A DNA stretch of 32,000 nucleotides, taken from positions 150,001-182,000 of the forward strand of contig JAFGBS010000004.1 in NCBI GenBank assembly GCA_016933055.1, written 5' to 3'. Below the pieces are notes generated by a model, which saw nothing but the letters and a program-made list of their open reading frames with translations, was not told the DNA's origin and did no database searches. This document shows, piece by piece, positions 1 through 32,000 of the stretch (positions are counted from its first letter, which is position 1; every line of letters starts with the position of its first letter). Made by a program: the position numbers and the translations under genes. This DNA comes from Promethearchaeota archaeon (GTDB lineage: Archaea > Asgardarchaeota > Lokiarchaeia > Sigyniarchaeales > Promethearchaeaceae).

Positions 1-181
1 AATTTTTATCCATATATGCGGAAAATGCACGTGCAAGAGTTGTTTTCGAGGTACCAATCTCTCCTTCCAACAAAATATTTTTACGTGAATGGTAGGCAAT
101 TAAAATTTTTTTTAATTCGGCAGACCGACCAACAATTTTGTATTTATGTTGAATTTCGCGCACTTGAGAATCTAAATCCAT
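1..181 (-). CDS. MoxR-like AAA+ ATPase, N-terminal part (runs off window start)
   Basis: Not in the ORF track. Hand translation from ATG 181 (alternative TTG 193): MDLDSQVREIQHKYKIVGRSAELKKILIAYHSRKNILLEGEIGTSKTTLARAFSAYMDKN. IVGR...ILLEGxxGxxKTTLAR is the typical MoxR N-terminus with Walker A. Lies just downstream of hypF on the same strand. Confidence 0.75.
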   Translation of the reverse strand, partial: MDLDSQVREIQHKYKIVGRSAELKKILIAYHSRKNILLEGEIGTSKTTLARAFSAYMDKN

Positions 182-204
182 AGGTGTTACCAATGTACCT
201 AAAC

Positions 205-2694
205 TTATGATATTTTAGAAATCGCAATCGCTGCTTGCCCCACACTTATTCCCGCATCTCCAGGAGGAACGTTATTATGGTGTAATAAATGAACAGCGTA
301 TTGATTCTTTTGTTCTAATTCTCGAAGATGATTATAAAATGCGTCGTATATTTGATCATTATATGCGACTCCACCACTCAATCCAATATATTTGGCAGAC
401 TTGTTAACCGCTGTCCGAAAACAACCATATGCAAAGATTTTCCCAATAGAATTTAAGATAGAAGCAGCAATATCGGGAAGGTTATTCGGAGAAAACGAGT
501 GGTTAGATGCTATTGTTATCAATTTTTTGATTAATAATTCAGAAGGAATTACATGGCTTTCGGAATTATTGTCAAGATGAGCAATTATTTCAGATGAAAA
601 ATCATATTTAGATGGATTTCCAGTATAGGATGATCCTTCCAGCCTCATTGCTGGCTCCCCCCGATAATATTTTCGGTCACACACTCCTAAAATATTCGAA
701 ACCGAATCCAATAATCTCCCACAACTGCTCGAATAGGCAACATTTCTACCCAATTTATAACTAGTAAGAATGGAATCAAGTTCTTGGATTCTGTGTGTAA
801 GTTTGTCTGCAATTTTTAACTTGTCAGCGTACTCCTTTGCTTTTTCTAATCCAAACAGTTGCAATAAAAAACCTACTACCATGCGTGCCGGGTAGGTTAC
901 ACATAGATCTCCTCCCACCATAGGAATGTAGGATAGATGGTAAGTTCGTTCCATAGTTGCATAGGAGCCATAAATAATTTCCCCTCCCCAGACTTTTCCA
1001 TCTAGACCATACCCTACTCCATCGAGTGTTGCGACTACAGCAGGGATATTTCTATCAATTTTATTATCCACTAATAAACTTGCTGCATGAGCAAAATGAT
1101 GTTGCACATTAAATGAGAGGGGAATGCCCATCTCTTCTTGGAAATTATGTGCCAATCGTGTGGATTGAAATCGAGGATGGAGATCCATTGCTATATAATC
1201 AAGTTGGCTATTCTCCAACTTCAACAGAGATTTCATGTGTAAAATGGATTTTTTAAGGAATTCATAGGTCTCAAGATTATTTACATTTCCAATATGCTGA
1301 GTAGGGAAAAGACGATGGCCTCTAGATACCAATCCGGTGGAATTCAACTCAGCACCCACAGCAATCCCGCCTGTAATATCTGGATTAAATGGAAGGGGGA
1401 GATATTCGGGTACATATCCTCTCGACCTTCGTAACAGTTTGGTATAAGAGTTTTGCACCCGTATTACGCTATCGTCTACTCTTTGATAGATTTCCCTATT
1501 ATGTAATAAAAATCCGTCTGCTAAATGACTGAGTTGCGCAACTACCGTGTCGGGAGATATTGCCATCGGTAGGTCGGAAAAATTACCACTAGTAAATATT
1601 AATGGAACCTTCCCGATTTGTTGAAATAACAAATGATGGATGCCTGCGTACGGTAGCATAATACCAATATTGTGTAATCCTGGTGAAATAGAATCATTAA
1701 GAGATCCTGGTTTTTTTGGTAACAGTACAATAGGTCGACGGTATGAAAGGAGCTCTGATTTTTCTTTTTGGGTGTATTCAACATATTGATTAGCAGAATC
1801 TAAATTTGGTACCATAACAGCAAAGGGCTTAGTCTTTCTTTTGCGTTTTCTTGTCCGAATGGTCTCAATAACTTTAGGATTTCGTGCATCCCCCACAATA
1901 TGCACACCTCCAATCCCCATAACTGCGAGAATCTTTCCCGATAGGATATACTTCGCAGCAATTTGAATAGATTTTGTAGATTCCAAAGAAATTTTATTTC
2001 TGTCTTTTAGAATTTGGGATATTTCTGATGAACAAGATTCATTCTGAGAAGGTTTTGAAATATACTTTGGATTATAGAGAAAAAAATAATTGGGACCGCA
2101 CTTTTTACAGCTAAATGTTTGAGCATGAAATCTCCGATTTTGAGGGGATCTGTAGTCGGATAAGCAAGAATCTTCCGAACTGCAATAAGGAAACTCATCC
2201 ATGGTTGTACGTTCTCGATCATAAGGTAGTTCCTTTATGGTAGAATATCGAGGACCGCAGATTGCACATGCGGTAAAAGGGTATCGGAAGAAACGTTCAT
2301 TGTTGGGATTGGTCATATCTTTTATACAATCCGAACAAATTGCGATATCGGGCGGGGAGGTAACACTGGGACCCACACCACTTAAGCTGGGTTTAATTAT
2401 TAAAGACTGATGCAAATCCTTGATGTTGAGGTCTTTAAGATCGTCTTCTTGTAGTAGATAAGATTTAACTTCCTCAATATAAGAGATCTCTGGTTTTTCG
2501 GTTTGCAGCGCATACATAAATTCAGAGATAAGGGTAGAATTTGTTGCAAAAACTAGCAATTCAACTCCTATATTTCCCTTATTTATAATGGAACCAGTCA
2601 ATCCGAATCGTTCAGCTAAATTAAACAAAAATGGACGAAATCCCACTCCTTGGACGATTCCTTGGATATTGATCCTATACAAGCCCATTTCCAA
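205..2694 (-). CDS. hypF: Carbamoyltransferase HypF ([NiFe]-hydrogenase maturation)
   Basis: Acylphosphatase-like N-terminus GIVQGVGFRPF, two zinc fingers (CSDC..CAICGPR, C..C..CKKCGP), YrdC-like domain (DDSVIR, RRSRGYVP), Kae1-like domain (QHHFAH, DGVGYG, WGGE, PPGDAGISVGQ). Confidence 0.97.
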   Translation of the reverse strand: MEMGLYRINIQGIVQGVGFRPFLFNLAERFGLTGSIINKGNIGVELLVFATNSTLISEFMYALQTEKPEISYIEEVKSYLLQEDDLKDLNIKDLHQSLIIKPSLSGVGPSVTSPPDIAICSDCIKDMTNPNNERFFRYPFTACAICGPRYSTIKELPYDRERTTMDEFPYCSSEDSCLSDYRSPQNRRFHAQTFSCKKCGPNYFFLYNPKYISKPSQNESCSSEISQILKDRNKISLESTKSIQIAAKYILSGKILAVMGIGGVHIVGDARNPKVIETIRTRKRKRKTKPFAVMVPNLDSANQYVEYTQKEKSELLSYRRPIVLLPKKPGSLNDSISPGLHNIGIMLPYAGIHHLLFQQIGKVPLIFTSGNFSDLPMAISPDTVVAQLSHLADGFLLHNREIYQRVDDSVIRVQNSYTKLLRRSRGYVPEYLPLPFNPDITGGIAVGAELNSTGLVSRGHRLFPTQHIGNVNNLETYEFLKKSILHMKSLLKLENSQLDYIAMDLHPRFQSTRLAHNFQEEMGIPLSFNVQHHFAHAASLLVDNKIDRNIPAVVATLDGVGYGLDGKVWGGEIIYGSYATMERTYHLSYIPMVGGDLCVTYPARMVVGFLLQLFGLEKAKEYADKLKIADKLTHRIQELDSILTSYKLGRNVAYSSSCGRLLDSVSNILGVCDRKYYRGEPAMRLEGSSYTGNPSKYDFSSEIIAHLDNNSESHVIPSELLIKKLITIASNHSFSPNNLPDIAASILNSIGKIFAYGCFRTAVNKSAKYIGLSGGVAYNDQIYDAFYNHLRELEQKNQYAVHLLHHNNVPPGDAGISVGQAAIAISKIS

Positions 2695-2799
2695 GACCTC
2701 TAATGAATCCCCCTTTTTTGAGTTTATGTAAATAAAATTAACATAGCTTTTTTATAATTCCACCCAAAGTTTCCGTAGAATTATAATTAGCTGATATTC

Positions 2800-3468
2800 A
2801 TGATTGTAACAGAAAATAAGCCATGGGAAGAGGTTAAGCTTGCACTTGACAATTACATGGCGAATAAAATAGTAATTGTATCTTGCGGTGTTTGTGCAGC
2901 AAAAGTTGGGACCGGAGGAACCGAAGGTGCTAAAAAAATGGAAGCTCAGTTGATAGATAATGGATTTTCGGTACTAACCACCGTTGTGGTCGATGAACCG
3001 TGTGATGATCGCATGGTGAAACAAGCATTTCGGAAAATAAAAGATGAAGTCGAAAAGAGTGATGTGATTATCTCCCTTGCTTGCGGGTTGGGAACACAAG
3101 CCATGAATACGGTATTACGGGAGAAATTTCCAAAAAAAGTTGCTTTGACCGCTTTGAATACGGTATTTATGGGAGAAACCGAAAGATTTGGTGTATATAA
3201 AGAAGCGTGTCGCGCTTGTGGGGAGTGTATTCTTAATGAAACCGGTGGGGTATGTCCAATAACCCATTGTGCAAAAAGCATGCTCAATGGACCGTGTGGG
3301 GGATCTGTCGATGGAAAATGTGAGGTTGGAGATTACACTCGTTCTTGTGGGTGGGTTGAAATATATGACGCCCTACAATCAATTGATCGGTTAGATCTTT
3401 TCTTGAAGGTACGTGAACCTCGTAATTGGTCCGAATCAGGGCATCAAAGGGAGTTAAATTTGCGATAG
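2800..3468 (+). CDS. metV: Methylenetetrahydrofolate reductase small Fe-S subunit (MetV / MTHFR C-terminal domain protein)
   Basis: Cys-rich C-terminus CRACGECILNETGGVCPITHCAKSMLNGPCGG...C...CGW, N-terminal CGVC and LACGLG; its stop overlaps the RBS of the next gene. Confidence 0.88.
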   Translation: MIVTENKPWEEVKLALDNYMANKIVIVSCGVCAAKVGTGGTEGAKKMEAQLIDNGFSVLTTVVVDEPCDDRMVKQAFRKIKDEVEKSDVIISLACGLGTQAMNTVLREKFPKKVALTALNTVFMGETERFGVYKEACRACGECILNETGGVCPITHCAKSMLNGPCGGSVDGKCEVGDYTRSCGWVEIYDALQSIDRLDLFLKVREPRNWSESGHQRELNLR

Positions 3469-3472
3469 GAGG
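3467..3472 (+). promoter_or_regulatory. Shine-Dalgarno AGGAGG upstream of metF ATG 3480
   Basis: AGGAGG at 3467-3472, 7 nt before ATG 3480, overlapping the metV stop TAG. Confidence 0.7.
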
Positions 3473-3479
3473 AGATATC

Positions 3480-4433
3480 ATGACTGAAGTAAAAACATAT
3501 TCAAACTTAATGAAAGAAATCCAATCCGGAAGATTTGTCCTTACAGGAGAATTGGAACCGGAACGAACTGCTAATATTGAACCTACAGTAAATGAAGCGA
3601 TAGAATTAAGAAAATACTGTATTGCAGCAAATATAACTGATAATCCAAAATCCACAGTCTGCCTAAGTTCCTTAGCAGGCTCCTATCTAACTCAAGAAAA
3701 ATCTGGATTAGAAATCGTGTATCAACTTACCTGTAGAGATCAAAATCGGATGGGATTAGGTGCTGCAATACTAGGTGCTGCATCGCTCGGATTAAAAAAC
3801 ATACTCGCGTTGACTGGAGATCACAATGCATGTGGAGATATGCCCGCATCCAAACCAGTATTCGATTACGATTCGACTCATTTAATCCAGTTAGTGCGTG
3901 AAATGGCAGATAAACGCAGTATTGAGGGACTTCCTCTGGATGAGGATTGTCCGAATATAGAAATCCATGTTGGAGGAGCTGCAAACCCGAATGCAAGCCC
4001 TATGGAACCAGAAATAATGCATATCCAAAGAAAAGCTATGGCAGGTGTGGAATTTCTTCAAACACAAGTAGTCTATGATATTGAAATAGCGGAACCTTTT
4101 TTAAAAGAGATCCGAGAAAAAACGGGAGTTCCCGTATTATTAGGGATATTTCCAATGAGTGGGTATGGGGTAGCAAAAGGTTTTGATGAACTTGTTCCGG
4201 GTGTGAGTGTTCCTAAAGATCTACTTGCGAAATTCAAAGCTGTAAAGAAAGGTGGTTTAGGGAAAAAAGAGAAGAAAGAAGCATATCGCAAATTAAATGT
4301 GGATTTCTATGTGCCAATGCTGAAGGAATTAAAAAAGAAAAATCTGGTTGCAGGATGCCATATAATGGCCGTTCATTATCCAAAGATATTTCCTCCGTTA
4401 ATGGAAGCTTTGGATCTGCAACCAAGGGAATAA
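3480..4433 (+). CDS. metF: Methylenetetrahydrofolate reductase flavoprotein subunit MetF
   Basis: TGELEP, ITDNP, QLTCRDQNR, ALTGDH, FLQTQ, GCHIMA motifs of the FAD-linked MTHFR barrel. Start moved from 3426 to ATG 3480 because of the RBS. Confidence 0.9.
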   Translation: MTEVKTYSNLMKEIQSGRFVLTGELEPERTANIEPTVNEAIELRKYCIAANITDNPKSTVCLSSLAGSYLTQEKSGLEIVYQLTCRDQNRMGLGAAILGAASLGLKNILALTGDHNACGDMPASKPVFDYDSTHLIQLVREMADKRSIEGLPLDEDCPNIEIHVGGAANPNASPMEPEIMHIQRKAMAGVEFLQTQVVYDIEIAEPFLKEIREKTGVPVLLGIFPMSGYGVAKGFDELVPGVSVPKDLLAKFKAVKKGGLGKKEKKEAYRKLNVDFYVPMLKELKKKNLVAGCHIMAVHYPKIFPPLMEALDLQPRE

Positions 4434-4437
4434 AAAT

Positions 4438-5670
4438 TTATGGAATAGTAAAATCAATAGGTATATCATAGGTATAAGGGGTCATGTAGAAGTCCCCTGT
4501 AATTTCTTTTCCTACTAACATTTTATCAGCAAAATCCAACAACACAAGAAAATCTCCTTGTAGAAATCCATGCCTTCCTTTGCGATAGTGAAGTGCATTG
4601 TTTTCTATTTTTCCTAAAAATTCATACACCAGTTCAGTTGCCTTATATATTGCTTGGGTTCCGGACGGATTCGCCCAAAAATCGTGTAAAGCGTTGGTTG
4701 ATAAAAGCAATCTTGGTGCCACAAGTGAACATAAAAAATGCTGATCAAAAGGTAGATATTTCTCTTTTCCTGCATATTTATCAAAATCCCCTTTAAACCA
4801 AGATCGATAAGTTTTATCAGAAGTGATAATTCGAAGAGTTTCAGAAAAGGAACCTTGAACTAAAAAGGAACCTGTGCCCCCACACCCCGAATCATTGGGT
4901 ACTACCATTGCGAAACGTTTATCTAAAGCACCAGCTAATAAGGCAGTTTTTCCCCTCCGTGAATGACCAGTAATTATCAACATGTCTGGGTCCGTATTCG
5001 GTTTACCCTCGGGTGTTTCTACCCAACTCTCTCCAATTAAATAATCAACCACACAAGAGGCTCCCCATGCCCATACTCCCAGACTACCAAAACTATATGA
5101 AGGATAGATAGCTTGAATAGCTCCCACGACATCATACCCTTCCGTATCCGGATCCAAATCCGTATGATTGTAACAAACATATAAATACCCACGATTCAGA
5201 ATTGTATCTGCTATGGGAACTTGGGAACCAGAACCATCGGAACCAACTTTCAGAATGGTTGGATAAGGACCAGAACAATTAGGAATGTAAACCCAAATTG
5301 TCATATTAACGATTAAAGAGGGTGTTGAATTAAATGGAAAAAGAGATAATATTACAGTTTTTTTAGTTCCATTAGATAACTGCTCTTGTTGAATTTCCGT
5401 TGTTACAATTGAATCCGGACGATTTGGAATTGTTCCATATTCGATCGACAAAAGGAGAGTAATTATCTCATCTCTTCGGACTTCCCATTCTTCGAGAGTG
5501 GAAACCCGGGATCCATTATTGAGTAAAAATGGATCGGGTAAGGATTTTATGATTTTTGGATATTTTTGCCGTACCAAGAACCATGTACCACCAGAAATAA
5601 TACTACATACAAATGCCGATAGAATTAAGGTTACAAGTATTTTTCGCATTCTTCTTTCCATAAAAATCAA
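4438..5670 (-). CDS. Membrane-anchored CE15 family (glucuronoyl esterase-like) alpha/beta hydrolase
   Basis: N-terminal hydrophobic helix, LPDPFLLNNG, LGVWAWGAS, nucleophile elbow GHSRRGK, NDSGCGG, acid in SETL, LPFDQH, D-x-WANP-x-G, catalytic His in GRHG. Confidence 0.82.
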   Translation of the reverse strand: MIFMERRMRKILVTLILSAFVCSIISGGTWFLVRQKYPKIIKSLPDPFLLNNGSRVSTLEEWEVRRDEIITLLLSIEYGTIPNRPDSIVTTEIQQEQLSNGTKKTVILSLFPFNSTPSLIVNMTIWVYIPNCSGPYPTILKVGSDGSGSQVPIADTILNRGYLYVCYNHTDLDPDTEGYDVVGAIQAIYPSYSFGSLGVWAWGASCVVDYLIGESWVETPEGKPNTDPDMLIITGHSRRGKTALLAGALDKRFAMVVPNDSGCGGTGSFLVQGSFSETLRIITSDKTYRSWFKGDFDKYAGKEKYLPFDQHFLCSLVAPRLLLSTNALHDFWANPSGTQAIYKATELVYEFLGKIENNALHYRKGRHGFLQGDFLVLLDFADKMLVGKEITGDFYMTPYTYDIPIDFTIP

Positions 5671-5779
5671 TTATACCTTCTAAATTATAAATCTACATGA
5701 GATTGGCAACTATTGGAAGACATACGTAAATTGATCCGATATAGGAGAAGTTCAGAGTTGATTTATATGGAAATTTTAA

Positions 5780-6583
5780 ATGATCTATTATCCAACTAGG
5801 ATTATGCAACAACAAAATTTTCCTCTTTTTGCTATGATGACAGCTTTATTCTCGATGTACATAACGGGGCTCGGTTTAATCATCATCAGTCTCATGGTTG
5901 GGGTCCAATTACCAATAGGCAATATTTATTATTATCTATCTCTAGCCGTTTTTGTATTGGGATTTCTCATAATTCTAATTGGAATCTTAGTTTCTCTTAG
6001 ATTCTTCATTAGAATTTTTAAAATTGTGGACATTTTTGCTGAAAAAGGATTCCTTGTCGAAGAAAGTCAAGAAACTGTCTATAAACAACCACTCAGAATA
6101 TTTCGTCAGAAAATGCCAGAATCTATTCCGGAAGATCAAATTTCTAAATCGAATTCAAAACCAGCCACTTTCAAATCAGCAATTACTGAACCCGTACCTA
6201 TCATGTCCACTTCAAAACCAAAACCCGCTGAGGAATCTACTGACATCACTCCTACCATCTCTCTGGAAGAGGCGCTACAAAGTATTGTTGATAGATATAA
6301 TGATGAAAAAGTAAAGAAATCCTTCAAGGGATGGAATGAAACTTTAGTAATGCGATTCCCCGATATAGACAAAAATTTTATGTATGTCATCAACGGTGAT
6401 GAGGAAATACAGTTTACGGAGGGGGATAATGCCGAAGCAGCAGTTCAAGTTGAAATGGACTCGACATTATTCCAAAAATTAATTGCAAAACAAGTCAACG
6501 CTATTAAAGCCTATTCCAGCGGAAAAATGAATGTTTCTGGACAAATGAAAAATATGTTAAAATTACGGAAACTGATGTTTTAA
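5780..6583 (+). CDS. Two-TM protein with Pro/Ser/Thr/Lys-rich linker and C-terminal SCP2 sterol/lipid-binding domain
   Basis: Two long hydrophobic segments in the first ~80 aa; low-complexity linker; C-terminal ~110 aa has the SCP2 pattern (AAVQVEMDSTLFQKLIAKQVNAIKAYSSGKMNVSGQM). Confidence 0.8.
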   Translation: MIYYPTRIMQQQNFPLFAMMTALFSMYITGLGLIIISLMVGVQLPIGNIYYYLSLAVFVLGFLIILIGILVSLRFFIRIFKIVDIFAEKGFLVEESQETVYKQPLRIFRQKMPESIPEDQISKSNSKPATFKSAITEPVPIMSTSKPKPAEESTDITPTISLEEALQSIVDRYNDEKVKKSFKGWNETLVMRFPDIDKNFMYVINGDEEIQFTEGDNAEAAVQVEMDSTLFQKLIAKQVNAIKAYSSGKMNVSGQMKNMLKLRKLMF

Positions 6584-6650
6584 ATTTGCATTATATTTAT
6601 TTTAGTTCTCCCTAATGTACATCAATTACACTTAGAAAAAGGACAACAAA

Positions 6651-8372
6651 ATGAAAGCATTGGTAACAGCTGAATTTTCTGAGGAAGCGCTTCGGAAATT
6701 GCGTGAAATACTTAGCGATGAAGTAATATACGAAAGCTGGAGAGATAAGAAGCATATGTATTTTGATCCCGATGTTCTAACGAAAAAAATTCATGAACTC
6801 GGCGTGGAGATTTTCATCTGTGAAGGAGATAATCTTAAAAAAAATGTTATTGAGAACACGAACCTAAAAATCATCGGATCTATCCGTGGGGATCCGAACA
6901 ACATAGATATCCTGACTGCTACGAAAAAAAAGATACCGATATTATTTGCTCCCAATCGCAACACCATTGCAGTGGCAGAATTGACTCTCACTTTAATTTT
7001 TGCTTTACTCAAAAAACTCCATTCAGTGGATAGGATCATTCATTCGAAAAGATTCTCAGTAGAAGAATTCTCGGATTATGTTACTTTTTATAATAAATTC
7101 CAAGGGCGTGAATTAACTGGGAAGACCATAGGTATTGTGGGACTTGGTCGTATAGGATTTCAAGTAGCAAAATTCTTGAAACCGTTCAATGTCACTATTT
7201 TAATATATGATCCCTATGTTTTACCTCAACGATTGAGTGCTATAAACGGTAAATCCGTAGATTTACAAGTTTTACTTAAAAGCTCCGATATTATTACCAT
7301 ACATTGTCCTCCTACGGACGAAACAGACGGTCTGATTGGGGAAGCAGAAATCGAGCTAATGAAATCCTCTGCGTTATTTATTAATCTCGCTCGAGCCTCC
7401 GTGATTGATGAATCTGCCTTATTTGATGCATTAAAGGAGAAAAAAATCGCCGGTGCTGCGTTAGATGTTTTTGCTAGCGAACCGGTAGATCACGAGAACG
7501 AATTTCTTCAATTGGATAATGTTATCGTCACCCCTCATATTGCAGGAGACACATATGAAACCACTCACCGTGGTGCTATGATGATTGTGGATGGGATAAA
7601 AACTATTCTTGACCATCAAGTTCCTCTAAATATTAAAAATCCTGAAGTGTTAACTGGAATTAAACCAACCGAGCAAGATAGTTCAGAAGATAATACGGAT
7701 ATTTCTATCTCTCTGGACCGGTATAAAGGAACAGTTAATGAAATTATACGAATTTCCCAGGAAATGCTACGAAAGGGGTTTGTTATCGGTACTGCGGGTA
7801 ATATATCCGCAAGAGTAAAGCTCCCTAATGGTAAAAATGCTGTAATTATTACTCCCAGCTCTGTGGATTATACAAATCTACAATCAGATGATTTTGTCAT
7901 AATTGATATGTTTGGAAATAAATTAGTTGGAACTCGAAATCCCTCTTCCGAACGACGTTTACATCTAGCAATTTATCGGGAACGTAGTGATATAAATGCA
8001 ATCATTCATTCCCATGCGCCTTTTTCTACAGCATTATCTATCGCCAAAATGCCCTTGGGTCCTTTTGTGGACGAAATCATCCCCTTTATCGGCGGGTGTG
8101 AAATATCAGAGTTTGGAATGGCGGGAACAGATGAACTTGCAGAGAACGGGGTAAAAGCCCTTGGAGATAACATGGCTGCAATGATTGCTAATCATGGGAA
8201 TGTGGGATGTGGCAGTTCTTTAGAACAAGCATGGTTTGTGTGTGAACTTGTAGAATTTGCCGCAAAAATTCAATATCGAGCTGCAACTCTAGGAACAATG
8301 TATGCAATTCCAGAGGAAGCAGAAGAATCCGAAAAAGAAATGTATGCTATCATGAAAGATATGAATATCTGA
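6651..8372 (+). CDS. Fusion: D-isomer-specific 2-hydroxyacid dehydrogenase (N) + class II aldolase/adducin domain (C)
   Basis: N-terminal half: IVGLGRIG, YDP (NAD), NLAR, LDVFASEP, TPHIAG. C-terminal half: GTAGNISAR, ITPSS, PSSE (catalytic Glu), HSH and NHG (Zn ligands). Confidence 0.9.
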   Translation: MKALVTAEFSEEALRKLREILSDEVIYESWRDKKHMYFDPDVLTKKIHELGVEIFICEGDNLKKNVIENTNLKIIGSIRGDPNNIDILTATKKKIPILFAPNRNTIAVAELTLTLIFALLKKLHSVDRIIHSKRFSVEEFSDYVTFYNKFQGRELTGKTIGIVGLGRIGFQVAKFLKPFNVTILIYDPYVLPQRLSAINGKSVDLQVLLKSSDIITIHCPPTDETDGLIGEAEIELMKSSALFINLARASVIDESALFDALKEKKIAGAALDVFASEPVDHENEFLQLDNVIVTPHIAGDTYETTHRGAMMIVDGIKTILDHQVPLNIKNPEVLTGIKPTEQDSSEDNTDISISLDRYKGTVNEIIRISQEMLRKGFVIGTAGNISARVKLPNGKNAVIITPSSVDYTNLQSDDFVIIDMFGNKLVGTRNPSSERRLHLAIYRERSDINAIIHSHAPFSTALSIAKMPLGPFVDEIIPFIGGCEISEFGMAGTDELAENGVKALGDNMAAMIANHGNVGCGSSLEQAWFVCELVEFAAKIQYRAATLGTMYAIPEEAEESEKEMYAIMKDMNI

Positions 8373-8379
8373 AAATACT

Positions 8380-9933
8380 TTATGGGCTAATCCGAATTCT
8401 TTCCCATGTCTTATATTTTGATATTAATTTTTCCCTCATGTCTTTTCTGGGTTGAATGGTTTGTAAATGATCCTTGTAATACACATCAAGGTCCTCGAGC
8501 GAGGTGATTTTACCATCTGCAATGTCACATAACATTAACAATCCTTTAATACTGGCTTCATGAGATCCGAGTCGAGAAAATGGTGTTCCAGTTATGTCTG
8601 CGAATCGTTGACATAATATTTCAGATCGAGATGCCCCTCCAGTAACCGAATAGTATGGGGTCTTAATTTGACCAATTTCTTTTGCATAATCGATATTTCT
8701 CATTACAGCAAATAGGATATTATCATAAACTGCGGCAATGAATGCATTCTGAGATGAAGTTATCTCTTCCACTCCTCCGGGAGTTGGGAGATGGAATTGA
8801 GCATTTCCTAATTCGGTTTTACTTTGTGCTAATGGTGAGGGTCCTAAAAACGCATAGACTGCTTGTTCTTTTAATTCATCCACCGAAATCGACTTTTCAT
8901 GAGCATCCCATTCAACATATCGGTTTTGGATATAATTAAATTTATCATTCAAACTTGACAGTTTCGATGGAGCATAGAGATTAGCAGCCCAAATTAAAAT
9001 TTGTCCGGTCATTCCTGTATTTGGTTCGATAATATATGCATCACATAGATTTTTAACTACATACAGTGAAGACCATGTGCGTTGATCGGCATCGATAATC
9101 AGTTCTTCAGTCAGTGCTTGAACAGGAGCAGTGCTTCCTAACACTGCCCCAATAGAACCTGTTCGAACACATCCCGATGCCAATAATGCAGATTGGGTAT
9201 CTGGTAATCCCGCAACTAACTCAGTTTCTGATGAGACTCCGAGTTTGTACTGGATTTCTTCTGAAACATTTCCAATAATTTCTCCAGACACCACAGGAGG
9301 TGGAAAAAATTCCTCGGGTAAATCTAAAACATCATACCACCCATTATGCCAAAACCGGGAAGATAAATCAAAAAATCCACTTTCAGCCGCACTGGTAATA
9401 TTAACGTGTGGTTCTCCTCCCATTCTTACTAGAATCCAGCTTTCCATAGGTAAATACTGTGTAATAAATTTTCCCTCGTCTAAACAATAGGGATTTGCTT
9501 TAATCCAGCCAAATTTCGCATGAGGGAATAAGAGAGAGGGGAAATGACCTGTGCTTTCATAAAAACTTTTACCTGAAATTTCCTCGAACTCCGTGTCGAT
9601 CTCTTCGGCAACATCAATTCCTCTCCCATCAAAGGCACTCGCAATGAACAATGCTTCGTTTTCTTCATCCGTAAACACACAACTCGGGCGAATTCCGCAA
9701 GCACTGATAAATCGGATGTCTTTTGGATTAATTTTTGCTTTTTTAATGGTAGTTCTCGTTAAAGAGATTAAATCATTCCAGAATGTGACAGAATTACAAG
9801 AGCGTCCAAAACCATCTTCGGTTACCGAGATTTCCGGAAAGATTTTTTTTATTCCAATTATATTGTTAGACTCATCCGCGATGGCACATTTTAAAGCTCG
9901 GCTACCCGCATCGTAAACCATCCGATACCGCAT
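8380..9933 (-). CDS. FGGY family carbohydrate kinase (LsrK/xylulokinase-like, substrate unknown)
   Basis: YDAGS phosphate-1 motif, DGRG, TSAAESGFFDL, GLPDTQSALL, VLGSTA, TGGASRS. Confidence 0.9.
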   Translation of the reverse strand: MRYRMVYDAGSRALKCAIADESNNIIGIKKIFPEISVTEDGFGRSCNSVTFWNDLISLTRTTIKKAKINPKDIRFISACGIRPSCVFTDEENEALFIASAFDGRGIDVAEEIDTEFEEISGKSFYESTGHFPSLLFPHAKFGWIKANPYCLDEGKFITQYLPMESWILVRMGGEPHVNITSAAESGFFDLSSRFWHNGWYDVLDLPEEFFPPPVVSGEIIGNVSEEIQYKLGVSSETELVAGLPDTQSALLASGCVRTGSIGAVLGSTAPVQALTEELIIDADQRTWSSLYVVKNLCDAYIIEPNTGMTGQILIWAANLYAPSKLSSLNDKFNYIQNRYVEWDAHEKSISVDELKEQAVYAFLGPSPLAQSKTELGNAQFHLPTPGGVEEITSSQNAFIAAVYDNILFAVMRNIDYAKEIGQIKTPYYSVTGGASRSEILCQRFADITGTPFSRLGSHEASIKGLLMLCDIADGKITSLEDLDVYYKDHLQTIQPRKDMREKLISKYKTWERIRISP

Positions 9934-10011
9934 AGATTATATCTATTGATGTTTATCTTTAAAAATCAGTATGAAGAAAATAAAAAGAAAAAGAACCTAA
10001 TAGATTTTCAT

Positions 10012-10425
10012 TTAGTATAAATCAGTGTCGATTGCTACTACACAATTGACTAACTCTTGGGCAGCTTTTACAGCACGCATTACTTTACCCATATTTCCTT
10101 TAAGCTTGAATTTTCCTTGCATAAGCCCTTGAATAGGGTCTATCTTTTTCTGCAGGAGTTTTTCCCAGTTTGTCCAAGGGCCTGAATATACAAATTCAGA
10201 CTCTACCTCCTCACTAGGATTTAAAATTCTAGCTCCCTTGGGGCCAATTTTTCCATGCCAGAGATCAATATACATGCGGATTTCGTGGTCTAGATTTCCC
10301 GCAGGCTCACATACAAATACAAAATCACCTTCCCAAGTTTTTGCGGCATCCTCGTACGCTTTACTTGAGTTCACCGACTCCTTATAAGCTTCAATCCATT
10401 GTTCTGTTCCAAATAGAATTCCCAT
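10012..10425 (-). CDS. Stand-alone SCP2 sterol/lipid-binding domain protein
   Basis: FGTEQWI...WEGDF...YIDLWHGK...SGPWTNWEKLLQKKIDPIQGLMQGKFKLKGNM is a typical prokaryotic SCP2 family sequence. Confidence 0.88.
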   Translation of the reverse strand: MGILFGTEQWIEAYKESVNSSKAYEDAAKTWEGDFVFVCEPAGNLDHEIRMYIDLWHGKIGPKGARILNPSEEVESEFVYSGPWTNWEKLLQKKIDPIQGLMQGKFKLKGNMGKVMRAVKAAQELVNCVVAIDTDLY

Positions 10426-10496
10426 TTATATCACCGTTTTTCAATATGTTTAGGGGGTATAAAAATGTTCATTTCAGAAAAAAATAAAAATATAGG

Positions 10497-11681
10497 TTAA
10501 AAATCCACATCTTTTTGCTCAAAAGCATGCACAAATAATTTTTTAAACTCTTGACTTCCAGCCCCCCGAGGACTCATAGCTGCGCTGGGAGACTCCAAGC
10601 ACCATTCAGCCATCTGATCAACATTTTCATCGAGTTGAGTACGTGTGATCATCTCATTTAGCGAAGGGAGATTAACTACTTTCTGTAATCGTTTTATTTC
10701 ATCCACATACTTCTTTGCTGCATTCATATCAGAGTCGTCCCATTTAGCTACCCCTGCTCGTTTAGCAAAGGTTCCTAATATCTGTTTTGTGGCATCAGAA
10801 TTGGGATCATTCAAAATATATTGTAGCACATATGGTAAGAACATTCCCACCGTAAGACCGTGAGGGATATGAAAAGTTGCACCTAATACATGACCCAGCG
10901 CATGACCAAGATGAACTTGTGCATTACCAAAGGCCAATCCTGCCATATTTGCAGCGATGTGAAGTTTTTCGCGAGCTTCCATATCTGTCCCATCCTTATA
11001 CACTATCGGTAAGTATTTTTGGATTAATTCAAATGCTTTTAGAGCCATTGCTTCACTATACTCATTCTTCCATAAAGATACTATGCATTCAGAAAGGTGA
11101 GCCATTGCATCGAAGCCGGTGGAAGCTGTTAGTTTGAGTGGCATGGATTTTACGAATACTGGATCTAAAATCGCGATAGTAGGGATCATTTCCTTATGCA
11201 CTTGTTCAAGTTTTATATCTCCCTTATCGGTTTTTCGTGTGATAATGCTAGCCCATGTGGTTTCTGCACCCGTACCAGAGGTCGTTGGGATTGCAACTAA
11301 CTTAGCTTTTTCACCCAATTTTAGTTTTATAAACGGATATAGATCATCAATTCCCAAATCCGGTCGTTCATAAAACACCCAAACGGCTTTAGCTACATCC
11401 ATAGGTGAGCCTCCTCCTAAAGCTATAATCAAATCTGGTTTATATTCTTGACATTGCTTTGCTGCTTTAAGTATGGTCTCTTCTCGAGGGTCTGGTTCAA
11501 CTTCACTGAATATATTCCATTCTTTTTCAAGTTTTTTTAATTTATTAGTGAGAATGTCGATTAATCCAAATTTGATGATACCTTCATCTGTAATAATGAA
11601 ACAACGCTTTTCATCCAATTCTTCTAAATAATCGATGGCATCTTCACCGTACACTGTCTTTGGAGCATAGAAATACCACAT
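10497..11681 (-). CDS. Iron-containing alcohol dehydrogenase
   Basis: GGGSPMDVAK, IPTTSGTGAE, DAMAHLSE, HLGHALGH and HG metal ligands. Confidence 0.95.
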   Translation of the reverse strand: MWYFYAPKTVYGEDAIDYLEELDEKRCFIITDEGIIKFGLIDILTNKLKKLEKEWNIFSEVEPDPREETILKAAKQCQEYKPDLIIALGGGSPMDVAKAVWVFYERPDLGIDDLYPFIKLKLGEKAKLVAIPTTSGTGAETTWASIITRKTDKGDIKLEQVHKEMIPTIAILDPVFVKSMPLKLTASTGFDAMAHLSECIVSLWKNEYSEAMALKAFELIQKYLPIVYKDGTDMEAREKLHIAANMAGLAFGNAQVHLGHALGHVLGATFHIPHGLTVGMFLPYVLQYILNDPNSDATKQILGTFAKRAGVAKWDDSDMNAAKKYVDEIKRLQKVVNLPSLNEMITRTQLDENVDQMAEWCLESPSAAMSPRGAGSQEFKKLFVHAFEQKDVDF

Positions 11682-11788
11682 TGTTTTTCATCCTTTTATG
11701 ATCGATAGTGATCCTTCCGCACTGGATTAAATAAATATTTATATTGAAGTTATGTGAAAGAAAGACTATCTACCTATGCATGTGAATA

Positions 11789-12172
11789 ATGATGAATCCA
11801 GAAGAAGAAGAAAATTCCTTTCAATTATTTAAAGATGTAGTCATCACCGCTATACAAGAGAAGGAAAAAATACCCAAATGGAAAAGGAAATTGGAGAGTG
11901 CAAATATCAAGGTAAATTTCCGATTACTAATCAGTGAAAATGATACGGTATATACTAATTTAGTACTGAAGAAAGGTCAATATTCCGTAAATAAAGGTAA
12001 GCTCGAGGATTATACTATCGAAATAGTTGCAAATCCGTTGGATCTTGTATGGTTTGTAAGTAAAGAAAAAAGTATTTTGAAGATGTTTACCAGTGGAAAA
12101 TGGAAAATTAAAGGTCTCCTGTCACATCCTTTTAAATCATTGTTTGTCGCCAACTTACTGGTATACCAATAG
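11789..12172 (+). CDS. Small SCP2-fold protein (divergent)
   Basis: beta-strand pattern VNFRLLI...TNLVLKKGQYSVNKG..EDYTIEIVANPLDL...KMFTSGKWKIKG resembles the SCP2 fold. Confidence 0.6.
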   Translation: MMNPEEEENSFQLFKDVVITAIQEKEKIPKWKRKLESANIKVNFRLLISENDTVYTNLVLKKGQYSVNKGKLEDYTIEIVANPLDLVWFVSKEKSILKMFTSGKWKIKGLLSHPFKSLFVANLLVYQ

Positions 12173-12179
12173 AAAGGAG

Positions 12180-14027
12180 TTAGAAATTAGCGTACTCCTC
12201 TATTCCTAACTCCTTGATTAATGAGTCCATTGGTCTGCCAGTTTTTGGATCCCAGTTAAGATATTTGTAATATTCCGAAAATAGCAAATTCGTATCAGGT
12301 ACTGCTCCTTCTGTCCCTCCTTCCAGGGGCGTAACTAAAATCTTAGGAATATATTCCATTTCCCGGGTAAATCCCATTTTCAAATTAAAAAGTCTCTTTA
12401 ATGCTAAGACACGTTTTCCGATTAGCTGGATTCTTTCAATATCATAAGGTAATCCCGTGCCCAGCTCGATCGTTTTAGCAATCTGTTCGGTGGGAGGATT
12501 TGCAAATACACACATACCATAAGAGGAGTAAAAAGCTCGATATTCCATCGATCTGGCAGCACTTATCGCCATTTCAGGAGTATTATCATGAGAAGGAACC
12601 ATTTCAATCCCTACTTCTTCTCGGGACAATCCTAATGAGACCATGTACATATCGCATGCATTGTGAGAACCTCCATAATGAGGAGAAAGCCCATAGGCGA
12701 TGGCCATTCCGTGCGAAGCTCGCATATCATGGTAAATCACTTCTGAATTATTGATGACACCTATTTGGTCTTTATTAATTCCAAAATGAGCACCAACTAC
12801 ACTGGATCCCCCTGCGATAAGATCTCCGATTCCCTGTCTTTTTGCAATTTTGTGAATTAGTTCAAATACAACTTTCATATTTCCCCAGTGTAAATCCATT
12901 CCATCTAAATCTTCAGCAGTGATTTTCCCTCGATCTACCAAGTCCATTAAAAACGCAATGGTTCCACCTGTAGATACTGTATCAATACCAAGATCATTAC
13001 ACATATAATTTGCTTTTATTATTTTTTCCAGACTGGAATTTTGCATCATCGAGCCAAAACTGGCAATAGTTTCGTACTCAGGACCCGAAATCTCTTCATT
13101 AGGAAGGTTTAAATCATTTTCTCCTAAGGATATCACTCTCCCGCATCCAATAGGGCAGGCGTAACAATGTCTCTGTCTCTTTAAATAATTTTCAGCCATA
13201 GTTGCTCCAGAAATATTATCTTCCTCAGGGAATTCTGTTCCTCTCCAATAATTTACCGGTAATTCCCCCGTCATTGAATACAAATTCATATTTGCCGCTG
13301 TCCCCAATCCCCCCATAACTTGATGGGTATACACTTCCATCATCTCTTTATTTACTTGAAGTACAAATTTCTTGAATTCTTCTGGGTTAGCCACTTCAAC
13401 TTTTTTAGTGCCTAGTGCAATAATTGCTTTTAATCTCTTTGATCCCATAACCGCACCCATTCCAGTTCGACCAAAAGCGCGGGTATCTCCACCAATAATG
13501 GCATACTTTACAAGGTTTTCACCACCTGGACCAATACATAATACTTTTGCTCGTTTTCCTAGAGTTTCCGATAAAATCTCAGAAGATTCAAAGATCCCCT
13601 TCCCCCAAATATGAGACGCGTCCTTAATCTCAGCTTTGTCATCTGTTATTTCTAAGTATACTGGTGTATCTGAGGTCCCTGTAATTAATACGCCATCAAA
13701 ACCTGCACGTTTTATCATTGGAGCTACATAATTACCTGCATTAGACTCCCCTAAAATGCCGGTATACGGGGATTTAGCACAAACAACTAATCTACCCGTA
13801 CAAGTTGCAAGTGTACCAAGAAGTGGACCTCCCATAAAAAAAAGAACATTTTCCGGTCCTAGGGGATCTGTATTCTTATTTAACATTTTAAATAAAACGG
13901 CGGTAGCGTATCCTGCCCCTCCTAAGAAAAGTTCCACCAATTTTTTTTCCAATGCTATAGTTGAAATTGATTTTTCAGATAAATCAACCTTCAATATCTT
14001 ACCCATATATCCTTTCATGAAATCCAT
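12180..14027 (-). CDS. aor: Tungsten/molybdopterin aldehyde:ferredoxin oxidoreductase family protein
   Basis: KSPYTG, GFDG, IGPGGEN, GRTGMGAVMGSKRLKAI, CYACPIGC, GPEYET, DLGIDTVS, final cluster Cys in GMCVF. Confidence 0.95.
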   Translation of the reverse strand: MDFMKGYMGKILKVDLSEKSISTIALEKKLVELFLGGAGYATAVLFKMLNKNTDPLGPENVLFFMGGPLLGTLATCTGRLVVCAKSPYTGILGESNAGNYVAPMIKRAGFDGVLITGTSDTPVYLEITDDKAEIKDASHIWGKGIFESSEILSETLGKRAKVLCIGPGGENLVKYAIIGGDTRAFGRTGMGAVMGSKRLKAIIALGTKKVEVANPEEFKKFVLQVNKEMMEVYTHQVMGGLGTAANMNLYSMTGELPVNYWRGTEFPEEDNISGATMAENYLKRQRHCYACPIGCGRVISLGENDLNLPNEEISGPEYETIASFGSMMQNSSLEKIIKANYMCNDLGIDTVSTGGTIAFLMDLVDRGKITAEDLDGMDLHWGNMKVVFELIHKIAKRQGIGDLIAGGSSVVGAHFGINKDQIGVINNSEVIYHDMRASHGMAIAYGLSPHYGGSHNACDMYMVSLGLSREEVGIEMVPSHDNTPEMAISAARSMEYRAFYSSYGMCVFANPPTEQIAKTIELGTGLPYDIERIQLIGKRVLALKRLFNLKMGFTREMEYIPKILVTPLEGGTEGAVPDTNLLFSEYYKYLNWDPKTGRPMDSLIKELGIEEYANF

Positions 14028-14090
14028 ACGCGAAGATCAATCCTCATCCATAATAATCTTATTCTACCTAATGGATAAAACAATAATATA

Positions 14091-14597
14091 ATGAAAATAC
14101 TCCCGGTAGAAAACAAAGATCTTCTTGATTTAGCTGATATAGAAAAGGAGTTGTTTAAGGAAGATGCCTTTGGGGTGTTTTTATTATTTCACTACTTGGA
14201 AAATAATATTATATTTAGCAAGATATTAAATGAAGAAGAAGTGTTGATCGGGTTTGGAATTGTTGCTGAATTAAATCAAACTATCCTTAATCCACACGAA
14301 TTGAAATTCATAAAGAAAATAGAGAATCGAAAAGGATCGATTGCCCATTTAGTTGATTTTGCTATCAGAACCGAATTTTGGCATAAAGGGTATGGGACAC
14401 GACTACTTAATCATCTATCAAATATACTTAGAGAGATACACTACGATTGGTTCTATTTAGAAGTGAATACTTCAAACAGACGGGCAATTGAGTTTTATAA
14501 ACATAATAGATTCAGAGAAATTGGAACTATCTCAGCATATTATTCAACAGGACAAGATGCGATTTTGATGCTCAAACACTTGAATCAATCAGAATAA
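14091..14597 (+). CDS. GNAT N-acetyltransferase, RimI/Ard1-like
   Basis: FAIRTEFWHKGYGTRLL (acetyl-CoA motif A), LEVNTSNRRAIEFY, YYSTGQDAILM. Confidence 0.85.
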   Translation: MKILPVENKDLLDLADIEKELFKEDAFGVFLLFHYLENNIIFSKILNEEEVLIGFGIVAELNQTILNPHELKFIKKIENRKGSIAHLVDFAIRTEFWHKGYGTRLLNHLSNILREIHYDWFYLEVNTSNRRAIEFYKHNRFREIGTISAYYSTGQDAILMLKHLNQSE

Positions 14598-14702
14598 TTA
14601 GAAAAATCTTAAGAAATCTTGTCAAACAATATTTTATTTAGGTTAATTAATCCTATTGAATCTTGATTATTACTAACACAAACCAAATAAAAGTGAATAA
14701 AT

Positions 14703-14864
14703 GTGTCTGAAAAACCGAAAATCACCGATGAGGATTTAAAAGCAGGTGCGGAGAACCTAGCAAAAGTCTCTGAGGAAGAACTCAAGCGTAGGGAAGAAGA
14801 GAAAAAAAAACGCATGGAAGAACTAGAAAAAGTTAAAGCTGCTTATGAGAAAGTTGGTCAGTAA
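14703..14864 (+). CDS. Small charged helical protein, 53 aa (not in ORF track)
   Basis: GTG 14703 to TAA 14862-14864: MSEKPKITDEDLKAGAENLAKVSEEELKRREEEKKKRMEELEKVKAAYEKVGQ. Purine-rich codon usage like neighbouring genes; followed by a T-rich tract. Confidence 0.7.
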   Translation: MSEKPKITDEDLKAGAENLAKVSEEELKRREEEKKKRMEELEKVKAAYEKVGQ

Positions 14865-14880
14865 GTATCCCTCTAGCTCA

Positions 14881-14925
14881 ATTTTTCATTTTTTTCATTT
14901 TCCTCTCTTATTTTTCCGTATTTTA
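14881..14925 (+). terminator. Putative oligo-T archaeal terminator
   Basis: atttttcatttttttcattttcctctcttatttttccgtatttt directly after the small ORF stop. Confidence 0.4.
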
Positions 14926-15000
14926 CATATGGTATCTTTATGATAGTCTTGAAAGAATAAAGTACATTAAGTATATACAATTTTCAAATCTGACCTCGAA

Positions 15001-16089
15001 ATGCAAATCATGTATAATGACCAAAAGAAAGGAGAAATAAAGGTACTCGTGGAAGAGTTAGAAGATCTCTGGTCATTGTACAATATCATAAAACCTGGAG
15101 ATATGGTCAAGGCGCGTACTTTTCGCCGGGTGGTTCTTCGTGATGGAGATACAGGAGAAAGAAAACCTATGGTTCTGCAAATCCAAGTAGAAAAGTGTGA
15201 ATTCCATGAATATTCCAATAGGTTACGAGTTTTGGGACAAATTCGTGAAGGACCAGATGATTTCGTTTCTATTGGGCAATATCACACTTTGAATCTCGAA
15301 AAGGGCACCAAGGTACTCATTATTAAAGACAAGTGGTATAAACACGAATTAAAGCGCCTTGAGAAATCCACTCAATATTCATCAAATAAATTTGTACTAG
15401 TAGCCGCAATAGAATCTGGATTGGCTACTATTGGGATAATAAGCAATTACAGTTTGACTATTATTTCTACAATTCGACATAATATACCCGGAAAACGGTA
15501 CCGAAACCAAAGTAAAAATAAGAGTAGAGAAGAAATCCAATTTTTTGACTCGGTTACGGGGGTCATTATTGAGAATGTTAAAAAACAAGAAATTACAATG
15601 GTTATAATTTGTGGTCCAGGGTTCCTAAAGGAACAATTTAATCAATATTTACGAACAACCGTTGAAAAGGAGAAATTAACACTTGAAATTCGAATTGCAT
15701 CTGCAAGTTCAGCAACAGAAAGTGCGATTAATGAAATCATAAAGAATGGCACAATCGCCGGTTTTATTGCGGATCACCGATTAACAATCGAAACGCACTT
15801 AATGGATGAGTTTATTGAACGATTAGGGAAAGACAATGGATTATTTACATATGGTTTTAAAGAAACACTTATAGCAGCTCAATTAGGTTCCGTTCAAGAT
15901 TTACTTATTACAGATCAAGTACTAAGATCCCAAATTAATAAGGAGGATCGAAAAAACCTGGAGGAACTATTCTATTTAGTTGAAAATGGAAGAGGGATTA
16001 TACATATCATCTCAACTTTACATCCTGCCGGGGATCAACTTCATAATTATTCTGGAATTGCGGCATTATTGAGGTTTAAAGTTCAATGA
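15001..16089 (+). CDS. pelA: mRNA surveillance / ribosome rescue factor Pelota (Dom34)
   Basis: EELEDLWSLYNII, GQYHTL, IPGKRY, ICGPGF, L7Ae-like C-domain ending HPAGDQLHNYSGIAALLRF. Confidence 0.96.
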   Translation: MQIMYNDQKKGEIKVLVEELEDLWSLYNIIKPGDMVKARTFRRVVLRDGDTGERKPMVLQIQVEKCEFHEYSNRLRVLGQIREGPDDFVSIGQYHTLNLEKGTKVLIIKDKWYKHELKRLEKSTQYSSNKFVLVAAIESGLATIGIISNYSLTIISTIRHNIPGKRYRNQSKNKSREEIQFFDSVTGVIIENVKKQEITMVIICGPGFLKEQFNQYLRTTVEKEKLTLEIRIASASSATESAINEIIKNGTIAGFIADHRLTIETHLMDEFIERLGKDNGLFTYGFKETLIAAQLGSVQDLLITDQVLRSQINKEDRKNLEELFYLVENGRGIIHIISTLHPAGDQLHNYSGIAALLRFKVQ

Positions 16090-17132
16090 TCCTCGTGGAT
16101 GAACAATCAGAGATTCCTTTATTCGGATTAGATTTCATGGGTATTCTTGATAGAGGCACAAATTTGCTGGAAATTAAACCCATTACCGTATGTAATTTAA
16201 GATGTAAATATTGTTTTGTTAATGCTCATTTTGGAAACACACCGATGAAATCTGATACTTCATCAGAAAAATCCAACACCTTCATGATTCAAACGGATTA
16301 CATTATAAAATGGTTAAAAATTGCCCTAAAATATAAAAAATGCAATGATACAGAAGTACATATAGCACCATATGGTGAGATTTTTCTTTATCCGGATTAT
16401 CTCGACCTATTCCAAAAGATTACACGTCTACCTCAAGTGAAAACACTATCTATCCAAACGAATGGTACACTCCTCACAGAAAAAATAATTGATAAGTTGG
16501 AAAAAGTCGGAGTAACTAGATTAAACATATCATTAAATACCTTAAATGAAAAAAAAGCGTCTATCTTAAGTGGAATACCTCATTATGACGTTTCGCACCT
16601 CCTCCGAACTATGCATTATATAAAATCCTCTTCTATCGACTTACTGATTGCACCGATTTGGTTTTTCAAATATAATGATGAGGACATCAAGCAAATTATC
16701 GAACTTGCGCAGGATTTAGTAAAAGACGGGTATGATCCACCAACGCCATTATTAGGGATCCAAAATTATCTGATATATAAAACTGGTAGAAAATTTTGGA
16801 AAGTACAACCTCATTCATTCGATTATTTTTATAAAAGATTATCACAATTGGAAAATAAATATAACATTAAACTAAAAATAGGGCCGTTAGATTTTGACAT
16901 TCATCCAGCGGAACCAATTTCTGCACCTGTTGAATTTGGAACGAAAATATCAGTCAAAATCCTATGTCTGGGTCGATCAAAAAACGAATATATCGGATCT
17001 TTAAATGACATGTGGGCTGTAAAAGTCCTATCAAAAATTCCATTAGCTCCCCAAAAAATCATATCGGTCACTGTTATTAAACAAAAACCCAATGAAAATT
17101 TAATCACCGCTACATATTCAGGAACTTTTTAA
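16086..17132 (+). CDS. Radical SAM protein (archaeal COG2100-like) with C-terminal TRAM-like region
   Basis: GILDRGTNLLEIKP then CNLRCKYC (CX3CX2C), IQTNG, RLNIS; ATGA overlap with the pelota stop. Confidence 0.88.
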   Translation: MILVDEQSEIPLFGLDFMGILDRGTNLLEIKPITVCNLRCKYCFVNAHFGNTPMKSDTSSEKSNTFMIQTDYIIKWLKIALKYKKCNDTEVHIAPYGEIFLYPDYLDLFQKITRLPQVKTLSIQTNGTLLTEKIIDKLEKVGVTRLNISLNTLNEKKASILSGIPHYDVSHLLRTMHYIKSSSIDLLIAPIWFFKYNDEDIKQIIELAQDLVKDGYDPPTPLLGIQNYLIYKTGRKFWKVQPHSFDYFYKRLSQLENKYNIKLKIGPLDFDIHPAEPISAPVEFGTKISVKILCLGRSKNEYIGSLNDMWAVKVLSKIPLAPQKIISVTVIKQKPNENLITATYSGTF

Positions 17133-17232
17133 ACACCTCCATTTTTTTAAAACGTATTTTGATTTTCGACAAAAGAGACTTTCGGACTTTATATCTATTG
17201 TAATTTATTCATATAGGACATATTGATAGGAG

Positions 17233-17805
17233 ATGTTCCATGAATTGAAGTCAAAATCTATTATAAATAAGGATGTCTTTTTCTGTTTAAATCCGATATC
17301 AACGTCCTCTGAAAAGAGTTACACGGAGAATTTATTGGATATGAATATAAAACTACACCGTACATTTACAAATTCCCATATATACCTTATGCAGTTATTT
17401 TTTAAGTTTTTCTTGTTTATGCCCATTCTTGTGTTTTTTAATAATCATTCCGTATTCTACTTTCTCTCTACCAGAGATATAAAATTAATAAATGCAAAAT
17501 TGCACCAACAAAAAAGCATGTTCATGCATAAATTCACAAAACAAGTTTATTTCATTGCATATCAAGAACCGATTCGATTGGTTCAGTTAATTAATAACCT
17601 TTTTCCTCATGTAAGATTATCTCCTATTGAATATCAACTACATCGGATTGAAAACACATACTTTGAAATCTATGTATATGTCGAAGAAAATCGAATAAAA
17701 TTTTGTCTTGGTAAAGAAGGTCGGTATATCCAAAGCGTTAATGAACTTTTAAGTACTCTTTTAGATAAAAGAATCAAAATATATCTAAGGGTTTTAGCTT
17801 TTTAG
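17233..17805 (+). CDS. Divergent archaeal NusA-like two-KH protein (start may be ATG 17341)
   Basis: KQVYFIAY...LINNLFPHVRL and IYVYVEENRIKFCLGKEGRYIQSVNELL align by eye with the archaeal NusA linker and KH2 (GxxG); the KH1 GxxG is not recognisable. Confidence 0.55.
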   Translation: MFHELKSKSIINKDVFFCLNPISTSSEKSYTENLLDMNIKLHRTFTNSHIYLMQLFFKFFLFMPILVFFNNHSVFYFLSTRDIKLINAKLHQQKSMFMHKFTKQVYFIAYQEPIRLVQLINNLFPHVRLSPIEYQLHRIENTYFEIYVYVEENRIKFCLGKEGRYIQSVNELLSTLLDKRIKIYLRVLAF

Positions 17806-17852
17806 GATACAAGGTTTTTTTAGTGTACGTGCCAAATTGATACCAGAGAAAT

Positions 17853-18371
17853 ATGGCAAATCTTATTCTTAAAGTTCTTATTTTAGGGACTGAGAGCGTT
17901 GGTAAAACAAATTTTAAAACGATTGCGGATAAATATTTCGAAACCGATTATAAACCAGTTGTGGGAGTAAATGTCCTAACTAAAACCGTTACTGTAGAAA
18001 TAGAAGGAAGGCCAATCAATACAATAATATCATTATGGGATATATCCGGTAAAACGCGATTTGATGAAATTCGAAAGCTCTTCTATAAAGGGGGTGTAGG
18101 TGCATTATTTGTGTTTAATTTGAATAAATCTTCATCATGGTTTCATGTCATAGAATGCTATAAAGAAATCGAAGTAGCAATCAAAAATATTCCCTTTATA
18201 GTTATTGGTAATTTAGAAAAACATCGTAAAAGCAAGGTAGATATCAAAGAAGTTATAGACTGGGTAGAAGAACATGGAGGGTATTTCGTGCAAATTGATC
18301 CAGAAAACAGTAGTTTATTAGAGACAACATTTGAAAATTTAATTACTGAAATTCTATCATCCTTAGAGTGA
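17853..18371 (+). CDS. Rab/Ras-like small GTPase with degenerate G2/G4/G5 motifs
   Basis: KVLILGTESVGKT (G1), YKPVVGV (G2 Thr absent), LWDISGKTRF (G3), FYKGGVGALFVF, IVIGNLEK (G4 not NKxD); no SAK and no C-terminal Cys. Confidence 0.85.
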   Translation: MANLILKVLILGTESVGKTNFKTIADKYFETDYKPVVGVNVLTKTVTVEIEGRPINTIISLWDISGKTRFDEIRKLFYKGGVGALFVFNLNKSSSWFHVIECYKEIEVAIKNIPFIVIGNLEKHRKSKVDIKEVIDWVEEHGGYFVQIDPENSSLLETTFENLITEILSSLE

Positions 18372-18396
18372 TGAAATTCTATCATCCTTAGAGTGA
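18347..18396 (+). repeat. Perfect 25-bp tandem direct repeat (2 copies)
   Basis: tgaaattctatcatccttagagtga at 18347-18371 and 18372-18396; copy 1 is the last codons and stop of the GTPase gene. Confidence 0.95.
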
Positions 18397-18413
18397 GTAA
18401 TTCTTTCTTATAG

Positions 18414-19085
18414 AGACCATTTCTCTACAAAATTTCTACTAGAAACTATGGATATCAGATGCACAACTATTTTTGGTATATACCAGAAATGCTGCATAGA
18501 GACTTTAAACGATTGATTGATCATCTATTCGGAGGGGGTGGTGAAAAAATACTCAGAAATTGATTCTGCAACCAATTGGAACGATAGAACTTGAAATTCT
18601 AAAGATATTTTAAATTTTAAATGGAGAATAACCGAAGAAATAATTGCAATAATGAGAGACATTCAACTAGTTGATACATAATATAATAATCCACCACTAA
18701 GCCACCTAATTATCGTCCTTTGGGAGGAACCTATAAATTTAGTGAGAAAAGTGATACCTTTGTTGTTCGAGAAATGAATGATAAAATAGGTGACTAAATT
18801 GAAAATTTATAATCCTTGAAAACTGCTGAAGATATTTAGAATTTTAAAGATGAAGCACATCATGGGATAATATGTGTATACAAAACTGACTTTATAAATT
18901 CATGAAGGTACGAAATCCATAATGTTAAAGTTAAGGAAAATTCAGATAAAGTCTTTTGAGTAGTATGGAAGTCAATCTATGACTTTATAAATGGTAGAAA
19001 TTACTTGATTCCAAGCGGATTACTTGACTTCCTCACAAAGGAAGACATCGGGAAATCTGTTCAAGAAGTACTAGTAGAATGGTAG
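18414..19085 (+). pseudogene. Possible decayed gene remnant
   Basis: About 700 bp with no intact ORF, but protein-like segments mostly in one frame interrupted by stops or frameshifts (e.g. MHNYFWYIPEMLHRDFKRLIDHLFGGGGEKIL; NFKDEAHHGII; WKSIYDFINGRNYLIPSGLLDFLTKEDIGKSVQEVLVEW*). Confidence 0.35.
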
Positions 19086-19107
19086 TCATTGGAAATGGGA
19101 TAATTTA

Positions 19108-20295
19108 ATGGTAGAATCCTCAATTGTACAAAATAAAATTTTTGGTTTATTAAAAGATCTTGGACAAATAAAGCCAGAAGAGATTCTCCATCGCTATAAT
19201 ACACAAACCCTAGGAAATAAATGTATAAGTCTGGACTTATCTGATTTGCATTTACAGATTCTTCCTCCTTCCTTAACAAATTTCCGCCATTTAAGAAAGC
19301 TTTACTTAAAATACAACCAAATAGACCATACGCCACCCTATCTAAGCACTTTGACTAGTTTAAGAACACTAAATTTAAGAAACAATTTGGTAACGTCTCT
19401 TCCTTCAAGTTTTAATAAATTAACTCAACTTCGAAAATTAGATTTACGTGAAAATAAATTCGTTAAGATACCCGATGTGATATTTGAACTCAAAAATTTG
19501 CGAGAATTCAAGATAAGTAATAATCCTATCAAGAATTTAGATCCTAAATTAGGATTACTGACTAAATTACGCTCAATCTACGCCAGAAATACGGGATTAT
19601 CAGACTTCCCGGGATTTTATTTTCCATTATCAAATTTACATACATTAGATTTGGGTGGAAATAATTTATCCTCTCTGCCTGATACTCTTGAAAACTGTCA
19701 ACATGTTCGGTTCTTCAATCTTCAAAAATGCCAACTCTATGAAATTCCTAATTCTATCGTGCAATTAAAAAAACTTGAAAGGCTGGATCTCCGTTCCAAT
19801 CAAATTCGGGAACTTAACGATCACTTATTCAGTATATCATCATTGAAAAGAATTGATTTTATATCAAATAATCTTGCTGAATTACCGGATAAATTCGAAA
19901 GATTAGATCAATTGGAAATTTTCCGTATAGGAGATAACCAATTGGAATACCTTCCACCAAGTATCTCTTCATTAAAAAAACTAACGCACTTAGAATTACA
20001 CCATAACCGCATTGAAAAATTTCCTGAAGTCATTTGTAAGTTACTAAATTTAAAGGAATTAATACTACATACAAATAAATTAGAACATCTACCCGATTCT
20101 ATTGGAAATTTAATATCTCTACGATTTTTGGATATTAGTAATAATCCATTTGAAATGTTGCCTGAGAACATAAAACACTTACCCAATCTTCGAGGATTAT
20201 GGATTTCAAATTCAATGAATCAATATGCCCGAAATCATGTACTATTGACCGCGCTCCGTAAAAGAAACTGCATTGTCTCAATAAAGTCTGTGTGA
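19108..20295 (+). CDS. Cytoplasmic leucine-rich repeat protein
   Basis: Roughly 13-14 consecutive 23-aa LxxLxLxxNxLxxLPxxIxxL repeats; no signal peptide, TM segment or other domain evident. Confidence 0.93.
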   Translation: MVESSIVQNKIFGLLKDLGQIKPEEILHRYNTQTLGNKCISLDLSDLHLQILPPSLTNFRHLRKLYLKYNQIDHTPPYLSTLTSLRTLNLRNNLVTSLPSSFNKLTQLRKLDLRENKFVKIPDVIFELKNLREFKISNNPIKNLDPKLGLLTKLRSIYARNTGLSDFPGFYFPLSNLHTLDLGGNNLSSLPDTLENCQHVRFFNLQKCQLYEIPNSIVQLKKLERLDLRSNQIRELNDHLFSISSLKRIDFISNNLAELPDKFERLDQLEIFRIGDNQLEYLPPSISSLKKLTHLELHHNRIEKFPEVICKLLNLKELILHTNKLEHLPDSIGNLISLRFLDISNNPFEMLPENIKHLPNLRGLWISNSMNQYARNHVLLTALRKRNCIVSIKSV

Positions 20296-20309
20296 TAGGA
20301 GGAATATAC

Positions 20310-21491
20310 GTGGAAAAATATAAAACTAATGGTGATTCCCGTCTTTTCTATCAATTAATTCAGGAATTGAATTTAAATGATCGAGTAAATAAGGTTCTCA
20401 AAAGATCAAATACGCTTTTTCTTAATGATCAATTAATATATTTGAATTTTTCAAATCTCCAGATTCGATACCTGCCGGATCTCCTCTTTGAGTTTAAAAA
20501 AATCAGGTATTTGAATTTGTCTTCGAACCAATTAACGGAGATTCCGATTTCGATTAACAAACTACCCGATTTAAAATACATTAATTTACAAAGTAACAGA
20601 TTAAAATCATTACCTGATACTCTCTGTGCTTTGGAAAAATTACAATATTTGGATGTAGGTCGTAATAATATCTCCCAACTTCCTTCCGAGATTGGAAATC
20701 TTACTCTATTAGAACATCTCAACATAAAATCAAATGAGTTATTTACTATTCCATTAAGTTTCTGGAATCTTCGAGATTTATGTAAATTAGATATGCGTGG
20801 AAATAAAATTTCCTCTTTACCCAATGATGTTAAAAGGATGCAAAATCTCCAATTCTTAAATTTACAAAGAAATTATTTATCAAGTCTACCTTCAGAGTTA
20901 TTCACTTTACCAAATTTAGTCCGATTAGACGTCAGGGATAATTATATTCATAAGCTTCCCGACAATTTACCAAATTTAAAGAGTCTTAAACGTTTCGAAA
21001 TAGGATTTAATGGTTTGACTATGTTGCCCTCCAATTTTGGTGATCAATTACATCTTGAAGAATTCCAAGCCTATAAAAACAAGTTAAAAATTCTCCCCGA
21101 AAGTATTGGAAAACTTAAGAAATTGCGAAAACTGGATTTACAGTATAATCAACTCCTATTATTCCCCTCAAAATTATGCAACGCAACTCTTCTCGAAGAA
21201 TTACTCTTAAATCATAATAATCTAGCTTCAATACCTGAAGAAATCTCCTCCCTTCAAAAATTGACTAGTTTACATTTACAAAACAACAACATATCCTCAT
21301 TACCTAGGCAAATTAACTCCATGAATTTGGACTACTTAAATATTTCAAATAATCCGATTGAAAAATTTCCATTCAATGCAGAATTTTTAGATAAAATAGA
21401 AAATTTGGTCATAGATTCTGACCAAGCACAAAAATGGTCTCAGAATCTTAAAGAAAAACGCTATAAACTCAGAATTACTCCCGTTTTTTAA
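20310..21491 (+). CDS. Cytoplasmic leucine-rich repeat protein (paralog of upstream gene)
   Basis: Same 23-aa LRR period. AGGAGG at 20297-20302 favours GTG 20310 over the track start 20292. Confidence 0.93.
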   Translation: MEKYKTNGDSRLFYQLIQELNLNDRVNKVLKRSNTLFLNDQLIYLNFSNLQIRYLPDLLFEFKKIRYLNLSSNQLTEIPISINKLPDLKYINLQSNRLKSLPDTLCALEKLQYLDVGRNNISQLPSEIGNLTLLEHLNIKSNELFTIPLSFWNLRDLCKLDMRGNKISSLPNDVKRMQNLQFLNLQRNYLSSLPSELFTLPNLVRLDVRDNYIHKLPDNLPNLKSLKRFEIGFNGLTMLPSNFGDQLHLEEFQAYKNKLKILPESIGKLKKLRKLDLQYNQLLLFPSKLCNATLLEELLLNHNNLASIPEEISSLQKLTSLHLQNNNISSLPRQINSMNLDYLNISNNPIEKFPFNAEFLDKIENLVIDSDQAQKWSQNLKEKRYKLRITPVF

Positions 21492-21497
21492 TTCCAA

Positions 21498-22070
21498 TCA
21501 AAATTCCAAGAGAAATCGTGGATATGAGATATTTTTAAAATGATTTTTCTTGATAAGTAAAGAATTTTCGAGAAATCGATCCAATTCTCCGCATTCCAAG
21601 CTTTCAATTTGCACTGAAACCCATGTTCTTGTCTCATAATTTATTATGGTTTTTTCTAGTGTGATATTTCCAAGGTCTTTTTTTTTCCTTTTTTTAATAA
21701 GTTGGTTCAGTGAATAATTTCGCTCTTGCAATAAATCAATGACTTTATGTACTTTTGGAGATTGACCTTGTTGATTTTTTAAGAGATTAATGAAATTCTC
21801 GACTGATCTACATTCTGCATTTCTAGAAATTGGATATTTCACACATTTATCCCAAAGTTCGTATATACCATTCGATTCTTCAAGAATTTTCAATTCTAAG
21901 AGGGGGACTTCAGACATGATGGATCGTATTTTTAATCCAAAATCAATTGAATGAAAATTGTAGTAGAGATCGATTCGGGATTCAATAATCTCGGTATTTA
22001 ATATACTTTCAATTACTAGATCCAATTCACGAGATTTTTCAATAGATAAAAAAGTTCTCCATTCCCACAT
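21498..22070 (-). CDS. CYTH-like (triphosphate tunnel metalloenzyme) protein
   Basis: MWEWRTF (ExR), ESRIDLYY, FGLKIR, LELK, KKRKK, WVSVQIE, SYPRF follow the CYTH strand and motif order. Start ATG 22070 (RBS-like AGGTGG) or GTG 22079. Confidence 0.6.
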   Translation of the reverse strand: MWEWRTFLSIEKSRELDLVIESILNTEIIESRIDLYYNFHSIDFGLKIRSIMSEVPLLELKILEESNGIYELWDKCVKYPISRNAECRSVENFINLLKNQQGQSPKVHKVIDLLQERNYSLNQLIKKRKKKDLGNITLEKTIINYETRTWVSVQIESLECGELDRFLENSLLIKKNHFKNISYPRFLLEF

Positions 22071-22079
22071 CCTATCCAC

Positions 22080-23714
22080 CTAAGTAATAAATTCCATTAA
22101 TTCATCTTCCATCCATTCGAGTTCGTTTTCTCCGATATCAATCGGATGAATCATAACAGGAGCAAATTCATTATAAAATTCTGTCAATTCTTCATAAATA
22201 CCCTTTTGAACATCTAAATTCACTGTATTTTGGGCTCCAATATAACGCATTTTGCAATACAACTCCGAATGAGTGTTATTTTCTCGAGTTTTTTGGTTTT
22301 TCTCTATCGTTAACTTATAAATTCTTTCCGATTTATTATGTTTCACTAAAAATCCGTAACTACGGAAAAAAGCATACCCATCAATAGATATTGAAGGTAA
22401 CAGATATTTGTTTAGTTCATGCACGGAAGTGATCATTATAGATCTCACCGGATATTGATACTCTTCCGTGATATAAAATTCAGGAGAGGATGTTTTTATA
22501 GGAATACTTTTTGGAGGGAGATGATACTGAATATTCGGACCTGTGATTCGGATCAACATGGAGGGAATGGGAAATCCAAGATATCCCGATACATAGTTTT
22601 CATTTTTAATCAGCATTCTGGCATCTTCGTCATATAATGAAAAATTTTTCGAGGTTTTTATTAATTTATATAAATACCCGGTGATATTACCATATCGATA
22701 CCATGATTGATTTACGGGGAAATATCCCGATATTTGCCTACCAAATGGTTCTGTCCATAATGTTTGGTTTTGGATATAGGATTCTGATACTAAAGTAGTT
22801 CCTCTCCATTTCTTAGAAATAAACGCTAAACATCCATAATTGCGTAGGATTTCACTAATCTGGGCGTCCAATTGCTTCTCTTTTTTAATCATTACTGGAT
22901 CTATTTTGAATTCTAAGCGGCAGAACTTTTCTCTGTCCAAGTATTCTCCGATAATATCTGGGTGCGCTAAAAAATCTTTGGGTTGTACAAAATTGAGACC
23001 ATAATATTCCACTCCGGGATCTATAGTGATCCGAATGGTATGTTTATAATTTGGCTTTTCAGGGATTAAATGGGTTCTTGCGTATTGGGTCATTAGATAT
23101 GGAACTAGTGTTTTTTGATGAAGGGTCCGGATTTGACTATTAAGGAAATTTTGTAATTCACTGCTAAGACGCTCATCTAAATTTGAAGGAACACATAATA
23201 ATCTGATAATTTCTTCGAGAGTTAAATTGGATTTGAGTTCTTCGGATATATCTTCCTTACGTAATCGACTTTTCGTTTTAAAGGTTGATTGATGTAGCAA
23301 CCCATCCTCAGAGGCGCGCTGTATTCGGAAAATAATGTCATTCCTAATATTATCCTGTGAGGAAATTAATCTCTGATCCTGAGGGACGGTGTCAGAAAAA
23401 CCAGGAAAATATATCTCATCATGATCTAACGTCGATTTTATTTCTAAAATATTGAATAAACTATCTGCAGCAAAGTGAACGGTATTATCATTTCGATGCT
23501 TGGAATAAATTCTCGCTTTTATTGATATTCCGGGACGAACACCCAACTTAGATCCGAAATAGATAGTTTTGCTGATTGGTGTTTTCGGAAAAGTATGAGT
23601 TTTAAATCCGATACTAAGAAAATCTTCTGTTAATGCTTTCAGATCTTGCGAATAAAAAACATATCGAAGTTCCGATCGTTCTAGATCAATCGGAAGTGCC
23701 TTTTGCATAGTCAT
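22080..23714 (-). CDS. VTC-domain (polyphosphate polymerase-like) protein with a second, degenerate tunnel-like domain
   Basis: ELRY, SKTIYFG, IKARIY, ILEIKS, P..MTQYART, IRITIDP, RLEFK, ISKKW match the VTC/Vtc4-type motif series; the C-terminal ~210 aa repeats a similar strand pattern (FFRSYGFLV, YKLTIEK, ELYCKMRYIG). Confidence 0.72.
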   Translation of the reverse strand: MTMQKALPIDLERSELRYVFYSQDLKALTEDFLSIGFKTHTFPKTPISKTIYFGSKLGVRPGISIKARIYSKHRNDNTVHFAADSLFNILEIKSTLDHDEIYFPGFSDTVPQDQRLISSQDNIRNDIIFRIQRASEDGLLHQSTFKTKSRLRKEDISEELKSNLTLEEIIRLLCVPSNLDERLSSELQNFLNSQIRTLHQKTLVPYLMTQYARTHLIPEKPNYKHTIRITIDPGVEYYGLNFVQPKDFLAHPDIIGEYLDREKFCRLEFKIDPVMIKKEKQLDAQISEILRNYGCLAFISKKWRGTTLVSESYIQNQTLWTEPFGRQISGYFPVNQSWYRYGNITGYLYKLIKTSKNFSLYDEDARMLIKNENYVSGYLGFPIPSMLIRITGPNIQYHLPPKSIPIKTSSPEFYITEEYQYPVRSIMITSVHELNKYLLPSISIDGYAFFRSYGFLVKHNKSERIYKLTIEKNQKTRENNTHSELYCKMRYIGAQNTVNLDVQKGIYEELTEFYNEFAPVMIHPIDIGENELEWMEDELMEFIT

Positions 23715-23853
23715 ATCTCTTCATCCTATGAAAACGAGGAGATTACAAATTTCTAAAAGTTCTCTTCTCGACAAAAACTCTTCTTTATATATATTCGCTT
23801 CGAGTTAAAAAATATATGGATAGCCTAATAAATAAGACTTGAAATAATGGGTT

Positions 23854-24576
23854 TTATTTTTTATTACCGGTTCTCCGTGCTGCAATTAATCCCACTTTGC
23901 GACCAGGTGGAGCATTCCTACTAATGGTTGTAGGCTTGTGGGGGCTTTTATGTCCTCCTCCTCCAAATGGGTGGGAAGAAGCATTCATTGCCACACCAGA
24001 CGTCCTTGGCCATACACCATGTCTGGTACTCTGATACATGAATTTATTCCCTGCCTTTACGAATGGTTTGATAGTTCTACCGCCTCCTGCAACCACTCCT
24101 ATCGTACATCTGGATGTTAAGGGGACTCTCTTAATTTTCCCTGAAGGTAATCGAATATTAGCATGGGTCGGTGTTTTGGTTAACATAACGGCATATGTAC
24201 CTGATCCGCGAACAAATTTTCCCCCATCATCTTTCTGACCCTCTATATTATAAATATACGTTCCTTCTGGGATATTTTTCAAAATCAAGACATTTCCTAC
24301 TTTTATTTCGGAGTTGTTTCCTATGACTATGGTATCTCCTACCTTTATTCCCTCAGGAGGAAGGTACAATTCTTTTTTACCATCCTCATATTGAATTAAG
24401 GCAACAGGAGCTCCACGTCCTGGATCATGGAGTAAATCTTTGACAGTTGCAGTCTTTTCATCCGTATCAGTTGGGGGGAAATATCGATATTTTACTTGTC
24501 CTCTGCGCTTATGAGTTGGGGATTGAAAATTGGGAGTTCCTCTTCCTCTTCTCTGTACGAGTATTCTTTTACCCAT
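23854..24576 (-). CDS. rpl2: 50S ribosomal protein uL2
   Basis: MGKRILVQRRGRG, HDPGRGAP, DGGKFVRGSG, LPSGK, GVAMNASSHPFGGG, APPGRKVGLIAARRTG. Start at ATG 24576 rather than 24585. Confidence 0.97.
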   Translation of the reverse strand: MGKRILVQRRGRGTPNFQSPTHKRRGQVKYRYFPPTDTDEKTATVKDLLHDPGRGAPVALIQYEDGKKELYLPPEGIKVGDTIVIGNNSEIKVGNVLILKNIPEGTYIYNIEGQKDDGGKFVRGSGTYAVMLTKTPTHANIRLPSGKIKRVPLTSRCTIGVVAGGGRTIKPFVKAGNKFMYQSTRHGVWPRTSGVAMNASSHPFGGGGHKSPHKPTTISRNAPPGRKVGLIAARRTGNKK

Positions 24577-24735
24577 GTTTATCACTATATTATAGGATCT
24601 TGATGACTAATATCTGAATGTCTAAATCTATAATCGCATATTTTTGAATTTTGTCATTTGTGAAGCGCAATTCACCGATCGTTAGGTATCCAAAACTTTT
24701 TTTCACACCACTCTCTAACATCCTTGGGAAACCTA

Positions 24736-25842
24736 ATGGACGAAAATAAACGATTACAAGCAAAAATCGAGGAATTAACCAAGGAACGGGATCTGTATAA
24801 AAATAATTTTTCTAGATTACAAAGTCAGATCCAGCGAACCAGACCGCCCCTATTAATTGCTTCCGTGACACGAATTTTCGATGACGGATATTGTATCATT
24901 CACACTCCTTCAGGAAACGATTTTTTAGTACAAAATCCGTTTCGAGAACTGAGTCCAGGTGACTCCGTTGGAATTGATCAAACTACGTTTAATCTAATAA
25001 AGATTTTACCACCAAATGTAGATCGTTTTGTTGCCGGGATGGAATTAGATGAACGTCCTCAAGAAACTTATGAAGACATCGGAGGATTGGATGAAGTGAT
25101 CTTATCTCTTCGTGAAGTAGTAGAATTAGCTATTACTAATCCTAAAATTTTTCAGACTATCGGGATCCAACCTCCAAATGGAGTGTTATTAGAGGGGGAT
25201 CCGGGAACTGGAAAAACCCTTTTGGCACGAGCTGTGGCAAATGCAACCCAAGCAACTTTTATACGATTGGTAGGGTCTGAATTAGTGCAGAAATATATTG
25301 GAGAAGGTGCACGTTTAGTAAGAGAGCTATTTGCTTTAGCAAGAGATCGTGCCCCATGTATTTTATTTATTGATGAAATTGACGCTATCGCTTCAAGAAG
25401 AACTCCTGATTCACAAGTTTCCGATCGTGAAGTACAACGTACATTAATGCAATTACTAGCGGAAATGGATGGGTTTAACGAATTAGGAAATGTAAAAATT
25501 CTTGCCGCAACCAATCGTCCCGATATATTAGATCCGGCTATCCTCCGACCAGGAAGATTTGATCGGATTATTCATATACCAGAACCAGATCCTCATGGAC
25601 GATTAGAGATTTTCAAAATTCACACCCGAAAAATGCCCTTGAAAAATGTAAAATTAAGTATACTGTCTCAGAAATGGGATAAACTAACGGGTGCAGATAT
25701 TAAAGCGATATGCATTGAAGCAGGTTTAAATGCGATTCGAAATAACAGGACTACCGTCGTACAGAGTGATTTTGAAATAGGCTATAATAGATATTTCCGA
25801 AAACTTCAAGAAAAACGGGTAGGTGCTGCGGTTTATACTTAA
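24736..25842 (+). CDS. pan: Proteasome-activating nucleotidase (AAA+)
   Basis: Short coiled coil + OB domain, YEDIGGL, Walker A GDPGTGKT, pore loop VQKYIGEG, Walker B FIDEID, DREVQRT, SRH ATNRPDILDPAILRPGRFDR, C-terminal HbYX (VYT). Alternative TTG start 24724. Confidence 0.93.
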   Translation: MDENKRLQAKIEELTKERDLYKNNFSRLQSQIQRTRPPLLIASVTRIFDDGYCIIHTPSGNDFLVQNPFRELSPGDSVGIDQTTFNLIKILPPNVDRFVAGMELDERPQETYEDIGGLDEVILSLREVVELAITNPKIFQTIGIQPPNGVLLEGDPGTGKTLLARAVANATQATFIRLVGSELVQKYIGEGARLVRELFALARDRAPCILFIDEIDAIASRRTPDSQVSDREVQRTLMQLLAEMDGFNELGNVKILAATNRPDILDPAILRPGRFDRIIHIPEPDPHGRLEIFKIHTRKMPLKNVKLSILSQKWDKLTGADIKAICIEAGLNAIRNNRTTVVQSDFEIGYNRYFRKLQEKRVGAAVYT

Positions 25843-25854
25843 GTCATATTTCTT

Positions 25855-27306
25855 TTATTCTTCAGTTTTATGTACTTGCTCTCCCCAATAGTGTTCCTTG
25901 GGATTTGGGTCTAACGTTGTTGTAATCTCGGAAATATTTTCTTCAATACCTTGCATAATTAAATATCCCGAGTTTAACTCTCTATCTGTGATCTCCCCTG
26001 CTATATTGGTAGTCATAATTTCTTTTACTTCAGTTATATTTCGTGTATGCCCTAATGTCCAAATCAATTTAGCATACGCTGCTGAGGGTAGCATATTATC
26101 TCCCTCAATTACTCCTAAAGCTAACATATCTCTACCTGTTTCGTATACTCGGAGATTTGTGTACCCAAAAAGAGGCTCTACAACAATAACTACTGGTATT
26201 TCTTGTTCTTGGGCACGTTCTAAACCTGGGAAGAAATCACTTGGGACATGTCCCAATCCGGTTCCTAAGATTACCACTCCATGGTATCCCAAATCAATGA
26301 TAGAGTTAAGTATATCTGGATTACAACCAGGATAAGAATATAGGATTGCCACCTTAGGATCAATTTTTGCATCAAGATAAGTATCTTCCGTGTTCCCACG
26401 TTGTTTTATATCAGTTTTAAAAAACATTATATTCTGTTTTGAGTCGATCATTCCTAACGGGATATCACTTAGCGTTTTGAATGCATCTCGTCTACTTGAA
26501 TGCATTTTCCGAACACGAGTTCCCCGATGGATAAGATTATAAGTATCAGATGTATTACCATGCATGCATACAACCACTTCTGCTAAATCTGCATATCCTG
26601 CAATAGTGCTTGCATTGATAATATTCATAGGCCCATCGCTAGACGGTCTATCTGAACTTCTTTGCGACCCCACGATGACAATGGGGGCTGCAAGATCTTT
26701 AAAGAAAAAGGACAATGCTGATGCCGTAAATGCCATTGTATCAGTTCCATGACCAATAATTACCCCACTTGCCCCATTATGAAATTCTTGGAGAATGGCT
26801 TCAGCAGTTTTTACCCAATATTCTGGTTTGAAGTTTTCAGAGAGGATGGAATAAATCTTTTTAGGAGTCAGATTGCAAATGTTCATCAGTTCTGGAACCG
26901 CACTAAAAAGTTCCTCTGGGGTGAATGCTGGTAAAACAGATCCTGTTCGATAGTCTAAACGAGATGCAACTGTCCCTCCCGTTCCCAGTAATGATACATT
27001 TGGTAATTCCTTTTTAGTTTTTACATCAATTTCAGGTAGATGATAGTCTCCCTTCTGGTATCCGATTTCGGTGATTTTGCATTCATCGGTAATTTTTACA
27101 CCAATGTTATAACCAGTATCAACTTTTACGACCAAATAATCTTCGGCAGTGTGTTCACTACGAGGAAGTACCACACCCTCATAAATAGAATTTCCTCTCA
27201 CTACTTTTACTACAGACCAAACCCCTATCTTTTCCCTAATTAGTCTTTCTCGTAACTTCGATCTGTATCCCGTAGGTTCTCGCACTGAATTTTTCTTGTT
27301 TGGCAT
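25855..27306 (-). CDS. gatD: Glu-tRNA(Gln) amidotransferase subunit D, paralog B
   Basis: N-terminal GatD domain (TGYNIGV), TGGTVASRLDY, HGTDT, GSQRSSDRPSSD, RGTRVRKMHSSRRDAF, GTGLGH; extra ~27-aa C-terminal tail. Start ATG 27306 or GTG 27315. Confidence 0.95.
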   Translation of the reverse strand: MPNKKNSVREPTGYRSKLRERLIREKIGVWSVVKVVRGNSIYEGVVLPRSEHTAEDYLVVKVDTGYNIGVKITDECKITEIGYQKGDYHLPEIDVKTKKELPNVSLLGTGGTVASRLDYRTGSVLPAFTPEELFSAVPELMNICNLTPKKIYSILSENFKPEYWVKTAEAILQEFHNGASGVIIGHGTDTMAFTASALSFFFKDLAAPIVIVGSQRSSDRPSSDGPMNIINASTIAGYADLAEVVVCMHGNTSDTYNLIHRGTRVRKMHSSRRDAFKTLSDIPLGMIDSKQNIMFFKTDIKQRGNTEDTYLDAKIDPKVAILYSYPGCNPDILNSIIDLGYHGVVILGTGLGHVPSDFFPGLERAQEQEIPVVIVVEPLFGYTNLRVYETGRDMLALGVIEGDNMLPSAAYAKLIWTLGHTRNITEVKEIMTTNIAGEITDRELNSGYLIMQGIEENISEITTTLDPNPKEHYWGEQVHKTEE

Positions 27307-27311
27307 TTTTC

Positions 27312-29033
27312 TCACACCTTCTTTGGTTCTAGATATTTCTGCGCTGCAAAATCATAGATATTATTTTTTTTCTTTAATCCTTGCTGAATTACTATTTTTA
27401 TCTCTTCCACGCCCATATCGGAGGTGTTTACTCCCTTTCGACGAAGATGTTTCAAAGTTTCCGTCAAATAAGAGTAAGCTATTATAGGTTTTATGTTATA
27501 ATCTTTAATTAATATCAAGAAGTCATCCAAACGGTTTTCATGGACTAAATTCTGCAATTGATTGAATTTTAATCCATATTTTTCCGAAAATTCTTTTTCT
27601 AACTCCCATGGACGTTTCCCAACCTTAGATTTTAAGGATTGAATCCTTTGTAATTCTAAATCTAACGCAGGAGTATCAGTATCGGGATATAAGCGATCTT
27701 TTCCATGAATTACTCGTAAAAACTCCGAATTTCCGTTAGGTAGTAGTCTGCGTGTTTCTTGTGGAACACCATCTAGTGCATATTTCAACCGTTCAATAAT
27801 TTTTTTCATTGCATGAATTGTCCACGAATTTTTTCCCATTGCAACACAATACGCATCACGTTCCGTTATATCCAACACATCACAAATTTTTCCATCTAAA
27901 CTCTTATCGATCAATGGAAATAAAAAGGGTAATTTTTTATTTCTTCTACGTTGGGCGTTATCAGAAAGTTCATCTGAATGATACATGTGCTCTACCAGAA
28001 TTCCGCTGATTAAACTTGCTTTTTCAAATACATCTTGACCAAAATCCTTTCCTGGTTGTATTTCTAATCCTAAGATTCCTTTAAATTTGGGCAACCGAAT
28101 TGCCATGACGCTTAATCCTTTTGGAATGCTATCAGAGGGAAATTCTTCTGTGATTTCATAATAAGTATGTTCTAAATGTGACTTTTCAAAACCTCGCTCC
28201 TTTAATATCCCTGCAATCTGAATTAACATATCCTGTCTGACTATTTCATGCCTCGCAAGTGTATCAAACATAGAAAGATCTTGAACTCCCTTAATTTCAA
28301 CCCGATCTCCGCCTTTAATACTGATATTTACATCTTGACGAACCGAACCTATGCCGGTTCTTCCGATTCCACTAAGTCTTAAGGTTAATCCGATGATTTC
28401 TCCTAGTTTTTTCAAATCCGTAGGATTTGTGCAATCTAGATGGTCCGTAATCACCTCCACCAAGGGAATTCCCAATCGATCCAGATTATAATACACCGTA
28501 CGTCCGAAATTCTCCGTTTTTAGTTTTCGGGCTGCATCCTCTTCTACAGTTAAATTTGATATTCGCACCCTTTTCCCGTTCACCTCTACCCACCCATCTC
28601 TGGCTACAATTAAAGTACGCTGAAAACCGGTTGTGATAGAGCCATCCAAATATTGTTTCCGGGCTACTATCCCAACATCCACCAACGCTGAGCAATTTAG
28701 CCAGTGTGCTAGTTGATACCCCGCATAAATTGCCTCTAAGTCTGGCCAAAACGGTGGTTGTTCATCTTGTTCGTATAAACATGTGCATTCCGTATAAGCA
28801 TGATAGATAACACGATATCCTTTCTCGTATTCAATTAACATTCCCTCATCAAAATCACCCATTTCTCCTAATACAGGACGGAAACGCCGTTCGAACATAT
28901 AATCAGGAGTCTCCGTTCGTAATTCTGGTTTACAATTACAAAATAGTTTCCGCTTAGATTGGATTTGGTGGTGGACTTCTAAACCAGCTCTAAAACCAAT
29001 CTCTTCAAATGAAATTGTTTCGGGATCGAGCAT
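27312..29033 (-). CDS. gatE: Glu-tRNA(Gln) amidotransferase subunit E, paralog B, lacking the C-terminal Yqey-like tail
   Basis: GLEVH, KLFC, RKQYLDGS..GFQRT, EEDAAR, LDRLGIPLVE, RQDVNISI, EIKGVQ, RLYPDTD; ends 120 aa after YPDTD. Confidence 0.93.
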   Translation of the reverse strand: MLDPETISFEEIGFRAGLEVHHQIQSKRKLFCNCKPELRTETPDYMFERRFRPVLGEMGDFDEGMLIEYEKGYRVIYHAYTECTCLYEQDEQPPFWPDLEAIYAGYQLAHWLNCSALVDVGIVARKQYLDGSITTGFQRTLIVARDGWVEVNGKRVRISNLTVEEDAARKLKTENFGRTVYYNLDRLGIPLVEVITDHLDCTNPTDLKKLGEIIGLTLRLSGIGRTGIGSVRQDVNISIKGGDRVEIKGVQDLSMFDTLARHEIVRQDMLIQIAGILKERGFEKSHLEHTYYEITEEFPSDSIPKGLSVMAIRLPKFKGILGLEIQPGKDFGQDVFEKASLISGILVEHMYHSDELSDNAQRRRNKKLPFLFPLIDKSLDGKICDVLDITERDAYCVAMGKNSWTIHAMKKIIERLKYALDGVPQETRRLLPNGNSEFLRVIHGKDRLYPDTDTPALDLELQRIQSLKSKVGKRPWELEKEFSEKYGLKFNQLQNLVHENRLDDFLILIKDYNIKPIIAYSYLTETLKHLRRKGVNTSDMGVEEIKIVIQQGLKKKNNIYDFAAQKYLEPKKV

Positions 29034-29084
29034 TTTGCGTCACATTAGTAGAGAATTATTGGAATAATAATGATTTTATAAGTT

Positions 29085-30446
29085 TTATTCTGTCCTTCCT
29101 TGAAGAATCCTATATCCTCGTATCTCTTCGCGTGGAAGGATCTCTCCTGCTATGTTTGTGATCATTAGGGTTCTAATTTCATCTTTCGATTCACATTCCC
29201 CTAGGATCCAGCAGAGTTTCGCGAACGCTGTTTCGGGGATCATGTCTGCGGGGATAACTCCTAAATCCTTCAATTTTCGTCCATTAGAATATACGTCCAT
29301 TCCAGTAAATCCCCATAATGTTTGTAAAGCCATAACTACTGTAACGTCTTCGGAAGTCGCACGGTCAATCGCTTTAAAAGTATGATTTGGAGCGTGTCCC
29401 AACCCCGTACCTGCAAAAACCATTCCTTTATATCCCTTATCAATATAAAAATCTATTATTTCTGCAGACATGCCGGGATAGATATGCACTAATGCACATT
29501 TGGACTCTATTTTTGTGGAGCACACTGTATCAACATCCGAATTCACCTCAGATTTACGAACCAGATTATTTTTAAACCAAGTGATTTCACCATGATCAAT
29601 TTTTCCAAGAGGAATATCTCCAATTGTTTTAAATGCATCACGGGCAGAAGAATGCATTTTTCGTACACGAGTCCCTCGGTGAATATATCCAAAAGTATGG
29701 GAAGAACTACCAAGCATACATAACACGACTTCTGCTATATCTCCGTTTGCAGCCAACTGAGTTGCATGAATCAGGTTCATAGCAGCATCAGATGACGGGC
29801 GATCCGAAGATCTCTGACTACCCACAAAAACTACGGGTATTTTAAGATTTTTAACTAAGAAGGATAATGCCGCCGTGGAATATCCGATGGTATCGGTACC
29901 GTGCCCAATTACTACTCCATCTATCTCTTTGTTACTTAAAGAAGCAACTTCTTTTGCTAGCCTTAACCAATTTTTAGGCTCCATATCCTCGGAGAAAATT
30001 TTAAACACAATTTTTGTATCCAAGTTACAAATATCAGCAAGTTCTGGCACAGCGGCATATAATTCATGGGGTTGAAAAGCTGGTATCACTCCCCCTGTCA
30101 CATAATCTAGTCGAGACGCAATTGTGCCTCCAGTTCCTAATAAAGTCACATTGGGTTTAGCTCTATCTTTAGGAACTGAAACCCCTTTGAATTCCACTTT
30201 CATGGGGGGGTTTTTACCTACAACCCGAACAGTATCCAAATCTTGCACTTTTATCCCAATATTATACCCATTTTTCAACTTGATCTCGATATACCCATCC
30301 TCTGCAAACTGATTCCTGGGTAATATTATTCCTTGAAAGATTGAATTTCCTTTTTTGATCTCCACCTTATCCCATGCTTCAATATCATGTTCTTTGAAAA
30401 ATTTCTTGGATATATGCTTGTAACCTTTAGGTAAATTTGAAGGCAT
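29085..30446 (-). CDS. gatD: Glu-tRNA(Gln) amidotransferase subunit D, paralog A
   Basis: LKNGYNIGI, TGGTIASRLDY, HGTDT, GSQRSSDRPSSD, RGTRVRKMHSSARDAF, GTGLGH. Confidence 0.95.
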   Translation of the reverse strand: MPSNLPKGYKHISKKFFKEHDIEAWDKVEIKKGNSIFQGIILPRNQFAEDGYIEIKLKNGYNIGIKVQDLDTVRVVGKNPPMKVEFKGVSVPKDRAKPNVTLLGTGGTIASRLDYVTGGVIPAFQPHELYAAVPELADICNLDTKIVFKIFSEDMEPKNWLRLAKEVASLSNKEIDGVVIGHGTDTIGYSTAALSFLVKNLKIPVVFVGSQRSSDRPSSDAAMNLIHATQLAANGDIAEVVLCMLGSSSHTFGYIHRGTRVRKMHSSARDAFKTIGDIPLGKIDHGEITWFKNNLVRKSEVNSDVDTVCSTKIESKCALVHIYPGMSAEIIDFYIDKGYKGMVFAGTGLGHAPNHTFKAIDRATSEDVTVVMALQTLWGFTGMDVYSNGRKLKDLGVIPADMIPETAFAKLCWILGECESKDEIRTLMITNIAGEILPREEIRGYRILQGRTE

Positions 30447-32000
30447 CTATTCTTCCTCCTTTTTTAATAAATTAGTCATTTCTGATTTGACTACTTGAGA
30501 GACTATCTTTCCGTCTATTTTTCCCCTTACTTCTTTCATTACTTCACCCATTATGGGACCCATTGCCCCCATCTGACGTTCACGAATAAGAGAAACAAAG
30601 CTTGGCATCAATGACTGCACGATCTTTCTTAGTTCTTCAATACTCATCGAGGTTATGTCCATAGTTTGCATAGCATCTTTAATTGTGGACTGGGGCTGGT
30701 CACACAAATATGCTAATATCTCTTCAATTGCCTCCTTTGCTATCAGTTTTTTTTCAAGTAACTCAAAAATGCGCACAAAATGGGAATCTTTTAGATTCTC
30801 TACTTCTTTTCCATCTCTTCTGAGAGTTTTAATCGTTTCTAATAACGTGCTAACGATGATTGTGGGTTTTCCAGAATATACTTTAAGGATTTCTTCCAAT
30901 AGTTGAAGATTTCCATCAAGAGTGAGTTGCTCTAATGACTCGTGAGGAATTTTATATCTTTTCTCGAACTCCTTCATTACTTCCCAGGGATAGCGTGGAA
31001 GATTTGCTTGGATTTGTTTTAATTTTTCAGAAGAGATGGGTATTTCTCTTGAATCTGTATCGGGATATAATCGTTTTGCACCATGTAATTCGCGTAAGAA
31101 TTCCGTATTTCCATCCTCTAAGGCTTTACGGGTCTCTTCTGGTACTCCCTCCAAAGCTTTGATTAACCGATCTCTAACAATTTCAAATGCTTGAAACAAT
31201 CGGTCAGGCTTTCCTAAAATCAATACAAATAAATCCTTTTCATCACATTTCAAGGACTTCTTAATATCTAAGATTTCTGATTCGGAAAATTGATACTTGG
31301 AGAGAACTTCATCGCTATGAATTAATCCTTTTAAACCAGTTATTGATCCCATTTTACTAGCAATTTCTGTACCAAATCTACGCCCTTCTTGAATTTCTTC
31401 TCCCCAAAGAGCGTGCATATTTGGTACCCTCCATCCCCAAACCAATTTCCCCTTTTTTACTCCGTTACGAACAAATTTACATTTAGTTTCTTGGAATATT
31501 TCCGTTATATCTAAAGGATTGTCAGTAAAACTAGTGGGTGTCAATTTTCGCTTTAACATTTCATTGCGTATATCAAGAAGCGCTAATTGCCGAGTCACCT
31601 CATTTCGAATTAAAATGGGAATCCAATCTAATTTTTGTACCCCTTTGATCTCGATACGGGCTCCTCCCTTTATGGAAACATTGAGATCTTGACGGATAGC
31701 TCCTAAAATCTTCTTTACCTTTCCTGTACTTCTCAGAAGGATACCTATTCGCAATGCAGCTAAGCGTGCTTCTTCTGGTTCATTAATATCGGGTGCAGTT
31801 GTAACCTCTACTAATGGAATTCCTAAACGATCTAATCGAAATTGGATCATATTTTCTTTCTCTCCGGATCTTCTACAAGAATCTTCTTCAAGACAAAGTA
31901 ATTCAATACCAATGTTTTTGTGTTCAGAAATTGGAATATCTCCATTAATCCCAACTATGGCAGTCCTTTGAAAGCCTGCAGGAACACTTCCATCAACATA
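30447..32000 (-). CDS. gatE: Glu-tRNA(Gln) amidotransferase subunit E, paralog A (5' end beyond window)
   Basis: The frame stays open past 31850 to the window edge (YVDGSVPAGFQRTAIVG...LEEDSCRR...), then LDRLGIPLVE, RQDLNVSI, RLYPDTD and a full C-terminal MGEVMKEVRGKIDGK Yqey-like domain. Confidence 0.95.
   Translation of the reverse strand, partial: YVDGSVPAGFQRTAIVGINGDIPISEHKNIGIELLCLEEDSCRRSGEKENMIQFRLDRLGIPLVEVTTAPDINEPEEARLAALRIGILLRSTGKVKKILGAIRQDLNVSIKGGARIEIKGVQKLDWIPILIRNEVTRQLALLDIRNEMLKRKLTPTSFTDNPLDITEIFQETKCKFVRNGVKKGKLVWGWRVPNMHALWGEEIQEGRRFGTEIASKMGSITGLKGLIHSDEVLSKYQFSESEILDIKKSLKCDEKDLFVLILGKPDRLFQAFEIVRDRLIKALEGVPEETRKALEDGNTEFLRELHGAKRLYPDTDSREIPISSEKLKQIQANLPRYPWEVMKEFEKRYKIPHESLEQLTLDGNLQLLEEILKVYSGKPTIIVSTLLETIKTLRRDGKEVENLKDSHFVRIFELLEKKLIAKEAIEEILAYLCDQPQSTIKDAMQTMDITSMSIEELRKIVQSLMPSFVSLIRERQMGAMGPIMGEVMKEVRGKIDGKIVSQVVKSEMTNLLKKEEE

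Follow-up and report, generated by a model that had tools for sequence, protein, structure and literature searches.

The enzyme that makes glutamine-charged tRNA in archaea, GatDE, appears twice in tandem in the window analysed here (32,000 nt of contig JAFGBS010000004.1 of a Promethearchaeota archaeon, an Asgard member of the Lokiarchaeia), which raises the question of how the genome came to hold two such pairs, here called A and B, and what the second of them does. Reviews describe GatDE as single-copy, archaea-specific and dedicated to Gln-tRNA(Gln), and archaea as lacking GlnRS (PMC9499178). The ORFs confirm the four co-oriented genes of the initial annotation, with their positions and gaps, in the order gatE-A, gatD-A, gatE-B, gatD-B:

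gatE-A, 30447..32000 (-), continuing to window-equivalent position 32390; the window holds the C-terminal 517 codons of a gene of 644-647 codons
gatD-A, 29085..30446 (-), 453 aa; glutaminase subunit with GatD_N, asparaginase N and asparaginase C domains
spacer between pair A and pair B, 29034..29084 (-), 51 nt; sequence read directly
gatE-B, 27312..29033 (-), 573 aa; type B GatE without the YqeY tail
gatD-B, 25855..27315 (-), 486 aa (GTG start) or 483 aa (ATG start at 27306); all glutaminase motifs

The intergenic gaps are 0 nt in pair A, where gatD-A starts directly after the gatE-A stop codon, 51 nt between the pairs, and either -4 nt (GTG start of gatD-B at 27315) or +5 nt (ATG start at 27306) in pair B, the ATG, with GGTG just upstream, being the likelier start. 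The 51-nt spacer holds TTATAAAA ~40 nt upstream of the gatE-B ATG, a candidate for a separate archaeal TATA box. In relatives this spacer is 43 nt long, and the tandem with identical flanks was found on four further contigs of the same genus, to which the arrangement of pairs A and B in tandem is confined. Identity between the pairs is 36% for GatE and 46% for GatD, which bears out the view that they are not a collapsed repeat.

Full GatE-A scores 620 bits on TIGR00134 (cut-off 319.55) over positions 2-620, and 472 bits for the part in the window, with Pfam matches to GatB_N, GAD, GatB_Yqey and YqeY (PF02934, PF02938, PF02637 and PF09424). It has the full domain set of a canonical GatE: the cradle, an insertion of GAD type, a helical domain and the YqeY tail. 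Both GatD proteins lie above the NCBIfam GatD equivalog cut-offs of 310-324 bits (497 bits for GatD-A and 519 for GatD-B on TIGR02153, cut-off 324) and contain all three Pfam domains (GatD_N and the asparaginase-type N and C domains); the glutaminase Thr/Thr-Asp/Lys motifs noted previously are present in each as GTGGT(I/V)ASR, HGTDT and RVRKMHSS. Alignment likewise recovered the core motifs in both GatE proteins, including RLYPDTD, together with the invariant catalytic columns common to GatE-A and GatE-B; 69 alignment columns are conserved in both types of GatE (type A and type B, after the two pairs). RLYPDTD occurs in 16/22 Asgard type A, 9/17 type B and 5/122 other GatE representatives, where RMYPETD is dominant, and on this distribution is characteristic of Asgard-type GatE.

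GatE-B scores 406 bits on TIGR00134 and 450.4 bits on NF003107, slightly below the cut-off of 456, and matches PF02934 with an E-value of 1e-39. The top fold match of its AF2 model (pLDDT 91.8) is GatE 1zq1_C (E 8e-47), and an inserted alpha/beta domain at ~residues 285-420, modelled with high confidence, aligns to GatE structures with no match to Pfam GAD. Matches to GatE-B stop at position 531/630 of the GatE profile and residue 530/633 of P. abyssi GatE, and a Pfam search gave no PF02637/YqeY match, so the C-terminal tail domain is missing. As gatD-B begins at the gatE-B stop, no tail remnant is possible downstream. A tail encoded in trans was also considered, and PF02637, searched across the whole genome, is present in GatE-A only. 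The description of the locus as two complete GatDE therefore holds in that both systems are intact and deeply diverged, but GatE-B is short of a C-terminal YqeY tail of ~100 aa. Tail-less GatE-B of 575-579 aa was found in six relatives; with this genome the range is 573-579 aa, and both this length and the coupling of gatE-B to gatD-B are preserved in at least six relatives, drawn from different samples. Tail loss is a stable, clean deletion, limited within type B to this genus.

Elsewhere type B GatE is full-length; in most lineages a YqeY-like tail can still be recognised, and many give PF02637 matches. Within type B, identity is 0.65-0.70 in the cradle, compared with 0.56 in type A, whereas it is 0.28 in the helical and 0.23 in the tail region, compared with 0.38 in type A; the helical and tail modules, which read the tRNA body, are degenerate across the entire type B clade. 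The insertion domain of type B is altered by a 7-aa deletion and by an added basic segment of 15-25 aa. With the thresholds applied, no site shows strict type-II divergence between GatE types A and B (conserved in each group and differing between them); under a looser criterion 13 residues are signatures of type B, several of them adjoining catalytic motifs. All residues common to GatE and GatB cores are retained in type B.

Against GatE proteins of 650-670 aa from Heimdall-like and Promethearchaeum-family genomes, GatE-B has 52-66% identity. Type B GatE forms ~5 full-length clusters at 50% identity, after which scores fall from 479 to 341 bits for all remaining GatE, and is only 35-40% identical to any other GatE. 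Its clade is strongly supported in both GatE and GatD trees, where the Promethearchaeum family adjoins a Heimdall-like family, and has a long stem branch (0.73 for GatE, 0.31 for GatD) followed by slow evolution; the global tree (FastTree) has a single, very distant GatB outgroup and places type B without a definite sister group. Type A follows taxonomy, and pair A is the canonical lokiarchaeal GatDE, inherited vertically. Type B is confined to four Heimdall-like families and the family of Promethearchaeum and Lokiarchaeum (at least five families in two classes). In the latter it is found in 9/14 genomes; the cultured P. syntrophicum carries it, and a type B GatE is also present in an NCBI record named Ca. 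Lokiarchaeum ossiferum. In the sister family of the same order, 135 genomes carry type A alone. Pairs A and B coexist in two families, type B is the sole GatE in one family of 31 genomes, including two closed genomes, and one genus contains A-only, B-only and A+B species. Across families, no neighbour genes of type B are conserved other than pair A in the Promethearchaeum family. The shared RLYPDTD motif had been read as a sign of duplication within one clade, which stands in so far as the motif is Asgard-type; with type B grouping with Heimdall-like pairs and the sister family restricted to type A, the trees and distribution argue against local tandem duplication, and pair B probably arrived by transfer as a two-gene gatE-gatD cassette. 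Type B is a separate, Asgard-only GatDE lineage, apparently with no earlier description, and our literature search found no paper on a second GatDE lineage of this type.

Between two genomes of this genus, dN is 0.209 for GatE-A, 0.165 for GatD-A, 0.151 for GatE-B and 0.091 for GatD-B, and omega is ~0.05 for GatD-A, GatE-B and GatD-B, values that are rough because dS is saturated (>2), and not computable for GatE-A. Pair B is thus under strong constraint and evolves more slowly than pair A; gatD-B, the slowest of the four genes, encodes a protein with 87.5% identity to that of a relative in this genus and 70-76% in comparisons spanning two classes. The possibility, raised at the outset, of a strain-specific pair B under relaxed selection is contradicted both by this lower dN and by the spread of type B over families and classes.

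GatCAB is the known Asp-tRNA(Asn) enzyme, expected where AsnRS or asparagine synthetase is missing, with a non-discriminating AspRS, and the initial annotation had proposed, as one option, that pair B replaces it. In this genome no gatA or gatB was found, pair B has no gatA or gatC partner, AsnA was not found and the lone AsnB-like ORF scores below cut-off; within the Heimdall-like class of 83 genomes, gatB was found in only one family. With the D-loop reader gone, a discriminator against tRNA(Asn) described in the literature would also be lost (PMC2330236). However, the genome encodes an AsnRS (430 bits, cut-off 342.6), and AsnRS is above cut-off in 68/83 genomes of that class, with or without type B, and the presence of AsnB shows no link to type B among 61 genomes of the order, being equally patchy in the type-A-only sister family. 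Furthermore, GatE-B appears to retain the GatE-specific insertion, modelled to clash with class II AspRS (PMC2330236), and tRNA(Asn) has G1-C72 rather than A1-U72, making the proposed Asp-tRNA(Asn) role improbable. Similarly improbable is that the tail-less pair B of this genus is an inactive, decaying remnant or a non-catalytic regulator, tolerated as pair A does the work. For GatB and GatE, productive binding of tRNA is considered to depend on the tail (PMC2330236), and a second YqeY domain is not encoded in the genome, but selection on pair B, its intact catalytic motifs, and the protein length and gene junction preserved in relatives all speak against this, and in one relative it is gatD-A that has a premature stop, with none of that kind in pair B.

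Type B partners vary by genome (canonical GatDE, GlnRS or both). GlnRS occurs in the phylum only in the class with native type B lineages, where three families carry it (in 21/31, 12/22 and 10/12 genomes), and every lineage with type B as sole GatDE has GlnRS in most genomes; B-only genomes with no GlnRS match, when re-searched at a loose threshold, are all incomplete MAGs, two of them uninformative because even GluRS matches are missing. As B-only lineages also carry GlnRS, a new substrate for type B is conceivable: GlnRS may have taken over Gln-tRNA in a Heimdall-like ancestor, freeing GatDE to amidate another aminoacyl-tRNA or a non-tRNA carboxylate and later to coexist with pair A as a non-redundant enzyme. 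The long type B stem followed by slow evolution, the clade-wide degeneracy of the helical and tail modules and dispensability of the tail in this genus, the remodelled insertion domain, the B-specific residues near catalytic motifs and the stable persistence of both types side by side in two families are all consistent with such a change. We nevertheless regard it as a possibility well short of even, since A-only and B-only species alternate in one genus at similar rates of GlnRS (7/12 and 4/7), most full-length type B lineages have a recognisable tail, the residues common to GatE and GatB cores are all retained, tRNA(Gln) of B-only genomes keeps the GatDE identity set, and no conserved neighbour suggests another pathway. 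A broader form of this idea, to which we give somewhat less credence, would make type B a new enzyme class, independent of tRNA-body reading and acting on another aminoacyl-tRNA or a non-tRNA carboxylate, born once GlnRS had made GatDE non-essential in Heimdall-like relatives of eukaryotes and later spread to the Promethearchaeum family, with the tail-less form described here the most derived.

The account we favour, at close to even confidence, is that the locus holds two separately inherited GatDE and that pair B is a further Glu-tRNA(Gln) amidotransferase, less strict in its tRNA selection, as suggested by type B being the sole GatDE in one family and by the alternation of A-only and B-only species in one genus, although, with GlnRS in most such genomes, sole occurrence is no proof that type B makes Gln-tRNA. 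Within the radiation of Asgard-type GatE, type B would have arisen on a long branch, native to the Heimdall-like class, and a gatE-gatD cassette would have entered the ancestor of most of the P. syntrophicum/Lokiarchaeum family, being kept beside pair A since. With the GatD glutaminase and GatE kinase/transamidase machinery retained under strong constraint in type B, pair B would use ammonia from Gln or Asn to amidate the activated glutamyl group of Glu-tRNA(Gln). The insertion domain of GatE is a proposed GluRS docking site (PMC2943598), and D-loop reading, hence rejection of Glu-tRNA(Glu), has been assigned to the YqeY-like domain (PMC2330236). In this and ten other Asgard genomes tRNA(Gln) has A1-U72 and a short D-loop, while tRNA(Glu) of this genome has G1-C72 and a larger D-loop, making selection by the acceptor end possible; pair B may therefore choose its tRNA through A1-U72, perhaps via partner GluRS, with no D-loop check. 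It would then be an isozyme with looser or differently organised tRNA selection, rather than an Asp-tRNA(Asn) enzyme. Without the tail, an enzyme might mis-amidate or have poor affinity for tRNA. A search for tRNAs found one tRNA(Gln) gene (UUG) among 37 matches, which, in a genome that is 91% complete, does not show absence of a second type. The initial annotation had also offered a different tRNA(Gln) isoacceptor or a non-tRNA amidation as roles for one pair, and either may apply. Simple redundancy of the two pairs is made less likely by their long coexistence in two families, by the length of the type B stem and by the remodelling of the insertion domain.

Type B and its varying partners provide a natural series for replacement, duplication or repurposing of the indirect Gln-tRNA pathway in the lineage nearest eukaryotes. 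The tail-less GatE, a natural deletion of the D-loop-reading domain that survives strong purifying selection, probes the need for that domain in tRNA selection by amidotransferases.

Both pairs resemble the archaeal GatDE of M. thermautotrophicus (PDB 2D6F) and P. abyssi (PDB 1ZQ1) in their two subunits, gatE-gatD coupling, GatD_N plus asparaginase-type glutaminase, and GatE cradle, helical domain and inserted domain, the last of these modelled in GatE-B; the closest sequence and fold matches are GatE 1zq1 and 2d6f, and pair A is an ordinary member of this group. Pair B differs in its separate clade, remodelled insertion, degenerate helical and tail modules and, here, missing YqeY tail, and in that type B coexists with canonical GatDE or, elsewhere, with GlnRS. 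The cradle core and YqeY-like tail are common to GatB and GatE, but the insertion domain, apparently kept in GatE-B, is missing from GatB; on GatB models GatE-B reaches no more than 73-109 bits, against cut-offs of 315-680, and pair B uses a GatD-type glutaminase in place of the GatA amidase of GatCAB. In Helicobacter pylori GluRS1/GluRS2 (PMC2777447) it is the synthetase that is duplicated, with known specificity, whereas here it is the amidotransferase, and the second copy is probably a xenolog whose substrate we infer; both cases nonetheless place two diverged copies of one Glu/Gln-tRNA pathway enzyme in a single genome, and H. pylori offers a precedent for division of labour between them.

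On the minus strand, four tightly packed ORFs follow one another in the order gatE-A, gatD-A, gatE-B and gatD-B, pair A being the canonical GatDE and pair B a second GatDE whose GatE has no YqeY tail:

30447 to beyond the window end (full gene to window-equivalent 32390), minus strand, gatE-A, 647 aa from TTG (644 aa as recorded)
29085-30446, minus strand, gatD-A, 453 aa
27312-29033, minus strand, gatE-B, 573 aa
25855-27315, minus strand, gatD-B, 486 aa from GTG

Read from the sequence, the ATG at 27306, with GGTG ahead of it, is a likelier gatD-B start than the GTG. Both D proteins are GatD (NCBIfam, 497 and 519 bits; cut-off 324) with GatD_N and two asparaginase domains (Pfam), both E proteins are assigned to GatE by NCBIfam and Pfam, and the pairs are deeply diverged (36% identity for GatE, 46% for GatD), so that the tandem of two diverged GatDE pairs described in the initial annotation is real. 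The 51-nt spacer ahead of gatE-B (29034-29084) contains TTATAAAA ~40 nt 5′ of the ATG, and pair B may have its own promoter.

Two pairs are present, but they are not both complete, as had been supposed, since GatE-B is missing a tail of ~100 residues. Its match to the GatE profile stops at position 531 of 630 and that to Pyrococcus abyssi GatE at residue 530 of 633, and NCBIfam and Pfam profiles gave no GatB_Yqey/YqeY match. As gatD-B begins at the gatE-B stop, no tail remnant is hidden 3′ of gatE-B, and a whole-genome search found no further YqeY domain besides that of GatE-A. The AlphaFold model of GatE-B is confident (pLDDT 91.8, pTM 0.89) and comprises the cradle, the inserted domain and a helical bundle finishing at residue 572, with GatE structures 1zq1 and 2d6f as best fold matches. 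Only six close relatives share the short form (575–579 aa); GatE-B shares 52–66% identity with GatE of ordinary length (650–670 aa) from numerous Asgard genomes, among them P. syntrophicum and ‘Heimdallarchaeota’ MAGs, and GatE-A shares 48–60% identity with hundreds of GatE proteins of ~639 aa that contain GAD and YqeY domains.

A search for GatE across 400 genomes of the phylum distinguished type A, the canonical Asgard lineage, from type B, a separate Asgard-only lineage that includes pair B. In the window's family, that of Promethearchaeum and Lokiarchaeum, type A is present in 14/14 genomes and type B in 9/14, from 4/7 genera. Two GatE genes per genome were found in this family and in one family of a second, Heimdall-like class; in that class, type B is the only kind in another family, represented by 31 genomes of which two are closed, and one genus (22 species) has A-only, B-only and A+B members. 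Each type B gatE is directly followed by a type B gatD in all cases. Three genomes have the two pairs as divergent neighbours at a distance of 0.6–7 kb, one further genome has them 25 kb apart, and in the Heimdall-like family they are unlinked. A direct tandem that includes the tail-less form was found only in the window's genus, where four contigs from other samples show this arrangement again between identical flanking genes. Even there it is not obligatory, as in the same-genus genome G131 (L010:6068-13732) the pairs are separated by 7.7 kb carrying an ABC-transporter ATPase, a 961-aa ORF without Pfam match and several small ORFs.

GatE and GatD trees agree, with type A tracking taxonomy and type B forming a single strongly supported clade on a long stem, within which the window's family adjoins the A+B Heimdall-like family in both trees. 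Phylogeny and phyletic pattern, named as a check in the initial annotation, thus give one type B clade, found in the window's family and the Heimdall-like class; the sister family in the window's order (135 genomes) has type A only. A scan of 1.84 billion representatives recovered about five full-length type B clusters, beyond which there is a gap in score, from 479 bits down to 341 bits for the remaining GatE. With GatB as outgroup, type B lies inside the GatE radiation, in a polytomy with Asgard type A groups. The RLYPDTD motif, singled out earlier as unusual and common to both GatE, is indeed typical of Asgard types A and B and rare elsewhere. In the simplest history, rapid change within Asgard-type GatDE gave rise to type B in the Heimdall-like class, and the Promethearchaeum family would later have received it as a cassette of two genes, as the divergent, distant or unlinked pairs elsewhere also suggest. 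The duplication previously proposed for the tandem is not borne out, pair B lying in the type B clade beside the Heimdall-like family; the trees, the distribution and the varied layout of the pairs argue against a local tandem duplication.

In the window's genome (3.76 Mb, 91% complete; the family contains the closed genome of Promethearchaeum syntrophicum), the inventory suggested alongside the phylogeny found no gatA, GlnRS or AsnA, and gatB searches yielded only cross-matches to the two gatE genes. One archaeal GluRS, AsnRS above cut-off (430 bits), a separate AspRS and an AsnB-like ORF scoring under cut-off are present. tRNA(Gln)(UUG) combines A1-U72 with a D-loop of 9 nt, the two tRNA(Glu) combine G1-C72 with one of 11 nt, and tRNA(Asn) has G1-C72, a pattern equal to the published GatDE identity set (PMC2330236). 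A tRNA-like match at G000:C17:774772-774846 (35 bits on RF00005) was given a four-base anticodon (cgta) and no amino acid by ARAGORN.

Pair B is tentatively read as a second Glu-tRNA(Gln) amidotransferase that checks its tRNA less strictly, the first-ranked of four readings and one given slightly under an even chance. One family, and seven species of a genus in which other species have only type A, possess no GatDE but type B, and A1-U72 and the short D-loop of tRNA(Gln) are kept in all sole-type-B genomes, which argues for a Glu-tRNA(Gln) role. The ranking weighs this pattern against confounding by GlnRS. Exactly three of the phylum's families have full-length GlnRS (TIGR00440, 630–750 bits; cut-off 426), in 21/31, 12/22 and 10/12 genomes (e.g. 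G015:C1:1132418-1134016, G016:C1:1224390-1225988, G067:C1:2444400-2445989 and ~40 more), and all three belong to the Heimdall-like class, where type B is native, so sole-type-B genomes may not need GatDE for Gln-tRNA. GlnRS-bearing genomes of this class also carry a separate GluRS, and in three (G011, G058, G064) two tRNA(Gln) genes lie within 0.2–4 kb of GlnRS. That GatDE may be dispensable there lends some weight to action of pair B on a new substrate, ranked second and rather unlikely; against it, A-only and B-only species in the mixed genus do not differ in how often GlnRS is detected. The B-only genomes without GlnRS are incomplete. Two B-only species (L098, G058:C10, ~37762; L094, G064:C20, ~11211) have an intron-bearing tRNA with a tRNA(Gln) acceptor stem (A1-U72), a tRNA(Gln)-like D-arm and a CUA anticodon according to ARAGORN, which may be a UAG-to-Gln suppressor.

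An Asp-tRNA(Asn) amidotransferase replacing GatCAB, as raised in the initial annotation, is improbable and ranks third: AsnRS is above cut-off in 68/83 Heimdall-like-class genomes, independently of type B, as well as in the window's genome, AsnB is patchy to the same degree in the sister family with type A only, and GatE-B retains the GatE insertion, for which a clash with AspRS has been modelled (PMC2330236). Least probable of all is an inert remnant. Against a same-genus genome, dN is lower for pair B (GatE-B 0.151, GatD-B 0.091) than for pair A (GatE-A 0.209, GatD-A 0.165), and omega lies close to 0.05 in the three genes with estimable dS, although dS is saturated and that of GatE-A not computable. 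The catalytic motifs are all kept in pair B, as are the columns invariant across A and B, and together with the low dN they indicate that pair B is alive. GatD-B is 70–76% identical across two classes, and GatD-A 54–59% within the family. In a metagenomic relative of the window's genus (L075:8588-9958), gatD-A has TGA for the Arg codon of the conserved SQRSSDRPSSD motif and pair B is intact; the TGA may be either a genuine nonsense variant or an error of sequencing. One genus of the window's family (L011:211-1287, L012:124-1194) has a stand-alone 359-aa type I asparaginase convergent with gatD-B.

Constraint on type B GatE differs between domains. Conservation of the cradle is 0.65–0.70 (type A, 0.56), and that of the helical and tail regions 0.28 and 0.23, compared with 0.38 in type A. 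Full-length type B proteins show a blurred version of the type A tail motif GP(L/I)MGEVMKEV-RGKIDGK, which can no longer be recognised in two type B families. The insertion domain, where GluRS is proposed to dock (PMC2943598), has lost 7 residues and gained a basic insert. These features suggest that reading of the tRNA body has been relaxed across the clade, culminating in the tail loss of the window's genus. In type A gatE of two other Asgard families, a 30-nt insert within the invariant DE-T-PPF codons (L039:about 4660-4700, G117; L040, G119; L041:about 3770-3800, G114) contains an in-frame TAG, plus TAA in one genome, and folds as a hairpin whose stem covaries across the three genomes, making it a candidate mRNA mini-intron or other target of RNA-level removal.

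A full-text literature search turned up no account of a second lineage of GatDE, and nothing on Heimdall-like GlnRS beyond a passing mention in one preprint (bioRxiv 10.1101/2024.07.04.601786); reviews still state that archaea are without GlnRS (PMC9499178). New here are the tail-less GatE-B state and its stability, the evidence on the direction of type B transfer, the domain-specific constraint pattern of type B, its link to GlnRS distribution and the evidence against an Asn role for pair B.

Follow-up and report, generated by a model that had tools for sequence, protein, structure and literature searches.

The window analysed here, a stretch of 32,000 nucleotides from the genome of a Promethearchaeota archaeon (G000), carries two GatDE gene pairs, and in the E subunit of one of them, GatE-B, an in-frame deletion confined to a single genus has removed exactly the YqeY-type tail domain. 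GatDE is regarded as an archaeal signature enzyme that occurs in single copy and does one thing, the conversion of Glu-tRNA(Gln) to Gln-tRNA(Gln), and the tail of GatE, like that of GatB, is regarded as needed for tRNA binding and discrimination. GatE-B belongs to a separate GatDE lineage, labelled type B in this analysis, which is apparently undescribed; none of the papers searched connects Asgard lineages with GatDE paralogs or was found to describe the type-B clade. We tentatively favour, at somewhat less than even confidence, a reading of GatDE-B as a putative active tRNA-dependent amidotransferase that would work without a D-loop check.

The four genes lie co-oriented on the minus strand of the window in the order gatE-A, gatD-A, gatE-B and gatD-B (Table 1), and both pairs were identified as GatE and GatD by Pfam and NCBIfam. 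Identity between the A and B copies is 36% for GatE and 46% for GatD. The pairs are 51 nt apart in G000 and form one apparent operon in this assembly (3.76 Mb, 91% complete), and in the sister species they are separated by 9 kb. The TGA stop codon of gatE-B is overlapped by a GTG that could serve as the start of gatD-B, with an ATG that has a GGTG-type ribosome-binding motif ahead of it being the likelier start. gatD-B scored 518.8 bits on TIGR02153 and keeps the TGGT, HGTDT and RKMHSS motifs. Its C-terminal extension is common to the type-B GatD proteins of family f30 and of the family of G000 (f1), which according to database matches and relatives also includes Promethearchaeum syntrophicum and Lokiarchaeum ossiferum.

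Table 1 Features of the two GatDE pairs, with positions counted along the window unless a contig is given
Feature	Position	Strand	Description
gatE-A	30447..32000	-	canonical GatE, full-length with tail; 5' end beyond window
gatE-A, complete gene	G000:C6:180471-182363		
gatD-A	29085..30446	-	canonical GatD
gatE-B	27312..29033	-	type-B GatE of 573 aa without the tail; has the cradle, the AspRS-like insertion domain and the helical domain
His21 codon	28971..28973	-	corresponds to Mg2+ ligand His15 of M. thermautotrophicus GatE; alignment to 2d6f_C
Glu164 codon	28542..28544	-	corresponds to Mg2+ ligand Glu157 of M. thermautotrophicus GatE
Glu193 codon	28455..28457	-	corresponds to Mg2+ ligand Glu184 of M. 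thermautotrophicus GatE
Loop LSGIGRTGIG	28347..28376	-	position of the GatE loop facing the first tRNA base pair
DNAQRRRNKKLPFLFPL	27912..27962	-	residues 358-374; basic stretch of the AspRS-like domain, within an insertion that GatE-A lacks
Helical domain, residues 454-573	27315..27674	-	seven predicted helices
gatE-B/gatD-B junction	27304..27317	-	TGA 27314-27312; GTG 27315-27313 or ATG 27306-27304
gatD-B	25855..27315 (or to 27306)	-	type-B GatD, asparaginase-type active site intact

An earlier note on this DNA had counted 120 aa after the YPDTD motif (residues 449-453) of GatE-B against 201 aa in GatE-A, and had described a GatE that lost its YqeY-type tail and kept its core; profiles, Pfam and alignments to solved structures agree with this description. 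Profile matches of GatE-B stop at position 531 of 630 (NF003107) and 524 of 622 (TIGR00134), its alignments to the solved GatE chains end at residue 521 of 619 (2d6f_C) and 530 of 633 (1zq1_C), and no GatB_Yqey domain (PF02637) was detected in it by Pfam search; GatE-A contains PF02637 and matches NF003107 up to position 629 of 630. By all three kinds of comparison GatE-B lacks the YqeY-type tail of a GatE, ending ~85–95 residues early, just ahead of gatD-B. It passes TIGR00134 (405.9 bits, cut-off 319.55) and falls slightly below the cut-off of NF003107 (450.4 against 456), as it leaves the final 100 profile positions unmatched. We found no tail-coding DNA between the gatE-B stop and gatD-B, and a tblastn search of the whole G000 assembly for a split or stand-alone tail, using five type-B tails and the A tail as queries, returned only the tail of GatE-A itself. 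Selenocysteine-style read-through of the TGA was also considered, as the genome carries a tRNA-Sec, and was rejected, since the next stop follows after 23 codons and no tail is encoded before it.

The retained part of GatE-B matches PF02934 at E = 1e-39. Mutation of the Mg2+ ligands His15, Glu157 and Glu184 inactivates the M. thermautotrophicus enzyme (PMC2330236), and the corresponding residues His21, Glu164 and Glu193 are invariant in 35 A- and B-type GatE sequences; all 66 positions that are invariant across both types are kept. The AspRS-like insertion domain is present, as GatE-B aligns through it with GatE-A, 1zq1 and 2d6f and the domain is folded in the structure model, and the Pfam GAD model reaches E = 0.01 in GatE-A and not in GatE-B. 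An AlphaFold2 model of GatE-B built from an alignment of 48 type-B sequences (pLDDT 81, pTM 0.82) has seven confident helices after YPDTD and fits the ordered parts of 1zq1_C and 2d6f with TM scores of 0.68–0.80. The tail is unresolved in the solved chains, and the fit suggests that the protein equals GatE without its flexible tail. The retained helical domain has a regional dN of 0.345 and an omega of ~0.14, conserves LRRKG (LRRxG is common to canonical GatE) and ends in a new C-terminus that is conserved among the tail-less proteins, (S/N)(I/L)(Y/F)D(Y/F)A..KYL.

Differences from other GatE proteins were found in elements linked to tRNA recognition. The loop facing the first tRNA base pair, the role of which has been described (PMC2811023), reads IGRR in type B compared to KVKR in canonical GatE. 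Only four otherwise-conserved sites are altered in the tail-less genus (E120V, R226T, I497V and R498H), none of them catalytic. R226T sits in the first-base-pair loop, with Thr226 occurring in the tail-less genus alone and Arg in 32/32 full-length type-B sequences, while R498H sits in the helical domain, and both of these elements are linked to tRNA recognition. The earlier note had also described a basic insertion gained together with the loss of the tail. The segment is real, but full-length type-B orthologs of family f1 also have an insertion around it, in variable form, which means that it did not come with the truncation.

A tail-less protein was found in G000 (573 aa) and in its sister species (576 aa), and metagenomes contributed another five distinct ones (575–579 aa) plus a sixth that is identical to the GatE-B of the sister species. 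These seven distinct sequences share one alignment endpoint at a mutual identity of 72–86%, so the deletion is old and fixed. A fresh nonsense mutation, against which the earlier note had already argued because the stop abuts the gatD-B start, is at odds with the shared endpoint as well. The same note had looked to orthologs for the same truncation point, which proved to be shared within the genus and absent outside it: orthologs elsewhere are 620–676 aa long and all have a tail, both in three other genera of the family (55–64% identity; cultured species included) and in four further Asgard families. Tail loss is therefore a derived state at the level of the genus and not a property of type B, that is, a lineage-restricted change and not an isolated accident.

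Among the tail-less gatE-B sequences we found no frameshifts and no internal stops. Between the genomes G000 and G001, both from the tail-less genus, dN was 0.151 for gatE-B and 0.204 for gatE-A, and 0.087 for gatD-B and 0.163 for gatD-A; omega was ~0.05, a value of which the order of magnitude alone is meaningful as dS was saturated. Pseudogenisation, named beforehand as the outcome that would speak against a functional change, is contradicted by this purifying selection and by dN values below those of the canonical pair. Given the purifying selection and the retained Mg2+ ligands, invariant positions and GatD-B motifs, gatE-B is a gene maintained by selection and not a pseudogene.

We surveyed the occurrence of type B in about 300 Asgard genomes. 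In a tree with GatB as the outgroup, the B sequences form one clade of 16 rows (SH-aLRT 100) on a stem of 1.0 changes per site, and the G000 protein carries the type-B signatures GLEVHHQ, ITTGFQRT, the IGR(R/T) loop and the AspRS-like-domain insertion. Types A and B occur together in part of the Lokiarchaeal family f1 and in families f30 and f27, while f26, represented by 19 genomes of one genus, includes ten genomes with A only, six with B only and one with both. Type B is the sole GatE in all 27 f10 genomes examined, two of them closed. Its being the only GatE in f10 and in part of f26 argues that type B can act as a self-sufficient amidotransferase. The f1 and f30 copies group together in the tree despite these families belonging to different classes, which suggests horizontal transfer between the two lineages. 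Database matches at 51–66% identity to GatE-B are named Heimdallarchaeota or Heimdallarchaeaceae, and judging by these names the four non-Lokiarchaeal type-B families are probably Heimdallarchaeia. GlnRS (630–750 bits, cut-off 426) was detected in 21/27 genomes of f10, 11/19 of f26 and 8/9 of f30, and in none of the other families searched, f1 included; a 2024 preprint mentions GlnRS for Hodarchaeales and Kariarchaeaceae.

Conservation within the clade differs between the cradle and the tail. Mean pairwise identity is higher in type B than in canonical GatE for the N-terminal cradle (0.68 compared to 0.58) and the C-terminal cradle (0.82 compared to 0.69), and lower for the tail (0.24 compared to 0.39), indicating that the tail matters less to the clade as a whole. 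Of the canonical tail motif MGxVMKxxRGKxDGK, each type-B family has its own decayed version, and type B has not kept GxxAxGx, a motif implicated in the discrimination between tRNA(Gln) and tRNA(Asn) and in the rejection of tRNA(Asn) (PMC2811023). As type-B tails have decayed across the clade, tail loss in the genus is the last step of a relaxation of elbow recognition that runs through the whole clade, with the chemistry being tightly held.

According to the favoured reading, GatDE-B would phosphorylate and then amidate the side-chain carboxylate of the amino acid that a mischarged tRNA bears at its 3' end. It would grip this tRNA from the acceptor stem and T-arm side only, with none of the D-loop (elbow) check for which canonical GatE and GatB use the tail. 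The likeliest substrate in G000 would be Glu-tRNA(Gln). The genus has an AspRS with Lys, an AsnRS and an AsnB-like gene, so that Glu-tRNA(Gln) is the only mischarged tRNA expected. The tRNA(Gln) genes of G000, with anticodons UUG and CUG, both have an A1-U72 pair, in contrast to the G1-C72 of tRNA(Glu), and this difference at the first base pair could by itself be enough to separate the two. At the level of the family, type B may have served, or may also serve, Asp-tRNA(Asn). We considered a special tRNA substrate and rejected it, as both tRNA(Gln) are ordinary and tRNA(Asn) has G1-C72 in G000 and in relatives with full-length type B (tRNA genes were called with aragorn in intron mode, giving an incomplete list in which tRNA(Asp) was not found).

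Three observations count against the favoured reading. The tail has been reported to be essential for tRNA binding in canonical enzymes, with the GatB tail being required for GatCAB to bind tRNA(Gln) (PMC2811023). R226T and R498H could equally mean that contacts with the tRNA body were abandoned, and the canonical GatDE-A in the same operon makes a second Glu-tRNA(Gln) amidotransferase look redundant.

The earlier note had proposed that substrate recognition changed, and listed substrates other than tRNA among the options. With the tail lost, tRNA recognition is very probably altered, whereas a shift away from tRNA stays a minority reading. We consider it unlikely that the tail-less enzyme has left tRNA for another carboxylate, for instance that of a small molecule, of Glu or Asp bound to a carrier or protein, or of a minimal RNA helix. 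Such a shift would fit with three putative tRNA-contact elements having changed together in the genus (the tail deletion, R226T and R498H), with a discriminating-type Lys AspRS, an AsnB-like gene and AsnRS leaving no Asp-tRNA(Asn) to be expected, and with Glu-tRNA(Gln) already being covered by GatDE-A. However, the aminoacyl-CCA pocket of the cradle is essentially unchanged, the four genus-specific changes spare the catalytic residues, and the helical domain is kept under constraint. Canonical GatD also has no glutaminase activity when the tRNA substrate is absent (PMC2330236), and no new neighbouring genes hint at another pathway.

Alternatively, type B could be an Asp-tRNA(Asn)-capable, perhaps dual, successor of GatCAB, with the tail-less form still employed in this way, which we regard as quite improbable. 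Type B and GatB never occurred together in the genomes searched and are complementary within f1, even within one genus (GatCAB in G005, type B in G009). In the closed genomes G064 and G101 of f10, type B alone accompanies GlnRS and AsnRS, no AsnB, AsnA or archaeal AsnA was found in either of them, and the motif implicated in rejecting tRNA(Asn) is lost from type B. The state of the AspRS L1 loop points in the same direction in part of the data: Pro was found in 8/8 f1 genomes with full-length type B, 14/16 f10 genomes and 8/8 f30 genomes, as well as in 7/7 GatCAB-bearing relatives. Lys at this site reportedly denotes a discriminating and Pro a non-discriminating AspRS (Feng et al. 2003), and the marker was also calibrated on two PDB structures.

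These patterns are matched by others that run counter to a role in Asp-tRNA(Asn) amidation. The AspRS of the tail-less genus (G000 and G001) has Lys and not Pro, so by this imperfect marker G000 does not have a non-discriminating AspRS, and GatB was not found in this genome. Type B also persists beside non-Pro AspRS in f26 and in the f10 genus g31. A strict replacement of GatCAB by type B was rejected, as GatB is also absent from A-only families (f12 0/71, f17 0/14); because many A-only families are without GatCAB, the complementarity is not specific. Nor does the AspRS Pro prove that an Asp-amidotransferase is needed, since a wider baseline identified it in five families (f18, f19, f15, f20 and f24) with neither GatCAB nor type B, making it a weak predictor that we downgraded to suggestive. 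What looked like a second AspRS in f17 is probably an AsnRS. Moreover, modelling predicts that a class II AspRS and the GatE insertion domain would clash in a transamidosome (PMC2330236).

It is very improbable that the tail is supplied in trans, as the earlier note had suggested, through mixed GatE-A/GatE-B assemblies on GatD dimers or a separate YqeY-like protein: the close, co-oriented arrangement of the A and B pairs in one apparent operon of G000 would suit this explanation, but the tblastn search with six tails matched only that of GatE-A in the 91% complete assembly, the pairs are far apart in the sister species, and each GatE binds its own tRNA in the solved heterotetramer (PMC2330236). 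That GatE-B is a decaying redundant copy heading for loss, for which redundancy with GatDE-A and the domain already gone could be cited, has a negligible chance of being correct given seven intact sequences of the same length, dN below that of the canonical pair and uninterrupted reading frames.

The active, tRNA-dependent amidotransferase that we favour for GatDE-B shares the gene pair, cradle, AspRS-like insertion, helical domain, Mg2+ ligands and asparaginase-type GatD with the canonical archaeal GatDE of M. thermautotrophicus (2D6F) and P. abyssi (1ZQ1). It differs from these in its sequence (33–40% identity), in belonging to a separate clade on a stem of 1.0 changes per site, in the IGRR/IGRT loop in place of KVKR, in the extra insertion in the AspRS-like domain, and in a tail that has decayed across type B and is absent in the genus of G000. 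GatB of GatCAB has a paralogous kinase/transamidase core and a YqeY-type tail, but it has no AspRS-like insertion and partners with GatA and GatC. Engineered GatB mutants with tail deletions likewise consist of the catalytic core minus the YqeY tail, whereas the form found in nature has been conserved by purifying selection across seven lineages. The setting of f10, in which GlnRS and AsnRS are accompanied by a retained amidotransferase and no Asn synthetase was found, mirrors that of Thermus and Deinococcus. We know of no GatDE shown to act on Asp-tRNA(Asn). In Thermus and Deinococcus, GatCAB is the sole route to asparagine although AsnRS is also present (PMC2330236).

Taken more broadly, type-B GatDE could be an unrecognised class of archaeal tRNA-dependent amidotransferase, the tRNA specificity of which has relaxed or changed so that it accepts Asp-tRNA(Asn) or both substrates, and which functionally replaces GatCAB and coexists with GlnRS and AsnRS in Asgard lineages. 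Its tail-less form could then be a minimal amidotransferase that needs no elbow recognition, or else the first case of a GatDE redirected to something other than tRNA. We put this forward as a doubtful proposition. With type B, the archaea that are closest to eukaryotes have a second GatDE lineage, and a widespread one, which some families combine with GlnRS and AsnRS and others have as their sole GatDE. The locus bears on whether GatDE can serve Asn and on how Asgard archaea exchanged the direct and the indirect formation of Gln-tRNA and Asn-tRNA for one another. A natural tail-less GatE kept by selection in several species provides a handle on what the tail contributes, and the cultured Promethearchaeum syntrophicum and Lokiarchaeum ossiferum have the full-length form, such that a comparison is feasible.

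We searched Asgard families for glutaminyl-tRNA synthetase with the TIGR00440 profile and found genuine GlnRS in three of them, f10 (21 of 27 genomes), f26 (11/19) and f30 (8/9), at scores of 630–750 bits against a cut-off of 426. The loci comprise G064:C1:1132418-1134016 (genome:contig:positions), G236:C54:17088-18686 and 38 others, while the profile found GlnRS in none of the remaining 27 Asgard families searched. This distribution contrasts with the statement in a review that no archaeon encodes GlnRS; GlnRS beside cox genes is mentioned in one 2024 preprint. In the source genome, tRNA-Gln(CUG) (G000:C36:712-819, outside the window) is interrupted in the D-arm, at a non-canonical position, by a 35-nt intron, and its exons are near-identical to the intronless tRNA-Gln(UUG) at C5:25052-25125.

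Within a single f26 genus, canonical GatE occurred alone in 10 genomes, GatE of the divergent type-B lineage alone in 6 and both in 1; the two types look interchangeable there. GatE frames in families f23 and f13 contained in-frame TAG codons (G066, G075, G082, G094, G099, G107 and G056), some with in-frame TAA as well, which may reflect pyrrolysine, other stop-codon recoding or split genes.

At its C-terminus, type-B GatD of f30 and of f1, the Lokiarchaeal family that includes the source genome, has a conserved extension (LDPNPRFDA(Y/F)R or PNPKEH(Y/R)WG) that other GatD lack. The extension in the genus of the source genome resembles the f30 version. The ribosomal protein and ATPase genes beside the operon are ordinary housekeeping neighbours.

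Coordinates of the gatD-B C-terminus and of the genes flanking the gatDE operon
Feature	Window position	Strand	Remark
gatD-B C-terminus, with the extension	25855-26000		extension also at type-B GatD loci L031-L038
ribosomal protein L2 gene	23854-24585	-	adjoins gatDE operon
AAA+ ATPase gene, proteasomal-ATPase OB hint	24724-25842	+	adjoins gatDE operon

For asparagine synthesis, the source genome has an AsnB-like asparagine synthase outside the window (G000:C17:136387-137697; Pfam Asn_synthase, 181 bits), with all NCBIfam matches under their equivalog cut-offs. Its sister genera have in its place archaeal AsnA, an AsnRS paralog (G010:C1:552062-552997; NF005054, 349 bits). An archaeal AsnA-like gene in f30 (G236:C24:5339-6583) reached 295 bits, below the 309-bit cut-off; it is extended at the N-terminus and contains a single in-frame TGA.

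An older rule places the amidotransferase GatCAB in archaea solely where AsnRS is absent. Family f3 runs against it: most of its genomes have both AsnRS and gatB, and AsnRS, which scores above cut-off, is found no more than a few kb from gatB (for example, G030:C42:17986-22336 and G036:C20:25786-30107). GatCAB-bearing members of f1 encode AspRS-like frames of ~600–616 aa, a bacterial-type length (G007:C276:2844-4490, G002:C718:1582-3228), and AsnRS was not found in these members; together, these features indicate that f1 contains two very unlike Asn-tRNA set-ups.
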